A program made the translations under genes and the position numbers. Source: a virus (lineage: Duplodnaviria > Caudoviricetes). From it: DNA of 64,000 bases. Numbering within the stretch: position 1 is the stretch's first letter; each line of letters opens with the position of its first letter. Below are positions 1 through 64,000 of the stretch, one piece after another. Where the stretch lies: positions 3,736 to 67,735 of the IMG/VR virus record IMGVR_UViG_3300045000_000081. One strand, written 5' to 3'. The notes beneath the pieces are model-generated. The model ran no database searches and was not told the DNA's origin. It saw only the letters and a program-made list of their open reading frames with translations.

Positions 1-330
1 TTGCCCCAGACTCGGCGGACCCGAAAAAAAGATTCAGCGTAACCGACCGGCAGAGGGACATGGTAACAGGAAATCCCGGCGATGTCGCGCACTTCGTAAG
101 GACCTTTCATGTCCGCGTGAGTTCCGAAGTCTGCGCGATTTGAGATTTCCAGCACGTCGCGGCAAGCCGCTGTTACATCCCACTCAGCCGAAAGAGAACG
201 CGCCGGAATTCCGGGAGCATCGACGGGCGATTTTCCCGGCGCGAGGGGGAGGGGAGGATACTCAACCGCTTTTGATTGAAAAGCTTTGATGAGTCCAAGT
301 ATGAGAGCGATTTTAAGAAGTTTGTCCATA

Positions 331-522
331 CTAGGGTTTTTCAACCGACAAGACCCAGCCCGCCGTCAGGACTCCCTTTTCAGCAACGAAGAGAGAATAC
401 TGTCCCGACGACGTGTTGCGACGAACCATGACTCGTCGTCCGATTGCCGCGAGTTCGTCGGAGTCGAGACAGGGGTTAACCGTTGGCCTTGTTCCAAAGT
501 TTGTAATTTCCAATGTTTTCAT
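331..522 (-). CDS. small hypothetical early protein (63 aa)
   Basis: ORF whose ATG lies 6 nt after a TTGACG-N16-TATAGT promoter. Confidence 0.65.
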   Translation of the reverse strand: MKTLEITNFGTRPTVNPCLDSDELAAIGRRVMVRRNTSSGQYSLFVAEKGVLTAGWVLSVEKP

Positions 523-528
523 GATGAA

Positions 529-556
529 ACTATATTTTGATTCGGGAAGTCGTCAA
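529..556 (-). promoter_or_regulatory. sigma70-like promoter, leaderless architecture
   Basis: TTGACG (556-551), 16 nt, TATAGT (534-529), 6 nt, ATG at 522. Confidence 0.7.
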
Positions 557-562
557 TACGAA

Positions 563-781
563 TCAACCGATAGGGGATTTACTGACCTTTTCGTCCTCGA
601 ACAAGAGCGGAATTTTTGCTGCCGCAGCCGACATCACGTCGCATTGTTCGGCTACCCCCAAACACCAATGGTGCATCAGGTCCCGGTCAAATTGGAACGG
701 CGGAGTAATGTGAATCTGCCCGTGCCATGCCGCAAGACGACCCATGTCCCTCGCGATTCGTCGTTGTTCGTCTAATTTCAT
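563..781 (-). CDS. hypothetical protein (72 aa)
   Basis: ATG ORF tiling the minus-strand gene array. Confidence 0.6.
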   Translation of the reverse strand: MKLDEQRRIARDMGRLAAWHGQIHITPPFQFDRDLMHHWCLGVAEQCDVMSAAAAKIPLLFEDEKVSKSPIG

Positions 782-804
782 TAGATTATTATGGCACGAG
801 GTTT

Positions 805-984
805 TTAATTGGTCAATCCACCACTTCGAGAAATAGCATCTCGTGAACTTTGGACTACCGGAAATTGGGCAACGTCCGCGATAAATCCATGCACAAGATT
901 CAGTTCGCGTTTGGCGAAAATGTAAAGATGGAGTAGAGTTTCAAACTGTGCCACAGTTTCCAGCAGAATTATTTTTTCTTTCAT
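805..984 (-). CDS. hypothetical protein (59 aa, MKEKIILLETVAQF...)
   Basis: Hand-translated, below the ORF-track cutoff; ATG 6 nt after TTGACG-N17-TATTTT. Confidence 0.6.
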   Translation of the reverse strand: MKEKIILLETVAQFETLLHLYIFAKRELNLVHGFIADVAQFPVVQSSRDAISRSGGLTN

Positions 985-990
985 GCTAAC

Positions 991-1019
991 AAAATAACAT
1001 CATGTCCGATTGCCGTCAA
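991..1019 (-). promoter_or_regulatory. sigma70-like promoter, leaderless architecture
   Basis: TTGACG (1019-1014), 17 nt, TATTTT (996-991), 6 nt, ATG at 984. Confidence 0.6.
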
Positions 1020-1043
1020 TACGAATCGTCAGATAGGGGAATT

Positions 1044-1160
1044 ACCGGCGGTGCCGAGTCGAACGGCATCTTTGGGGCAGCGGGTAATTAGTCCGCCCAA
1101 CCCAACAGGTGTCCGTGTGCTTACTCGCGAGGTCGCACCGCGTTCACGCCTGACCGCCGG
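1044..1160 (-). ncRNA. tRNA-like structured RNA (acceptor stem and T-arm, non-canonical interior)
   Basis: 7-bp stem CCGGCGG/CCGCCGG directly after a perfect T-arm UGCCG-UUCGACU-CGGCA; two long inner arms; intergenic. Confidence 0.6.
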
Positions 1161-1167
1161 TAAAATG

Positions 1168-1323
1168 TTATGGCTGAAGTTCAATCGCCCGGATTAAATA
1201 AACCCACCGGTTATGACAAGCCCGCCAGTAGGAGCGGGTCTCCGCCGTGCCCGAGAGCACGGTGAGAATCACGAACGCAAGGAACGCCCGCGCCAGCCAT
1301 CGACATTGATTTTTTACTGGCAT
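1168..1323 (-). CDS. small membrane peptide (51 aa)
   Basis: Hand-translated MPVKNQCRWLARAFLAFVILTVLSG...; one hydrophobic segment; start overlaps upstream stop. Confidence 0.5.
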   Translation of the reverse strand: MPVKNQCRWLARAFLAFVILTVLSGTAETRSYWRACHNRWVYLIRAIELQP

Positions 1324-2585
1324 GGGAACTCCCCGGGGATACCAAAACCGTGGTGATTACCAAACTTCAACTGAATGTCATACGTCGCCGTTTTTCCGAA
1401 CTTTGGATGAACGAAGAAAAAGAGTTGCGAAGGGTCCACGGGAGAAAAGCCATTAGTAAGACCATAGCCGTCCAGTCCGGGGAATCCGCCGTTGACCAAT
1501 ACGCTTCCGCGTGCGTGCGGAAGTTGAATTCCCCGGTGCATGTGGCCGAGCAAATAATAGTGTGGACTCGGCTGGTCGTGCTTTCCGTAGAGTTGAGTGG
1601 TGCTGCTTACCATTCGTCCAACTGCGTGACTGGGAATACCCAGTGCTTTGTCTCCGCCGCGCAGATGGTCCCCGTGACTCAAATGAAAACGAAATCCCTG
1701 CACATCGAACAGCGCGAAGGGTTGTTCGTTGAGCGTCCACGTCACCGTCCCAAGGTCCCGGGTCAATGCTTGCACGTAGGCGTAGAGAAACTGGTCCAGA
1801 TTCGAGTAGCGATTGTCCGTGGGCATCTTGTGCTGATTCTGCCAACGCGGATGGTTGCCAACGGCGCAATAGATGCGGATGCGTGGCACCAACGGGGATA
1901 TGTTTCGGATAAACTGCGCCAGCGCGTGCCCCGCCCCGTAGAACTGAGAAAACAGGGTCGATTTCTGTTTGGCCTCTGCGCCGTGCTGCAATGCTCCGTC
2001 AATCATATCGCCGCCAAGACAAACGACCAGTTCGTCAATCCGGGTCGTGGTGTGGTCCTGCATGATGGAACGAACGCCGTCTTGCAAAAATTGCAATCGG
2101 TTCAGAAACGTCGTGAAATTATATCCGCCAAATCCGAGGGTTTGATTTGGGGAGATGACCTGACCCACATGGGTATCGCTCAATATCAACACTGCCGATT
2201 GTGCGGACCCCTTTCCGGCGGGCCGGGAGGTAAAGGCTGGATGCGGGTCGTAACTCACCGGAGCCAATGATTTCGCCAACTCGACAAGAGCGTCCGTGAC
2301 GGACGATTGCTTCAATGCCCGCTCATACTTGGAGTATAGCGCATCATATTCGCGCTTCCAATAATCGCCGCCGATGCGCTTTTTGTCGTCCTCGAAGGTC
2401 GTGGAGATTATCACATCCGGCCCCGAGGGTCCGTCATTGATTTTTCCAATCTGAGCCGCGAGACGTTGACGCTTACCGCGGACGGCGGCTTCCGTTCGAC
2501 CCGTCTTTTCGGCAATCGCCTTATCCGTCCAATGCGGTTGAGCGAACAGGGCAATTTCTTCGGGAGACCAATTAGGATTCTTCAT
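1314..2585 (-). CDS. calcineurin-like metallophosphoesterase with N-terminal HTH-like segment
   Basis: Motifs SDTH, GDMIDG, GNH, SHGDH, GHMH; start moved to MKNPNW (2585). Confidence 0.85.
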   Translation of the reverse strand: MKNPNWSPEEIALFAQPHWTDKAIAEKTGRTEAAVRGKRQRLAAQIGKINDGPSGPDVIISTTFEDDKKRIGGDYWKREYDALYSKYERALKQSSVTDALVELAKSLAPVSYDPHPAFTSRPAGKGSAQSAVLILSDTHVGQVISPNQTLGFGGYNFTTFLNRLQFLQDGVRSIMQDHTTTRIDELVVCLGGDMIDGALQHGAEAKQKSTLFSQFYGAGHALAQFIRNISPLVPRIRIYCAVGNHPRWQNQHKMPTDNRYSNLDQFLYAYVQALTRDLGTVTWTLNEQPFALFDVQGFRFHLSHGDHLRGGDKALGIPSHAVGRMVSSTTQLYGKHDQPSPHYYLLGHMHRGIQLPHARGSVLVNGGFPGLDGYGLTNGFSPVDPSQLFFFVHPKFGKTATYDIQLKFGNHHGFGIPGEFPCQ

Positions 2586-3132
2586 TCGGAGCTTGGGGTG
2601 GTATTTCTGGATTTTCGGAATTTTCGGTTTCGAGTATGAGATTGACTTGGTCCTTCGGCGCACGGTCGAACGCGGCATCGAAATCGGCCAATGCGGCATT
2701 GGGGGTTGCGCCCACGCCAATTATGGCCCCACCGGGAATACTACTGTCGCCCCAAACAGCATAAAAACTAATTCCGTCCCGCATTAGCGTCGGACGATGA
2801 ATGTAAGACGGTCGTAACACGAGCGAAGCCGCCGCCGTTTGCGTGGACAAAAACTCCTGTTGAGCTTTTTGAGTCTCCACAAGTTCATCGTAAAAATTTG
2901 TCGCCCCGGTCATCGACCAACGCGCTTCTTCGTCGATAATTTTCTCCAGTCGGTCGCAAATCTTGATGAAAGTATTCTCCGCCGCGACACGGGCTTCCCC
3001 CGGGACCAAGTCCTCGGACTTGGCCATCCACATTCCCACTTCTCGAAGCGACGCGAGAATCACCGTGGCCTGTTGTTCGTTAATAAACTCCCGACTCGGA
3101 ACTATCAGTCCGCTTGCTTTTGGTGAATTCAT
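2572..3132 (-). CDS. hypothetical protein (186 aa)
   Basis: ATG ORF tightly packed in the operon. Confidence 0.7.
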   Translation of the reverse strand: MNSPKASGLIVPSREFINEQQATVILASLREVGMWMAKSEDLVPGEARVAAENTFIKICDRLEKIIDEEARWSMTGATNFYDELVETQKAQQEFLSTQTAAASLVLRPSYIHRPTLMRDGISFYAVWGDSSIPGGAIIGVGATPNAALADFDAAFDRAPKDQVNLILETENSENPEIPPQAPNEES

Positions 3133-3136
3133 TGAT

Positions 3137-3670
3137 TCATGAATTTTTCAAGATTCCTTCGGCCCAAAGTAATAGATGTGTTGCATCGACGGCATTGTCA
3201 TCTAAAATCGCGTCGTTGTCAAGCAGCCGAATTTGTCCATCGTAGAATCTAATCGTCTCGGGATACTTTTTAATCAACCACGCGGCCATCATTTCTTTCG
3301 TGGCCGAGCCGCAGCCTGTTGCGAAAATCTTTAGCTTTCCCGTCGCGAGACACTCGGTAGTCTTCTCATGGAGATATGCGTAGAGCCAGACGGTCGTCCG
3401 AAAACTGGCCCAAAGATGAGCCTGCGCGGTTGACCGCACAAATTGCACGTCTTCAAAGACGATGGCGTCAAAGGAATTTGATTCGTGCATATCTTCGATG
3501 AACTCCCACAAGGCTTGGATACGGGCATCGCCTCGCCGGTCTCCGCGAACCTTGCGTTGAATTGCGAGTGCTTTCTCTGTCGCCAGCAAGACGCTCCCGG
3601 CGCGAAGTTTTCCTTCTCGACGAATGGCCCATCCGGTCGTAGTTCCGAGGTCCAAAGATAGAATTTTCAT
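3137..3670 (-). CDS. RuvC-like Holliday junction resolvase
   Basis: N-terminal ILSLDLGTTTGWA, central IVFEDV, C-terminal DNAVDA acidic residues. Confidence 0.8.
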   Translation of the reverse strand: MKILSLDLGTTTGWAIRREGKLRAGSVLLATEKALAIQRKVRGDRRGDARIQALWEFIEDMHESNSFDAIVFEDVQFVRSTAQAHLWASFRTTVWLYAYLHEKTTECLATGKLKIFATGCGSATKEMMAAWLIKKYPETIRFYDGQIRLLDNDAILDDNAVDATHLLLWAEGILKNS

Positions 3671-4374
3671 CGCGTATTTTCCACTCCTTTTGCCTTCATG
3701 GCTTTTTGAAGTTTCGCAAGCGCGCGGTCGTGCGTCGCCCGAATGGCTTCGCGAGTAACGCCATTCTCACGTCCGATTTCGGCGAAGTTTTTTTGTTCTT
3801 CATAAACCCGGCGAATAATGTCCTGTTCGTGCGGATTCAGTGATAGCTTCGACTCGTTCAACAACGCTTGAAGATGGGAGAGATGCTCGTCTTCTTCCGC
3901 CTCCTGATGGGGGTCATCGGTAGGGATAGGCACACGTCCTGCGTATGTCTTGGGAGAATTTGAAGAGTGATATTCTCCTACATCGTTCAGCGCACGAGTG
4001 GGCGCGTTCTGGTCCGGTTTTCCCGGAATCTTCATTCTCACGGTCGAAAGATTACGCCAAAGACTCGCAATTTCTCCCCGAATAAAAAACTTCAAGTAAA
4101 CCGTGAACCGATGTCCGAGGGTATGGTCAAATTTGTCGAACGCGCGCATTACGGCAAAATTGGCGGCACTCACCACGTCATTGTCCGGGAGCTTTCCCCG
4201 CACTAATTGCCGCGCATGACGCGCCGCAAACAGGAGATGGTTTTTGATGAGAAACTCACGAGCTTCGCTGTCGCCCGCACGAGCTTTGACGAAAAGCTCC
4301 GTCTCTTGTTCACGGGTGAGCATTGTAAACCGAAGGTCTGTGTCCTTCGGATAATATCGGTTATGGTCGTTCAT
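3667..4374 (-). CDS. RNA polymerase sigma-70 family factor
   Basis: Region 1.2/2 LTREQETELFVKARAGDSEAREFLIKNHL; region 4 HTH NFAEIGRENGVTREAIR...ALAKL. Confidence 0.85.
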   Translation of the reverse strand: MNDHNRYYPKDTDLRFTMLTREQETELFVKARAGDSEAREFLIKNHLLFAARHARQLVRGKLPDNDVVSAANFAVMRAFDKFDHTLGHRFTVYLKFFIRGEIASLWRNLSTVRMKIPGKPDQNAPTRALNDVGEYHSSNSPKTYAGRVPIPTDDPHQEAEEDEHLSHLQALLNESKLSLNPHEQDIIRRVYEEQKNFAEIGRENGVTREAIRATHDRALAKLQKAMKAKGVENTR

Positions 4375-6572
4375 GCTTTTTCATATTTATCTGATTGATG
4401 GATTGCACCCCCGCGTTTGAGCGGATAGCGGGCATCGCGATGAATTCGGTAAACCCGGCGGTGTTCGTCTCCGCCCACTTCGATTCGGAAAACACCTTTG
4501 GACGCCAGGGTAGAAAGATTTCTGGCGGCGGTTTGCACATTATAGGGGCGCATGGCTTCCGTCAAGCTCATATCGGAATGAATCGTCTTGTGGAGTTGCA
4601 GTGCGGTCCCCTCCCAAAACAAGGCCGCTGGTTGCTGGTTCATAAAAAACTCCCGCATCGTTTCATCAAGGATTTCTCCAAATGTGGCGCTAGCGGACGA
4701 ATGGTTGGCCGAGTTGCGAAGTGATGGCTCGTGATATTCTTTTACCCCATACCGCGCCTCGGGAGCCTGACATTCTTCGGGAATACGAAAATCAAGAAGA
4801 TACCGCGCGAAGTGAGGCAATTCTTTATTTACCTGCTCCCTCATCTCACCTTCATCGAAGAATTTGAAACCGTCCGTCCGTTCGGGGGCTACCCGGAAGA
4901 GCATGACCTTCTCTTGCATGGACATATCCAGATTGGGAATCCGACGGAGACTCTCGGCGTCATCGTTACCACTACACATTACACGCCCCTGCCAGAGCAC
5001 CTGCCCGGCCTTACGAAACTTTTCGTTTGACCGAAACGAGAAGTTAGCAACACACCGCTTGACCATCTCGTCGAAGAGATGTTGAGTCCGCATAGAGGAT
5101 GCGAGTGAACCGTCGTCCAGACTCCAAATGGGAACGTCGAATAACTCCGAATTGAACTGGTCCTCTCCTTGCAGCCACTCCTTCGCCTCGGCATGACCAC
5201 CCATCAGGCTCGCCCAAATGGCGGTCGTATTGAAAGTTTTTCCACGGCCCTGCCGTCCGAAAATGAACACCGCTTGGCCGGAGCGCGGGTCTCGTCGATG
5301 GAAGGATTGATAGAACCGGGCACCCCACGCCAGAAAAAACTTCAATTGCTCCGGCGAAGAAAAAAAACCATCATAGAAATGAGAGATGAGGGGAAACCGA
5401 CCGGACGGACCCCATATCGTTGTCTCCGCTGCCGGTTGTAACACGTCCTGATTGTGTATGTTCAAAAACTTTTTATGGTTGTAGAACATCACGCCTTTAG
5501 CGTAGCCGCAAAAGCTTCCTGCCGAGGTAATAACCGAAACGTCTTTGATGAGTTGCAGTGCGGAATCGATTTGGGAGAACGATGCCCCTTTTGCTCTCCT
5601 ATCGGTCAATCCGCGCCGGACACGTAAAAAATTTGCAATCTGGGTGCTGTCTTCCCACAGCCATTGGTCCGACGTATTTTTTCGGATGAAACTGCGGCCA
5701 TCGTAGTAAATTCCTTCAATGGCCTTACCCATCTCTTCGAGTTTATATTGTTTGACGAATTCATGGCCAAGAAGTTCAGACCAATCATAGAAAGGTTTTA
5801 TAGCATGGGCGGAGAATGTCTGAATCCCTGTGGCGCGAACCGTGGCCGACTTTGGCGACGTGCTGCCCTCAATCCAGAACGATGGACCCATCGAGTCGAG
5901 CGTGAATTCACCGTCCCACTCGGCGAAGCGCGGATACTTTTTGGAAAGCTCGGCACTGGCAATCTCCAGCGGCACCGCCAGACCGGTAGATTGCCAATCA
6001 AACTTTGCGGAGACTTCCTGAAGCAGCCCGAGCAAGAGCGAATAGGGAACGACTTCGTCAGAGATTTTTTCCCATACGCACCCGTTTGTGTAGAGACGCT
6101 CCGGAGCTTTGAGCGCGCTTTCGTCCAGCCCCGCGACTTGGCGGTAGGGGATGACTTGGTCCAGCTTTGTCATCCAGACGATTGCGAATTCCATCGAAGC
6201 GAGCGCAACGGGCTTCTCAAAAATCCAGATGAGCCGCCAGTTGCCAGAGAGTGACCGCTCAATCCACTGCGGCTTGATTTTCATCCGCGAGATTGCCGCG
6301 TCGATTTCAATTCGCGTAAGCGGATAGTCGATGTCCGCGATATGTGCGTGCTGAAAACGCGGGGGATTCTCGACAGCGGAAATGCGGCCATTGGGATTGA
6401 CCGCCTCGAATCCGGTGTAACACTGGAAATTCGTGTTAGGATTTTGCATCCAAGTGCTTCGTGCCGATTTATCGACGATGCACTTCTCCGGGACGCGGTC
6501 GAGAGCCGTGAACTCCCACGGACGACATGGTTCCGCTGACTGAACCGAGAGATTTTTAGTCGCGAAGAACAT
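4371..6572 (-). CDS. primase-helicase (primase-like N-terminus, SF3/D5-like P-loop helicase)
   Basis: Walker A GRQGRGKT, DQFNSEL, WSLDDG, EKFR motif; lies next to the DNA polymerase. Confidence 0.8.
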   Translation of the reverse strand: MFFATKNLSVQSAEPCRPWEFTALDRVPEKCIVDKSARSTWMQNPNTNFQCYTGFEAVNPNGRISAVENPPRFQHAHIADIDYPLTRIEIDAAISRMKIKPQWIERSLSGNWRLIWIFEKPVALASMEFAIVWMTKLDQVIPYRQVAGLDESALKAPERLYTNGCVWEKISDEVVPYSLLLGLLQEVSAKFDWQSTGLAVPLEIASAELSKKYPRFAEWDGEFTLDSMGPSFWIEGSTSPKSATVRATGIQTFSAHAIKPFYDWSELLGHEFVKQYKLEEMGKAIEGIYYDGRSFIRKNTSDQWLWEDSTQIANFLRVRRGLTDRRAKGASFSQIDSALQLIKDVSVITSAGSFCGYAKGVMFYNHKKFLNIHNQDVLQPAAETTIWGPSGRFPLISHFYDGFFSSPEQLKFFLAWGARFYQSFHRRDPRSGQAVFIFGRQGRGKTFNTTAIWASLMGGHAEAKEWLQGEDQFNSELFDVPIWSLDDGSLASSMRTQHLFDEMVKRCVANFSFRSNEKFRKAGQVLWQGRVMCSGNDDAESLRRIPNLDMSMQEKVMLFRVAPERTDGFKFFDEGEMREQVNKELPHFARYLLDFRIPEECQAPEARYGVKEYHEPSLRNSANHSSASATFGEILDETMREFFMNQQPAALFWEGTALQLHKTIHSDMSLTEAMRPYNVQTAARNLSTLASKGVFRIEVGGDEHRRVYRIHRDARYPLKRGGAIHQSDKYEKA

Positions 6573-6590
6573 CAGATTTTCAAATATACC

Positions 6591-6995
6591 TCAACATCCG
6601 CGCTTTCGCAAGTATAACATCGCGCGACGGAAAAGCTTATCGGATTCGTCGAACATCCCGAGACCGGCGTTACATTTTTGACACAGGAGTCCCCGAACTA
6701 CTCTCCTCCGATGGTCGTGGTCAATGCTCAGTCTCCGTCGAGGGTTTCGGCATATCCAGCAACGCCCGGATTGTCGATGATAAAGGATTTCGTATTGTGC
6801 CGTAGTTAGCCCGTAGCATCTCAGTCGAAATTGTCTCGCGGAGAGTTTTACCTTTTTCGGATTTTTCTTCGCCCAATGGCGTTTTCGGAGGTTGTCACAA
6901 GGTATGCAATAATTCCGGTATCCGCAAGCGGTCTCGGGCCGTTTGCGAAACACAGAATCAGCCTTCGGTTCTCCACAAATTTTGCAGGTCCTCAT
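6591..6995 (-). CDS. endonuclease VII-family (HNH) homing endonuclease
   Basis: CWIC...IDHDH...VRGLLCQKCNAGLG. Confidence 0.9.
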   Translation of the reverse strand: MRTCKICGEPKADSVFRKRPETACGYRNYCIPCDNLRKRHWAKKNPKKVKLSARQFRLRCYGLTTAQYEILYHRQSGRCWICRNPRRRLSIDHDHRRRVVRGLLCQKCNAGLGMFDESDKLFRRAMLYLRKRGC

Positions 6996-8983
6996 TTGAG
7001 ATAGTGGCTCGACTCACATCCTTCGGCGGTGAGTGGGCATCCCGACAACCACGGGGGAGTCCGAGACATTATGCTCGTTACGTCTTTGGGGGTGATTTCG
7101 GGTTCAGCCTCGTTAATCGCTTCGTCGTGGGCGTGAAAGAGCACGTCGAGTCCAGGCGTCTCATCCAATGTCAACAGGTGATGCCCAAATCCATCCCGTG
7201 ATATTGCTTGAATCAAATTCTCGGTAAGCAATCCTCCATAGATAGGGAATCGACGGTCGCCAATCATTGCCGTAAAGACTATTTTCCGTTCAAAGCCCGG
7301 TTTCCCGTCTTTCCGGGGAACAGAGCGCGCCTCCCGTTGAACCTCCGGGTATCTCATTACCCGACCCGAGGGCAGGGTCATCTCGAAATCTCCTCCCACG
7401 CTATCCTTAAAAGCCGTGTCAAGAGATTTCCAGAGCCCCACAATTTTAGGATTTGATTTCCGATATTCGTTAACGATGCGACGGGAGTTGTAACCGTAAC
7501 CCGATACCATCTTAGGTTCCCCATCGCCCCCGAAGCAGGGCTCGCCATCTTCATTGCACGCCTGAACAAACTCGGGGTCTCCCAATGTGATGTTCAATTG
7601 GGCCATTGCTTGCGCGACGATGATAAATTTCTGCCATCCGCAGCCGTAACCGAGACCCAACACGCGAGCCTTGGCCAAAGCGTATAACTCCTTCGCCTCT
7701 CCATCTCCTTGTTTAATAAGCTTTTTCATATCCCCGCGAGTCCAACTCATTGTAGCTTCCGCGTGCGCCTGATAGGGCGATTGACCCTTCGCCATCCGGT
7801 CAAGCATTGCTTGGTCCCCGACAATCCATGCGAGCACCCGGGGTTCAATCTGAGACAAGTCAGAGATGATGAGCTTTTTCCCCGGGCGCGCGATAAAAAG
7901 TTTGCGTATATCGAGAACCTCCGTTACGTAAGACGGAAGTTCTGGAAACGTAGCAATCTCTTTCAGCCGAGTTAAATCGGAAATGAGCCATCGTCGGTCA
8001 TCCAGAAACAAAGGTTCCTTGCGAAGGTTTTGGAGATTCACGCCTGCGTCGCCGGACCAACGGCCCGTGTGCGCGCCAAAATACTTCAACGAGAAACTCA
8101 GGATACCGTCCGGCGAAAGCCGGGTCGCTATCGTTTGCAGCGAGTCGAGGAACTTGTTAATCGACCGCCAGTTTGCGACGTGCTCAATCCACGGATGCTT
8201 GGCGCAATAGGCTTTCTCCCATGCGATGAACGCCTCCTCGCCGTCTCTGCTCTTCACAGGCGGACACGGGATGCCCTGCTTGTGGCAGAGTTCCGCGATT
8301 GCCTTGGGGCTTGTCGGCGGTCTTCCCTCGGCTATCCACGGCAGTTGCTCCTCCGCGATGCGGAGTGCGTCGGTTGCAACGACGATATACTTCTTTAGAA
8401 GCTCCACGTCGATTTGAATTCCCCGGCTACCCTGCTTGATGGTCAGTTCGGAGAGTCTGCGCTCGTGCTCTGGCCAACGATGATTGTGTTTTTCCCAAAG
8501 TTGTTGACAGTGGAAAGCATCGGAACGAGCATATGTCAACATCTCATCCCACTTACCGTCCGCGACCATATCATTTGCATGTCTCCCATTCGCGTAGTCG
8601 CGAGTCTCCTTCGACAAGGTGACACCCAGAAGATACGACGTTGCGTCTTGCAAAGACCGCCGATTGCATAAATAGGCGGACATGTTCGCGGTGCAATGCC
8701 ATTCGGCAGGTTGGACCCGGGGAACCAGTCCCCGCTCCTGAGCCGAGTCCGTCACCATTTTATCGAAGTGTTTATTATGGCTAACTAGAGTTTGCCCGTT
8801 CAGCGAATCCCAGTTGAAGTCCTTTGGCGCACCGGCCCATGAGTCTGTGCCGTCGCTTACCGACAATAAATATGGGTCAAATCGGTCATCGTGGAGATAC
8901 CGCCACATGCCAAGCTCTTTAATGCCGTAACCCTGTTTGGTCGCGTAGAAAGTTTCCCAGTCGTATCCAATTACACGTTTCAT
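6992..8983 (-). CDS. polA: DNA polymerase family A with 3'-5' exonuclease domain
   Basis: ExoI GYDWET, motif A SDLSQIEPR, motif B AKARVLGLGYG, motif C HAHDE. Confidence 0.93.
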   Translation of the reverse strand: MKRVIGYDWETFYATKQGYGIKELGMWRYLHDDRFDPYLLSVSDGTDSWAGAPKDFNWDSLNGQTLVSHNKHFDKMVTDSAQERGLVPRVQPAEWHCTANMSAYLCNRRSLQDATSYLLGVTLSKETRDYANGRHANDMVADGKWDEMLTYARSDAFHCQQLWEKHNHRWPEHERRLSELTIKQGSRGIQIDVELLKKYIVVATDALRIAEEQLPWIAEGRPPTSPKAIAELCHKQGIPCPPVKSRDGEEAFIAWEKAYCAKHPWIEHVANWRSINKFLDSLQTIATRLSPDGILSFSLKYFGAHTGRWSGDAGVNLQNLRKEPLFLDDRRWLISDLTRLKEIATFPELPSYVTEVLDIRKLFIARPGKKLIISDLSQIEPRVLAWIVGDQAMLDRMAKGQSPYQAHAEATMSWTRGDMKKLIKQGDGEAKELYALAKARVLGLGYGCGWQKFIIVAQAMAQLNITLGDPEFVQACNEDGEPCFGGDGEPKMVSGYGYNSRRIVNEYRKSNPKIVGLWKSLDTAFKDSVGGDFEMTLPSGRVMRYPEVQREARSVPRKDGKPGFERKIVFTAMIGDRRFPIYGGLLTENLIQAISRDGFGHHLLTLDETPGLDVLFHAHDEAINEAEPEITPKDVTSIMSRTPPWLSGCPLTAEGCESSHYLK

Positions 8984-9288
8984 TTTAAGGTGCAGCCAAC
9001 CGAGGGATGACGTTGAACTTTACGGGAAACAATGACGCGCGCCAACATATTTAGACGCTCCTCGGCGTTTTTTACGGCCTGACCGGTGATGAACCAATCC
9101 GCATCCGCGTCGGGAACCGCCATTTCTGACATATCCGCTATCGCAATCTGTCGAATGGATGATTCCAAATCCGCTTCCACCGAAGTCAAGAACTCCTCGC
9201 TTACCCGGGTAAATTTTCCCGCCCTTTTCTCCCGGCTCACCTTTAGGGCAAACTTTTTGACGGCGGACCGATTAAGAATTGAACTCAT
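8980..9288 (-). CDS. hypothetical protein (102 aa)
   Basis: Start MSSILNRS chosen from the ATGA overlap with the upstream stop. Confidence 0.65.
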   Translation of the reverse strand: MSSILNRSAVKKFALKVSREKRAGKFTRVSEEFLTSVEADLESSIRQIAIADMSEMAVPDADADWFITGQAVKNAEERLNMLARVIVSRKVQRHPSVGCTLK

Positions 9289-9764
9289 AGATTGATAATT
9301 GCTCCTGTCCCGAAATGCTGTAAAGCTCCGCAATCGTAAGCCCGGGCCGCATCGAGTTCTGACGAAAAATAGCCGAGATGAATCCGTTTCGTGTTCAACC
9401 GCAAATCCGCAGACCATCGCTGTTTTTCCCGTGCCCACGATACCCCCCGAAAAGGGCTAGTCTTTCCGTAGGGCTTTCTACGAAAGGCCCGACTGTTTTC
9501 GACTCGGGTCATCTCTCGGAGATTTTTGCGCTGATTGTTAAGCCCGTCCCCGTCCTCATGGTCTGTATCCTTGTCCACAGCAGTCCCGAGGATTAGCCGG
9601 TGCATCTTCGCGTAAGAATATCCTCCGCCTGCTTTCGGGATGTTAGTGGCCGCATACCATCGACGACCACTCTTCGAGGCGTGCCAAGTATAGGACTTCA
9701 GCTTTTCGTAGTCACCGTCATCCACTAGGGCAATTTTTCCCCGGGTAAGCGGGATTGTCTTCAT
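9285..9764 (-). CDS. HNH-AP2 homing endonuclease
   Basis: MKTIPLTRGKIALVDD, DHEDGDGLNNQRKNLR, AP2 domain FRGVSW...HLGYFSSELDAARAYD. Confidence 0.9.
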   Translation of the reverse strand: MKTIPLTRGKIALVDDGDYEKLKSYTWHASKSGRRWYAATNIPKAGGGYSYAKMHRLILGTAVDKDTDHEDGDGLNNQRKNLREMTRVENSRAFRRKPYGKTSPFRGVSWAREKQRWSADLRLNTKRIHLGYFSSELDAARAYDCGALQHFGTGAIINL

Positions 9765-10360
9765 TCGCTCTCCACTTCCTCGGGGATTTCCATCGTCAGC
9801 GGCTTCTTGTCCGTCGGACAAATCGGCGGTCCGAAGTCCGCCCACTTCTTCGCGAGACGCACCGTGTATCCGCAGCAATCGCACTCGGCTTTGTGCATCC
9901 GCGTTGTTTGGACCTTGCGCTCACGGGTGTGTTTTAATTCGCTATGTGGGTAAGGACCGAGGTCGGAGAGTATCGCGTGTAAACGCTCAACCATTGCCGC
10001 GTCCGCAGTCGTGGTGGTCGGCTTTCCTTCGAGACCGACTTGCTTCATTGCCCGCTTGAACTTGGGACCGTGTTTGGCTTTGGTGCCGATGGCCGCATGA
10101 ACCATCTCGTGAACCAACGTAGCAAGCACTCCGCCCGCCGTGGCCGCATCGCAGAGCATCGGGGAGATAAAAAGCTGCGGTTTGCCATCGGCGGCACACA
10201 GCCCATCCCAACACTCCCCGATGACCTTTTTCTTCGTGGCCAGTCCGCCCTTGGATGGGAACCCGCACGAAACCCGAAGCTCTGGGACGGCAAGGCCAGC
10301 CCCTCGGAAAAGGGGCGTAAGTTTTCCGACCGCGTCGGTCAACCATTGTTCTCGGTTCAT
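9761..10360 (-). CDS. SprT-like zinc metalloprotease
   Basis: HEMVH, HGPKF, C-terminal CxxC...CP zinc cluster. Confidence 0.8.
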   Translation of the reverse strand: MNREQWLTDAVGKLTPLFRGAGLAVPELRVSCGFPSKGGLATKKKVIGECWDGLCAADGKPQLFISPMLCDAATAGGVLATLVHEMVHAAIGTKAKHGPKFKRAMKQVGLEGKPTTTTADAAMVERLHAILSDLGPYPHSELKHTRERKVQTTRMHKAECDCCGYTVRLAKKWADFGPPICPTDKKPLTMEIPEEVESE

Positions 10361-10366
10361 GGAAAT

Positions 10367-10413
10367 ACAATACCACAACGAAGCGGGGCGTCAAATTTTA
10401 TTTTTGACGCCCC
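10367..10413 (-). promoter_or_regulatory. hairpin (probable terminator) overlapping a leaderless sigma70 promoter
   Basis: 11-bp inverted repeat GGGGCGTCAAA/TTTGACGCCCC; TTGACG (10394-10389), N16, TATTGT, 6 nt, ATG 10360. Confidence 0.65.
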
Positions 10414-10430
10414 GTTCGTGTAAACACAGA

Positions 10431-11345
10431 TTACTTCAGTCCGATGACTTCGTAAACGAACGCCTGAAAAGCGTCGCTGTTCTTCAAACCGGGCCGAATC
10501 ACCGGGACAGCCGCGAAGTTCTCACCGAACTTCTCCATCTTCGACGTGAGACCCCAACTCTGCTTGGCGTAACCGGAGCGGAGATGGCCAATCTTGCGGG
10601 CGGTGAACATTGCCTTCGCCGCGTGGGTGTAGGCGGTTCCCTTCATGCTCCACAAGACCAATGCGTAGTATTTACCTTCGCATTCATACGGGAACTCGAT
10701 GTGGTCTTCGTCGGCGAGCTTCGCGGGCTTCTCCACGAGACAGAGCGCCGTGGCGAGCCGTTGGAAGTAGCGGAGCGCCTTGCCGGTGCCAGCCTTCGCG
10801 GCGGCTTCGGACGCCGCCCATTCCTTGTAGTCGAGCGTGCCGCCATGCTTGACGATTTCCTGTTCCGTGTGGGCGAGGATGCCCAACACTCCGCCCGTTA
10901 CCTTCTCGGCGAACTGAGTTTTCTTGAAGCCCAGAACGGTGATGTTCAACGGCGGGTCGCCGATGACACCCTGCTTGCTGGGTGAGTGGATGACGAGTGC
11001 CTGTTTCAGCACGATTTCGCCCGGGTTGAAGATTTCAGACAAATCACCGACCTTCTGCACGATGTTGATACGCGGGAGGATGATGTCCTCAAAGCCGATA
11101 TTTTGGTCGTCGAACGCAATCGGACTATCCACGACGGCGGGGGCTTCCGGTGCATTGACCACCACAACCGTAGTGACGGGAGTAGCAGGAACCAACGGGG
11201 CCGGAATAGCTACACCGCCGCCGACGGTGTTGATGCTTTCCACCGTGACACCCGCAACCGGAGTCGGGTTTTCAATGCGCTCCACCGTCACGGAACCTTC
11301 CGTAAGGGCCGGGGCCGCTTCATTTTTCTCAAACGATACTTTCAT
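10431..11345 (-). CDS. phage protein, possible ssDNA-binding/annealing protein
   Basis: Long ORF in the replication module after the DUF2800-type nuclease; function inferred from position only. Confidence 0.45.
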   Translation of the reverse strand: MKVSFEKNEAAPALTEGSVTVERIENPTPVAGVTVESINTVGGGVAIPAPLVPATPVTTVVVVNAPEAPAVVDSPIAFDDQNIGFEDIILPRINIVQKVGDLSEIFNPGEIVLKQALVIHSPSKQGVIGDPPLNITVLGFKKTQFAEKVTGGVLGILAHTEQEIVKHGGTLDYKEWAASEAAAKAGTGKALRYFQRLATALCLVEKPAKLADEDHIEFPYECEGKYYALVLWSMKGTAYTHAAKAMFTARKIGHLRSGYAKQSWGLTSKMEKFGENFAAVPVIRPGLKNSDAFQAFVYEVIGLK

Positions 11346-11375
11346 GTTTTTTCTTTCTGTTTTGGGTTTTGTTGT

Positions 11376-12629
11376 TTACTTCGCGGCAACCTTGGTCTTA
11401 TCAGACTTTTTTGATTGCCGCAAAAATGCAAATGGATTGCCGAGTTCAACGATGCCCGCATCCTCGACTCGCTGACCAAATTCTTCGACAGTCTTCTCCT
11501 TCTGACCGCGCGGGGCTGACGCTGAAATTAAATCTTCAACTGGAGTAATGGGTATATCAAAAAGTTTCTCAATCTCCGCGCGAAGTTCTTCTGGCAGAAA
11601 TTCTTTGGCCGCATCCGCAAATTTCCGGGAGTCGAGAATTTTACGCTTCTGCATTGTAACCAGCGTATATCCATCGGGAATAAAGTCCATATTCTCGATG
11701 GTCTTCTCCGTCGCTTGCCGACGAAACGCTTCTGCCCATATTTTCAACACGTCCGCGAGTCGGATGCCCATGTCCACATCTTTTGGGTCAAAAATCGTCG
11801 TGGGATTTACATTAGCTGGAATCTCCAGCGGCTTATATTTCTGTCCAACTTTCAGGGCGAGCGCAGCAACCGCCGGACATTTGCCAACCAACGCGCAAAA
11901 AAGGCAGGTGCCGACGTTGGGTTTTGCGGAAGAAAAATCGTGCGGATTTGCTGCGGCGGCAATCGAGCGACCAACCACGACGCGGATACGGAGATGGTAT
12001 GACGAACAATCCGACAGGTCAAAAGTATGCTCCGACATCTCGTCGATGTGTGGCTGGATAAAAGATACCCGACACTTGCGTAGCTTCGGAAACATTTTCT
12101 TCAAGCCCAGCATGTAGGCGATGCCCTGAAGGTTGTCCTCTGCGGAAGTCACCGCATTGCGACCAAACTTGTAATCGACGATGTCCGCCTCGGTCCCATC
12201 GGCGGAGATGACCGCAAAGTCGAGATAGCCCGCCGTGGTGCCTTCAAAAACAACGTGCTTAGTTTCTCCCTGACGGAAGCCCGGGGAGACCTGACCGTCT
12301 TCCGTGAGAATATCGAATCGTTCGATACTTTTAACCGTAATAACGATGACTTCGTCGTCAATGGGCAGGTAAGCTTCCTTGAGAATGGTGCCCCCGGGAT
12401 AACCAAAAGCACGTTCCTCACAAAAGAGCATACAGTCTGCAACCGCCGCAGCACGGTCGTCCGAGAGCCGGTTGTCGTCCGCACCACGTTCTACCGCATC
12501 GTGCTGGATTGTGCCAAATATCGCCGCTTCATTCGTGGAGTTCCGGTTTTGGAATTTGGGGCAGGCTTCGCGACTTTGAAGCGAGGAAGGCGAGTAGGGA
12601 TGATGGATACGCGGTGTTTCGTTATTCAT
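11376..12629 (-). CDS. PD-(D/E)XK nuclease, DUF2800/Cas4-like
   Basis: YSPSS...CP, GYLDF, IVDYKFG, NLQGIAY, CLFC...CP. Confidence 0.8.
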   Translation of the reverse strand: MNNETPRIHHPYSPSSLQSREACPKFQNRNSTNEAAIFGTIQHDAVERGADDNRLSDDRAAAVADCMLFCEERAFGYPGGTILKEAYLPIDDEVIVITVKSIERFDILTEDGQVSPGFRQGETKHVVFEGTTAGYLDFAVISADGTEADIVDYKFGRNAVTSAEDNLQGIAYMLGLKKMFPKLRKCRVSFIQPHIDEMSEHTFDLSDCSSYHLRIRVVVGRSIAAAANPHDFSSAKPNVGTCLFCALVGKCPAVAALALKVGQKYKPLEIPANVNPTTIFDPKDVDMGIRLADVLKIWAEAFRRQATEKTIENMDFIPDGYTLVTMQKRKILDSRKFADAAKEFLPEELRAEIEKLFDIPITPVEDLISASAPRGQKEKTVEEFGQRVEDAGIVELGNPFAFLRQSKKSDKTKVAAK

Positions 12630-12640
12630 TATTTTGAATG

Positions 12641-12669
12641 AGAGATGCGAGCCGGTTTACCAATGTCAA
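12641..12669 (-). promoter_or_regulatory. class II phage promoter (TTGACW-N17-AYYTYT)
   Basis: TTGACA 12669-12664, ATCTCT 12646-12641; one of 7 identically spaced copies. Confidence 0.65.
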
Positions 12670-12689
12670 TCCGAGCATGTAAACGACTT

Positions 12690-13007
12690 TCATAGCGCGC
12701 AGGGTGGAAATGTAATGATAGCTTTCGAGTGTTGAACTTGGCCCGCTTTAGCATAGGCTACCCAGCAGTCCTCGGTCTCTTCTCCCTCTCCGTTCATCTG
12801 GAACAAAACGTGTGGGAATTCTTGTGACCATTTTGTCAGGTCCTCTTTCCACTCATACCACTTGCCGGGTTCCTCCGAAGACCTCGCATCTTCAGACAAG
12901 CAGTATTGCGCCCCTTCAGAGGTTAAAACCAACCGTTTGATTGCCTCCTCTTGCGCTGGGTCGGTCGCTCCGAACCAGTCAAGACGGAATCGGGTGTAGT
13001 ATCCCAT
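12690..13007 (-). CDS. hypothetical phage protein (MGYYTRF...)
   Basis: ATG at 13007 abuts the upstream stop. Confidence 0.7.
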   Translation of the reverse strand: MGYYTRFRLDWFGATDPAQEEAIKRLVLTSEGAQYCLSEDARSSEEPGKWYEWKEDLTKWSQEFPHVLFQMNGEGEETEDCWVAYAKAGQVQHSKAIITFPPCAL

Positions 13008-13008
13008 C

Positions 13009-13302
13009 TTACTCACTCTCCGGGTTGCGATGAATAGACCGCGCCTCCGCGCACATCCCGGAAGTGCGCGGGTGCTCCCCCAATTTTGGAGATTCCGGCG
13101 ACTCCGGCGACTCCGGCGACTCCGGCGACTCCGGCACGTAGGACGCCAACACCCGTAAAGAACTGCCGAGCTTTGCCTCGTCGCGGGCAAGCTGACGCTC
13201 TGCACACAAATCCGCCCACTGATTCGTTTCAGGACGGCCCCGCTGACCCCAAAGAGCCGCCATGATTTCCCGACCACCACAACCGACTTTTCCTTTTTTC
13301 AT
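13009..13302 (-). CDS. hypothetical protein with (ESP)n repeat
   Basis: ATGA overlap with the HNH stop. Confidence 0.6.
   Translation of the reverse strand: MKKGKVGCGGREIMAALWGQRGRPETNQWADLCAERQLARDEAKLGSSLRVLASYVPESPESPESPESPESPKLGEHPRTSGMCAEARSIHRNPESE
13093..13135. repeat. 9-bp tandem repeat (CTCCGGCGA) x about 4.8
   Basis: Read directly from the sequence. Confidence 0.9.
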
Positions 13303-13727
13303 ATTTTGATTCCTTTACTGTTTAGCTGTTCTCGGAGAAGTTGATTCTCCCGTTTCAACCGTTGAACTTCGATGAATAGGTTGAAATGCACTCGTGAGTG
13401 ATTCTTTTTATCTATCACAAAAAGATTCTCAATTCGATTATCCGTTTTAATTCCATTCAGATGATGAACTTCTTCTCCGGGAAGAAGCTCTCGACCCAAA
13501 AAAGCTTTCATCACTTGCTGATGTTCATAACACCCGCGTCGGCTACGACCGCCGCGAATTCTTACATATCCGTTAGTGTCCACCACCTTTCCTCCCCGAT
13601 AGGCCGGGTTTTTGTTCCCCACAAAGGATTTTCCATGACACGACCGGGAACAAAACTTCTTTGTTTTTGCGACACTTGGGCAGCAAAGGATTTCTTTCCC
13701 GCAAAATTGACAAAGAACTACGGTCAC
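13299..13727 (-). CDS. HNH homing endonuclease
   Basis: GYVRI...YEHQQVM...EEVHHLNGIKTDNRIENL. Confidence 0.9.
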   Translation of the reverse strand: MTVVLCQFCGKEILCCPSVAKTKKFCSRSCHGKSFVGNKNPAYRGGKVVDTNGYVRIRGGRSRRGCYEHQQVMKAFLGRELLPGEEVHHLNGIKTDNRIENLFVIDKKNHSRVHFNLFIEVQRLKRENQLLREQLNSKGIKI

Positions 13728-13907
13728 TTAATACTTTCCTTTGATTCGTTTTACCATCCTAGCGTGGGTGGGTCTCCATCCATTTTCTACTCCGCGCAAT
13801 AGACGGACTTGCGCGTCAGCTTTTGCCCTGCTTGTGTGTTTACTTTTTGTTCCATTAGGTGTGGAGACTCGATAGCCCCCCTTCACTTTTGTTATTTTCT
13901 CCGGCAT
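13728..13907 (-). CDS. small basic phage protein (59 aa, MPEKITKVKGGYRVSTPNG...)
   Basis: Hand-translated; fills the gap between helicase and HNH exactly. Confidence 0.7.
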   Translation of the reverse strand: MPEKITKVKGGYRVSTPNGTKSKHTSRAKADAQVRLLRGVENGWRPTHARMVKRIKGKY

Positions 13908-13923
13908 ATTATCTCACCTCCTT

Positions 13924-15453
13924 TCATTCTGTCAAATTAAAATTTGTCAGCGCATCCAGTGAATGTGACGAAAGCGGTAAATTTGCCGCCCACAAATCAC
14001 CGTCGTTGAGAGCGTCAATCTGGTTGAGTTTCTGCGAAAGCTGGCGATGCGTTTTTACCTCGACGGTGTTCGCCGCCAGAATCACGCGATAAAAAGATTT
14101 ACTTTTTCCACCGGCCCGGGGAAATCTTCCGCATACCTGACGAAAGGCCGAGGCGCTATTCGGAAGCGATACCAATCCGCCCCGTGGGTATTTTCCGGTC
14201 AGGTCATGTAAACTGATTGACACTCCTCCCGCTTGATTATTCAACAGGATACCACGCTCACGGTCCGCTTGAATATCGTCGATGAATCCTTGCCGTTGGG
14301 TCTGTCCCGATTTCCCGCGTTGATGACCGTCGATACGACATTTCCATTTTAATCTTTTTTGTAACGCATCCAACGTCGCCGTGAAATTCACGAAGATTCC
14401 AACTGTGCGCCCGGAAGCAATCGCTTCATTCGCAATTTCCTCAAAGAGCGGGGCCTTAAGAAGTTCAACCTCTTGCCGAGCGCGAAGTAATTTGGTCAGG
14501 GGAAGCTCCACGGACCGGTCTCCCAACTTGCGCTCATTAAGTTCGCGAATTGCATCGTCCATTTCCGCGTAAAGTTCGTCGATGCGACCACTTTCTTTGA
14601 GGTCATAGAGTTCTGCGGTGATATGACAGGCCGGAAACGCATCCCCGAGTTCTTCAATACGGACCCTCTCGCCTCGCGACGGGAAAATTTCCTGATGTAA
14701 CTGCGCCATTTTGTGACGCCGGAATTCTTCATTCCCCATGAATTGCAATCCGCCAAAAGGTGATTTGCGACAACCCAATCGGTTAGCCCACCGATAGAAG
14801 CCCGGGAGATTCGCGTCTTTCCGGTCCACCAGATGATGGAGCCCCAGCAGATAACCCAATGCCCGGAAATTAAGTGGCGAATCGGCCACTGTCGCAGATA
14901 ACCCCAAGACCGGTATCCCGGCAATTTTCGCACCCACGAGCATATCTGAATTAAGCGAATCGACTGCTCCGCAACGATGCACCTCATCAAGAATGAGTAG
15001 CCGAATGTTGCTATTCCAAAAGAATTTTCCATAATTGTGTGGACGAGTTTTAGAAATTGCACAATGAATACCGGCAGGGTGATGCGGACACGAAAACGGC
15101 TTGGCCAAATCAATCTTCAACTGACATTCGCTACATTCAAGAAAAGATTCGGATTTCTCTGTCGGCATGTTTTCCCATGTCCCAAAAGGGGTCTTGCCAG
15201 TCCGTATCATCTCGTAGTTGAGCACGTCAAATTCGGTGCCCATTAGTGTCCCGACTCGCTTCCAAGCCGTAATCGAAATCTGAGGACATACCACCAGAGT
15301 CGGGACATTTAACTCACGAGCGACGGCGATAGCAACATAAGTTTTCCCGGTTCCCATCTCCGAGGCATCTATCGCCGACCTACCGGTTCGTAGAATAGAT
15401 AATAAATGCTCCGCCACGGGCTTTTGATATTCCAGAAGTCCCTCAGTCCTCAT
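13924..15453 (-). CDS. superfamily 2 (SNF2-like) helicase
   Basis: LLEYQ, EMGTGKT, LILDEVH, LSAT, motif VI QVCGRFPR; start MRTEGLL. Confidence 0.88.
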   Translation of the reverse strand: MRTEGLLEYQKPVAEHLLSILRTGRSAIDASEMGTGKTYVAIAVARELNVPTLVVCPQISITAWKRVGTLMGTEFDVLNYEMIRTGKTPFGTWENMPTEKSESFLECSECQLKIDLAKPFSCPHHPAGIHCAISKTRPHNYGKFFWNSNIRLLILDEVHRCGAVDSLNSDMLVGAKIAGIPVLGLSATVADSPLNFRALGYLLGLHHLVDRKDANLPGFYRWANRLGCRKSPFGGLQFMGNEEFRRHKMAQLHQEIFPSRGERVRIEELGDAFPACHITAELYDLKESGRIDELYAEMDDAIRELNERKLGDRSVELPLTKLLRARQEVELLKAPLFEEIANEAIASGRTVGIFVNFTATLDALQKRLKWKCRIDGHQRGKSGQTQRQGFIDDIQADRERGILLNNQAGGVSISLHDLTGKYPRGGLVSLPNSASAFRQVCGRFPRAGGKSKSFYRVILAANTVEVKTHRQLSQKLNQIDALNDGDLWAANLPLSSHSLDALTNFNLTE

Positions 15454-15631
15454 ACACTGCCCATTTCTTCTCGGGGCCGAGACCCTCTCCCAACAATTGT
15501 TCGACAGACTCGCGACAGTCTGAGGAATGATGGACAATGCGTGAACCCACACAATCGACACACGGATGGCACCAACATTTTGCCGAATGTTCATGCGAAA
15601 AATCGTCATTGAGTGGAACGACATTAACCAT
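15443..15631 (-). CDS. small His/Cys-rich protein
   Basis: HEHSAKCWCHP...IVHH metal-binding-like pattern. Confidence 0.65.
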   Translation of the reverse strand: MVNVVPLNDDFSHEHSAKCWCHPCVDCVGSRIVHHSSDCRESVEQLLGEGLGPEKKWAVYED

Positions 15632-15632
15632 C

Positions 15633-15887
15633 TTAATTTCCTTTGGCGTAATTGCAGTTCGCCGAATGTGTTGAAGTCACATCCCCGTCGCACGCCGGGC
15701 ATATCCACTCGTATTCATCGGCGAGTTCAAAAGATTCATCGAATTGTTCTCGGGACATCAACTCGCGCTCGGGCGGGCTATCCCATCGTTGAAGGGCCAC
15801 TGTGCCGCCGGGATTCAATGCCTCAATCATCCAGAGCAATCCGCTTATCTTCCGTCTCCAAAATTGTCCCTCGCGAAGTCCTTTCAT
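15633..15887 (-). CDS. hypothetical protein with C-terminal CPAC zinc motif
   Basis: ATGA overlap with the upstream stop. Confidence 0.6.
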   Translation of the reverse strand: MKGLREGQFWRRKISGLLWMIEALNPGGTVALQRWDSPPERELMSREQFDESFELADEYEWICPACDGDVTSTHSANCNYAKGN

Positions 15888-16144
15888 GCAAAGTGAAATC
15901 CCTCCCGGCTCCCCGGCGAGCGAATCACCAGAATTCCCCGGTAATAAAAGTGCGCCACTCCCTGTCGTTGAAATTCGAGCGATACCTGAGATTGTGAACA
16001 CGACTGAAAGTCCGCGACACTCGTGGCTACTTCTGAGAATAGCTGGTCGTAGTCTTCTGAACCCAGAATCGCAATCTTCGCGGGTAGTTGCGCGATAGCG
16101 ACATATCCCCGAAGATGTTGGCTAAATCGGACCTTAGCGTTCAT
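15884..16144 (-). CDS. hypothetical protein
   Basis: Tiles the operon with overlapping start/stop. Confidence 0.55.
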   Translation of the reverse strand: MNAKVRFSQHLRGYVAIAQLPAKIAILGSEDYDQLFSEVATSVADFQSCSQSQVSLEFQRQGVAHFYYRGILVIRSPGSREGFHFA

Positions 16145-16806
16145 CAAAAATATAGAAGTTCGATGGCAATCTGCCCCTCGAAAATAGGTCCCGTCAGTTC
16201 ACCGACTTGATGCGTCAGCGGTTCGATGAGCAACCAATGACCCCCCTTGATTCGCATAATGACCATCACGTGATAAAGCGGGAAGTCCGCGGGGTCAAAA
16301 GTCATGGGACGATACTCGTAAATCGGGCCGTCGATTCGGACTCCCACGAAGCCGATGGCCAGTGCTGCCGGATATTCGCGGTATTCGACCAACGCTTCCT
16401 TGCGAAGCAGAATCATCAATTCGGCGGCGTTGTCGTCACAGTCATAAGCTTCGGGCACGTAAACGTCCTCAAGCTTTCGGAAAGCGCGCTTCAAAATCAG
16501 TTTGGCCGTTGGCAGCGTGGGGCACACATAACGCGAGTCAACCGTGAACGGCGGCTGGCGAAGGTCCGGGCACAAGTCCGCGAGTTCCGATTCAAACGTT
16601 CGTTCAGACGCAATATCGGCGGGTTCAGTCTGTCCATCCGGGCGAAGCGTGCGTTGCGGACTATGTGGACGCGCCTTCTTGCCAAAATACGCGGCGGGAG
16701 AAGTCGCTTCGTTCTTCGACGGTGCGACACGGAGAAAAACCGCCTCAACGGCAATTAGGAGCGAGAGAACTGCCACTATGGCGATTTGTTTTTTGGGACT
16801 ACGCAT
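16144..16806 (-). CDS. membrane-anchored or secreted papain/transglutaminase-fold protein
   Basis: N-terminal basic-hydrophobic signal; YDCDDNA, HVMVI, WLLIEP (Cys-His-acid arrangement). Confidence 0.6.
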   Translation of the reverse strand: MRSPKKQIAIVAVLSLLIAVEAVFLRVAPSKNEATSPAAYFGKKARPHSPQRTLRPDGQTEPADIASERTFESELADLCPDLRQPPFTVDSRYVCPTLPTAKLILKRAFRKLEDVYVPEAYDCDDNAAELMILLRKEALVEYREYPAALAIGFVGVRIDGPIYEYRPMTFDPADFPLYHVMVIMRIKGGHWLLIEPLTHQVGELTGPIFEGQIAIELLYF

Positions 16807-16808
16807 GA

Positions 16809-17210
16809 CTATCGAATTCTTTCTATGGTTACGGGGATAAGCCCCAGTTTTGGATTTGCTAACGCGCTAAACGATGCTTCGGATAGGTCAATTGCACGGT
16901 GTAGCCGCTTGGCGGGTCCTCTATCGTTGACACGCACATCGACATGCCGGTTGAGGTAGGACACCCGGAGAACGGTCCCCAAGGGGTAGTCCCAGGAAGC
17001 GCAAGTAAACCTACGCGGGTCGAAGCATTCGCCCGACGCAGTTCTATTTCCCGCGCACTCAGACCCATACCATGACGCAATTCCCATCGCTCGGTAATCT
17101 CGACGAGACGCCGTTGAAGGGCCATCCATTGCTTGGGTGTCATACGTCAGAACGGAAAGATACACGAACGTCGCCGTTGCGCAAGCAAGGATTGAATTTC
17201 GGGCAACCAT
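16809..17210 (-). CDS. rlpA: RlpA-like (DPBB) lytic transglycosylase
   Basis: GIASWYG, TASGE, VRVNDRGP, IDLS; hydrophobic N-terminus. Confidence 0.88.
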   Translation of the reverse strand: MVARNSILACATATFVYLSVLTYDTQAMDGPSTASRRDYRAMGIASWYGSECAGNRTASGECFDPRRFTCASWDYPLGTVLRVSYLNRHVDVRVNDRGPAKRLHRAIDLSEASFSALANPKLGLIPVTIERIR

Positions 17211-17734
17211 AAAATTCGGAGTCGATAGGTTCTATACCAGTCAGCGTAGTCAAACTCGTCGGGAATCATGTCGCGCGCGTTCGCACGAAACTCATAAATC
17301 TCCCCGCTGAGATGCGCTCGCAGAAGATAAAACCATGCCGGGTCGTAGAAACAGCAATACTTGTCCGCCCAACATAATTGTGAGGGTTTTTCGTGTGCAA
17401 GCTTGGAATACTCCCGGCTGTGATAAAGCGACAGGTCATGCGTGACGCCTTCGTGATATGGGGAATCTCCACAACCCGTCGAGCCGGTGAATCGAAACAT
17501 CCAACGAGCCATCTTTTTTGCAAGGCTTGCTCCGCGTTCCGGGTGTCTGCGACCTTCTTTTCCGTCCATGTTCGGACAACCCCAATATCCAAAATCATGA
17601 CAGAATATGGCGCACCACTCATATCGGTCTGGCCATTTGCCGTATAATTTTCTCCACGCGAGGGCAACCGTAAGAGGATGCCACCAAAAACAATGAACCC
17701 CGAATACGACTGACTTAGTTCCTCTAGAAATCAT
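17147..17734 (-). CDS. putative HD-superfamily phosphohydrolase
   Basis: H...CHDFG...H...HSR...WADK pattern. Confidence 0.55.
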   Translation of the reverse strand: MISRGTKSVVFGVHCFWWHPLTVALAWRKLYGKWPDRYEWCAIFCHDFGYWGCPNMDGKEGRRHPERGASLAKKMARWMFRFTGSTGCGDSPYHEGVTHDLSLYHSREYSKLAHEKPSQLCWADKYCCFYDPAWFYLLRAHLSGEIYEFRANARDMIPDEFDYADWYRTYRLRILWLPEIQSLLAQRRRSCIFPF

Positions 17735-18228
17735 CTCAACTCCTCCGGTTGATAGGTCCTCAAAATTTCAATCGCAAACTTAATTAAGTCAGTAACTCGC
17801 TGTCCCGACGGATGGTGGGAGGCCCAGAGTTCGAGATTTGTAGGCCGATTATCGGACCGTATTCCATTTTTGTGATGGACCGTTTCGTTGAGGAAAAGTT
17901 TACGTCCAAGGATTTTCTCCATCACAACGGTATGCTCCAGCTTCCGGTCAGGATATTTACCCCGTATTTTTGTGCCATTGATTACCACATAGCCTGCCGC
18001 ATGACGCGTTCGTCCGCCTCTCCAACTGGGGTTTTGAGAACCCGTTAACCGTTTACGATGGCCACAACTCTTAGAGCGGCCATATTTCAAACTCGGGAAC
18101 TCCACCGCTCGGATTTCTCCACAATCGCATTTACAAAAAACTCTTGGAATCCTTTGGCCACGGTCGCGAATTGCGGGGCGAGCTATCCTAATGATTTCCC
18201 AGTCCCCATATTTCATTCCCATCTTCAT
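17731..18228 (-). CDS. HNH homing endonuclease
   Basis: CKCDCG, SKSCG, EHTVVME, TVHHKNGIRSDNRPTNLELW. Confidence 0.9.
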   Translation of the reverse strand: MKMGMKYGDWEIIRIARPAIRDRGQRIPRVFCKCDCGEIRAVEFPSLKYGRSKSCGHRKRLTGSQNPSWRGGRTRHAAGYVVINGTKIRGKYPDRKLEHTVVMEKILGRKLFLNETVHHKNGIRSDNRPTNLELWASHHPSGQRVTDLIKFAIEILRTYQPEELR

Positions 18229-18662
18229 CGGTGATCAAGGATATTCGGAATGAGATTGTCGAAGGAATTATTCAACGCCTCTAAAGCCATCGGGACCAAC
18301 CCCCGAAGGTTCGGGATAACCTTTGGGTGGTTGCGAACGTCGATAATGCTGAAAAGTCCCACCTGTTCCTCCGTCGTTTGAGGGAGAGTCTGATTGTTCT
18401 CGGGCAACCGGATTGCGTAGCAATAAACTCCGGCATCCTTAAAACACATTTCGGTGAATGGAGTCCAATCTGTGCCGAGCGTTTTGATGCCGGTTTCTTC
18501 CTCGAATTCGCGCGCCATTCCCGCGTTACAGAATTCGTATTGCTCTAGCTTCCCGCCGACGCCATTCAACAGACCCTTCTGCCACGCTGGTTTGTTTTTG
18601 CGAATCAGCACAACAAAATTGTCATGGTCCGTGAACGCGAAGCCGAGGCAGTATGGAATCAT
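18225..18662 (-). CDS. NUDIX hydrolase
   Basis: Nudix box GGKLEQYEFCNAGMAREFEEETG. Confidence 0.85.
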   Translation of the reverse strand: MIPYCLGFAFTDHDNFVVLIRKNKPAWQKGLLNGVGGKLEQYEFCNAGMAREFEEETGIKTLGTDWTPFTEMCFKDAGVYCYAIRLPENNQTLPQTTEEQVGLFSIIDVRNHPKVIPNLRGLVPMALEALNNSFDNLIPNILDHR

Positions 18663-19138
18663 AGGAGCGGAATGTTCATAAACGCGGCCCAATGCTCAAT
18701 TTCCCGATGGAACAATCCAAGTGTGCCGTCGTTGCTAATATATTCGACACAATCGCACGCCGAAAAAGTGACCGTCGGGTCCTCGGGAATCCCGGGACGG
18801 GCAATCCAGACGATATGGTCGAACAGCTTTGCCGCCTTGACCGCCTCAAGTTCAATTTTATCCCGAAGACCCGCACAGATGTCGCCAGATTGTAATGCCA
18901 TACGGGCGAGAAGAGTTTGGTCCACGCGGCGAAGTTCGTCACAGTATTGTTTCCACAATTCGCGATTCTGATGCCGGGTCTCCCACGCTAGCTGCGGATG
19001 AATCCCGAGCCGTGCCGCCATATAGGGAAGTGCGGCCCACGAGAATGAACCGGCGTAGCGCAAGCCCGTAATTTTGGCAAGGTAAGCCGCCGCTTCATCC
19101 TTTCCCGCGCGCCCGTGACCAACAAAAAGAATTTTCAT
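18659..19138 (-). CDS. deoxynucleoside monophosphate kinase-like P-loop protein
   Basis: N-terminal VGHGRAGKDEAA. Confidence 0.7.
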   Translation of the reverse strand: MKILFVGHGRAGKDEAAAYLAKITGLRYAGSFSWAALPYMAARLGIHPQLAWETRHQNRELWKQYCDELRRVDQTLLARMALQSGDICAGLRDKIELEAVKAAKLFDHIVWIARPGIPEDPTVTFSACDCVEYISNDGTLGLFHREIEHWAAFMNIPLL

Positions 19139-19281
19139 TCGTCAGAGTTATGGTTTTTGCGGATGGCTAATGCCAGCACAATAGCACAGACCGCGAGGAA
19201 CGCAATCGTAAAAATTTCAGGAGTGCTCATTGAAATGGAGAAAACGACCTTGTCTAAATCAACGTAGAGAAAAGGACTCAT
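19135..19281 (-). CDS. small membrane peptide
   Basis: Hydrophobic IFTIAFLAVCAIVLALAI; ATGA overlaps. Confidence 0.55.
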   Translation of the reverse strand: MSPFLYVDLDKVVFSISMSTPEIFTIAFLAVCAIVLALAIRKNHNSDE

Positions 19282-19448
19282 GGTTCGTAGGTTTGTTTTC
19301 CGCGTCGCGTTAGTCGTTCCCACTGAAGAAACCATTCAGATTCATGCCACGGTTGACGGGCAGCGGACGGTTTGCTCCCTGCGGAACATGAGTTATCCAC
19401 CGGTGCCCCGGGGCGAGAATCGTTGGCTGCGTTTTCGTCTTTTGACAT
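19278..19448 (-). CDS. hypothetical protein (56 aa)
   Basis: Hand-translated MSKDENAAND...; stop overlaps the next ATG. Confidence 0.5.
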   Translation of the reverse strand: MSKDENAANDSRPGAPVDNSCSAGSKPSAARQPWHESEWFLQWERLTRRGKQTYEP

Positions 19449-19499
19449 GGGCCAGACGCTTCGTATTCCAAAAGTGTAAAATACGCTTGTCGGAATGAA

Positions 19500-19925
19500 T
19501 TAGCTCGCGGGTCCATTGCGGTCAATCTCCGGCGGCTTGTCCGGCGTATGGTCTTGGACCATCGGGTCGCGCAAAAGATTGGCATCGTCGTGCGCGTTCG
19601 CTGCCTCAAGGGTGCGCGCCAGATACTCCGACTGTTGAATCTCTGTCGCTGTGCGCTCACGACCGGAGCTAACAAGGCAAGGAACATACCGGGGGTCATA
19701 GAAGCGGGCGTCCGGCGGAATTGCTGGCGCGTGCTTAATCGTGACGGGCTGTGTCGTGCGGACTTTGCGCCACGGGGCAATTGTTTTCCTCGGTAGCAGC
19801 CCCCGTTTCCCCCAGTTCTGAAAAGAAAACACACCGACCTTGATGGCTACCTTGCGCCGGATGAAAAACGTCTGGCCGATAGCGAGCGAGAAAAAGCGTT
19901 TATAGATGTGCTTGGTGCGTTTCAT
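19500..19925 (-). CDS. hypothetical protein
   Basis: Start MKRTKH by ATGA overlap. Confidence 0.55.
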   Translation of the reverse strand: MKRTKHIYKRFFSLAIGQTFFIRRKVAIKVGVFSFQNWGKRGLLPRKTIAPWRKVRTTQPVTIKHAPAIPPDARFYDPRYVPCLVSSGRERTATEIQQSEYLARTLEAANAHDDANLLRDPMVQDHTPDKPPEIDRNGPAS

Positions 19926-20062
19926 AGAAGGGAGCGAATCAGAGCGATGATGCCGGGAATAGATAGTAAGAGCCACAATATGCTCGGAGTTTCTCCCGGT
20001 TCCCCTGTCATGCCGCACGGTCCAATCGGACCAGTCTTACCTCTTTTTACTTTCTGTTTCAT
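19922..20062 (-). CDS. 46-aa peptide with six Gly-X-Y triplets and a C-terminal TM helix
   Basis: MKQKVKR-GKTGPIGPCGMTGEPGET-PSILWLLLSIPGIIALIRSLL. Confidence 0.6.
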   Translation of the reverse strand: MKQKVKRGKTGPIGPCGMTGEPGETPSILWLLLSIPGIIALIRSLL

Positions 20063-20514
20063 ACGGCTGACGCAACGCGAACGTTGTATTCCGCCCGTGC
20101 TTGGCGCATCACCCCGAGATGAGCGACCTGAGCCGTGGCGAGGTTCTGTTGAATCTGTGAACCGGGCGTGCATTTACCCGCAAGATACTTGCACGTTGCC
20201 GCGTGGCGTGCGGACTTTTTGATGACGCGAATCAGTCGCACCATCGACACCCGCTGCAAATCCACCGTCAGCTTAACGGCGCTATCCTTCGGCTTAATGC
20301 GCGGAACGGAAATCGCGGACGACAAGGCTCTAATGAGGCGTTTCCGACGCGGAGCCGTGGACTTGGCCGGGAAAGGGAGAGCAAGCACCTTAACCGCGGC
20401 CTCGCGAGGAAATCCCGACAACGGGGTGCGCTGGAACTGCGACCATGCGGAGTCGCCTGCGGCGCGTTCGACCTTACGGAGCTTCTTGTTTTGGAGTTTG
20501 TTCTTCGCAGACAT
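20059..20514 (-). CDS. basic hypothetical protein
   Basis: ATG ORF in the operon. Confidence 0.65.
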   Translation of the reverse strand: MSAKNKLQNKKLRKVERAAGDSAWSQFQRTPLSGFPREAAVKVLALPFPAKSTAPRRKRLIRALSSAISVPRIKPKDSAVKLTVDLQRVSMVRLIRVIKKSARHAATCKYLAGKCTPGSQIQQNLATAQVAHLGVMRQARAEYNVRVASAV

Positions 20515-20534
20515 TTGATTTTTGAGTTTGAGTT

Positions 20535-21008
20535 TTAGTTGTTCTTCAGGTAACGGATTAAAGCATACAGCACGCGCGGCGATTCGTCAACGAGACCAAG
20601 GACAAAATTGCATGAGCGGCACAAGAGTCCACGCACCCGGGTAGTCCTGTGGCAATGGTCCACGCCGAGTTTCACTTTCTTTTTGCAGGTCGCACATCGG
20701 CCTTTTTGCGCCTTGAGCATCTGGTTAAACCCCGCGAGGGATAGCCCATAGTTTCGCTTCAAGTTAAACGCCACAAACTTTTGTGGATTGAGCTTGCGGT
20801 ATTCTCGGTTATACAGAACTAGGTAGGCCCGTCTCTTTTCAAGTTGAGCGATAGTCTTTTTCTTGTGCCGAATCTTTTGTTGCGCATACCGGCAAAGTTT
20901 ACAGACAGTCTCGTGGCCATCTCGTCCCGACGGATGCTTGGAGAATCTGGTAAGGACGGGTCGAGTAACCCGGCAACGCGAACATCGTTTTACTGACCCA
21001 GAACTCAT
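20535..21008 (-). CDS. endonuclease VII-family homing endonuclease
   Basis: CSRC...CKLC, CATC, VDHCH...VRGLLCRSCNFVLG. Confidence 0.9.
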   Translation of the reverse strand: MSSGSVKRCSRCRVTRPVLTRFSKHPSGRDGHETVCKLCRYAQQKIRHKKKTIAQLEKRRAYLVLYNREYRKLNPQKFVAFNLKRNYGLSLAGFNQMLKAQKGRCATCKKKVKLGVDHCHRTTRVRGLLCRSCNFVLGLVDESPRVLYALIRYLKNN

Positions 21009-21229
21009 GTAGGCTTTACCGACTTGGATTGACCAAAGCAAAGAGCGAGGACATTCGCGCAGTTCTCGCAGAAGTAAAAGTCTTTAGGGGAACCTCCCGG
21101 CGTTTGTTGGACGACGTGTAAACGCTTCATTACCGCGGTCGAACCGTCGGGCAAGAGATATTCCGCAGTATTTCTTCCGTATCCCTCGATATGAAAAGAA
21201 CAGCGTATATTTTCACAGAACGGCGTCAT
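21005..21229 (-). CDS. small zinc-finger protein
   Basis: CENIRC...FCENC. Confidence 0.65.
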   Translation of the reverse strand: MTPFCENIRCSFHIEGYGRNTAEYLLPDGSTAVMKRLHVVQQTPGGSPKDFYFCENCANVLALCFGQSKSVKPT

Positions 21230-21230
21230 A

Positions 21231-21740
21231 TCAATGCGACTCCACGAGCCAGAGTTTCAGGTTGCGTCCGTCCTGTCCGACGATAGACTTCACAAGGTCT
21301 GGTAAATCGGACGCAAGCCGCATCCCGGGAATGTTATCCGAGAAGCGAATCGCGGACTTGCTGACGCGCTCGGAGAGCGTGACTCCCGCGGAATTCTTCG
21401 CGCGATGAAAGCGCAAGACAATGTCGCACTCTTGTCCCGAAAAATCTACGCGACCAATCAGGCGAGAGCAGGCGTCATCACCATCGCCCAGATTCAAAAA
21501 CATTTGCTGAATTGTGCTACCCGGCGCAAATTTCACATCATATCCTGCGGGAGTCCGGGTCTCGATGGTGCTGCCAGTTCGGATGATGTCCTCCTTCTCC
21601 GATTTCGGAAACTTGGCGCGAACCAGTTCCCATAGCTTTGCGTAGTCGTTGTTACCGCCGCCGGTCAAAGGAGTTTCCACGGTCACTTGGCCGTGTCCGT
21701 CCACATTGAAGAAGCCAATCAGATAGTTTGTGTCGGTCAT
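21231..21740 (-). CDS. hypothetical protein (169 aa)
   Basis: ATG ORF. Confidence 0.7.
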   Translation of the reverse strand: MTDTNYLIGFFNVDGHGQVTVETPLTGGGNNDYAKLWELVRAKFPKSEKEDIIRTGSTIETRTPAGYDVKFAPGSTIQQMFLNLGDGDDACSRLIGRVDFSGQECDIVLRFHRAKNSAGVTLSERVSKSAIRFSDNIPGMRLASDLPDLVKSIVGQDGRNLKLWLVESH

Positions 21741-21754
21741 AGAATCAAGAGGGT

Positions 21755-21919
21755 TTAACGGCTGAGGTAAGTAGCTTTGCGAGTAACGGATTTCCAGCGG
21801 AAAGACAATCCTTGGCTAGAGTAATGGGACACTCTTTCCCCAAGCGTCGCGAAACGCCACGAATAACGCGCCTTGACGGAGACACTTCTGTCGGGGGTTT
21901 GGGCGGTCGTTTCAATCAT
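21755..21919 (-). CDS. hypothetical protein (54 aa)
   Basis: ATG 4 nt after a class II promoter. Confidence 0.55.
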   Translation of the reverse strand: MIETTAQTPDRSVSVKARYSWRFATLGERVSHYSSQGLSFRWKSVTRKATYLSR

Positions 21920-21923
21920 GAAT

Positions 21924-21952
21924 AAAGGTGCCCCGGGTCGGTTAATTGTCAA
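21924..21952 (-). promoter_or_regulatory. class II phage promoter
   Basis: TTGACA-N17-ACCTTT. Confidence 0.6.
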
Positions 21953-21953
21953 G

Positions 21954-22148
21954 TTAGATTGTCGAACACTGCCCAAGGTCAACGATGACCAAAGGACCTC
22001 CTACAGGCCGGTGAAATGAATTCAGGGCTTCGAGGGCAACCACCGGGAATTCTTCAAGCCAGATAGCCACGATGACATAGGGTCGATTGGTCGTGTCGGA
22101 CGTAAGGGTAACGAAACGTCCAAGAAGTGATGTAAAAAGATTTTTCAC
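21954..22148 (-). CDS. hypothetical protein (64 aa)
   Basis: GTGA overlap with the upstream stop. Confidence 0.55.
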   Translation of the reverse strand: MKNLFTSLLGRFVTLTSDTTNRPYVIVAIWLEEFPVVALEALNSFHRPVGGPLVIVDLGQCSTI

Positions 22149-22477
22149 CTGATGATGGCGTTGACCTTGGTAATGCTGACCAAGACCGCTTCCTGCCGAA
22201 GTTCGCGTTTGATTAGTTCGGCCAGTCCAACGGCAGCATCAGTTCCCCGTAGGTCCGTGTAAACGGTGAGAGTTCGGCCTGCCTCGGAAAAGGAGTAACC
22301 CTCATAATTTACCCACGAGCCGACAGTTTCGGTCAGCGTGTGTCCGCCGAAAAGAGAACCCGCCGCTAGGCCAATAAGCCCCAACGCGGCCAGAGCATCA
22401 CACTCGAAAATCCGGTGCTTCTCTTTGTCGAGTTCGACCCCGAACGTGAAGTCGATTTTGTGCGTGAATTTCTTCAT
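22145..22477 (-). CDS. DUF3574-like small protein (the ORF stays open up to 22879)
   Basis: GGHTLTETVGSWV...SEAGRTLTV...IKRELRQEAVLV. Confidence 0.55.
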   Translation of the reverse strand: MKKFTHKIDFTFGVELDKEKHRIFECDALAALGLIGLAAGSLFGGHTLTETVGSWVNYEGYSFSEAGRTLTVYTDLRGTDAAVGLAELIKRELRQEAVLVSITKVNAIIR

Positions 22478-22622
22478 GAAAATATGATAGTCCATGACCG
22501 ACCGATAGTCAATACAAATCAACTGGTAGAGTAAACCCCCACGAGACAAAGTCTCGGGGATTTGCCTAGTGCGGGCAGCTATCTGTTCCCAGCGTCGGGC
22601 TTTGAAGTCGCCTTCAAAACGG

Positions 22623-22805
22623 TCAAACTCGAAGACTTGGGCTTCGGCTCCATCGCGGGTAAAAAAGTGTTGAATGGATTCCGAGTCTTGGCGGGAAATG
22701 GTCTGATTGGCTTCGCTGACAAAGATGACACCGCACGTTTTTGGTTCCGCGAGTGACACAAGCGTCGGGTCTCCGAACGCCGTCGGGATTGATTTGACCG
22801 CCCAT
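22623..22805 (-). CDS. small protein with CHLC...H motif
   Basis: ATG exactly 6 nt after the left copy of the 26-bp repeat; overlaps an alternative long frame. Confidence 0.45.
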   Translation of the reverse strand: MGGQINPDGVRRPDACVTRGTKNVRCHLCQRSQSDHFPPRLGIHSTLFYPRWSRSPSLRV

Positions 22806-22928
22806 TCGTTTAGGCGAGTATCCCCTGACAACAAGTAAACCGAAATTTTGAACATGATAAAATGATGGCATGGAAACAAACAAAGGTCGGTTCTTTAAGT
22901 TGCTGCGGAAAGCTGCTCGCCCGCCCGC

Positions 22929-23045
22929 TCAAGCATCAAAGCGAACATCTGCGAGCCGTTGCTTGCGGCGGGCAAGTTCCGCCGCTGTGTAGTTCTTCGG
23001 GACGCCCTTGGCCCGGCGTCCAAGGGCTTGCGCGGCTTTATTCAC
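22929..23045 (-). CDS. 38-aa basic peptide MNKAAQALGRRAKGVPKNY...
   Basis: Hand-translated; GTG start overlaps the upstream TGA. Confidence 0.6.
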   Translation of the reverse strand: MNKAAQALGRRAKGVPKNYTAAELARRKQRLADVRFDA

Positions 23046-23476
23046 GCGGGGTAATTTTTGTAGGAAGCTTCCTTTTGGCGAAAACTTTCGTCTTGCAAAG
23101 CGCGCAAATCGCGTTGCTCCGCTTCTTCGTCCGAAACTTCTGCGCTGCCAACTGCGCTACCGTCATATTCATTTCGCGCCGTCGCAGTCGGACTCGGAAG
23201 TGGCTTGGCTGCTTCGCGGCACAACTCATCGCGCCGCGAAACGTTTTTACACTCGATGTGAATCTCGCCTTGCACTTTAGACAAGCCGACTCGCCAACTG
23301 CTCCAAAACATGATTTTGCCGTAACCGATAGAGAGTTCGCCCTCATCGGCGCAGCCCTCATCGGCGAGGAGTTGCCGCGCCTCGTCAAGTGTTTCGACAC
23401 GCCGTTCATTGACCCACTGGCCCATGTCGTCAAGTTTCCAACACACAAAGATTTTTACCGATTTGTTCGTTTTCAT
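23042..23476 (-). CDS. hypothetical early protein (144 aa)
   Basis: ATG 6 nt after TTGTAA-N17-TAACGT (23511-23483). Confidence 0.65.
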   Translation of the reverse strand: MKTNKSVKIFVCWKLDDMGQWVNERRVETLDEARQLLADEGCADEGELSIGYGKIMFWSSWRVGLSKVQGEIHIECKNVSRRDELCREAAKPLPSPTATARNEYDGSAVGSAEVSDEEAEQRDLRALQDESFRQKEASYKNYPA

Positions 23477-23666
23477 GCGCTCACGTTACACAACCGCTTA
23501 TGTGATTACAACAACTTTCTTCAACTATTTTTAACTATTGAAAACACCAACAAAATCAAGGGTTTCCCCGGCTACTTGCCGTCAGGGGATACTCGCCTTC
23601 GTTTATGAGCGGGTCTGAGGAAGCGAGGAACGACCCTCTTGATTGCATCAATGGCTCGCTCGTGGC

Positions 23667-23879
23667 TCATCCGCGATAAACCTTTTTGAAGTTAATGCCG
23701 CGCGTGCTCCATCCGGGTTCCCGTCCCCAGTCAATGAGGGAATAATTATCCCGGAACTGTGCCGAAAAACAATTGCGCGGACTGTCACCTTTTCCACTGT
23801 CGCCCCCGAGACCAAGGTCTCCCGTTGGCGCAGTCGGACGACGCTTACCCTTACGGGAGGTGAAAGAGGGGCCGGTCAT
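23667..23879 (-). CDS. small phage protein (GKGDSPR...NY..IDW type)
   Basis: ATGA overlap; motif recalled from small phage proteins, not verified by search. Confidence 0.6.
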   Translation of the reverse strand: MTGPSFTSRKGKRRPTAPTGDLGLGGDSGKGDSPRNCFSAQFRDNYSLIDWGREPGWSTRGINFKKVYRG

Positions 23880-23977
23880 GGAAAAAGTTTTTCAATAATC
23901 TTGACCGTTACTGCCGCTATCAAAGCGAGGACCGCCATCGTGACTGCGGCAACAATCGTGACAATTACTTCGCTCAT
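23876..23977 (-). CDS. 33-aa single-TM peptide
   Basis: MSEVIVTIVAAVTMAVLALIAAVTVKIIEKLFP; ATGA overlaps at both ends. Confidence 0.6.
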   Translation of the reverse strand: MSEVIVTIVAAVTMAVLALIAAVTVKIIEKLFP

Positions 23978-24174
23978 GCGTCAATGGTTCCGTGGTTTTT
24001 AAGGGCGGTAGCGACACTCCCCAGATACTTATCCCGATTCGGGTGCAGGACTTTTCTTGCTTTCCTAAGAGCAAGCTCTATGTCCGACGGTCTGCGAGGG
24101 GTAATCAACAACGAGACGTTTGATTCCGAAAGTCTCACTTCCCAAAGGGTGAGACCCGAGATGCGGGATTTCAT
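23974..24174 (-). CDS. hypothetical protein
   Basis: Overlapping stop/start. Confidence 0.6.
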   Translation of the reverse strand: MKSRISGLTLWEVRLSESNVSLLITPRRPSDIELALRKARKVLHPNRDKYLGSVATALKNHGTIDA

Positions 24175-24521
24175 CAGTTTTGAGTAGCGGGGATGTCGGT
24201 CGTAGGTGCGATAAGACTAACCAACGCGGCTTGCTCATTCTGATACCTCTCTTGAGCCGCAAACAACATATTGACCGCGTCACACACCAAATGAGCGACG
24301 GCTCCGTTCTTGGTGATGGCAAGCTGGTCTCCGACCACATTGACAAGGATATGCTGGTCGAATGACGCCGGGGCGGCGTCGGGTTTTTCCCGTTTCACCA
24401 TCTTGAGACAGGTGCCATCAGGAAAAGGAGTGAGCACGAGTGTTGCTGCCTCGGCGTTTGGTTCGGGAGCAGGCAGGGCTTTGATACTACCGTCGGCGTT
24501 TGCTTGGATGAGGTTACTCAT
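24174..24521 (-). CDS. hypothetical protein
   Basis: ATG ORF. Confidence 0.65.
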   Translation of the reverse strand: MSNLIQANADGSIKALPAPEPNAEAATLVLTPFPDGTCLKMVKREKPDAAPASFDQHILVNVVGDQLAITKNGAVAHLVCDAVNMLFAAQERYQNEQAALVSLIAPTTDIPATQN

Positions 24522-24562
24522 AATTTGGATTGAGAGATGCGGGTATGGTTTGGAAAGTCAAC

Positions 24563-25135
24563 TCACTTAAGGCTTGCGAGTTCGGCACCCATCGCTCGCA
24601 AGGCCGCATGAAGAGCATTCGCGGGCTTGGTGCTTTTTGGAATATGAAGCGAATCAAATTGCTCGATTGCGTGACGCAAGGACGAGATAATCGTTTGCAG
24701 AGTTTCACGCGCCACCGAGGTATCCTTGACCCGACGGTCTTCGACGATTCGACGTTTTGCTTCTTCGACCTCGCGGTCACGTTCAAGTTGACCCTCCGCG
24801 ATGGCTCGTGCCTGTTCCATTCGCTCGGCGTCATCGATAGAGAGGATAGGACAAACTTCACCGGCCCCCTTGCATTGTTCGATGAACTCCCATAGCCCGG
24901 GAATAGGAACCGACCATTCGGACTCACCGACGGATTGGATACGTTCGGGGTAATTGTAAGCGGTCTTACGACCCATCAACTCATGGCAATTGAGGAACCA
25001 TTTGGCCCGGTCGCATTGCCATGCGGCCTCTTCGGCAGTTTGGAAACCCGCTTCAATGAAGCGTTTGGCTCGGATGGTTATGAGGTAGTAGAACGTCCCA
25101 TCTGCATCGGCATACACATTTAATAGTTTACTCAT
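24563..25135 (-). CDS. hypothetical protein, first gene of the leftward arm
   Basis: Start MSKLLNV after TTGACA (25173-25168) and a TATATT-like box. Confidence 0.7.
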   Translation of the reverse strand: MSKLLNVYADADGTFYYLITIRAKRFIEAGFQTAEEAAWQCDRAKWFLNCHELMGRKTAYNYPERIQSVGESEWSVPIPGLWEFIEQCKGAGEVCPILSIDDAERMEQARAIAEGQLERDREVEEAKRRIVEDRRVKDTSVARETLQTIISSLRHAIEQFDSLHIPKSTKPANALHAALRAMGAELASLK

Positions 25136-25276
25136 AGTCGAAGAATATATGTGACAAAGAAGAAAAATGTCAACTAGTCCGCCGAATTTCGGCGGCATCG
25201 GCGGCAACATTTGAGTGGACCGTTGAAAACACGATGTTTGCACCTTGGCGGCAAAAAAGTAGGTAAATCTCTAGGC

Positions 25277-25369
25277 CCAATAGAAACATCCAATCTCTCC
25301 TCCTTACTTTATCTTTTTTCTTAAAATATAAATAATCCCTGCTATCTAGTTATTAGATGTTTCTAATGG
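25277..25369. other. AT-rich divergence point bracketed by an 18-bp inverted repeat (possible origin or operator pair)
   Basis: CCAATAGAAACATCCAAT (25277-25294) and ATTAGATGTTTCTAATGG (25352-25369), 2 mismatches; the coding strand switches here. Confidence 0.55.
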
Positions 25370-25506
25370 ACGGTAGGGTTTACCCTCTTTTTTGCCGCTA
25401 AGGTGCAAACATCGTGTTTTCAACGGTCCACTCAAATGTTGCCGCCGATGCCGCCGAATTGTGTGGCACAGTTGACTCGCCGTCAAATGTCCGCACCTTT
25501 TTTCCG

Positions 25507-25653
25507 ATGTCTGACAAGAACAAAAAAGATTGCTCTGACGAGCTATTCAGAAATGCTCCCGAGCAGGTGAAGCGTTTACACAAGGAGTCTAAGAAACTGT
25601 GCCGCGAGGTAAAGCGGAAGCTGTGGTGGGATAAAAATAATCCGAACAAATGA
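25507..25653 (+). CDS. small basic protein
   Basis: ATG MSDKNKK; ATGA overlap with the next gene. Confidence 0.55.
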   Translation: MSDKNKKDCSDELFRNAPEQVKRLHKESKKLCREVKRKLWWDKNNPNK

Positions 25654-26303
25654 GGCTGGATAAATCGAAGTTGGACGTTGCCCAGATTTTTTTGACTTTT
25701 ATGTCGCTCATTGGCGACGTGGAAAAGACCGCAACGGCGCTTGACCTTGACCCGAAGATTGTCGCGGCACTCGCAGACCAAGAGGGCTGGATTGACAAGG
25801 TGCGCCGACTCTCTGTTATGTCCAAGAGTGGCAAGCAAGGAGACCATGAGCGTGCGACCAATCGAGCCTTAAATTTTGTTCAGGCTCATCGTATGCGGAT
25901 GACCGTGGATGCGTTGTTGCGTTCCTTTGATGGCCTAACCCCGGAGGAGATTTGCGAGAAGCTCTCCACCGTGGATAAGAATGGCAATTACCATATCAGT
26001 GCGCGGTTTCTTGCGGACCTTGCTGCGGCGTCCGAGAAGATTCAGGCGCTTTCGTATGCAGCGTTAGGCGATTCTGTCAAGGAGCGAGTGGAGCGCGCCG
26101 AAGCCGATGACGGAGAGATGACCCCCGACCAATTGCACGCGGCAGTTATTGCCGCATTGAACGCTCCCCATGCGCCAGCGGTTGCCTCGCAAGTGCTTGA
26201 AGCGGAAGTGAGACTTATTGTCGCACCGAGCGAAAATCCCTCGACTTCACCGGCGGAGACCGAGGTGAGCAAAAAGAGCCATAGTGGTCAAAAAGAGCCA
26301 TAA
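25650..26303 (+). CDS. HTH-containing protein, possible terminase small subunit
   Basis: VEKTATALDLDPKIVAALADQEGW HTH-like N-terminus, helical body, disordered tail. Confidence 0.4.
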   Translation: MRLDKSKLDVAQIFLTFMSLIGDVEKTATALDLDPKIVAALADQEGWIDKVRRLSVMSKSGKQGDHERATNRALNFVQAHRMRMTVDALLRSFDGLTPEEICEKLSTVDKNGNYHISARFLADLAAASEKIQALSYAALGDSVKERVERAEADDGEMTPDQLHAAVIAALNAPHAPAVASQVLEAEVRLIVAPSENPSTSPAETEVSKKSHSGQKEP

Positions 26304-26366
26304 TGGTCAAAAAGAACCAATTGAGTGCGTGAAAATCACGCACTCGTATGCGTGATTTTCACGCAT
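26271..26366. repeat. 19-bp tandem repeat followed by two nested palindromes
   Basis: AAAAAGAGCCATA(G/A)TGGTC x2.6 (26271-26319); GAGTGCGTGA-AAA-TCACGCACTC (26323-26345); ATGCGTGA-TTT-TCACGCAT (26348-26366). Confidence 0.9.
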
Positions 26367-26585
26367 AGACGCAGCGACCTTGTGGCTTAAGGACTTAGGT
26401 GTAAATAGTCTTTCCTATCTCTTGACAGTTCGACAGGACACTCTATCTGGACACTTGGACAGTGTGCCAAACTGGCGCAGCGGGATTCGACACGGGGGAC
26501 AATCGGGCGGGGCGTGTTGGCTCACATCCTCGCTAGGCGGATGAAAAAATCTCATCGGAGACCCGGCGGCGTTTACACAGCAACT

Positions 26586-26810
26586 ATGAAACGAATCATT
26601 CTCGAATTCTTCGGCCCACTCTACACCTATCGTGCGACTTCGCGCCGCTTCGGCATCTCGGCCTACGGGCGAACAGTCGCAGAGGCCAAGCAACGCCTTT
26701 TCCTCACGATGCGCGCCGAGCAGTCAAATCGCGGTGCGTTTTATAGCGGTCTTATCCTTGGCGTCGTGAGAGACTGGAAACATCCGCTTGACATCCAATC
26801 TCCAATGTGA
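26586..26810 (+). CDS. small protein, weakly HicB-like
   Basis: GISAYGRTVAEAKQRL resembles the HicB G-x-T-x-x-E-A motif. Confidence 0.45.
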   Translation: MKRIILEFFGPLYTYRATSRRFGISAYGRTVAEAKQRLFLTMRAEQSNRGAFYSGLILGVVRDWKHPLDIQSPM

Positions 26811-26823
26811 TATGGTATTAGTA

Positions 26824-27048
26824 ATGAAACATTGTGTGGCAACCTTTCGGGAAGCGGGTCTTGAAGCCCGGTGGATTAAACGCGGATACACACCCTTTAT
26901 AGCGGTGCGGAATCCTTCGGCTAAGTTAGAGCACCAACGTAAGACTTGGTGGCTTGTGACCAAGCAGATGTTTGTGAGCATGGAGCGCGAGGGTATCGTG
27001 GAGGGATTCACAAGGGCGACCTTGCTCGGGGACATTTTCGCGGTTTGA
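26824..27048 (+). CDS. hypothetical protein
   Basis: ATG 7 nt after TTGACA-N17-TATGGT (26788-26816). Confidence 0.65.
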   Translation: MKHCVATFREAGLEARWIKRGYTPFIAVRNPSAKLEHQRKTWWLVTKQMFVSMEREGIVEGFTRATLLGDIFAV

Positions 27049-27064
27049 CATCGCTCGGGAGTGT

Positions 27065-27164
27065 GAAACTATGAGAGAAACTATGAGAGAAACTATGAGA
27101 GAAACTATGAGAGAAACTATGAGAGAAACTATGAGAGAAACTATGAGAGAAACTATGAGAGAAA
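27065..27164. repeat. 12-bp tandem repeat ATGAGAGAAACT x7 plus a partial copy
   Basis: Read directly; encodes (MRET)7. Confidence 0.95.
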
Positions 27165-27376
27165 AGAAACTTTTGCCAAGCGAAAAGCAATTGCTCGGAA
27201 TGAAATCCGGCCACGAATGGCGGGTTCGCCAACGGAGTGAATTGACCGCAGCAGTGAGGCACGCCGCCGAGGTCTATCTTTCGGGTTCTGCCTATACGCC
27301 GCCCACGGCGATGAGTCTTTCGGAATTGCTTCGCCACATGCGCGCGAAGCTCACCGTGAAGGAGTGGAGGCGATGA
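27071..27376 (+). CDS. hypothetical protein with N-terminal MRET repeats
   Basis: ORF; true start ambiguous among 8 in-frame ATGs. Confidence 0.6.
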   Translation: MRETMRETMRETMRETMRETMRETMRETMREKKLLPSEKQLLGMKSGHEWRVRQRSELTAAVRHAAEVYLSGSAYTPPTAMSLSELLRHMRAKLTVKEWRR

Positions 27377-27759
27377 GTAACTCAAGCGGATGGATTGGCG
27401 TGGACCTTGACGGGACGTTGGCGCGTTACGATGGGTGGAAAGGTATTGACCATATTGGCGAACCCATCCCAAAAATGGTGGAGCGCGTGAAGAGATGGAT
27501 TGCCCAAGGAAAGTCAGTTAGAATTTTCACCGCCCGGATGCACGGTCACGGACTTCCGATTGTGGGAGTAGGTCCGGCAGATGTGGTGACTCCTATCGAG
27601 AACTGGTGCAAAAAACATATCGGGCAAAAGCTTGAAGTCACCAACATCAAGGATTTTGGGATGCTCGAGTTGTGGGATGACCGGGCAATCGCTCTTGTGG
27701 TTAATACCGGGACTATTTCCTCGCAGGACCGAATCGCCGAGGAGCACGGGGGCCGATGA
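27373..27759 (+). CDS. HAD-family phosphatase (polynucleotide kinase phosphatase-like)
   Basis: WIGVDLDGTL, IFTAR, LWDDRA. Confidence 0.8.
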   Translation: MSNSSGWIGVDLDGTLARYDGWKGIDHIGEPIPKMVERVKRWIAQGKSVRIFTARMHGHGLPIVGVGPADVVTPIENWCKKHIGQKLEVTNIKDFGMLELWDDRAIALVVNTGTISSQDRIAEEHGGR

Positions 27760-28124
27760 AAGACGGACTCTTTCATAAAGACCTCGGATTCCCTCCCAAT
27801 GTGGACTGGTTGGAAGGACGGACATTCAACCTGCGGTATTCGAGGCACGCTAAGACGGCGTGCATGAGTGACCGCTATGGCTTCATCAAGCCGCCGGGGC
27901 TGCTCACGTTTCGTCGTGACCTACTTGTGGAAGTGGAGCTTTTTGGCGGCTGGGTCATCAAGGCGGTGGTGCGCGTGGCCTATGACGACACCTACGATTT
28001 GGTTCTTGTGGTTATGCCCGAGAGATACGGGGAAGCATTGGTGAAGACGTGCCGGCTGAATCGCAAGGACGACCCGCATAACACCCTTGACAGGTCGAAG
28101 TATCAGACTTACATTGTGTCATGA
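27756..28124 (+). CDS. hypothetical protein, possibly BECR/RelE-like RNase fold
   Basis: YSRHA...SDRYG N-terminus and beta-rich C-terminus ending LVKTC. Confidence 0.4.
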   Translation: MKDGLFHKDLGFPPNVDWLEGRTFNLRYSRHAKTACMSDRYGFIKPPGLLTFRRDLLVEVELFGGWVIKAVVRVAYDDTYDLVLVVMPERYGEALVKTCRLNRKDDPHNTLDRSKYQTYIVS

Positions 28125-28291
28125 TTTGGTTATTACTGTTCGTCTTTTGCTGTCTTCTGCGAGTGTTACTCGCGGTAGCGGTCCATTTTTTCCGGGCACT
28201 TTTCGACCCGGCCATGTGGGAAGACGCCCCGGCGAACCCGGTCAAACCCACTGTCCGTCCGCGTTCGGCGCATCGGCTCACCCGGGTATGA
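28121..28291 (+). CDS. small membrane peptide (56 aa)
   Basis: MIWLLLFVFCCLLRVLLAVAV; ATGA overlaps at both ends. Confidence 0.6.
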   Translation: MIWLLLFVFCCLLRVLLAVAVHFFRALFDPAMWEDAPANPVKPTVRPRSAHRLTRV

Positions 28292-28494
28292 AATTAGAAC
28301 TTCAATGTCGAAAGGGCTATCGCAATCCGGCGGGTCGATGGGGCATTTCAGTGTATCATGAGTCCGACCTCACGCTTATTCAACTCCGTCGTCGGGCGAA
28401 GCAGTATTCGATGTATGGGTTCCGACCGTATCGGGTATTCGACCGGGAAACCAATAGAGTGTTATATCAACCCCGGTTCGCCTCTCGGCCTTGA
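28288..28494 (+). CDS. hypothetical protein
   Basis: Start MKLELQC by ATGA overlap. Confidence 0.55.
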   Translation: MKLELQCRKGYRNPAGRWGISVYHESDLTLIQLRRRAKQYSMYGFRPYRVFDRETNRVLYQPRFASRP

Positions 28495-28658
28495 AAGTTT
28501 TACTCTCTACTTGTCCGAATCCCGAGTGTCTCACCGACCAAGAGGCCGCTATCGTAAGCGAGTGCGCCGTTTGCACTCCGCCTCACGCGGACGTGAAGTG
28601 CATTTTTTGTGGGTGGAGATGGTATGAGCCTAACCCGATGATTTATGAAAAGCCGTGA
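28491..28658 (+). CDS. 55-aa Cys-rich zinc-ribbon peptide
   Basis: Hand-translated from TTG; CPNPEC, CAVC, CIFC. Confidence 0.55.
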   Translation: MKVLLSTCPNPECLTDQEAAIVSECAVCTPPHADVKCIFCGWRWYEPNPMIYEKP

Positions 28659-28968
28659 TGAAAAACGATGGAAGCTGGTCAACAAGACCGCGAAACGCTA
28701 TGCCCGGGTTTTCGGATTGCGGCTTTGGAAGGTCCGTCCGCTTGGAAAGAAAACCGCAGGGCTATGCTGGTTTGACGGGAAGGTTTGCATTTCCTTGCGG
28801 GATAAAGACGGGCTGAGAGATTCTCATTTCGTGCTGGACACCATCGCGCACGAATTGGCGCACCTTGCTTTTTTCAATCACTGCGAGGAATGGGTCCGGC
28901 TGTTTGCGAAGATACTCCTCTGTATGGCTGAGGATAAAATGTTTGACAAGTTCCGACGAAGGTGGTAA
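28645..28968 (+). CDS. SprT/M48-like zinc metalloprotease
   Basis: TAGLC, DTIAHELAHL, NHCEEW. Confidence 0.75.
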   Translation: MKSRDEKRWKLVNKTAKRYARVFGLRLWKVRPLGKKTAGLCWFDGKVCISLRDKDGLRDSHFVLDTIAHELAHLAFFNHCEEWVRLFAKILLCMAEDKMFDKFRRRW

Positions 28969-28977
28969 CTTAATAGT

Positions 28978-29217
28978 ATGAGAATCTACGTGACTAAAGC
29001 GGACATTAAGAATGGTTTGCCATGCGAGTCTAAGATGTGTCCCATTGCCCTATCGATTCAACGGCGCTTCCCGAAGCGGTTCGTGTCGGCGGGACCTGCC
29101 GGGGTAATGATTGGATGGAGTAAATTTCTTTTGCCCACGGAGGCGGTAGCATTTATTTGTCGATTTGATAACCAGCCCACCGAACAAAAACTGTTCAGCT
29201 TCTTTCTTGGGGTATGA
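28978..29217 (+). CDS. small phage protein
   Basis: ATG 6 nt after TTGACA-N17-TAACTT (28943-28971); CPIALS motif. Confidence 0.7.
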   Translation: MRIYVTKADIKNGLPCESKMCPIALSIQRRFPKRFVSAGPAGVMIGWSKFLLPTEAVAFICRFDNQPTEQKLFSFFLGV

Positions 29218-29927
29218 AACGAGTTCTGGCCTATCTTCGGGTGTCCACGGCGGCGCAGACCGACGGAGACGGATTTCCGCGCCAGAAGGAAGCCTGCAAA
29301 GTCTTTGCCGAAGGCAGAGGATGGAACGTGGCCCGCTACTTTGAAGAGCAGCAATCGGGTAGCGACCAATTGTTTGACCGTCCCAAGATGCAGGAGTTGT
29401 TGGCGTTGTGCGGGGAGCAATACGACACGATTATTGTCGAGCGGGTGGACCGTATCGCGCGCGACATCGTCATTGCTGAACTTTTTTTCCGGGAGTGCAA
29501 GGCGCGAGGCGTGCAAGTATTCTCCGCAGATAGTGGCGAAGAGTTGGTCAACGCCACGGGCGACCCGACGCGCACGCTTATCCGGCAAATTTTAGGCGCA
29601 CTCGCGGAATGGGACAAGGCGCAGATTTGTAAAAAACTGCTGGCGGGACGGAAAAGAAAAAAGCTCGAAACGGGCAGACCATGCGGCGGTCCAAAACCGT
29701 ATGGGCGAAATGAAGAAGAGAATCTGGTCATTGATAAAATCATCCGGTTGGTTCGGCGCAAAAGGCATACGCTGGAAGCTATCGCGGGGAAGTTACAGTC
29801 TCAAAAGATTCCCACCCCCGGGGGTGCGACGAGATGGAGTCGCGGAATCGTTTTTAATATCGCCCGGGCCAATCAAAATCGTTTGCTGGGTGAGGACATT
29901 CCGCACATTCCTGATATTGATGGATGA
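29214..29927 (+). CDS. serine recombinase (resolvase domain plus short recombinase-domain segment)
   Basis: LAYLRVST catalytic motif, RQ, ERVDRIARD, GPKPYG. Confidence 0.9.
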   Translation: MKRVLAYLRVSTAAQTDGDGFPRQKEACKVFAEGRGWNVARYFEEQQSGSDQLFDRPKMQELLALCGEQYDTIIVERVDRIARDIVIAELFFRECKARGVQVFSADSGEELVNATGDPTRTLIRQILGALAEWDKAQICKKLLAGRKRKKLETGRPCGGPKPYGRNEEENLVIDKIIRLVRRKRHTLEAIAGKLQSQKIPTPGGATRWSRGIVFNIARANQNRLLGEDIPHIPDIDG

Positions 29928-30172
29928 AAGCGACGTTGAAAAATTTAAGTGAGCGGTTGGTGGAATTGGGGGTGCTGCCGCCGGATAGTGGGGGTATTCA
30001 CATTTCCAATCTTCCGGTGAATCTTGCGAAAGCTCTGCGGAGATTCGGGCGGGGGTGCTTGATGATTGTGACAGACGTTACTTTACCGTTGACTGGACTA
30101 AAAACATTGCGTATCGAAATCCGAGAAAATCAAAAGATTGAGGTCACTTATGTTCTCTCTTGCCATAATTAG
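29924..30172 (+). CDS. hypothetical protein
   Basis: ATGA overlap. Confidence 0.55.
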   Translation: MKATLKNLSERLVELGVLPPDSGGIHISNLPVNLAKALRRFGRGCLMIVTDVTLPLTGLKTLRIEIRENQKIEVTYVLSCHN

Positions 30173-30294
30173 CAAACTCAATACCCGGGCGGAGATTGGG
30201 AAAGCCCGGTTGCTCGCGAGGGCGATGAACAATCCCGGCGGTCACGCCAAATCGGTGGAGAAGGGGCATAGAATCCCCAAGAAACTGGGCGGCG

Positions 30295-30323
30295 TTGACA
30301 ACCAGAGATTGCCACGCATCTCT
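30295..30323 (+). promoter_or_regulatory. class II promoter upstream of the tRNA/ncRNA block
   Basis: TTGACA-N17-ATCTCT. Confidence 0.65.
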
Positions 30324-30347
30324 TCGGTAGTTCATTGAAATTTTTAC

Positions 30348-30423
30348 AGCGGGGTGGAGCAGTTGGTAGCTCGTCACGCTCATAACGTGAAGGTCGCTGG
30401 TTCGAGTCCAGCCCCCGCTACCA
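30348..30423 (+). tRNA. tRNA with CAU anticodon (Met-type), initiator-like scaffold lacking initiator determinants
   Basis: Full cloverleaf: AGCGGGG/CCCCGCU, anticodon arm UCACG-CUCAUAA-CGUGA, T-loop UUCGAGU, encoded CCA. Confidence 0.95.
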
Positions 30424-30855
30424 ATTTGATGTAAGAACGACGTGGGTAATCGTTCACGGGAAAAGTCCTGTCATCTCCGGTAGAAATCCGGCGTTCGGAC
30501 TACGATAAGATGTCCCAATTTTGGACTGTGGCGAAATAAAACGCGGGGACTACAAATCCCGTCACTGCCTTCGCAGCGGGTTTACTGGCGTGTAGGGATG
30601 AAAGAGCCTTACCAGTCTGATAATTTTTTCTCGTTTGGAGTTCTGCTCCTGACGGGAATCGCGCCAAGTGGGGAAGCACCCCGAGATTGACTGCATGAAG
30701 CTGCCGCGAAAGTTGGCACGGTCTAAACAGTCAAACGAGAACGTCATCGAGAATACGGCGCAAAGCCGGAGACGTGACAAGCCGGAGAGACGGCTTGCAA
30801 TTTCTCGGTCCGCGCCGAGACGGTAGTAAACTTCCGCGGAATAAGGAAAAACAAA
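30424..30855 (+). ncRNA. candidate structured RNA block
   Basis: No convincing ORF; many stems, e.g. TTCTCGTTT/AAACGAGAA, TTGACTG/CAGTCAA, CAAGCCG/CGGCTTG, TCTCGG/CCGAGA. Confidence 0.55.
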
Positions 30856-31137
30856 ATGGGACTGCAAATTGACGTATCATGGCCCGCCAATCCGGCGGGC
30901 AATCTGGTTCAGAACTACCAGATTTGGGAATCAAAAGACAATGGCGCGTTCAGCCTGAAAGCATCTGTGAGTGCCTCAACATTGACATACCAAATCCTGA
31001 ATCCGCTGCCGGGTTTTTACCGGTGGCAAGTGCGGGCGGTGAATTTTGTGGGCAATGGCCCCTTCAGCAATGTCGCGAACGGCGTGGACGTTCCTGACAA
31101 GGTCGGCGACCCGACAATCGTTTACGCTCAAAGCTGA
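30856..31137 (+). CDS. stand-alone fibronectin type III domain protein
   Basis: VSW, NYQI, YRWQVRAVN..GNGPFS Fn3 signature. Confidence 0.8.
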   Translation: MGLQIDVSWPANPAGNLVQNYQIWESKDNGAFSLKASVSASTLTYQILNPLPGFYRWQVRAVNFVGNGPFSNVANGVDVPDKVGDPTIVYAQS

Positions 31138-31140
31138 TTG

Positions 31141-31378
31141 AACATGGGGGAGGTCCGGTCTCGGAACCCGGTGAGAAGAGCTTGCTCGTCTCATGGTGTA
31201 AGGTAGCACACCCCCGACTTTTTCCTCGGTGCTCTGACATATCGCGGGACTCGCAGCAAATTACTGCTGACGCCGCGAGCGGGAGTCGAACAGGGCACCG
31301 AGAGACGCGGTGAATGGAGGATAACGCGGTCCGCGCCTCTAATGCCGAAAGGCATCTCCAATACTCCCGCTCACTTTA
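31141..31378 (+). ncRNA. candidate structured RNA with pseudoknot
   Basis: 12-bp stem 31225-31236/31291-31302; 10-nt complement 31277-31286/31363-31372; GAAA and CUUG tetraloop hairpins. Confidence 0.55.
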
Positions 31379-31381
31379 CAA

Positions 31382-31855
31382 ATGAAACGAGTATCTCTAA
31401 GCAAAGGATATGTGGCTATGGTGGACGACCCGGATTTTCCGGCGGTCTCTAAGTTTAGATGGCACGCACAGTTACGCGGGCGGCATGTATATGCTGCTCG
31501 AAATGTTTCCTCTGGGAGAATTAAACGCTTACAATATCTGCACAGATTTCTGCTGCCGGGAACCCCGTCGGTGGACCACATAAACGGGGATGGTCTGGAC
31601 AATCGACGGCACAATTTGCGCTCGGCAACGCAACAAGAGAATAGCCGCGCGTATAGAAAAAAACGAATCGGGGTAACTTCGGCTTATCGGGGGGTTTCTT
31701 GGGACTCCGAGAAGGCTCGGTGGGTCTGCCGGATACGGCATAACGGGAAACAACTTTTTTGCGGAAGATTTGATAGCGAAGAACAGGCCGCGCGCATGTA
31801 TGACTATTGCGCGGCTCTTTTATTTGGACCCTTCGCACAAGTCAACTTCGCATGA
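31382..31855 (+). CDS. HNH-AP2 homing endonuclease
   Basis: VDHINGDGLDNRRHNLR; AP2 YRGVSW...GRFDSEEQAARMYD. Confidence 0.9.
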   Translation: MKRVSLSKGYVAMVDDPDFPAVSKFRWHAQLRGRHVYAARNVSSGRIKRLQYLHRFLLPGTPSVDHINGDGLDNRRHNLRSATQQENSRAYRKKRIGVTSAYRGVSWDSEKARWVCRIRHNGKQLFCGRFDSEEQAARMYDYCAALLFGPFAQVNFA

Positions 31856-32637
31856 AGACGGCTCTGCTCTGGAACACTTATCTAAACGACCTTCACTGGT
31901 TTCGGTTCAGCGCGGCGAGCTTTACGAAGTTCGCGCGTGGGCGATTCAACACAGTCGCCTGCTTTGTTCCCACTCGTCATCGCGACAACTTCCGAGAGGT
32001 CTGTGAACATCATGGCATACTTCTCTTTGACCGCCCCGACTGGACTGATAAATCCTTTAACTGGCATCAGATGTGGCAGTGCCAAGCCGACCTCCTTTTT
32101 CCTGAGGCGGACGCCATCTGGCACATGGACGCAGACACCGTATTCGCTGCGCCGTGTGGGCCGGAGGACTGGATGCAGGAGGGCAAGTTGATTTGCCCTT
32201 ACGTGAATTTCGACCATCTTCTCGCGGTTGAGGGTCGCTTCGGAAACTGGCAGTGGAAATCTCGGGTGGACGACGCCATCGGTGGTGATGCGAAAATTGC
32301 GACTATGACGGGACACCCGCACTGCCATTATCGGAACGTCTATGTGAAAACTCGCGAGGAAGTGATTCGTCATACTCGCTCATGGGAGAAATATATTCAC
32401 CTTCAGCAAAATTGGTTTCCACAAGGTTTCTGTGAGTTTGAAACTCTCGGCTCCATTGCTCACCGATTCTACCCCGGAGACTACCATTGGCTTGACCTTC
32501 AGAAGAATATCCATCCATCCGTCGGTCGCGTCGCTCAATGCTATTCGCATGGCGGGCTGGACGCGCTTCATGAATTCCCCGCCTCGCTCGGCGGAAGACA
32601 GACCCCTCGACAGCTTTTTCAACGCCTTCAATTATGA
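31852..32637 (+). CDS. glycosyltransferase-like protein (DUF6492-like, GT-A fold)
   Basis: WHMDADTVF DxD motif; FCEFETLG; paralogue of the next gene. Confidence 0.6.
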   Translation: MKTALLWNTYLNDLHWFRFSAASFTKFARGRFNTVACFVPTRHRDNFREVCEHHGILLFDRPDWTDKSFNWHQMWQCQADLLFPEADAIWHMDADTVFAAPCGPEDWMQEGKLICPYVNFDHLLAVEGRFGNWQWKSRVDDAIGGDAKIATMTGHPHCHYRNVYVKTREEVIRHTRSWEKYIHLQQNWFPQGFCEFETLGSIAHRFYPGDYHWLDLQKNIHPSVGRVAQCYSHGGLDALHEFPASLGGRQTPRQLFQRLQL

Positions 32638-33515
32638 AACACCAATGCCTAATTTCCAGCTACGAGAAAGATTTCGTTTGGCTGGGTCCTTGTCTCTCTA
32701 GTTTGAAGAAATTTTCCCGCGGGTTTCTCTCGCCAGTAATTTCGGTCGCGACCTCCGATTTTGAGGGGGCGCGACGAGTCGTGGACCGCCATTTCCCGGA
32801 GGCGACTGTCATTATTAAGGATGGACCCGTGGGCAAGGGCAATCTTCGCGCTCAGGTCTCAATGATGAAGAGCGACCTTCTATGTCCCCATGCGGATTAT
32901 ATCTGGCTCGTTGGTTCGGATTGTCTGGTTTCATCCACGTTCACCCCGGAACCATTTTTTATGGCGGACCAGCCGGTGATGTTAATGAATTCTTACAACC
33001 ATCTGGCTAAGTTTCACGTCGGAACTTTGCCGTGGAGAGACGGTGTGAACAATGCGCTTGGATTTCGTCCCGACTTTGAATATATGAGGCGGCTTCCGCT
33101 TATGTATCACCGGGACGTGTTCAGTGCCACGCGCGGATACATCGAATGGTTGCACAAGAAGTCGTTCGAGGACTATGTTTATAGTGTGGGTAATGACCCG
33201 CGGGAACATCGTTCAGATTCGGCGAATTTCTCCGAGAGCAACGTGCTCGGGGCGTATGCTCACCGGTTTATGCCGGGCAAATTTCGGTGGATGGACCTCG
33301 ACGGCAGTGATGACCACTACGGAACCACAATGGAAAGATTTCCCAATCCGATGATTCAATTTTGGAGCCACGGAGGATTGGATTTCCCGTGTGATTGCAG
33401 TTTTAATTATCGTAACGCCGCTCGCGACGGGCAGCAAGTTCCGTGGAATTGCACCTTTGGGAAAACCCCCCGGCACGTCATCACGGATATTTTAGGACCC
33501 GATGCTCTCGCCTGA
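32634..33515 (+). CDS. glycosyltransferase-like protein (DUF6492-like)
   Basis: QVSMMKSDL, LVGSDCLV, FSESNVLG; same layout as the upstream paralogue. Confidence 0.6.
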   Translation: MKHQCLISSYEKDFVWLGPCLSSLKKFSRGFLSPVISVATSDFEGARRVVDRHFPEATVIIKDGPVGKGNLRAQVSMMKSDLLCPHADYIWLVGSDCLVSSTFTPEPFFMADQPVMLMNSYNHLAKFHVGTLPWRDGVNNALGFRPDFEYMRRLPLMYHRDVFSATRGYIEWLHKKSFEDYVYSVGNDPREHRSDSANFSESNVLGAYAHRFMPGKFRWMDLDGSDDHYGTTMERFPNPMIQFWSHGGLDFPCDCSFNYRNAARDGQQVPWNCTFGKTPRHVITDILGPDALA

Positions 33516-35376
33516 ACTCCCACAGAAAAAATTAGCTGAGAAAGTCGTGGAACTTCTCGGCAATGAAAAGCCTTTTGAGGCGGCAAAAGCAATCCTGTCT
33601 TTCTCCGGGCAAACGGGAGAGGTGGACACCAAGGATAAGGCGTTACTTCTGCTGAACAGCTTTCTTCATTGGTTGTTGAACAACAAGGGACGCGAGGAAG
33701 CGGCATTGATGTTGTGGGGTCCGACACAATTCGACCCGCGACCCGAATCCACCCAACGAATTTGGAAGGCGCTGGATGAGAACCAAACCATTCTCTTGAT
33801 GGGAGCCGGTTCAATGTCCAAGAGTTTTTCTGCGGCGGTCTGGCATTTTCTCGAATGGATTCGCGACCCAGAATACACCACCGTAAAGGTGACGGGTCCC
33901 TCCGAACGTCATCTTGAGGATAATTTGTTTACCCATTTGGTTCGTCTTCACAAGGAAAGCCGAATTCCGCTCCCCGGTCAGGTAGGGCGGCTGTTCATCG
34001 GACTCGACCCGCGAGTTCGCAAGAGTTCCATCTCAGGAGTTGTGGTGCCGTTGGGTAAAAAGGCCGCGGGACGGTTGCAGGGGGTGAAGCGCGACCGGCG
34101 CAAGAAACCCCATCCGATTTTTGGCCCACAGTCCCGGCTGTTTATTTTTCTGGATGAAATCGCGAATATCCCGACGGGGATTTGGCGTGACATTGATAAT
34201 CTTCTTTCAAATACCAGCGGCACGGAGGGGCTGAGAATTACGGGGGCGTTTAATCCGACCGACCAAAACGATGAAGTGGGTGTGCGGTGTGAACCCCCGT
34301 TTGGTTGGCCCAGTTTTGACCCCGACGCGCATTTCGGCTGGGTCTCCACTCGTGGTTGGCGCGTAGTTCGTTTGGACGCGGCGCAATGTGAAAACGTAAA
34401 GGCCGGGAAGATAGTTTTTGAGGGGTTGCAGACTAAAGAAGGGTTTGACCGGATTGTCGAGAATTCTGGCGGCAATAATTCTCCCGGTTATTGGGCGATG
34501 GCGCGCGGATGTTTTCCGCCGACGGGAACGGTGATGTCCATCATCCCGCCGGGTCTTCTTGACCGATGGAAGGCGGAGGTTATCTGGTATGATTCCCCGG
34601 AGCCGTGCGGCGGGATTGACCTTGCGCTCGAAGGCAACGACGCGGCGCGGTTTGCGAAAGGACTTTTTGGTCGCGCGTCGGGGGTAAAATTTTCACCTTC
34701 TCTCGCGCATCCGAATGGACATACAATTTTTTTCGAGGACAAACGGGGTCGGAAGATTCTTCGTAATGTGATTTTTGTCGAACAAATTTTCAAGCTGCCC
34801 AAGGGGGACACCGTTGCCATGCAGGCGGAGATTGTTCGTCTGTGTCGAACTCTGAAAATCAAACCGGAATGGTTGGCGGTGGACCGCACCGGTAATGGTC
34901 AAGGAGTTTTCGATTTGCTGAAATATAATTGGGGAACGGGGGTTTGGGGGGTAAACTATTCGGAGGGTGCCGGGGAAACTCGCGTAATGGCGGAGGATAC
35001 TGACACGGCCAAGGAACTTTACGACCGGGTCCATAGCGAACTTTGGTTCGCCACGCGCAAGTTTATCGAGTTTCAATACTGTTTTGCGTCTCCCACACTG
35101 GCAACTGAGGAGTTGGTCCCGCAATTGACGGGTCGATTATTTCGTTCGTGTGGCAAGAAATCGCGGGTAGAAACCAAGAGTGATTTCAAGAGTCGCCATC
35201 AGAACAAATCCCCGGATGACGCAGATGCCGTCACGTTATTGATTCACGCGGCGCGAAAGGCGAGCGGATTTGTTCCGGGCATGATGGCAGAGAATTCGAC
35301 GGAGAGTTTTGACGAAGATGACGAAGACTATTCGGGGTCTCGGGTCGATGTCACCAACCGGTTTGACGATTTATGA
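33502..35376 (+). CDS. terL: terminase large subunit
   Basis: Variant Walker A GAGSMSKS, Walker B FLDE, FNP, nuclease GIDLA...D, C-terminal SPDDADA. Confidence 0.85.
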   Translation: MLSPELPQKKLAEKVVELLGNEKPFEAAKAILSFSGQTGEVDTKDKALLLLNSFLHWLLNNKGREEAALMLWGPTQFDPRPESTQRIWKALDENQTILLMGAGSMSKSFSAAVWHFLEWIRDPEYTTVKVTGPSERHLEDNLFTHLVRLHKESRIPLPGQVGRLFIGLDPRVRKSSISGVVVPLGKKAAGRLQGVKRDRRKKPHPIFGPQSRLFIFLDEIANIPTGIWRDIDNLLSNTSGTEGLRITGAFNPTDQNDEVGVRCEPPFGWPSFDPDAHFGWVSTRGWRVVRLDAAQCENVKAGKIVFEGLQTKEGFDRIVENSGGNNSPGYWAMARGCFPPTGTVMSIIPPGLLDRWKAEVIWYDSPEPCGGIDLALEGNDAARFAKGLFGRASGVKFSPSLAHPNGHTIFFEDKRGRKILRNVIFVEQIFKLPKGDTVAMQAEIVRLCRTLKIKPEWLAVDRTGNGQGVFDLLKYNWGTGVWGVNYSEGAGETRVMAEDTDTAKELYDRVHSELWFATRKFIEFQYCFASPTLATEELVPQLTGRLFRSCGKKSRVETKSDFKSRHQNKSPDDADAVTLLIHAARKASGFVPGMMAENSTESFDEDDEDYSGSRVDVTNRFDDL

Positions 35377-35948
35377 GTTGGTCGTTTAATCCGAATCTGT
35401 ATCCGCCTGATGGTTATGTATTTGAGGATGCTGACGGCGTAAAACACCGTGGCGACTCGTGGAAGGACCTTTTTCGTCTTGTCCGGGAGTATCGCGCGCG
35501 TAATGGTAAACCCCCCGGCGACTTAGAGGCAGAAATAAACACCCAACAGTGTGCTAAGACGCCCGGTCTTTGTCACGCACCGCCGGGACCCCCGCCTGCG
35601 CCGCTCGCGGCAGGTATTAACCACCGTGTTCTCAACTGGTTGAGCCATATTTTGACCAATAGGCGACAAAATGGCACACCGGCGCATGTCTCTGGCGAGG
35701 AAGCGGCACGGAGAGCGGCAATTTGTGCCGTATGTCCTCGGCAGCAGGCTCTTTCTAGCGCCTGTGAAGCGTGTTTACACAGCATCAAGGACGCTCGAAA
35801 GGTAATTTTGGGGGAACAAACTCCCGCGAATCGGTCACTCCATCCTTGCGGAGTTCTCGGGGAAGATACTTTTTCGTCTGTTCATTTGAACTTAAAACCC
35901 GAAATCGACCCGGCGCTTCCACCCTATTGCTGGCGTCGTTTCCCATGA
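35373..35948 (+). CDS. Cys-rich hypothetical protein
   Basis: RAAICAVCP, CEAC, C...PPYCW. Confidence 0.75.
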   Translation: MSWSFNPNLYPPDGYVFEDADGVKHRGDSWKDLFRLVREYRARNGKPPGDLEAEINTQQCAKTPGLCHAPPGPPPAPLAAGINHRVLNWLSHILTNRRQNGTPAHVSGEEAARRAAICAVCPRQQALSSACEACLHSIKDARKVILGEQTPANRSLHPCGVLGEDTFSSVHLNLKPEIDPALPPYCWRRFP

Positions 35949-36193
35949 AAATTCCTAACCCGTGGGTTGCTGCCCAAGCCGCAGCACGCGCCGCTCGTGC
36001 GGTGATGAAACGTGCGCCGCTTACCGTCTCACAGGAGACAGTTGACCTTCGGACCAAGATTTGCCATAAGTGCGAGTTTTTCGACCCTAACTTTGGACAG
36101 TGTAAGGTTTGTTCCTGTATAATTTCGCTCAAGGCACAGCTTGCCACGGAAAAATGTCCCAAGGGTAAGTGGCCATTTTCTAATCAAAGTTGA
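35945..36193 (+). CDS. small Cys-rich protein (DUF6171-like)
   Basis: RTKICHKC...QCKVCSC...KCPKGKW. Confidence 0.75.
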   Translation: MKIPNPWVAAQAAARAARAVMKRAPLTVSQETVDLRTKICHKCEFFDPNFGQCKVCSCIISLKAQLATEKCPKGKWPFSNQS

Positions 36194-36218
36194 CTTTCCT
36201 AAGAATCGTCAGACTTCT
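36190..36218 (+). promoter_or_regulatory. class II promoter for the portal operon
   Basis: TTGACT-N17-ACTTCT; ATG at 36228. Confidence 0.65.
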
Positions 36219-36227
36219 TCTAACGAC

Positions 36228-38360
36228 ATGCTCCCCGAGAATTCTACCGACCAGAATCGCCCGAAAGGCGACCCCTTTAATGGGGCGGTCAACCAACCTG
36301 ACCTCGATAGTTCGCTGAAACCGAAACGTCGGGCTATCAAGGATGCCGCGCAGGCTCAAAACATTATCACGACGGTAGAAACCGCCAGCCGCGACCGGAA
36401 TATCAAGAACGCGCGCATCATGGCGAAATACAACAGCGAGAAGCCCTATACTACGGAGGCATTAACGGCGGAGGGACTTTCGTGGAAATCCAACTTCACC
36501 ACCAAACCCTTGCCGATGCTAATAGATAAGGTCGCGCCAAGATTCGTCAAGGCCGTGGAAGGTGTGAAGTATTACACCAACTCCGCGTTGCCCGATGAGG
36601 TCGAGGGTTCTGAGGTGAAGACCGAAGCCTTTAGACGGGAAATTACAAAAACTATCCGCGCGCATCCCGAGTGGTCTAATTTTTGCAACGACCTTGCTCA
36701 AGAGAACGCACTTTTTGGTTTCGCGGCGGTTGCATGGCAGGATGAGTTTCACTGGATGCCAAAATTTTTTCGGCAGGACCAATTTTTTCTTCCTTCGGGA
36801 ACAAAACAGTCTCCAAGGGCGGCGCAGGTCGCAGTTCTTCGCGAAGTTTTTCTTTTGCACGAGCTTTTTGAGTTGATTGAGGATAAAAAGGCGGCGGAAA
36901 CCCGCGGCTGGGATGTCAAAGAAACTGTGGCGGCGTTGAACGAAGCCACTCCGCTCAATCGGCGAAGTCAACAGACGACGTGGGAACGAATTCATGAGGA
37001 CATGATTCGTGAATCCAATCTAGGGCTTTCTTTTGAGGCGGGTCCGCGCGCAGTAGTCGTCTGGCATCTTTTGGCGACGGAGATTGATGGGAAAGTTTCT
37101 CACTATATTCTTCTCGATAAGACTTTCAAGGTGCTCTTCACTAATGAAGACCAATATGATTCGATGCCGGACGCGCTGGGATTGTTTTGTTTCCAGCAAG
37201 GTAACGGCACCGTGCATGGCAGCAAGGGGATTGGTCGTGAGCTTTACGCGATGGCTGGAATTCTCGACCGTTCACGCAATGAGGTCGTGGACCGATTGAA
37301 TCTTGCGGGAAAAATCATTATTCAAGGCGACGATAAGGCTCTCCGTCGCTTTAAGATGTCCGTAGTGGGCAATGCGATTCTGATTGGTCAGGGTTATGTG
37401 ATTTCGGAGCGGAAACTGGACGCGGGAGTAGAGCCATTTCTTAAGCTCGACGAATTTCTCACGTCGCTTCTCGACCAGATGGCGGGCGCGACGACTCCAA
37501 AAGTTTTTGAGGGGGAGCGGGTCACGAAAGCGCAGGTGGAATTTTTTGCACAGCGCGAGGAAGAAACGCGAGATAGCATCATTGCGAGATTTTTGACTCA
37601 ATTCGCGCGAATGATGACGACGATTCAAAAGCGGCTGTGTGACAAGAACACGGATGATAACGACGCGAAGGAGATGCAGGAACGCTTGCTCAAAGTCATG
37701 TCTCGTGAAGAGCTTGATGAATTGGCCAAGCAACCCGTCGCGGAGACCGTTCGTGACTACACCGAATTGAAGCGGCAACAGATTGTCGCGATTGCAACTG
37801 AGGCGCGCGGGAATCCACTCTATAATCAGAAGGAACTGGAGCTTCAAAAAGTGACGGCACAGGTTGACGAAGAGTTTGCCAAGAAAATTCTGTTGCCTGA
37901 CGAAGACCCGACGGTTCAGGCGGAGCAATCGAGGCTTCAGAGTTTGGAGTTGTTGCTCATCGTGGGTCAAAGTGCGGAGGTTCCAGTATCTCCCCGGGAT
38001 AATCACGAAGTCCATCTTCAGGTTTTGATGCCGGTAATGGAAGCGACGGCCCAGCAGGCCGTTTCCGACCCTCACGCGGTTCAAACCCTTCATGCGCTTC
38101 TTGCCCATGCGGAGGCGCACTATAATGCGGCAGTGGCCGGGGGGACTCCAAAGGAGGTTCTCAAGCCCGTCGAGGAAATTCTTACCAAGCTTCGGGCAAG
38201 TATGGACAAACTGAACGAACTTGCCCAGCAGCACCACGACGTTAATGCGGCAGCGGATGCCCATGCAAATGGCGCAGTTCCCGCGGGGGAAGTGGGCGCA
38301 CTCGATGTAGCCGCCGCAGGCGGGGACCCTGAAACTACCCCAATCTTACCGACACAATAA
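36228..38360 (+). CDS. portal protein
   Basis: About 710 aa, helical, follows terL and precedes the scaffold and capsid; call is mainly by synteny. Confidence 0.75.
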   Translation: MLPENSTDQNRPKGDPFNGAVNQPDLDSSLKPKRRAIKDAAQAQNIITTVETASRDRNIKNARIMAKYNSEKPYTTEALTAEGLSWKSNFTTKPLPMLIDKVAPRFVKAVEGVKYYTNSALPDEVEGSEVKTEAFRREITKTIRAHPEWSNFCNDLAQENALFGFAAVAWQDEFHWMPKFFRQDQFFLPSGTKQSPRAAQVAVLREVFLLHELFELIEDKKAAETRGWDVKETVAALNEATPLNRRSQQTTWERIHEDMIRESNLGLSFEAGPRAVVVWHLLATEIDGKVSHYILLDKTFKVLFTNEDQYDSMPDALGLFCFQQGNGTVHGSKGIGRELYAMAGILDRSRNEVVDRLNLAGKIIIQGDDKALRRFKMSVVGNAILIGQGYVISERKLDAGVEPFLKLDEFLTSLLDQMAGATTPKVFEGERVTKAQVEFFAQREEETRDSIIARFLTQFARMMTTIQKRLCDKNTDDNDAKEMQERLLKVMSREELDELAKQPVAETVRDYTELKRQQIVAIATEARGNPLYNQKELELQKVTAQVDEEFAKKILLPDEDPTVQAEQSRLQSLELLLIVGQSAEVPVSPRDNHEVHLQVLMPVMEATAQQAVSDPHAVQTLHALLAHAEAHYNAAVAGGTPKEVLKPVEEILTKLRASMDKLNELAQQHHDVNAAADAHANGAVPAGEVGALDVAAAGGDPETTPILPTQ

Positions 38361-38675
38361 ATGTTCATCCCTACGAATCGTGAGCTACCAGAATGGAATT
38401 CTGACGATGCCCTCACCCTTAAAGGATTTCTCGAATCATCCACGGGCATAAAGCTGGCGCAGACGCTTGCTTTCCTCGCCCCCACTCTTCTCGATGGTGA
38501 ACACAAGAATAAAACTCTTGTGGCAAGCGGCGTTGTGAAGGGATACACCGAAGCGGTGGAGACTCTCTTTTCTCTTCAGAACAGCCGTCCAAAAGAGATG
38601 GAACCAAAGACTGACAATTATCCGTCTATCGACGATGACTCGAAGTGGGCGGAATCCGACACGAACGCATCCTAA
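38361..38675 (+). CDS. hypothetical head-module protein
   Basis: ATG ORF directly after the portal. Confidence 0.7.
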   Translation: MFIPTNRELPEWNSDDALTLKGFLESSTGIKLAQTLAFLAPTLLDGEHKNKTLVASGVVKGYTEAVETLFSLQNSRPKEMEPKTDNYPSIDDDSKWAESDTNAS

Positions 38676-38686
38676 GAACCGAACCT

Positions 38687-39946
38687 ATGGCTACCGAAAA
38701 TACTGACATCTCCGACATTCCCGGAGCAGATACCCTCCCCACCACGGACCCGGAAACATCTTCCGAACTCGACCGTATGTTGCTTGAAGCAACCGAAGGA
38801 AAGGGAGAGGATACAGGAACTGACGCGCCTCCGGAAGATAAGAAGGATGACGCTGCTCCAGAGGATAAGAAGGAGGACGCCGTTCTAGCGGACAAGAAGG
38901 AAAATGCTGCCCCCGAAGACAAGAAGGCCACGCCGGAGCCGGATGAATTAGACACGGTGGAGCTTCCCACAAACGTCAAACCGAAGACGGGCGAAGCTTT
39001 TTCAGAGGTGAAGCGGGTTGCCCGGGAGAAAATTTCTTTGCTGGCGACGAAAACTAAGGAACTTGAAGCGAAGGTTGCCGACCTTGAATCAAAGACCAAG
39101 GACGGGGGGCTTACCCCGGAACTCAAGACGGAGATTGAAGAGTTGCGGAGTTTTCGTGCGCGGCTGGATGTGGAAGCTGACCCGGCGTTCAAAAGTTTTG
39201 ACTTGAAGGCGGGGGAAGTGACGGAGTCGATTTATGCCAAGCTTCTTCTCGGGGGAGCAACGGCTCCAGTGATTGAAAAAATCAAGGAACTCGGGGGCAT
39301 CAACGAGATTAACTGGGAACCGATTTTGAAAAATCTCCCCGACCAGATTCGTCGGTCGGTCGAGGCAAAGCTGGTGGAAGTTGAGGACCTCAGTGAACGT
39401 AAGGCCAAGGCCATAAAGGAAGCCAAGGAGAACGCGGAGAAATATCTGGCAGACCGTCAGCACCAGACTTCTAAACAGCGGGAAATTTCTACACAGAAAG
39501 CCCTTGCTTACGGGGAGAAACTTCTTGCGGAGACGGAATGGATGAAACCAAAGCCAGTTCCCTCCGGTGCGACCCCCGCTGAGAAAGCTGCTATTGAGGA
39601 TTACAACAAATTTTTGAAGGATGCGTCCGTTGCAGTCGCCGAAGCGGCCAAGGATGACTCACCGGAAATGCGCGCGGCTCTGGGTCTCGGGGTTGTGGAA
39701 TTGATGAAGGTTCGTCGCGATTTTGCGGAGCACAAGGCGTCGTCGGAAGCGCAGATTAAGGCGCTTGAAGCGAGCCTCAAAGAGTCGCAGACTCTTCTGG
39801 AAAAAATTAAGAAGGGTTCGACGCAGCGGTTGCGTAATACTCCAGCTAACGACGACACCCAGCCCAACAAGAATACAAAGTTAGAATCCGGCTCCGAGGC
39901 GATTGACCGGATGGCGCGTGAAGCGGCGGGCGGCGTTCCGGCTTAA
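38687..39946 (+). CDS. capsid scaffolding protein
   Basis: Acidic, low-complexity PEDKK repeats, coiled coil, between portal and capsid. Confidence 0.7.
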   Translation: MATENTDISDIPGADTLPTTDPETSSELDRMLLEATEGKGEDTGTDAPPEDKKDDAAPEDKKEDAVLADKKENAAPEDKKATPEPDELDTVELPTNVKPKTGEAFSEVKRVAREKISLLATKTKELEAKVADLESKTKDGGLTPELKTEIEELRSFRARLDVEADPAFKSFDLKAGEVTESIYAKLLLGGATAPVIEKIKELGGINEINWEPILKNLPDQIRRSVEAKLVEVEDLSERKAKAIKEAKENAEKYLADRQHQTSKQREISTQKALAYGEKLLAETEWMKPKPVPSGATPAEKAAIEDYNKFLKDASVAVAEAAKDDSPEMRAALGLGVVELMKVRRDFAEHKASSEAQIKALEASLKESQTLLEKIKKGSTQRLRNTPANDDTQPNKNTKLESGSEAIDRMAREAAGGVPA

Positions 39947-40158
39947 TGAAATCTCTCGAAGAATATCTGAGAATTGCGAATTCATCGGGAATCATTGACC
40001 ACGCTATCCGAGCGCAAGTAAATGATGACGGAACAATCTCATTTTATATCCATCCGGCCTCGACCTCCGGGGAGACTCTGGACTTCCGAGTGGACGGAAA
40101 TAGATTGATTCCGGCGGGTTGGGCGTCAGCTTCTCCATGTCTTATCTCACCGAGTTAG
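39946..40158 (+). CDS. small hypothetical protein
   Basis: TAATG overlap with the scaffold stop. Confidence 0.6.
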   Translation: MKSLEEYLRIANSSGIIDHAIRAQVNDDGTISFYIHPASTSGETLDFRVDGNRLIPAGWASASPCLISPS

Positions 40159-41162
40159 TTCTGTCGAAAGTTCGCAGCTTCCCAACCACGACGGAGGCTG
40201 CGGCTTTCTTTGAAGTTTCCGAAGCACTGGTTCTACAGTGGGAGAAGGGAAGTAAGACGGTGTCCCTTGCGGCAGTGGAAAAAGTTTTTGACCCGGGGGC
40301 AATGCCCGGTATGGAGAAGGCTCAAGAGGCGAGATGGGAGGGGAAACAGGTTTGCTTGATGATGCCGAGTTACAAAACGTCAAATCCTCGGACGACCTTC
40401 TCGTTGATGAGTATGCTGGACCGCGCGAAAATGGCGGTCATGTTGGATTTTGGAGATGCGTTCATAGCACATTCCCGAAACAAACTTGCGGATAATTTTC
40501 TAAAGACAAAAATCGAGTGGGCGTTCACGGTCGATGATGATATGATTGTCCCTTTTGGCAATGCCGAACTTTTCAACCTTTTTACTCGTTTTAATTTCCC
40601 TCCCGCCTCTGCCGGACTCCACACCATTAACCGTTTGTTGTCTCACGGCAAGACTTTGGTGGGTGGTCTTTACTTCGGTCGTTGGGCGCACGGCAAAGCG
40701 GTTTATGCCGAGGGTGCGGAGGACAAAGTCGAGGAAGCCTATGCTCGGCGAGCACCACACAATCAATGTAAGCCGACAAAATGGGTCGGGACGGGATGTC
40801 TCCTGATTCATCGGACGGTGTTTCTCGACATCGAAAAAAAATTCCCGCATCTCGCGCGAAATGTGCAAGGGGACTTTGGACATTGGTTTACGAGCAGCGA
40901 GCACGATTTGAAAGACGCCACCGAAAAGGCGTTGGCTATTTTGAATGATGACTCAGTGGGTGAAGCGGCTCGAATTGCCGAGTCCAAAAAATTGATTTTG
41001 CATGGCCGGGAGCAGTCGCGATGGCACTCGGGACTCGGGATGGGTGAAGATGTAACATTCTGTGTTCGGGCCGCACAGTCGGGACATATTCCCCATGTGG
41101 ACATGGCGGTGGTTTGTGGACATGTGGGGGACAAATGCTATGGCCCAAGACCCACCAACTAA
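40137..41162 (+). CDS. GT2-like glycosyltransferase with N-terminal HTH
   Basis: TTTEAAAFFEVSEALVLQWEKG HTH; AHSRN, TVDDDMI, GTGCLLIHR, GEDVTFC. Confidence 0.75.
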   Translation: MSYLTELVLSKVRSFPTTTEAAAFFEVSEALVLQWEKGSKTVSLAAVEKVFDPGAMPGMEKAQEARWEGKQVCLMMPSYKTSNPRTTFSLMSMLDRAKMAVMLDFGDAFIAHSRNKLADNFLKTKIEWAFTVDDDMIVPFGNAELFNLFTRFNFPPASAGLHTINRLLSHGKTLVGGLYFGRWAHGKAVYAEGAEDKVEEAYARRAPHNQCKPTKWVGTGCLLIHRTVFLDIEKKFPHLARNVQGDFGHWFTSSEHDLKDATEKALAILNDDSVGEAARIAESKKLILHGREQSRWHSGLGMGEDVTFCVRAAQSGHIPHVDMAVVCGHVGDKCYGPRPTN

Positions 41163-41880
41163 AATCCTTTTGGCCTTGCAGTTTTGGAAGGGAGACCGGG
41201 ACCAAGCCATGCGCGTTGCGCGGCTCATCGCGGACTTGGAACCCCGGCACTCTGATTTCGCGGATTTCCTTTTTGTCTCTCGGTTCGACTGTGAGCAGGA
41301 CATGAAGACGGTCGAGTATGTGTCGTCCAAGTTCAATACTCATACTTTTGTGAATCGGCATCGACGGGGCACCGGTTGGCCTCATGGATGTAATGACCTT
41401 TGGTTTGGGACAATGGACCACGTCTATTCTTTTTCCGAGGCGAAACGATTTCCTCCTTACAAATCGGTGCTGACCTTTGAGGCTGATGCTTGTCCACTGG
41501 TTCCGAACTGGCATCGGGAACTTTCCCGGGCATGGGATGAATTGGCCGCGCCTAAAGACGTGAAAATGTTTGGGGCGCGGGTTGAACACCCTCTTCCGCA
41601 CATCAACGGGAACGCGATGTTTAGCGGCGACCTAAAGTTCCTCTATTGGATTTCTCGACTGATTGGCGGCTGTGACCCAACGCAGGGATGGGACTTTCGA
41701 TTAGCTCGCGATTTTAAGCGGGAGGGTTGGATGGATTGTCCGCTTATCAAAAGTCACTGGCAAAAAAAGACGATGTCCCCAGACGAGATTCATTCTCTCC
41801 GTAGTTCGGGGGTAGTTTTACTTCATGGGGTGAAGGATGATTCGGTTATTGCGGATACCCGTAAAAGATTTGTTGGATGA
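41140..41880 (+). CDS. glycosyltransferase-like protein
   Basis: GWPHGCN, LTFEADACP (DxD-like), HINGNAMF. Confidence 0.55.
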   Translation: MAQDPPTKILLALQFWKGDRDQAMRVARLIADLEPRHSDFADFLFVSRFDCEQDMKTVEYVSSKFNTHTFVNRHRRGTGWPHGCNDLWFGTMDHVYSFSEAKRFPPYKSVLTFEADACPLVPNWHRELSRAWDELAAPKDVKMFGARVEHPLPHINGNAMFSGDLKFLYWISRLIGGCDPTQGWDFRLARDFKREGWMDCPLIKSHWQKKTMSPDEIHSLRSSGVVLLHGVKDDSVIADTRKRFVG

Positions 41881-42341
41881 AGACTTGTAATAAATGTCGG
41901 GAGAGTTTGTCCGAAGAGGAGTTTAGCAAAGATAAATCCACCAAGGATGGGTTAAGGAATCGTTGTCGAAAGTGTATGGCAAAAGTATGGAAACTGGGAT
42001 ATTTATCCAACCCGGAAAAATGGAAAAAACGCTCTCGGGACTGGAGCACCAATAATCCTGAAAAACGAAAACGGATTCAGCGCAATACGGACCTTCAGAA
42101 TCTTTACGGAATCACGACGGCGGAGTTTGAAAGTCAGAAGAACAAGCAGGAAGGGCGTTGCGCCATTTGTATGGACCCGCTGATGGCGGGTAAAAATGGG
42201 GCGCATGTGGACCATGACCATCAGACCGGTAAGACCCGAGAAATTTTATGCGCGCCGTGTAATAAAGGATTGGGACAGTTTCGCGACTCGATTCCCCGTC
42301 TATCAGCAGCGGTGATGTATCTTCAAAAACATTCTAGTTGA
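41877..42341 (+). CDS. endonuclease VII-family homing endonuclease
   Basis: CNKC...CRKC, CAIC, VDHDH...REILCAPCNKGLG. Confidence 0.9.
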   Translation: MKTCNKCRESLSEEEFSKDKSTKDGLRNRCRKCMAKVWKLGYLSNPEKWKKRSRDWSTNNPEKRKRIQRNTDLQNLYGITTAEFESQKNKQEGRCAICMDPLMAGKNGAHVDHDHQTGKTREILCAPCNKGLGQFRDSIPRLSAAVMYLQKHSS

Positions 42342-42366
42342 CTTCTTCAAAAGTCTCCGCACTTCT
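42338..42366 (+). promoter_or_regulatory. class II promoter for the capsid gene
   Basis: TTGACT-N17-ACTTCT followed by an about 165-nt hairpin-rich leader. Confidence 0.65.
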
Positions 42367-42534
42367 CAGGGTAGGAACTAAACTTCCGCCTCGCGGCGGA
42401 CCCGCCTCGTTCCGGGTTGGACTTGAGCCTAATTTTCCTTCGGCTGGCTCGCGAGGGAAAGGTCCGTGATAACCCTTTGTCACACAAGTCTCTAAACCCG
42501 TCAGCATAAAGCTGACCAAGAAAGTTTTCTCTAT

Positions 42535-43803
42535 ATGGCAGGTCAATGCCTTACCCCAGCTACCCTCTCAGATATTGCGCGCAAAGATACCTCGCGTCTC
42601 ACCGGCACCATCGCTAAAGCGTTGGCAGCTAATTCTCCATTCATCAATCTCATCGGTGGCGGAACTTTTCCGTCAGGAGTAAGCGACGAAATTAGAACTT
42701 CGGTTCAAATGCAAGCGGCTCCGGGAGACTCACTTGCGTTGCCTACCTTCGTCTGTGACACGGAACTTTGCGGCACCGTCGGTCTTCAAGACCTCACGGA
42801 CGAAGTCGATTTCACCGCTCGTCTTGAATCGAAGCGCGGCTTCGGTCCTCGCGTCTGCGTGAAGAAAGGCTATGCGGCTTTCAAATCGAGCTACCTCGCG
42901 GCTGAGGATTCGATGAAAAAGCTCGTGACTCAGTATGTCAATTCGGACATTCGCGCGCAAATTTACCTGCGCTCGGCCTCGAAGTTCAACGCTACCAAGG
43001 GCTACGACTTTACGTCGCTGTTTACGGGTGGTAACGAAACTGACGTGGGCGTGAAGTTTACTCCGCTGAACCCGACCGGTCCGGTCTCGTTCAAGGCGGT
43101 TCACGCAATCGCGCGTTACATGAAGGAGGCTCTCTTCGCGGAGACCTTCGGCGATGGTTCCAAGGGCATGTTCCGTTTCATTGGCAGCGCCGACATCGTT
43201 GAAAGTTTTCGCGCCGAAACGGGCGTGAAGGAAGTTCTCATCGCGCTGACGACCGGTTCATTCCGGTTTGGCGAAGTGGCTCTGACGGGCTACAGCTTCG
43301 AGGAAAGCCCGGCCTATCGCGGAATTAGTTTCGCGGTTGACCAGCGTCCCTTGCGTGCTTCGGCCATCTCTGGCTCGGGTGTTCCGACCCTTGTGGACCC
43401 CGTGGTCATTGTGACCAATGCGACCAAAAACACGGCGTATGCCAAGGCTAATCCGGCGTGGCTCTCCGCGCCTTATGAGATTGCTTTTCTCGTGGCGGAC
43501 AACTCGTTCAATCGGCTGGTGCCGGAGCGATACGTCGGCGAAGGCAGCTTTAAGTTCGCGCCCCAGCTTCACATGGGAGAACTTGACTGGCACTACATTC
43601 AAGACAACGACTGTAACGTCTTCGGTGACTTCGGTTGGCACAAGTATCAGATTACTCGCGCCTACCAGCCCGTGCGTCCGCAGCATGTTTGTCCCATCAT
43701 CTACAAACGCTGCCAAGCCGACATCGGCCTCGGCGATTGTGATGTGACCTCTCCGTCCAGCTACACGGGAGGCGACCAGTTCGCGACTGTCGGCGTCTGC
43801 TAA
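42535..43803 (+). CDS. major capsid protein
   Basis: 422 aa, own promoter, strong terminator, located after the scaffold. Confidence 0.8.
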   Translation: MAGQCLTPATLSDIARKDTSRLTGTIAKALAANSPFINLIGGGTFPSGVSDEIRTSVQMQAAPGDSLALPTFVCDTELCGTVGLQDLTDEVDFTARLESKRGFGPRVCVKKGYAAFKSSYLAAEDSMKKLVTQYVNSDIRAQIYLRSASKFNATKGYDFTSLFTGGNETDVGVKFTPLNPTGPVSFKAVHAIARYMKEALFAETFGDGSKGMFRFIGSADIVESFRAETGVKEVLIALTTGSFRFGEVALTGYSFEESPAYRGISFAVDQRPLRASAISGSGVPTLVDPVVIVTNATKNTAYAKANPAWLSAPYEIAFLVADNSFNRLVPERYVGEGSFKFAPQLHMGELDWHYIQDNDCNVFGDFGWHKYQITRAYQPVRPQHVCPIIYKRCQADIGLGDCDVTSPSSYTGGDQFATVGVC

Positions 43804-43824
43804 TCTCAGCGTCGGTTCGTAGGG

Positions 43825-43862
43825 AAATGGGCTACCGGAAGGACTCCGGTAGCCCATTTTTG
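43825..43862 (+). terminator. intrinsic terminator after the capsid gene
   Basis: 15-bp stem AAATGGGCTACCGGA/TCCGGTAGCCCATTT plus T-run. Confidence 0.85.
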
Positions 43863-43873
43863 AATCGGAAAAT

Positions 43874-44065
43874 ATGGCGTTTGAGACGACAGCCCCGCGG
43901 CGCGGCGATTCTTACAACAATTCGTTGTTTAAGCTTGCCCAGTATTATCACACGGTTTGCCCGGCCTCAGATTCTCAGCCGTTCATTGGCGATTCTGACC
44001 AAGTTCTACTCATTAAAATTCTTCGCGCGGTTAATTCCTGTGGTCCGTTTTTCGGGGGTAATTGA
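43874..44065 (+). CDS. small P-x-x-GDS repeat protein 1
   Basis: Two APxxGDSxxxxLxK repeats. Confidence 0.7.
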   Translation: MAFETTAPRRGDSYNNSLFKLAQYYHTVCPASDSQPFIGDSDQVLLIKILRAVNSCGPFFGGN

Positions 44066-44067
44066 GT

Positions 44068-44325
44068 ATGTTTTCTGACACTCTTCCCAAAGCCAACGAC
44101 TCGGAGAATAATCTGTTCTTCAAATGGGCGCAATTGGTCAACACTGCCGAAGCTTCGGCGGGAGCACCCCGGATTGGCGATTCTGACAATCAGCTTCTTC
44201 AAAAAATTTGCCGTGGGTATAGTGCCAATTGTCCGGCGGCGGACGCGGCCCCCAAGGCCGGAGATTCGGATGAAATCCTTCTCTCCAAAATCCTTAAATG
44301 CACATTTGTATGTCCAGCAGCCTAA
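44068..44325 (+). CDS. small P-x-x-GDS repeat protein 2
   Basis: Three repeats, paralogue of the previous gene. Confidence 0.7.
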   Translation: MFSDTLPKANDSENNLFFKWAQLVNTAEASAGAPRIGDSDNQLLQKICRGYSANCPAADAAPKAGDSDEILLSKILKCTFVCPAA

Positions 44326-44540
44326 AAGAACATCTTCAAGTATCCCTCGCGGCGATTTTTGGTATCGGCTCTCCGGGCATGAATCAAGTGATTGAAGTCG
44401 CGGAACCCGTCCTTAGAATGGCCCTTACGATTGGCCAATTTGGAGTTGCCGTTGTCACAATTCTTTACATCTATCGTAAGTGGAAACAGACGGCGAAGAA
44501 GATTCGTCGTCCCCGGAAGCCCAAAGATGAAACTCCCTAA
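44310..44540 (+). CDS. holin-like small membrane protein
   Basis: Hydrophobic segments and a strongly basic C-tail. Confidence 0.5.
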   Translation: MSSSLKEHLQVSLAAIFGIGSPGMNQVIEVAEPVLRMALTIGQFGVAVVTILYIYRKWKQTAKKIRRPRKPKDETP

Positions 44541-45087
44541 TTTTTTCTTGTTCTTGATGCTCGCAATCCTTACCGGTTGCGGTTCGTTCCCCCTACGACC
44601 GGGTCGCGCACAATTTTCTACCCCCGATGGCGTCTCGGGTTCTGTCCGTCAATCGCAAAATCCTATGTCGGCGACGACTCAGGTGTATAAACGCACGGTC
44701 GAGGAACCGGCTCAACCCGGTCCCCGGGTCACTTCGGAGACCATCGAAACTACTATTGGCCCCGCGCAAAAGGATACCGCACGCGAGATTGGCGCTAAAC
44801 TTTCCTCGCTTCGACCGGTGATTTATGTCGGGATTTTGGTGTTCCTGTTCGGTGCCGCGAGTTTCGTCTATCCCCCGCTCAAGGTGATAACAGGCGGGAG
44901 TATTACCACCAGTGGTGTTATTACCGCTTCGGGGCTTGCCATGATAGTTTTGCCGTCTTTGGTCGTCGGAAATGAGATTTTGATTATGGCGGTTGCTGCC
45001 GGTGCGGCGGCGCTTTGGTTTTTCGCCCACCGACATGGCACTCTCCGCGGAACCGTGGAAGCCCTCAAAGAACAGGTGAAGAAATGA
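44527..45087 (+). CDS. lipoprotein with C-terminal TM helices (lysis- or spanin-like)
   Basis: Lipobox LTGC; three hydrophobic C-terminal segments. Confidence 0.5.
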   Translation: MKLPNFFLFLMLAILTGCGSFPLRPGRAQFSTPDGVSGSVRQSQNPMSATTQVYKRTVEEPAQPGPRVTSETIETTIGPAQKDTAREIGAKLSSLRPVIYVGILVFLFGAASFVYPPLKVITGGSITTSGVITASGLAMIVLPSLVVGNEILIMAVAAGAAALWFFAHRHGTLRGTVEALKEQVKK

Positions 45088-46178
45088 GTTGCGACTCGTG
45101 TGGAGACCGGACGAACGCCTGCCAGTGTGACCCATGCGAAGCCTGTCCAGCGAATAGCGCCGCGGTCGAGACCCTTCCTTCTCAGATTGAGAATTTCACA
45201 GTGCAGTTTTTTGGAGAAGTTACCAAGACTGAGGTCGATGGAGTGGTGACTTGGAATCTGCCGTGCTCACTCGATATTGGTCTTCCCGGAAATCCTCGCG
45301 GAGATGCGGAAGGACTCGCGTGCTATTTCTTGCGACTCTTCTCCGAAGGAATTACCGGACTCGTGGGACCTAAGGGGGACACGGGGGAGCAAGGAGTTGC
45401 GGGTCACAATGCTTATACTGTCACAACGTCCGCGTTTGTGGCCCCGACCGAATCAAATCCGACGGCACAATTTACGATTATCCCGTCTCCGGTGATTTCG
45501 GTCGGCGAGACAATTTTTATTCCGGGCGTAGGTTGGTTGACCATTTCACAAGTTTTTCAGGGAACAACGGTTTTTGCCTCGCTCATAGAATCAATTCCTT
45601 CACCTGAAACCGTTATACCAGCCGGGACGTTGGTTCTTCCGACGGGTCCTCGCGGTCTCTCTATCAAGGGAGATACCGGAGCGACCGGCTTGACCGGTCC
45701 GCAGGGTGCTCAGGGTCCCACGGGTCCGACTGGTCCTACGGGGGCGGCGGGTGCGGTTGGTGCGACCGGGGCGACGGCTACGAACAGCAACGCGGAAATC
45801 GTGGGTGGTTCATCGGATTATACGATGACGGCAACCTACGCTAAAGTGGATTTTGGTGCGACAGACTTGGAAGCGACCTTGGCGACGCCCGGAACATATT
45901 TGTTTCTCCTACAGTTGAATGGTTTGAATTCTTCGGGGGCAACCCGTGAATGGGATTTCAAGTTGTTTAATTCGACAACCGGGCTTGATGTGACAAATTC
46001 GGAAAACTATCAGCGCGCAATAGATTCTCCGTTGGTTCAAACTCTATTGTTCTATTCGATAGTTACTACTTCGACGATAAATAATTTGATTCAACTTTAC
46101 GCAAAGTCCAGTGCGGCGACGGCGACTCAGACGGTGGATAGTCTCGGGTCTAAATTGATTTACGTTCGATTGGCGTGA
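45084..46178 (+). CDS. collagen-repeat virion fibre protein
   Basis: Gly-X-Y runs (GPTGPTGPT); Cys-rich N-terminus. Confidence 0.75.
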   Translation: MSCDSCGDRTNACQCDPCEACPANSAAVETLPSQIENFTVQFFGEVTKTEVDGVVTWNLPCSLDIGLPGNPRGDAEGLACYFLRLFSEGITGLVGPKGDTGEQGVAGHNAYTVTTSAFVAPTESNPTAQFTIIPSPVISVGETIFIPGVGWLTISQVFQGTTVFASLIESIPSPETVIPAGTLVLPTGPRGLSIKGDTGATGLTGPQGAQGPTGPTGPTGAAGAVGATGATATNSNAEIVGGSSDYTMTATYAKVDFGATDLEATLATPGTYLFLLQLNGLNSSGATREWDFKLFNSTTGLDVTNSENYQRAIDSPLVQTLLFYSIVTTSTINNLIQLYAKSSAATATQTVDSLGSKLIYVRLA

Positions 46179-46399
46179 GAAGTTTTCCGATAATTAAAGA
46201 CCCCGAGAGAGACCTTTCGTGTGAGGATTGCACTGGTGGTCAGTTGCTACTTCATCGTGTGCCGCGGTCTCCGATTACTCGTCCCATCACGAATCCGGGA
46301 AATGATGAGGTCCTTCAGGATGAAGCGGGGTTTCCGATTCTCGATGAGATTACGGGGAACACGATTTTTGATACATACCCGCACACGCTGGTAAATTGA
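46175..46399 (+). CDS. small virion-associated protein
   Basis: [13 protein letters not shown] motif typical of tail-region peptides. Confidence 0.6.
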
Positions 46400-46400
46400 T

Positions 46401-47552
46401 ATGGCCAAGACGACGCAATACGCCGAAGAAACAGAGACGTTGCCTGATGGATTTCTTTTCATGGCGGTTCGTCAGCCCGACGGAAGTTTTCAAACGAAGA
46501 AAATCACGCCAGATAAACTTGGCGCGCAGGGTCCGGTAGGTCCGCAAGGTTTGCCGGGTCCCACGGGTCCGGGGGGTGTGGGTTCAGTGGGTCCTACCGG
46601 TCCGACGGGTCCCGCAGGAGCCGCCGGGTCCAACGGTGCGACGGGGCCAACGGGAGCGACCGGACCGACGGGCGCGTCAGGACCAACCGGTCCGATGGCC
46701 GCGGGATTCAATACCACGGACGGGATGGCGCTGGATACTTTTGAAGATTACACGCCGGGAACAATTTCGTCTTTAGACAAGGGGTCGGGCTGGTCGTCAA
46801 CCCCCGGAGTAGCAACCGGAGGTTCGGCGATTGTCTCCCGAACTGGTATAGATGGACGGGCGTATCAAGCCCTGTTCGTGGCCAGCGGTCAGATAGGGAG
46901 AAAGTTTGGATGGGGGGCCAACTGGAACCGAATCCAGATTTTCATGGCGATACGCATCAACAATTCGTCCACCTTTACTGGTGACGGATACGTGGGAGTT
47001 TGTTCGGGAACGACGAACATGGTTGCGAGTGCTTCTACGGATAACTTTCTCGGATTGCGATGGGAGAATACCTCCCCGAATAACGTCAATTACAACGGCG
47101 GAACCAAGTCTCCATATTACAATCTGGTGACGACCCCGAGGTTCACCACCCGTCGGGCCACTACGAGCACCGACCACGGCAGCGGTTCGGGCGGAACCAC
47201 GAGAACAATCGCCGCGGGCGAGGGATATTTTACATATTATTTCCTCGATATATCCCGGCCATTGTTTGCCACGGCGGCAACTTCGGTGAGTTACGCACAG
47301 GGATTTATCATTGACACGACCGCGAATGTGGAATTCTCAAAGTCAAAATCTACGCTTTTTCAACTGGCCTTGGGAGAAGTGGCTGGAACCGTGGGAAATC
47401 ATACTTCCTTGGCCGCGGTCACTGCGGCAACTCCGACCACGAATAGTTATGCGTTCGATGAATCGGCGGGAGTGTTTGACTCCGTGAACCTTTCATGGCC
47501 CCATTTTTGGGGCTTGGAGATTGGTGCTCTGATGGTTCGCAAAGTAAGTTAA
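46401..47552 (+). CDS. collagen-repeat fibre protein
   Basis: Gly-X-Y run, then a beta-rich Thr/Ser-rich head domain. Confidence 0.78.
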
Positions 47553-47555
47553 TTT

Positions 47556-47912
47556 ATGACTGACAAATATCCTATCGACCTTGGAAAAAAACCTCCGGGC
47601 GACCCGTCCCCTACTGTCACCTCTCTGAGCAAGGAGAAGTATTATCCGTCGCTCCATCTTGAGTGGCCGGATGACTATGACCTTCCAAAGTCCGGGACGA
47701 TGGAAATCACCTTTGTCAAGACGAGTGAGACAAAGACGACTCACAATGGAAAAACCAGCTACAACGTCACGTTGGAAATCAAAACCATTGAAGAGGTAAG
47801 TGATAAATCGGGCGACGAAGAAGACGCGGATGAGGGTGAAACAGATGAATCGACGGGAGACCGGCTCGACAAAATGGCGAAGGACGCCGAAGACCAAGCG
47901 GAAGGAGAATAA
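47556..47912 (+). CDS. acidic hypothetical protein
   Basis: ATG ORF. Confidence 0.7.
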   Translation: MTDKYPIDLGKKPPGDPSPTVTSLSKEKYYPSLHLEWPDDYDLPKSGTMEITFVKTSETKTTHNGKTSYNVTLEIKTIEEVSDKSGDEEDADEGETDESTGDRLDKMAKDAEDQAEGE

Positions 47913-48376
47913 TGTCCCCCCTCCAGCACATTTTTTTAACCTGCCTTCTTGGCCCGGAAGACCCGACAGCTTTTCGTCGCGCCCAAGATGCGGCGAAATC
48001 ACGGGAGAGATGGGCAAAAAATCCTGAGCGACAGAAGGAACATTCTAGGGCGTGGAGGGTTAAAAATCCCGGGAAGGTGCGGGCATGGCTAGAAAAACAT
48101 CGGAGTCGTAATAGAAACTTTCGACTACAGCGGGACTACGGGGTCTCGGCGGGGGGTGTGGAAAAACTGCGGGAAGTCCAAGGAAATTCCTGCGCCATCT
48201 GTTACGAACCCTTTTTGAAGACTCCTCACGTGGACCACAATCATAAAACGGGAGAGGTTCGTGGGTTGCTTTGCCGCGGGTGTAATCTAGCCCTCGGATA
48301 TTTGAAGGATTCTTCCGACCGATGTAAATCTGCGGAACGGTATCTCCGGGAAGGGGGTAATTTTGTTTCTCGCTGA
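47912..48376 (+). CDS. endonuclease VII-family homing endonuclease
   Basis: CAIC, VDHNH...VRGLLCRGCNLALG. Confidence 0.9.
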   Translation: MSPLQHIFLTCLLGPEDPTAFRRAQDAAKSRERWAKNPERQKEHSRAWRVKNPGKVRAWLEKHRSRNRNFRLQRDYGVSAGGVEKLREVQGNSCAICYEPFLKTPHVDHNHKTGEVRGLLCRGCNLALGYLKDSSDRCKSAERYLREGGNFVSR

Positions 48377-49310
48377 GTCGGTGCTTGAAGAAGCGGAAAC
48401 CATATTTGGTTTCAGTCGGAGGGAAAAACTCTTTCGCTGGATTACCGATGCGGTCGAATTGCTTGCTCAAAAAGGCGAGATTGATGCGCTCGTTGGCTGG
48501 GTGGACCTGTGTGTGGACAGCGGCTGCATTACTCTTCCGCGCGAAATAGAGACGGTCCTTGCTTGTAACATCGGGGGACGCCCGGCGCTCGGACACGACC
48601 AACTTTTTTCGTTTCATCTGAACGGTCCCGGTGATTTTAACAAGCGTTGCGACTATACTTGGATGGACGGAGGGAATTTTCCCACGTATCGGGATATTAA
48701 ATGTCCCGCGAAGCTGATTGCCTTTTTAGATTCAGAGGCGGACGCGGGAAAGGTTTTGCGTGTCTTCGGATACGACGACCAGAACCGTCCGCTTCGCACG
48801 TTAGTTAATGGAGTGTGGGAAGACGGGTATCGAGTCCCGACGATTTTTGGATATGCGCTTCCTGAAACGGGAGCGCCCGTTATTTCACGAATCACCGCGA
48901 TTGTGAAAGATGTGACATCTGGCAACATTCGACTTTCGAGCTTCGATAGTTCCACTCTCTCGGGAACTCTTCTCGGGGTATTTGAGCCAGATGAAACGAT
49001 TCCCCAATATCGTCGGTTGAAGGTATCAAACGGATGCTCGTGGGTCCGTCTTCATTTTCGGAAGCGGACTGCCGAGGTGAGAGGCGTCAAGGACCGAATT
49101 CTTTTACACTCACGTCCGGCCCTGATTCTTGCGATGCACGCGCTGAAGTTCTACCGGGACAGCGACCTTGCGAACGGAAACGCCTATGAGGCGAACGCGA
49201 CGAGATTGCTTACTGAGCGCGAGGGTGCATTGACCAGCCCGATTGGTTCACCGATTCAGGTCGAAGATAGGAATTCTATCATGGACAAAAGTGATGCGTG
49301 GGTCGAATGA
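48363..49310 (+). CDS. putative tail adaptor/tubular protein A
   Basis: TTG start; lies before the tail tube B-like gene; call by synteny. Confidence 0.5.
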   Translation: MFLAESVLEEAETIFGFSRREKLFRWITDAVELLAQKGEIDALVGWVDLCVDSGCITLPREIETVLACNIGGRPALGHDQLFSFHLNGPGDFNKRCDYTWMDGGNFPTYRDIKCPAKLIAFLDSEADAGKVLRVFGYDDQNRPLRTLVNGVWEDGYRVPTIFGYALPETGAPVISRITAIVKDVTSGNIRLSSFDSSTLSGTLLGVFEPDETIPQYRRLKVSNGCSWVRLHFRKRTAEVRGVKDRILLHSRPALILAMHALKFYRDSDLANGNAYEANATRLLTEREGALTSPIGSPIQVEDRNSIMDKSDAWVE

Positions 49311-49325
49311 CCCAGAAAGGTAAAT

Positions 49326-49487
49326 ATGGCAAGTGAAGAACAAAATCATGCAGCAGACAGCGGGGCGTTTCGTCAGGAATACGGTCCGTTTGATTATCGT
49401 CCCGAGTGTGACGAAGAGAAGCGCCGACTGGATGCGCTGAAGTCTCACGACCGCGGCGACCAGAATAAGATTTATTTGCAAGAGTAA
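49326..49487 (+). CDS. small hypothetical protein (53 aa)
   Basis: Hand-translated MASEEQNH... Confidence 0.5.
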   Translation: MASEEQNHAADSGAFRQEYGPFDYRPECDEEKRRLDALKSHDRGDQNKIYLQE

Positions 49488-49503
49488 GGTCTGCGAGGGT
49501 GGT

Positions 49504-50130
49504 ATGGCGTTTAATCTTACAGAATATAAAGCTCGACATTATCGAGAAAACCGAGACGAGTATATCCGTCGAGCGAAAGCCTACGCGGCTTCCCACCCAG
49601 AGCAAAGAAAAGCGGCACGAGAAAAATGGGTGCAAAAGAATCCAGTGAAGCAAAAAGAAAGTATCCAACGTTACTGTTTGGAAAATGCGGGGGCTTTGCG
49701 GATAAAATCGGCGGAGCGTCGAAAAAATAATCCGGGAAAATATCGGCTAGCTGCAAAACGATGGCGGGAATTCAATCGAAATCGACTTCAAGAACGACAA
49801 AATCTCCGGCGACAAACCGACCCATATTATCGGCTAGTAGTTAATCTCCGAAGTCGGGTGGGGAAGGCGATGCGACGACGTTCTAAATCAGCACCTACCC
49901 GGGAGCTTTTGGGGATGGATATTCCCGAATTTCATATTTATATTCGTGGACAGTTCCGACCCGGGATGACTTGGGAGAATTATGGTTCTATCTGGCATAT
50001 AGACCATATTCGTCCATGTGCAAGCTTTGATTTGTCCGACCCGGAACAACAAAAAGTTTGCTTTCGGTGGGACAATCTGGAACCCCTTTTTGTGGCTGAG
50101 AATTTGAAAAAGGGAGCTAGACTTTCATGA
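49504..50130 (+). CDS. HNH endonuclease
   Basis: GMTWENYG..WHIDHIRPCASFDL...NLEPL...NLKKG. Confidence 0.88.
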   Translation: MAFNLTEYKARHYRENRDEYIRRAKAYAASHPEQRKAAREKWVQKNPVKQKESIQRYCLENAGALRIKSAERRKNNPGKYRLAAKRWREFNRNRLQERQNLRRQTDPYYRLVVNLRSRVGKAMRRRSKSAPTRELLGMDIPEFHIYIRGQFRPGMTWENYGSIWHIDHIRPCASFDLSDPEQQKVCFRWDNLEPLFVAENLKKGARLS

Positions 50131-52121
50131 CCCCCCGATTGGAAGATTTTGATGTTCGATTTCTGGCGGGGATGGACTCCCTGACAGAACCCGGCACGTT
50201 GGAGCCGGAATTCTACTCTCGAAGTATGAACACGGTGAACCGGGGCGGTGTGCTCCAATGCCGCCCGGGATACCGGTGCAAGTTCGTCGCTCCGTCGGGG
50301 AATCTTCAGGGTGGAATCGTCTATCGTCCCAAGCAAGGGATGGAAGTAATTCTTTTCGCGGTGGACGGTTTACTCTATGCGAGCAACTATCCATTTACGG
50401 AGTATCGCCAGATTTCCGGCGTATCATTCTCCTCGACGGCGCGTCAACTTTTTTTTCAGCAGGCCGAGCAATCGATTCAGCAAAACGATGACGGGTCTCT
50501 CACTCTCATTACTCCGAAAAATATCATTGTTATTCAAGATGGCGGGTTGACGGCTCCGGCGATTTACGATGGGACCTCGGCTCAACATCAACGGGGCGCG
50601 GGGAGGATTCCACTCGGAGGGCCGATGGCGTGGTCGGGAGACCGGCTTTGGGTCGCGCGGGGTTCGTTCCTCTATGCGTCCGACATCTCAAACCCGGTAT
50701 CGTTTACCGAACCCCTATATTTTTCAACGGTAACGGCCTTCGTTCTTCCGGCTCCCATTACGGCTCTAGCCGAAATACCGAACGCACAAATTGCTCAGTT
50801 ACTCGTGTTCACAGAGAGCAACACGTCCCTGCTTCAATCTGGAATTCGTGACCGAACGACGTGGAACTCGGTTCCTAATTTCCAACGGATTCTTTTTCCA
50901 ACATTGGGTTGCATTTCAGAGCGGTCGGTGACGGCACAACGGGGTTTGCTTTATTGGTATTCGACCTTCGGGCTGGCTTCGTTGGATTCGGCGCTTTTTA
51001 CGCTTCAATCATCGGTGCTTCCCTATCGGGATAATGAAATGGCGGATAGTAAATCGCAGTTGTCTCCTGATATGTCGGGGATTGCCACGGCCTTTTTTGA
51101 AAATTATCTGATGGTTAGCGTTCCTTTCGAGGATAAATTCAATCGGCATACGTGGGTGCTAGACGAAGCGCCGATTCAGCGCACAACAGGTCAATCTCAG
51201 CCCGCGTGGAATAGTTTCTGGACAGGAACCCGCCCGGTGCAATGGCTTTACGGTAATTTTAACGGCCAGAATCGTATCTTTCATTTCTCTCGGGACTACG
51301 ATGGAAATAATCGTCTATGGGAAGCGTTCTCCCCGGACCGCATGGACGACGGATGCCCAATTACGTGGTATGTCGAAACGCGCGCTTTTCAGGGTCAACT
51401 CCCGCTTCGGAAAAAGAAATTCCGATATTCAGATATTTTCTTAACCGAATTGTGCGGAGATGTGGATGTCGCGGTATTTTGGGCGGGTGGAAGTCGCGGA
51501 AAATACAAGAAGGTCCTTCAGAAACGGATTCGTGCATCACGCGGTTCCATCCGGTCGGGAGAAATTATCAAAGCCGATACGCTTCTTTACGCGCTCAAAA
51601 AACAAATGCGAACCGTTCGGACACAGGATGCCAAGGAACTTGCGATTGGAGAGACGCAGCGGTCAGATAATGTCGAAGACAGTGCCGTAGAATTCATCGA
51701 CGAGAATTTTCAACTTTTAATTGTGGGGTCGGGTCCGGGGGCGGTTCAGGGTTTGCGGTATTACATGGAACCCCCCGAGGGAGTCCACGGAGCCGTGGGT
51801 CCAAATAAAGAATTGTCGGGTCGTGTGGAACAGGATGAGACAGAGGAAAATTTCGTTCGGTTCGATGGAGCCGCCGCTGAATCGCACGATTTCGAGGATG
51901 CGCTGGCGGCGCTTTCCACCGACATCCCGAAGTTTGTGGCGAATACAAGTATCACGATTACCCAGAGTGGGTTCACCGCGACGGCTACGGGTAATGGGGA
52001 GAGCGTAATTTCCCAGATGAACGCGGACCGAATTGCGCGCGTAACCGCGACCAAAAAGGCCGTGGCAGAACTCCAGTTTATACTTCCCAAGATTGTAAGC
52101 GTCGGACTTTCGCTCGCGTGA
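50127..52121 (+). CDS. tail tubular protein B / stabilisation protein-like
   Basis: 664 aa, beta-propeller-like repeats (GDRLWVARG, LYWYS); podovirus synteny. Confidence 0.65.
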   Translation: MTPRLEDFDVRFLAGMDSLTEPGTLEPEFYSRSMNTVNRGGVLQCRPGYRCKFVAPSGNLQGGIVYRPKQGMEVILFAVDGLLYASNYPFTEYRQISGVSFSSTARQLFFQQAEQSIQQNDDGSLTLITPKNIIVIQDGGLTAPAIYDGTSAQHQRGAGRIPLGGPMAWSGDRLWVARGSFLYASDISNPVSFTEPLYFSTVTAFVLPAPITALAEIPNAQIAQLLVFTESNTSLLQSGIRDRTTWNSVPNFQRILFPTLGCISERSVTAQRGLLYWYSTFGLASLDSALFTLQSSVLPYRDNEMADSKSQLSPDMSGIATAFFENYLMVSVPFEDKFNRHTWVLDEAPIQRTTGQSQPAWNSFWTGTRPVQWLYGNFNGQNRIFHFSRDYDGNNRLWEAFSPDRMDDGCPITWYVETRAFQGQLPLRKKKFRYSDIFLTELCGDVDVAVFWAGGSRGKYKKVLQKRIRASRGSIRSGEIIKADTLLYALKKQMRTVRTQDAKELAIGETQRSDNVEDSAVEFIDENFQLLIVGSGPGAVQGLRYYMEPPEGVHGAVGPNKELSGRVEQDETEENFVRFDGAAAESHDFEDALAALSTDIPKFVANTSITITQSGFTATATGNGESVISQMNADRIARVTATKKAVAELQFILPKIVSVGLSLA

Positions 52122-52125
52122 ATGT

Positions 52126-52542
52126 ATGAAACCATTCAAGAGCCTTCAGGCCATTACGCGCCGGATATTGCGAATCAATTATTTTTCGCCGCTTATCTGC
52201 CAGATTTTCGCATCGTCCTCGGGTTCTGGGTCCGGGGTTGCTGCGACGTTGGAAATTCTTCCTTCCGAACGGCGTTCGGGACCTGAAATGCTGTCCACAG
52301 AGACCCTCAATTCGACGCAAGTCCGATTGGTGTGGACGCAGCGCGATTACATCTATTCGTCTATTGTGTATCGCGCGACCACTCCGTTAGGTCCATTTGT
52401 CACCGTTACGTCCAATGTAATTGATGACCATTTTATCGACACGCCGGGGCCGGGGACCTATTACTACAAAGTAACCGGAATCGAACCCGACTTCGGTGAA
52501 ACTTTTCCCTCGCCGATTGCGGGGCCGGTGACTTTACTGTGA
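52126..52542 (+). CDS. Fn3-like domain virion protein
   Basis: VRLVW, YSSIVYRA, YYYKVTG. Confidence 0.65.
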   Translation: MKPFKSLQAITRRILRINYFSPLICQIFASSSGSGSGVAATLEILPSERRSGPEMLSTETLNSTQVRLVWTQRDYIYSSIVYRATTPLGPFVTVTSNVIDDHFIDTPGPGTYYYKVTGIEPDFGETFPSPIAGPVTLL

Positions 52543-52600
52543 ATACTACTTTTTTATACACCTCGAAAAAGGCAGCTTTCGCTGCTGGAAAGCTAGAAAA

Positions 52601-53665
52601 ATGTCTTTGAATCGCACAAATCTCGTTATTGTCTCGGCCCCGCTGCCTGCGGATTTTGAGGGAACTCCGCAAGAACTGGCCGAGACGATGATTGAACGAA
52701 TGGAGATTCAATCCCCCCTCGGCACAAATTTTTTTATCGTCGGTGATGTCGAACCATCAAGTGACCAAGGTCCGTGGCTTAAGAACGGCGACCGATGGTA
52801 TGTTTTCAGTCAGACGGAGGGACGATATGTTCCCCTGAACATTGACGACTCTCTCCACCTGTTCACGGTTGGCGAAACTTTTCCGGGCCAACCCGGGGTC
52901 AACGACCCCGTCCTCTTTTTACGCACGTCGGCGACACGCGGCATTGGGTGGTATGGGTGGGATGGTTCTTCATGGCGTTCTATCAACGATATACCGCCCT
53001 CTGGAACCACTGCCTTACGGCCCACGTCTCCGGTTGACCTAGAAGAGTATTGGGATACCAGCATCAATACGCTGATTCACTGGGAACGAGGTCTCTGGCG
53101 CACAGTTTCGGGGAGTCCGGGGGACATAAAGTTCGTCGCCCAAGCGTTGCTTTCGGATGCGTTGACCGCGAATCCCGGATGGATTTACCTTGGGCGGGAT
53201 GACCAGTCGGTGCGCGGAAAAGTTATCGGCATCGCGACCGAGGACGGGGTGGGGACGGAATCAGTCTTTGCCAGAGATTCAGGAATTTCGGCTCGTCCGA
53301 GTGGCAGTCAAGACGGTGCCGAGACTCATGTGCTTGCTTCTGACGAAATTGAGCAACACACGCACTTGATGGGTCATGCGACGCTCCTCAACTCGGACAA
53401 TAACATCTGGCTGCATCGGGTGGATGATGCGGAGGTATTGGTAATCCCGAGTCCGGGTCCTTACAACTACTTTGAAGTTAAGGGCGAGGGGGCAGGAAAC
53501 GGAACGAAAACCGGAACGGCGGGGGATGGAAATGCTGGCACGGGATTAGTCACGACTAAACAGTTGAGTAAGACGGACGCTCCTGCGGCCAACTATACTG
53601 AATTGGCCGTCGCTCACAACAATGTCCAGCCGACGGTCTGGTTCTGGACCTTGGTGAAGGTGTAA
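52601..53665 (+). CDS. tail fibre/collar-like protein
   Basis: PGDIKF, GAETHVL..EI..HTH, HNNVQP collar/microcystin-dependent-type motifs. Confidence 0.65.
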   Translation: MSLNRTNLVIVSAPLPADFEGTPQELAETMIERMEIQSPLGTNFFIVGDVEPSSDQGPWLKNGDRWYVFSQTEGRYVPLNIDDSLHLFTVGETFPGQPGVNDPVLFLRTSATRGIGWYGWDGSSWRSINDIPPSGTTALRPTSPVDLEEYWDTSINTLIHWERGLWRTVSGSPGDIKFVAQALLSDALTANPGWIYLGRDDQSVRGKVIGIATEDGVGTESVFARDSGISARPSGSQDGAETHVLASDEIEQHTHLMGHATLLNSDNNIWLHRVDDAEVLVIPSPGPYNYFEVKGEGAGNGTKTGTAGDGNAGTGLVTTKQLSKTDAPAANYTELAVAHNNVQPTVWFWTLVKV

Positions 53666-53666
53666 G

Positions 53667-53695
53667 TTGACATTCAAGGGTTTACACACATCTTT
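53667..53695 (+). promoter_or_regulatory. class II promoter
   Basis: TTGACA-N17-ATCTTT. Confidence 0.6.
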
Positions 53696-53698
53696 TGA

Positions 53699-54298
53699 AT
53701 GATGTCGAACTTACAAATTGAAACTCTGGATGATTTTTTGCCGGAACCGCTTGCATATCGGGAACAGGCGTTGAAAGAGAAGTTCTACGACATCCGCGGA
53801 CCGGATGGGGTGATGTATCGGAACATCAACGTGCGACCCTCTGACGAATTTGAGGGATTGCTATCGAACAAACTAGGTCGTTCGATTAGGATTAGTTACG
53901 GGCTACTGCGACGAAATTTTGAGGGGGAGCCACCAAATTTTGCGGTTCACTCGGATAATGGGTATGACCAATTCGCCGCGATTTTGTATTTGAGCCGACC
54001 CGGGGATTGTCGGGGTGGGACGGCGTTTTGGGAGCACAAGCAGTATGGGTGGACGCACTGGCCGGACGAAAAGGCGATGCGTCGGACGTGCAAGAAACCT
54101 GAAAAGATAATCGCACAGCTTCAAGCGGAAGCCAATGAACCTACGGCTTGGGAACAGACCTATCTCGCGGAGATGCGGTTTAATCGGATGATAGTCTATC
54201 CGACGAATCAGTTCCACTCTCGCTGGCCGTGGAATGCTTGGGGGAATTCTCCTGAGGATTGTCGGATGATTTGGGTTGGTTTTTTCTCGGAAGTATGA
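53699..54298 (+). CDS. 2OG-Fe(II) oxygenase-like protein (DUF6445-like)
   Basis: VHSD, ILYL, GGTAFW, FNR..YP...FHS. Confidence 0.72.
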   Translation: MMSNLQIETLDDFLPEPLAYREQALKEKFYDIRGPDGVMYRNINVRPSDEFEGLLSNKLGRSIRISYGLLRRNFEGEPPNFAVHSDNGYDQFAAILYLSRPGDCRGGTAFWEHKQYGWTHWPDEKAMRRTCKKPEKIIAQLQAEANEPTAWEQTYLAEMRFNRMIVYPTNQFHSRWPWNAWGNSPEDCRMIWVGFFSEV

Positions 54299-54690
54299 CC
54301 TCCGATGAACGAGTTAAGCGTTGGGTTAAAGACAATCCAGAGCGTCGGGCGGAACATGTTCGCAGACACTATAAGAAGAATCGCGAAAAGGTTTTGTCCT
54401 ACCATCGCGGAAGACGAACTTTGAAAAAACGATACGATGCCGTTAAGCACGCATATCGGGTTGCTCAACTGCGCGGTCTTAAGACGGGGAAGCCCTGTTC
54501 AGACTGTCGTGCGGTTCTTCCCGAGGTCTGTTTGGACTGGGACCACCTTCCGGGGCATGAGAAACAATTTTGTATTTCTCGAAGTCACGGAAGATGTTGG
54601 GAAACGGTTTTGAAGGAAATCGCGAAATGCGAATTGGTTTGTTCAAACTGTCACCGAATTCGGACTGATAAGAGAGAAAAATTGGTATGA
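54295..54690 (+). CDS. HNH endonuclease
   Basis: CSDC, LDWDH, EIAKCELVCSNCHRIRT. Confidence 0.88.
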   Translation: MTSDERVKRWVKDNPERRAEHVRRHYKKNREKVLSYHRGRRTLKKRYDAVKHAYRVAQLRGLKTGKPCSDCRAVLPEVCLDWDHLPGHEKQFCISRSHGRCWETVLKEIAKCELVCSNCHRIRTDKREKLV

Positions 54691-55130
54691 TTGACGAACT
54701 GGACCTTGATACGTTGCCGCAGATTATTCCCATTGGGGAAGCGTTCGCGAAAGAGGCGAACTATCCGGGCGGGTGGAGTTGGCCAGATTTCGCGAGAATG
54801 TGGGTCTCGCTTCTCAATGGCGGTCTGGGAAAAATTTTCGTCTCCACAGACGGCGGACAACTGGGGGGCGCACTGGGAGCGGTTTTCACTCCTGACCCGT
54901 ATTCAGGTCAGATGACCGCCGTCGAACAATTTTGGTATGTTTTACCGGAGCATCGGAAGACGCGCGCCGGAATGGAATTGTTTCAGGCTTTTCAAGTGGA
55001 AGCCAAGAAAAGACAGGCGAGAAAAATCGTGATGGTGCATCTGGCGTCATTGACGCCGGAAAGTCTTCAGAAGTTCTACGAGAAAGAGGGATTCCGCCTC
55101 GCGGAACAGACCTTTTGGAAAATACTTTGA
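54687..55130 (+). CDS. GNAT family acetyltransferase
   Basis: EQFWYVLPEHRKTRAG..L, FYEKEGF. Confidence 0.85.
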   Translation: MIDELDLDTLPQIIPIGEAFAKEANYPGGWSWPDFARMWVSLLNGGLGKIFVSTDGGQLGGALGAVFTPDPYSGQMTAVEQFWYVLPEHRKTRAGMELFQAFQVEAKKRQARKIVMVHLASLTPESLQKFYEKEGFRLAEQTFWKIL

Positions 55131-55183
55131 GAACGTCGGAAAAAAGAGGGGAGTGAGTTACCTATATCGGAATTATCACAGCT

Positions 55184-56155
55184 TTGGTAATCGCGGGAGT
55201 TGCAGCAGCCGGAGCCGCGGGGGCGGCGTATGCCAAGAAGAAGGCGGCAGATAAATCGGCTCACGCGCAGAAGAACGCCCTGAAAGGTCAGAAGAAAATT
55301 CTTCAGGAAGAATTGTCTTTTGACCGTATCAATCAGGCGGCGACCGATGCAGACCGGCTTCGGGCGGAGAATCGTCTTGCCCTTCAGAAAGAGGTGGACC
55401 CAGAACTGGCACAACTGCGCCAATTGGGAAAAGAGAAGCTTTTGGCGGAGTCGCAGCGTCCGAATGAAAGCCTTCAGGGCACTCAAATTGCCAACGCTTT
55501 ATTTAAGGAAAATGCGGTGGAAGACCCGCGTTTGGAAGCCCTCAAGAGTTCGATTATTAACCGGGCGCAAGAGGAGATTGCGGCGGGTTCGACGTTGCCT
55601 CCGTCTTTTCAGGCAGAACTTGTGCGTGCCGGGGTGCAACAGGGCTCGCAGGCGGGGTTTAAGACCGACGCCAAAACCGTTGGCGGAACTATTGCGCGCG
55701 CATTAGGTATCGGCGGGGAGCAACTCAAGGTTGCGCGGGAAAATCAGGCAGTAAATCTCGCTGGGGCCGCAACCAACTTGGACCAGTCGCGCGCTCAAAT
55801 TCTTAGCAGCATTTTTCCGACAATTGCGGCATCGGAACAGACGCGGCGACAAAATGCCGCCTCAGAGTTTGGTGTCGGCGAAGCGACTTTGCCGGAATCG
55901 GGTCTCACCGGTCGTGAGGCGGCGAACATTCAGCAGAATCGGGGAAATACACTTCTCAAAATTCGCGGTCAACGGGGACAAATCTCTGCACAACAGGCGG
56001 CGGCTCAGGGAGAGGCGACCGCAGCTTACATCGGTGCGGGTGCATCATTTGCGACTTCCGCCTTAGGCGGATTTGGGGGCGGGGGAGGGGCCGGCGGAGC
56101 CGGGGGAATGTTGGGGATGGTAAAAGGGGGAACAGGTGGAACGGGCGGAGCGTAA
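55184..56155 (+). CDS. internal virion/ejection protein (small)
   Basis: Ala/Gly-rich hydrophobic N-terminus, Gln-rich body, Gly-rich C-terminus; start codon uncertain. Confidence 0.7.
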   Translation: MVIAGVAAAGAAGAAYAKKKAADKSAHAQKNALKGQKKILQEELSFDRINQAATDADRLRAENRLALQKEVDPELAQLRQLGKEKLLAESQRPNESLQGTQIANALFKENAVEDPRLEALKSSIINRAQEEIAAGSTLPPSFQAELVRAGVQQGSQAGFKTDAKTVGGTIARALGIGGEQLKVARENQAVNLAGAATNLDQSRAQILSSIFPTIAASEQTRRQNAASEFGVGEATLPESGLTGREAANIQQNRGNTLLKIRGQRGQISAQQAAAQGEATAAYIGAGASFATSALGGFGGGGGAGGAGGMLGMVKGGTGGTGGA

Positions 56156-56197
56156 CACTTGAATAGTTTTTATACACACCGCTTACACTAATTTTTT

Positions 56198-57469
56198 ATG
56201 CCCGGGATAGCCGACTCTCCAAACTCATTTCAGATTCAACCCAGTGGGAATTCGATTTCGCAGGACGTGAACATCACCCCCGCCGTCGGGGATTTTATGA
56301 AAGCCTTTCGCGAGGGTTTCATTACCACCGAGGACATCACCAAGCGGGCAAAGGATAAACCATTAGAAGACGCACAGCGCCAGCAGGCTCTTCAGGACAC
56401 CAACACGATTCGTCCGAAGCAGCGAGAGCTTGCATCCAAACAACTTGATGTTCAGTCGTCGCAGGCGGACACTCTCGCACAGATTCAACCGCTTCTTTCG
56501 GAAGCCGGAATCAAACAAGCCCAACAGCAGCTTGAGAACGTCCGGGGTCACGGCAACCCCGAGGCGATTGCGGATTTGCATCGTAAGTATGCTCTCCCGC
56601 TTCTCGGCAAGCAGGTGCCGTATGATTCGGCAACCGGCCAACTCAATACCGAGGAAGCGTTGAACGATGTGCAGAAGGCGACGGAACTCGCTCGCGCGTA
56701 TCAACTACGTCAATTCGCAATGGAGCACGCCAAGCCTCAGACCACTACGACTACTGACAAGACGGGGCGGAAAACGGTCACAGAACAATATGTCGTTCCG
56801 GGCACCAATGCGAAGCTCACCGAACCCCGTGTTGCAGAGACGACCGAACCCAATCAACCGGAAGCGGTGAAGAGTTTTCGTCAGGGTCTTGAGTCGGACT
56901 CGGTTCTCAAGCCCATCAAAGAGGCTCAGACCTTTTTGGCGACGGCGAAGGGGGTGCTTAATACTCCCCCGGAGAAAATCACGAACGCGGAAGACCAGCT
57001 TCTTGTTGAGTCGCTGATTAAACTCACCGACCCGGCGGGCGTTATTCGTCAATCCAAAGTTGAATATCTGAACGAGATGACCCCGGTATGGCAGACGGCT
57101 ATCAAACGGTTGGCGCATCTCACCTCGAATCAGAACACGGTGCTTTCTCCACAGGACCGTTCCCAGATTGCTCGCGCGGTTAACCGTCTTGAAGAGGGTT
57201 ACGGAAAAGCAGCCCAGCCGCGGCTTCAGCTTTTTGCCAAGCAGGCGGCAGAACAAAATCTCACGCCGGACCAAATTTTTGACACCGAGGAACTCGGGAT
57301 GCTTAACAAGCAGCACGCGATTCCATCGGCGGTTCCCGTAGCGACTCCGGCGGCGGGAGAAATTCCCACGGTGACGCATCCTGATGAGGCTCCTCCTACG
57401 GCGAAGTTTTTTAAGTCCCCGGATGGCCGGACGTTCATAAATCCGAAATATACGGGTTCTACCCCGTAA
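56198..57469 (+). CDS. internal virion/ejection protein (medium)
   Basis: Helical Gln-rich protein, second of the three ejection-type genes. Confidence 0.65.
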   Translation: MPGIADSPNSFQIQPSGNSISQDVNITPAVGDFMKAFREGFITTEDITKRAKDKPLEDAQRQQALQDTNTIRPKQRELASKQLDVQSSQADTLAQIQPLLSEAGIKQAQQQLENVRGHGNPEAIADLHRKYALPLLGKQVPYDSATGQLNTEEALNDVQKATELARAYQLRQFAMEHAKPQTTTTTDKTGRKTVTEQYVVPGTNAKLTEPRVAETTEPNQPEAVKSFRQGLESDSVLKPIKEAQTFLATAKGVLNTPPEKITNAEDQLLVESLIKLTDPAGVIRQSKVEYLNEMTPVWQTAIKRLAHLTSNQNTVLSPQDRSQIARAVNRLEEGYGKAAQPRLQLFAKQAAEQNLTPDQIFDTEELGMLNKQHAIPSAVPVATPAAGEIPTVTHPDEAPPTAKFFKSPDGRTFINPKYTGSTP

Positions 57470-57473
57470 TCCT

Positions 57474-60400
57474 ATGGCTGACTCGTTCACAGACACAGAA
57501 ACGGCGGCTCCGTCGGTCAACCCGACGGACTTTCTCGTGCCCGGTTCTGGTGCTCCTATTTCTACGCTTAAGCCCATTGACCCCAATGCGAAGTTGAAAC
57601 TCGCGGCGGCGGACCCGTTTGCGGGCCTTCAAGAAGTGAAGTCCAACGACCCCTTTTCCGGGTTGCAAGAGGTGAAGTCAAATGATGCGTTTGCGGGTTT
57701 GAAGGAGGCCGATTCACTCGACGTGAAGGACGTTCCTACACTGGTGAATGATGATACTTTTCGTCCGGCAGATTATCTCGCGTCCAACCCAAATTTACGA
57801 ACGGATGCTGCGAAGAGCAAGAAGCTCATAGACGTTTACCGCGCTCGTCAAATTCGCGGGCTAGAAGCAGGCAAGGTTGCGAAGGCGGCAGTAAAAGAGG
57901 CTCCGGGTATTATCGCCAAAACGGCGAAGGGTGTGCGTGACCTCGCCTCTCGTGCAATTGAACTCGGGATTCAACCTGCCGCTACGTCGGCGTTGGCCAC
58001 TTTAACGGGGGCAACTCCGGAAGAAAAAGCCGCCATCATGGCGGAACAGGGGAAGGAACAGCTTAAGGCCGCAGGCGAAGTCACGGCGGGAACAGAATCC
58101 GCGGTCACGGGTCTCGCACAACTCGGGCAGCAGGGGATGCGAAAGCTTTTTGGTAAATCTCCGAGCAAAATGTCTGATTTGGAATTATTGGACCAGCTTT
58201 ATCTTGACTCAGAATTTTCCAAGACGACCAAGGAAGTCGCGGAGGGTCGTGGAGACGTGGCGAAAGCTGCCGGGCTGGACGCAGAAACGCTTGCGAAAAA
58301 CGGCGTGACTCTCAATAAAGATGCCATTGAAAATCTTTCGTTGGTTGACCCGCTGACTCTTGTAGCTACTGCGGGAGCTTTTAAGGTAGTAGGTTTGGGA
58401 GGTCGAGTGATTGCTACGGCAGCGACCAAGGCGGGGGCGCAGGCTGTCATAAAGGGCTTGACCAAGATTGCGGCGACCATCGGGGCGGCGGGGGTAAAAA
58501 CGGCGGGTCAAACTGTCGAAGCTCTTGGTAAAACTGGACAGGCATTTGCGGAACGAATTCCTGCGAAGTCAATCGGGTTTGTGCTGGGGGCCACAAAAGG
58601 GGGTTCGCTACATGCCGGGGCAATCGGAGCCGCCGCTGGGGAAGCCGCAAAGCGTATTGGATATGAAACTGCCGGGGCAGTATCGAAACAGGGAGCGCGG
58701 GTTGCCGAGTTGGGAAGCCAACTCAATCCAAGTTTTATTGGTCCCCGGTCTGCGGGATTGACCCGGCTGGCGGGTCTTCCGTCCACGACCGCCGGACAAG
58801 TTGCTACCAGTGTCGCTAAAGGCGCAGTTCAAGGGGCGGTCACGGCCCTACCGCTCGCCGCAGCGGCAGACGAAAGTCAGACCGCAGGCGCACTTCTTGG
58901 GGGCGGCGCGGCGCTGGGGGCAATCCACGGCGCGGTCACGGGGGGTAAAGCCGCCGTTGCCGAGACTGTTGCGAAGAATTATCTTGACCCGCATAACATT
59001 CCGTTTGAGCCGACGAACTCTCCGGCCTACGGAAAGACCGCTGTGTTTGACCAGACCCACGAGTCGGCGATTAAAACTCTCCCGGAGAATGAACAAAATG
59101 CCATCAATACCTTTCGAGAGGGTGTGCGCCCGGGTGGAGGAGAAATTTACGTTCAAGACAAGGGAGCTTATCTTGAGCGTATCCGGGAGAGCCTTCAACG
59201 CGAGAATGGCGGACAACCGCTCACTCCCGAACAGGAATCGCAGGCGAAACTTTACGCAGATACGCACGCTTTTTTCGATGGGATGATTCCTGACGCGAAT
59301 GGAGAAGCTCGACGGGTGGTATTTCTCAATGGCGATTCGACAGGACTACCGCACGATGCGGGGCATCTTTTCCAAGCGATGCTTTCTCCCGACGAACAGA
59401 CCTCGCTTCGTAAATCCGTTTTTGATTCCTATTCTCCAGAATATCGGGAGGCATTCAAAAAGGAATACGCACGTCGGATTGGCGAACCAGATTATTTTTC
59501 CAAGCTGGGGGACCAAGCGGACGCCAAGGCGGCGGATGAACTCATTGCCGAGAATTTCAGCCAACTTTTTCAGAACCAAACACTAGGGAACCTCTCCGCT
59601 CCCCCGTCGTTCCTGAAGAAACTTGCAAACACTGCGGTCAAGGCCGGTGAAGCTCTTGGATTTGACCTCACGGCGGGCCGCACGACCGCCGATTTGGGTG
59701 TGAAACCTTCGTTCCGGCTTCAAGACCTTCTCCGCAATGCGGCGCAGGATGTCTTGACCCGCGAACCCAAAACTCCGAAGTCCCCTCTTGAACCCGCGAA
59801 GTTGAAGATGGTGCAACCGGAGGAGGTTGCGACGCCCGGAGTGGTGACTCCTGAATTAGTTCAACCGGTTGTTCCGAAAGAGGTGACTCCATCGGCGAAG
59901 CCCGTGGAGATTCCCTCTCCAACGGCGAAGAACATTCGTGTTGAGCGAACCGCGCAATCAGACTTTGCATCGAAGCGTGCTGAAGAAACCGGGATTGCCG
60001 AGGCTCAGAAACTTACCGAAGGCACGCCGGAAGTTCGCAAGGTGGTGGATGATATTTCTGCCAGCATGGAAGCTGGGAATCCTGTTCTCGAAATCGAACA
60101 TCGCGGTATTGTTAGTGAGCGTGGACCCGCGAATCCCGAGGGTCGGACATCTCGTCGGGGCACCCAAGAAGCGGGTTATCAGGAACTCGAAAAATTGCAG
60201 ATTGAGAACCGCGCGGAAGCCCCGGCAGATATTGTTGATTTGCATCAGAAGACTTTTGTTCCCGTGCGTTTCACTACGCAGGGTGGAAAGCCAATTCTTA
60301 TTGCCATGTCGCTCGACAAGGTGATTGCGAATGTTCGTCGGGTGGTAAAAGACGCCGCGTCCAAATCTGCCGAATCATTACTTCCTTATCCGGTGGAGAA

Positions 60401-62420
60401 TGGAAAACTTACGGAAGCTGGATGGAAACAAGCGATTGCCGATGTGCAATCATATGCCGAGAATCAGTCGAATGGTTATCGCGGAGATGGGCAGAAGCTC
60501 ACTCGCCCGACAGAAGACACCGGGGTTTCGATTCCGGCGGAGAATCCTAACTACGCGCCGAAACCCTTGAGTGAAGCGGCGATGAACTTTGCTAATCTCG
60601 TGCAGGGTCTCAACCCGCCCGAGACCGGTCGAGTGCAAAAAGGATTAACTCCGGGAAATGTAAAGGGACAGCTTCTCGCGGAAGTCAACAAGAAGCAGCC
60701 GCTCACGCCATCCGTCATTACCCCGGAGAACGTGACGAAGCAGGCGTTCAAGGGATTTGAACCTCGCACGGTAAAGGAGACCAACCCACTACGCAACGAA
60801 CTTGCGGCACGGGGAGTTAAGGTTCGCGAATTACACGAAGTTACCGAGAGGCTGGCGGTAAATGACATTGTTAGCGTCAAGCCGCGCCCCGACATCAATT
60901 TCAAAGCCCCCGTCACTGACCTTATTCGCGGCGGGTTTTTGCCGGGGGAGTCCGTGGACGTAGCACAATTGGGAAGAGAGAAATCTATATCCAAAGTCGG
61001 ACCAAAGATTCTGGAGATGAGCCCGGAGGATTGGATTAAAATTACCAGAAGTTGGGAGGGCGGTCTCACGAATGAGGCATACCGTCTCGGGCTTGGTCTC
61101 ACGGATATCGCCGACGTGAAGCGACTCGCGGATTTGCGAGACCAAGCGACCAACAATTTCCGAACTCAGATGCGGGCCGGAGAATCCGCAGCGGCGAGTT
61201 CCTTCGCATCGAAGGCCCAGTTTTTTTCTGAAGCATACGGCGCGGCGACGGACACCGGAAGCGCGGCTAATCCTAAAGTCGGATGGCGAAGCCGACTTCC
61301 TGATGCGAAGTCTCCGTTTCCCGAGACCACGTTCTCACCCGTCGCCGAGAAGAAACTCGACGCAATGCGTCCCGACCGGCTGTTTCTTCCGGCAAACGAA
61401 ATTAAGGACAGCCTCGACCCCATCAAACGCGCCGCGATTCGGACCAAGGGAGGTCAAGTCTATGAAGGCTCGTGGCACGGCGAAGCCTATACCAATTTTT
61501 CGGACGCCATCGCTCGTGGAGAAAGCAAAGAGGCGCTTCCAAAAGGATTTACGAGCCTGACAGATTTGCTCGACGCGGTCATTGAGGGCCGGGAGGATGC
61601 CGTTGGATTTGTGGAAGACGGATTTGTGACCGAATCCGGGAAGTTTTTGAATCGTGCTCAGTCCCTTGACCACGCGGAAAAGATTGGCCAGATGAAGGCA
61701 TCGGTGAACCCGAAGGACGTTTCTGCGGCGGGTGTTTTGGAGTCTCACGAATTTGATAGCCGCCGGGATTTCCTGCCAAAAAAAAGCAATGTTGAATTGT
61801 CTGACGTTCAGAAACGCGACGAACAGAGCCGTCTCACTAGAGGCGGTCTCGTCGATTATGAAAAACTTTATGCCGAAAAGAGCGCGGCGTCCAAGAAGCA
61901 AGAAGCGGCAGATTTTAAGTCTCTTGAAGGCAAGTATAAGATGCCGGAGAACGCAACCAAGCCCAGCCCGGCGACCGGATGGATTTTGCCAAATCAAGAA
62001 TTCGTTCCGCTTGACGCGGCGTATCACGAACAATTTTTGGCGAGTAACAGTGCTGACCTAAATAAGCGATTCGGAACGGAACTCGGGGATACTCCCGACG
62101 TTCAAGAACGGCTCGGCGCACTCAATAAGGGATTCGTCCGGGTTCGTTATACCCCCAACAACGGAAGTTTTGGAGTGGAACTCGCTGCCTCGAATTGGAA
62201 ACCGTCCACCAAGCGGGCCATCATTAAACAGATTGAAGCGGCAACCGGTTCCATTGACCAATTAAATGTCACGTTACTTTCTCCCGAGGGTCGGGTGATG
62301 GATTCCGTTCACGAGAAATTTGCTGAATTAGACGACGCCGAGAAATTGCCCGCCGCGATTGACGCTCTTTCGACCTTGCGCGGCGTCACAATGGAGATTA
62401 AATCTCGGATACCCTTTTGA
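57474..62420 (+). CDS. large internal virion/polyvalent protein (1648 aa)
   Basis: DPF repeats, Ala/Gly membrane-like region, zincin-like HDAGH, modular C-terminus. Confidence 0.75.
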   Translation: MADSFTDTETAAPSVNPTDFLVPGSGAPISTLKPIDPNAKLKLAAADPFAGLQEVKSNDPFSGLQEVKSNDAFAGLKEADSLDVKDVPTLVNDDTFRPADYLASNPNLRTDAAKSKKLIDVYRARQIRGLEAGKVAKAAVKEAPGIIAKTAKGVRDLASRAIELGIQPAATSALATLTGATPEEKAAIMAEQGKEQLKAAGEVTAGTESAVTGLAQLGQQGMRKLFGKSPSKMSDLELLDQLYLDSEFSKTTKEVAEGRGDVAKAAGLDAETLAKNGVTLNKDAIENLSLVDPLTLVATAGAFKVVGLGGRVIATAATKAGAQAVIKGLTKIAATIGAAGVKTAGQTVEALGKTGQAFAERIPAKSIGFVLGATKGGSLHAGAIGAAAGEAAKRIGYETAGAVSKQGARVAELGSQLNPSFIGPRSAGLTRLAGLPSTTAGQVATSVAKGAVQGAVTALPLAAAADESQTAGALLGGGAALGAIHGAVTGGKAAVAETVAKNYLDPHNIPFEPTNSPAYGKTAVFDQTHESAIKTLPENEQNAINTFREGVRPGGGEIYVQDKGAYLERIRESLQRENGGQPLTPEQESQAKLYADTHAFFDGMIPDANGEARRVVFLNGDSTGLPHDAGHLFQAMLSPDEQTSLRKSVFDSYSPEYREAFKKEYARRIGEPDYFSKLGDQADAKAADELIAENFSQLFQNQTLGNLSAPPSFLKKLANTAVKAGEALGFDLTAGRTTADLGVKPSFRLQDLLRNAAQDVLTREPKTPKSPLEPAKLKMVQPEEVATPGVVTPELVQPVVPKEVTPSAKPVEIPSPTAKNIRVERTAQSDFASKRAEETGIAEAQKLTEGTPEVRKVVDDISASMEAGNPVLEIEHRGIVSERGPANPEGRTSRRGTQEAGYQELEKLQIENRAEAPADIVDLHQKTFVPVRFTTQGGKPILIAMSLDKVIANVRRVVKDAASKSAESLLPYPVENGKLTEAGWKQAIADVQSYAENQSNGYRGDGQKLTRPTEDTGVSIPAENPNYAPKPLSEAAMNFANLVQGLNPPETGRVQKGLTPGNVKGQLLAEVNKKQPLTPSVITPENVTKQAFKGFEPRTVKETNPLRNELAARGVKVRELHEVTERLAVNDIVSVKPRPDINFKAPVTDLIRGGFLPGESVDVAQLGREKSISKVGPKILEMSPEDWIKITRSWEGGLTNEAYRLGLGLTDIADVKRLADLRDQATNNFRTQMRAGESAAASSFASKAQFFSEAYGAATDTGSAANPKVGWRSRLPDAKSPFPETTFSPVAEKKLDAMRPDRLFLPANEIKDSLDPIKRAAIRTKGGQVYEGSWHGEAYTNFSDAIARGESKEALPKGFTSLTDLLDAVIEGREDAVGFVEDGFVTESGKFLNRAQSLDHAEKIGQMKASVNPKDVSAAGVLESHEFDSRRDFLPKKSNVELSDVQKRDEQSRLTRGGLVDYEKLYAEKSAASKKQEAADFKSLEGKYKMPENATKPSPATGWILPNQEFVPLDAAYHEQFLASNSADLNKRFGTELGDTPDVQERLGALNKGFVRVRYTPNNGSFGVELAASNWKPSTKRAIIKQIEAATGSIDQLNVTLLSPEGRVMDSVHEKFAELDDAEKLPAAIDALSTLRGVTMEIKSRIPF

Positions 62421-62422
62421 CC

Positions 62423-62451
62423 TTGACATCCTCACAATCAACTAGACCTCT
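62423..62451 (+). promoter_or_regulatory. class II promoter
   Basis: TTGACA-N17-ACCTCT; ATG at 62457. Confidence 0.6.
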
Positions 62452-62456
62452 TAAGT

Positions 62457-63086
62457 ATGCCTATTAACCTTTCTGACGTGCAGCCCGCTGCAACGGCTCC
62501 TGCAACCGCGCCTGCGACCACTCCTGCCATTCCTGCGGAGGATACCGGAACACAAACTCCCGGCACCGGAAGCGAGGGAGAAATCCCCAAGGATGTTTTG
62601 CGAATTCCGGCACTTTACGGTCTGCTCCAAGGCAAGCCTGCCGCTATTTACGCGCCGAAGAATCAGCCGGACCCCGACATTACGACCGTCTTGAAGCACG
62701 GAAAGGAACTGATTAGCGCGGGATTTCGATTTTACGAAGCCAAGAGCAAGCCGGTTAATGTGCTTTACAACACTCTTTTCCTGTCCCCCGAAGACCTTGA
62801 GAAAGCCGATGCGAGTGGGCAACTCGACAAGGTCGCGGAACCGTTTGCGGAAGTGCGTGCGAGCTTTGACCAACTACGAACGAAAAAACCCCCGGGAGAA
62901 ACGGGAAGCGGCGCACCTCCGGGACAAGCGGCGACTGCTCCCGCCGGGATTGCGATGGGCGGTGCCCCGGTTCCGGCCAGCGTGCAAAATAAGCTTGCGA
63001 CCGCGCGCATCGGCGCGTTGACCCCCGGAAATTCCACAACCGGTCGTGGTCGAATTCTGACGGAAATTCAAAAACCCGTCGTGTGA
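62457..63086 (+). CDS. hypothetical protein
   Basis: ATG ORF with its own promoter. Confidence 0.7.
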   Translation: MPINLSDVQPAATAPATAPATTPAIPAEDTGTQTPGTGSEGEIPKDVLRIPALYGLLQGKPAAIYAPKNQPDPDITTVLKHGKELISAGFRFYEAKSKPVNVLYNTLFLSPEDLEKADASGQLDKVAEPFAEVRASFDQLRTKKPPGETGSGAPPGQAATAPAGIAMGGAPVPASVQNKLATARIGALTPGNSTTGRGRILTEIQKPVV

Positions 63087-63511
63087 GTTTCCAGTGGGCC
63101 AATTCCTCCGCCGACGTAGTAAGCGTCGGCACCGGACTCCGTTTATGGAGTCTCCGCAAAAGCATAGACGGCCTTACCTTTGCTCTCGGGACGAGAGTTC
63201 GTGCGACCGCCGATTCTAATTCGACGGTTTGGATGGAAGGGAATAGCACGCTGGCCAAGGACCATTCTTTACAACTTTTAATCGATTCTAAGTCGGGGAA
63301 TGGCTCTTTTCGTGGTTGGACGTTTACCCTAGTCAACTTTTCTAGCGGAGGTTCAGGGTCTGGCTCCCCGGGACCTACCGGTCCAACTGGACCGACGGGA
63401 CCAACCGGTGCGACGGGTATCACCGGACCAACAGGTCCTTCGGGTTCTCCCGGGGCCGCATCCATAGATGCGTCATTAGCTGCGGCGTTTTTTCTGACTT
63501 CGTGCTGTTAA
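63083..63511 (+). CDS. short collagen-repeat protein
   Basis: GPTGPTGPT Gly-X-Y run. Confidence 0.65.
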
Positions 63512-63512
63512 T

Positions 63513-64000
63513 ATGAAACTTTTAATTCTCGATTCAGTGTCCAAGTCGATTACTCTGGAAATGACCGGAGCGGCGGCGACTACTAATCCTGATTGGTCAT
63601 CGCATTGGGGGGACCATTCTAGCACAACTTTTATTGAGGGGTCGAACGATGGAGTTTTAACGGGGGCTACTCCGGTTACGGTTGTGACGGCTCCAATAGC
63701 GGGCACGCGCCGGATTATTCAGGAGATTGTAGTGAATAATCGAGATTCGGCACCCGTCACGATTGTCTTTAAGTTAGTGGACGGAGTTAATCTCCGGTTT
63801 TTGCAGCAGGCAGTTCTGGCTCCTAATGAGACCTTTACTTTTTGCGGAGTATTCGACTCCAGTGGAAATACGAAAGGCATCGGGGCTTCCGGTCCAACGG
63901 GTCCGACTGGTCCAACTGGGGGAACCGGAGCTACTGGTCCAACGGGGCCGACTGGGCCGACTGGTCCAACTGGTCCAACTGGAACAAATGGAATTGATGG
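63513..64000 (+). CDS. collagen-repeat fibre protein, truncated by the window end
   Basis: MKLLILDS... open to the end; GPT repeats from about 63890. Confidence 0.75.

Follow-up and report, generated by a model that had tools for sequence, protein, structure and literature searches.

Three consecutive G-C pairs in the anticodon stem (29-41, 30-40 and 31-39), with G30 foremost, are treated as near-universal marks of initiator tRNAs, and as essential ones in E. coli, where G30 is the essential element of the three (PMC5389676). An E. coli mutant with the middle pair flipped (GC/cg/GC) enters 70S ribosomes and cannot sustain growth, and mutants lacking G30 are toxic (PMC5389676). When cellular tRNAfMet is low, a mutant without the three pairs initiates efficiently (PMC3017606), and the mid-CG change is tolerated in yeast, according to work cited in PMC5389676. 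Natural initiators with an incomplete set of pairs, in the forms au/GC/GC and GC/GC/gu, occur in α-proteobacteria and some mycoplasmas, as far as Samhita 2012 is cited in PMC5389676. At position 1:72, formylase tolerates a weak pair, and tRNAfMet with A1-U72 sustains E. coli as the sole initiator when overexpressed (PMC5393177).

Initiator tRNAs are also the targets of nucleases. VapC-type toxins of several bacteria cleave tRNAfMet where the anticodon loop meets the stem and leave elongator tRNAMet intact (PMC8522696, PMC10264068); as the two tRNAs have the same loop sequence, we infer that the discrimination must lie in the stem or body. Phages of VapC-carrying enterics generally avoid encoding tRNA-fMet (PMC10264068). 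Phage-encoded initiator tRNAs are already known, as are natural initiators with incomplete G-C pairs, and we found no description of phage initiator tRNAs without G30 in the searchable open literature. What is apparently new is a structurally constrained subclass of initiator-type tRNAs without G30, seen here only in phages.

The window analyzed here, a 64,000-nt stretch of a 67,735-bp phage genome from IMG/VR, carries one gene of this kind:

30348..30423, plus strand: tRNA(CAU) gene, 76 nt, with an initiator-type scaffold, A73 and encoded CCA (ARAGORN, Rfam, fold and alignment)
30374..30390, plus strand: anticodon arm, positions 27-43, with the loop CUCAUAA (sequence reading)
30381-30383, plus strand: anticodon CAT (sequence reading)

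ARAGORN calls a tRNA-Met(CAT) at exactly 30348-30423 (+), the sole tRNA that it finds in the whole genome, and Rfam RF00005 matches the interval with 69.6 bits (E = 3.9e-13). The minimum-energy fold is a perfect cloverleaf. The acceptor stem reads A1-U72, G2-C71, C3-G70, G4-C69, G5-C68, G6-C67 and G7-C66; the D stem has A11-U24 and the D loop G18G19, the variable loop is AGGUC, the T loop has T54-Psi55-C56, and the 3' end consists of the A73 discriminator and an encoded CCA. The usual tertiary nucleotides (U8, A14, G18G19, G15:C48, G53:C61 and T54-Psi55-C56) are complete. All of the formylase determinants G2-C71, C3-G70 and G4-C69 are present, together with the bacterial-initiator features CAU in a CUCAUAA loop, A73 and A11-U24, and 1:72 is a Watson-Crick pair, but a weak one. 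The three consecutive G-C pairs are not present: the anticodon stem is U27-A43, C28-G42, A29-U41, C30-G40 and G31-C39. The preliminary description had recognized an initiator-scaffold tRNA(CAU) at this place, and ARAGORN, Rfam and the alignment with metZ bear out every feature that it listed.

In alignment with the CAU tRNA genes of E. coli K-12, the phage tRNA is 83% identical to the initiator metZ, 60% to the elongator metT and 60% to ileX (Ile2). BLAST against 5,426 E. coli genomes places it at a median of four sites per genome, at 85.5%; four is also the number of initiator genes in K-12 (three annotated ones were seen). With metZ, metW, metV and metY it has in common the acceptor pairs from 2:71 to 7:66, the A11-U24 D stem, the anticodon and variable loops, A73 and CCA. 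It differs from them in having A1-U72 in place of C1xA72, in the A29-U41 and C30-G40 pairs that stand for two of the three G-C pairs, and in its T stem and D loop. An elongator tRNAMet is characterized by a strong 1:72 pair, pyrimidine 11 with purine 24 and a metT-like sequence, whereas the phage gene has A1-U72, A11-U24 and the closer resemblance to metZ. The alternative that would have refuted the preliminary description, that this is an ordinary elongator Met or Ile2 tRNA of the host lineage, was tried and is ruled out by these identities, and the anticodon arm is, as described below, nearly absent from the genomes of bacterial and archaeal species.

A tRNA-Ile2, in which host TilS would convert C34 to lysidine so that AUA is read, is extremely unlikely. 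Its CAU anticodon in a CUCAUAA loop suits that role, but the same loop is common to all three E. coli CAU classes; the phage tRNA resembles metZ far more than ileX, in place of the ileX pairs C4-G69 and C5-G68 it has G4-C69 and G5-C68, and ATA is rare in the phage (4.6 per 1000 codons). The two ileX pairs are reportedly determinants for TilS. With archaeal and eukaryotic initiators the phage tRNA shares A1-U72 on a G-C-rich acceptor stem; unlike them, it has a bacterial body (A11-U24, T54), belongs to a phage with sigma-70-type promoters and a sigma factor, and lacks the full set of three G-C pairs that they keep. An archaeal virus, as A1-U72 and leaderless mRNAs might suggest, was likewise considered and is ruled out by the TTGACA-type promoters, the phage's own sigma-70-family gene and the bacterial type of the tRNA body.

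The acceptor stem was not part of the search patterns by which initiator-scaffold tRNAs were collected, and position 1:72 is therefore an independent read-out. In 147 distinct phage initiator-scaffold CAU tRNAs, 1:72 is a mismatch in 104, a weak pair in 35, a wobble in six and a strong pair in two, so that 145 of the 147 are mismatched, weak or wobble; the corresponding numbers for 438 other tRNAs of the same loci are 9, 99, 59 and 271. The significance of this contrast (Fisher p ~1e-45) is overstated, because the sequences are related. Both of the tRNAs with a strong pair carry an adjoining 2:71 mismatch, and a strong pair is found in none of approximately 17 relatives of the phage; in this clade, a weak pair or a wobble almost always takes the place of a mismatch at 1:72. 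The exact anticodon arm of the window co-occurs with A-U, U-A, AxA, UxU, G.U, CxA, CxC, GxA and AxC at this position. On these comparisons we read A-U as one accepted state of a 1:72 position that is kept weak or open, as initiators require. The preliminary description had both initiator identity elements rewritten; for 1:72 this went too far, both because a weak A-U is tolerated (PMC5393177) and because weak pairs are normal in the phage initiator-type tRNAs. Given the tolerance of formylase and the growth of E. coli on A1-U72 tRNAfMet as sole initiator, the first of the two elements is not really lost.

The anticodon stem is a different matter, and here the case is stronger than had been claimed, both on account of the rarity of G30 loss described in the following and because G30 is essential in E. 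coli (PMC5389676). When IMG/VR was scanned with a degenerate pattern of the initiator D arm, loop and variable region, at least 117 loci matched. Among the 117 matches listed, 41 have three G-C pairs, 67 have the first pair alone changed, and 10 keep G30-C40 and differ at the third pair, in many cases at the first as well; G30 loss was seen in none of these unselected matches. An incomplete set of G-C pairs is common in phage copies; G30 loss is not. With the scan restricted to sequences that have a base other than G at position 30, the whole of IMG/VR yielded 50 loci, corresponding to 43 distinct sequences with that of the window included. Membership in this subclass is defined by the initiator D arm, loop and variable region together with a non-G at 30 paired with a non-C at 40, all of which the phage tRNA has. 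Most of the sequences have C30-G40 with G31-C39. The commonest arm is that of the window (17), followed by the pure mid-CG form (8), and the exact 23-nt arm of the window recurs in 20 IMG/VR contigs. The 43 sequences fold as a tRNA with compensatory changes at 13 of 20 pairs; in the RNAalifold consensus, 1:72 is unpaired. This pattern of covariation marks the subclass, in our reading, as a structurally constrained tRNA family.

Outside this set the arm is close to absent. Across 185,579 bacterial and archaeal species, represented by one genome each, the 17-nt anticodon arm occurs 33 times, of which 30 are in non-tRNA sequence and three in tRNAs, all on contigs of metagenome-assembled genomes. 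One of these three contigs (L022; DATIIR010000038.1, 4,143 bp) is binned as Chlamydiales, but it has a terL region related to that of the phage and an identical tRNA arm; most probably it is a piece of a relative of the phage that was put in the wrong bin, and not chlamydial DNA. The arm is absent from a collection of 50,697 phage records, in which the nearest arms, those of Komagataeibacter phages, have three mismatches. Among the roughly 150 initiator-scaffold matches listed from 401 Bacteroidota genomes, the stems are almost all canonical, and none is without G30. The natural initiators with incomplete pairs that are known from α-proteobacteria have the same first pair, A29-U41, as the phage tRNA (confirmed in Henriciella, where G30 and G31 are kept), but all such initiators, within what is cited of them, keep G30-C40, which in the phage tRNA is flipped to C30-G40.

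What such a stem does to initiation can be judged from engineered E. coli tRNAfMet, in which the A1-U72 (PMC5393177) and mid-CG (PMC5389676) changes were made separately; the phage gene combines both naturally. As G30 is essential in E. coli, a stem of the form au/cg/GC should by E. coli rules initiate poorly. This expectation is softened by the efficient initiation of the mutant without the three pairs at low tRNAfMet (PMC3017606) and by the tolerance of yeast, at least as PMC5389676 cites it. The phage tRNA has A29-U41 in addition to the engineered changes.

The same features allow the gene to be seen as an elongator derived from an initiator, or as a dual-purpose tRNA like the single tRNAMet of mitochondria, in which A1-U72 would give admission to EF-Tu, the loss of G30 would bar initiation, and the main use would be for internal Met. 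This is the main rival to the explanation that we prefer below, although an unlikely one. In its favor, A1-U72 is a Watson-Crick pair, mismatches at 1:72 are rare in the clade of the phage, the stem lacks the G30 that E. coli initiation needs (PMC5389676), and the alignment shows C30-G40 in the E. coli elongator metT as well. Mutants of tRNAfMet in which 1:72 is paired, even weakly, reportedly bind EF-Tu and act in elongation, and pairing at 1:72 is also said to make fMet-tRNA a substrate of peptidyl-tRNA hydrolase. Against such a role, the same arm is found elsewhere with 1:72 mismatches (AxA, UxU, CxC, GxA, AxC and CxA), which would be poor ligands of EF-Tu, and the avoidance of strong 1:72 pairs would have no reason in an elongator. 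Furthermore, A11-U24 is kept, and internal ATG amounts to just 16 per 1000 codons in the phage. In two loci (L018 and L006) a separate CAU tRNA of non-initiator type accompanies the one without G30; in L018, a jumbo-phage locus with 21 tRNAs, the arm type of the window belongs to the only initiator-like tRNA, and the second CAU tRNA has G1-C72.

The relatives of terL number more than 500; all of them are environmental, and contigs of 68-74 kb carry many of them. No cultured relative was found, and the sole name among them is the label 'Candidatus Peribacteraceae' of a metagenome-assembled genome. In many members of this clade, as in this phage, a CAU tRNA lies approximately 3 kb upstream of terL. 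The tRNAs of this slot keep CCA, the CUCAUAA loop and a G-C-rich, initiator-like acceptor stem in which 1:72 is weakly paired or a wobble, while their bodies vary widely: conservation across the clade is best in the acceptor stem and anticodon loop, and several relatives have a decaying elbow. The distant relatives L001, L004, L015 and L022 share the arm of the window exactly, so that an identical 23-nt arm is found at just ~45-57% terL identity, and L209 has an arm with C30-G40 that differs from it at the 28:42 pair alone. The closest relatives, L171 and L178, by contrast retain G30, with U29-A41, and have C11-G24. Because the two differ at G30, at 11:24 and in the elbow, the exact features of the phage gene are not conserved even among sister phages. 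Their tRNAs (L171:4241-4316 and L178:6519-6594, on the contigs of L217 and L224) have G1.U72, C73 and C11-G24, with a D loop without G18G19 and a T loop without T-Psi-C (for example TGAAAAT), which suggests that the elbow contact has been re-paired or lost. The tRNA most similar to that of the phage (93% identity) is in L013, whose 3.6-kb stretch has no other similarity to this genome.

The slot has other occupants as well. In more distant relatives (L230:2749-2820, L231:3872-3943, L237:3740-3812 and L246:3591-3662, and also L236 and L244) it contains CAU tRNAs whose D arm is truncated to a 4-bp stem and a 3-nt loop; they have an initiator-like acceptor stem and a TGCGACT T loop, and are reminiscent of mitochondrial tRNAs. 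In L222:2233-2305 and L223:2233-2305 the slot holds a tRNA-Lys(UUU) with G37, and in L221:2831-2902 a CAU-type gene with a loop reduced to 5 nt, which ARAGORN calls 'SeC(tca)'. In the corresponding loci of several relatives no tRNA was detected in the slot. Two odd tRNAs, at L249:4354-4425 and L004:9159-9234, lie next to the CAU tRNA of these relatives; ARAGORN gives one of them a four-base (ttga, Gln|Ser) and one a two-base (tt, Lys|Stop) anticodon call. They may be genes in decay, or tRNAs of a frameshift or suppressor kind.

This varied content, from tRNA-Lys through shortened loops and D arms to loci without a detected tRNA, raises the question of whether the gene is a passenger under relaxed selection in a fast-changing slot, its odd pairs being the product of neutral drift. 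We consider this highly improbable for the phage copy, which has no structural defect, differs in its stems from its orthologues by compensatory changes only, lies behind a conserved promoter, and shares its arm with relatives as distant as those named above. Unusually fast evolution of the tRNA was ruled out separately, as its ~70% identity to the orthologues of L171 and L178 matches that of the flanking DNA (72-78%). The possibility of an attP remnant or a captured host tRNA was also rejected: the gene is full-length with its own promoter, the nearby recombinase is of the small resolvase type, and among the species genomes searched the arm is found in no bacterial lineage.

Transcription of the gene can be related to a set of promoter sites in the window, of which the first is its own:

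30295..30323, plus strand: phage-specific promoter, TTGACA, 17 nt, ATCTCT, ending 24 nt before tRNA position 1 (motif class and relatives)
30324..30347, plus strand: putative 5' leader of the tRNA precursor, about 17 nt from a start site 6-8 nt past the -10 (promoter geometry)
12641-12669, 21924-21952 and 24533-24561, minus strand: sites of the same promoter class (motif match)
25472-25500, 30295-30323, 36190-36218, 42338-42366, 53667-53695 and 62423-62451: other sites of the class, that of the tRNA among them (motif match)

The class, TTGACW, 17 nt, AYYTYT, has nine matches in the window against 0.09 expected from shuffled sequence; two of them, at 25472 and 24561(-), go beyond the seven sites of the preliminary description. 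The same promoter precedes the orthologous tRNA in L171 and L178. Judged by the promoter geometry, the 24-nt interval behind it would include a leader for removal by RNase P. At seven of the eight other promoters an ATG lies 3-11 nt past the -10, coincident with or in frame with an ORF, so that the first gene of each such transcript would have no leader or almost none. The leaderless-mRNA setting put forward in the preliminary description thus holds for this phage-specific promoter class. A Shine-Dalgarno-like motif lies upstream of just 11 of the 61 ORFs of at least 120 aa, which, with start assignment as crude as it is, hints at little use of such motifs by the host. Many ATG starts are preceded by A-rich sequence.

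The remainder of the genome offers few proteins that can be named by PHROGs and Pfam. Besides a sigma-70-family factor of its own, encoded at 3667-4374 (-), the phage has a DNA polymerase of family A, a helicase, an exonuclease, two endonucleases VII and several HNH proteins. Genes for two endonucleases VII and three HNH proteins, one of the latter fused to an AP2 domain, lie at 6591-6995(-), 20535-21041(-), 13299-13727(-), 17731-18228(-) and 31382-31855(+); for a phage of 68 kb, this is an unusual abundance of homing-type nucleases. As regards translation, none of approximately 40 ORFs scanned was recognized as a formyltransferase, deformylase, initiation factor, RNA ligase or nuclease. Against the 50,697 phage records, neither the 5 kb around the tRNA gene (megablast) nor a 664-aa late protein (tblastn) gave a match, and the DNA polymerase is at most 27% identical to those of phage isolates.

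Our preferred explanation, for which we would claim about even confidence, is that the gene supplies the phage with a formylatable initiator that may escape initiator-specific nucleases and would work when the host initiator is scarce. Against it weigh the missing G30, the Watson-Crick pair at 1:72 with its reported consequences for EF-Tu and peptidyl-tRNA hydrolase, the departure of L171 and L178 from the features of this gene, and the failure to recognize a formyltransferase, deformylase or initiation factor among the ORFs scanned. The sigma factor of the phage would direct transcription of the tRNA from its promoter; RNase P would then remove the 5' leader, host MetRS would charge the tRNA through the CAU anticodon and A73, and the host formyltransferase would formylate it. 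Formylation is proposed because G2-C71, C3-G70, G4-C69 and A11-U24 are kept and A1-U72 is weak enough to open. The resulting fMet-tRNA would start phage proteins, many of them from leaderless transcripts. 70S ribosomes, along with fMet-tRNA, bind directly to leaderless mRNA (PMC10491246), and the binding of ribosomes by such transcripts depends directly on the initiator tRNA.

In this supply of an initiator by the phage, the flipped middle pair would keep the geometry of the helix and alter the sequence that is read by VapC-type nucleases and by the IF3/P-site check. The most likely benefit would be a private initiator that survives, and becomes usable, when host tRNA-fMet is cut or depleted during infection. 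Like the phage tRNAs proposed to evade anticodon nucleases (PMC10264068), this is a phage copy of a toxin-targeted tRNA class, and it departs from the host type near positions 38 and 39, between which VapC is known to cleave (PMC10264068); unlike those tRNAs, in which the loop is altered, it has an unchanged loop and an altered stem. The VapC enzymes of enteric bacteria, to which the preliminary description had appealed, apply here by analogy only. Among the roles suggested there, a nuclease-resistant substitute initiator fits best with the sequence features; conversion to an elongator is less probable, and a change to Ile2 after lysidine formation unlikely.

A decoy or poison was the remaining suggestion: a look-alike could soak up a toxin aimed at the initiator, or could be formylated and stall 30S-type initiation of the host while leaderless phage mRNAs escape. 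The toxicity of E. coli mutants without G30, and the entry of the mid-CG form into 70S ribosomes without support of growth (PMC5389676), would suit this, as would a clade in which the acceptor stem and anticodon loop are best kept while the elbow decays in several relatives. However, the phage copy itself has a fully canonical elbow and CCA, as in a working tRNA, and no partner protein is evident among the ORFs scanned, making this an improbable role.

A substitute initiator might also be specialized for one mode of initiation. Leaderless mRNAs are favored by IF2 and fMet-tRNA and disfavored by IF3, and the G-C pairs are needed for the transition from 30S to 70S and for release of IF3. It follows that a tRNA without G30 could be poor on the leadered mRNAs of the host and usable on the leaderless ones of the phage. 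Leaderless phage transcripts and the tRNA arising from the same phage-sigma promoter class would then give the phage an initiation channel of its own, with an fMet-tRNA tuned to the 70S pathway and blind to toxins that cut tRNA-fMet. We put this forward as speculation, with little confidence that it is correct.

With the subclass without G30, nature provides a test of which initiator features the P-site/IF3 checkpoint truly demands. Whether phages have initiators that resist toxins, or start leaderless mRNAs through a channel of their own, can be tested directly with it as well. Should the tRNA turn out to be just an elongator, it would be a natural case of the switch from initiator to elongator, which has so far been made only by mutagenesis.
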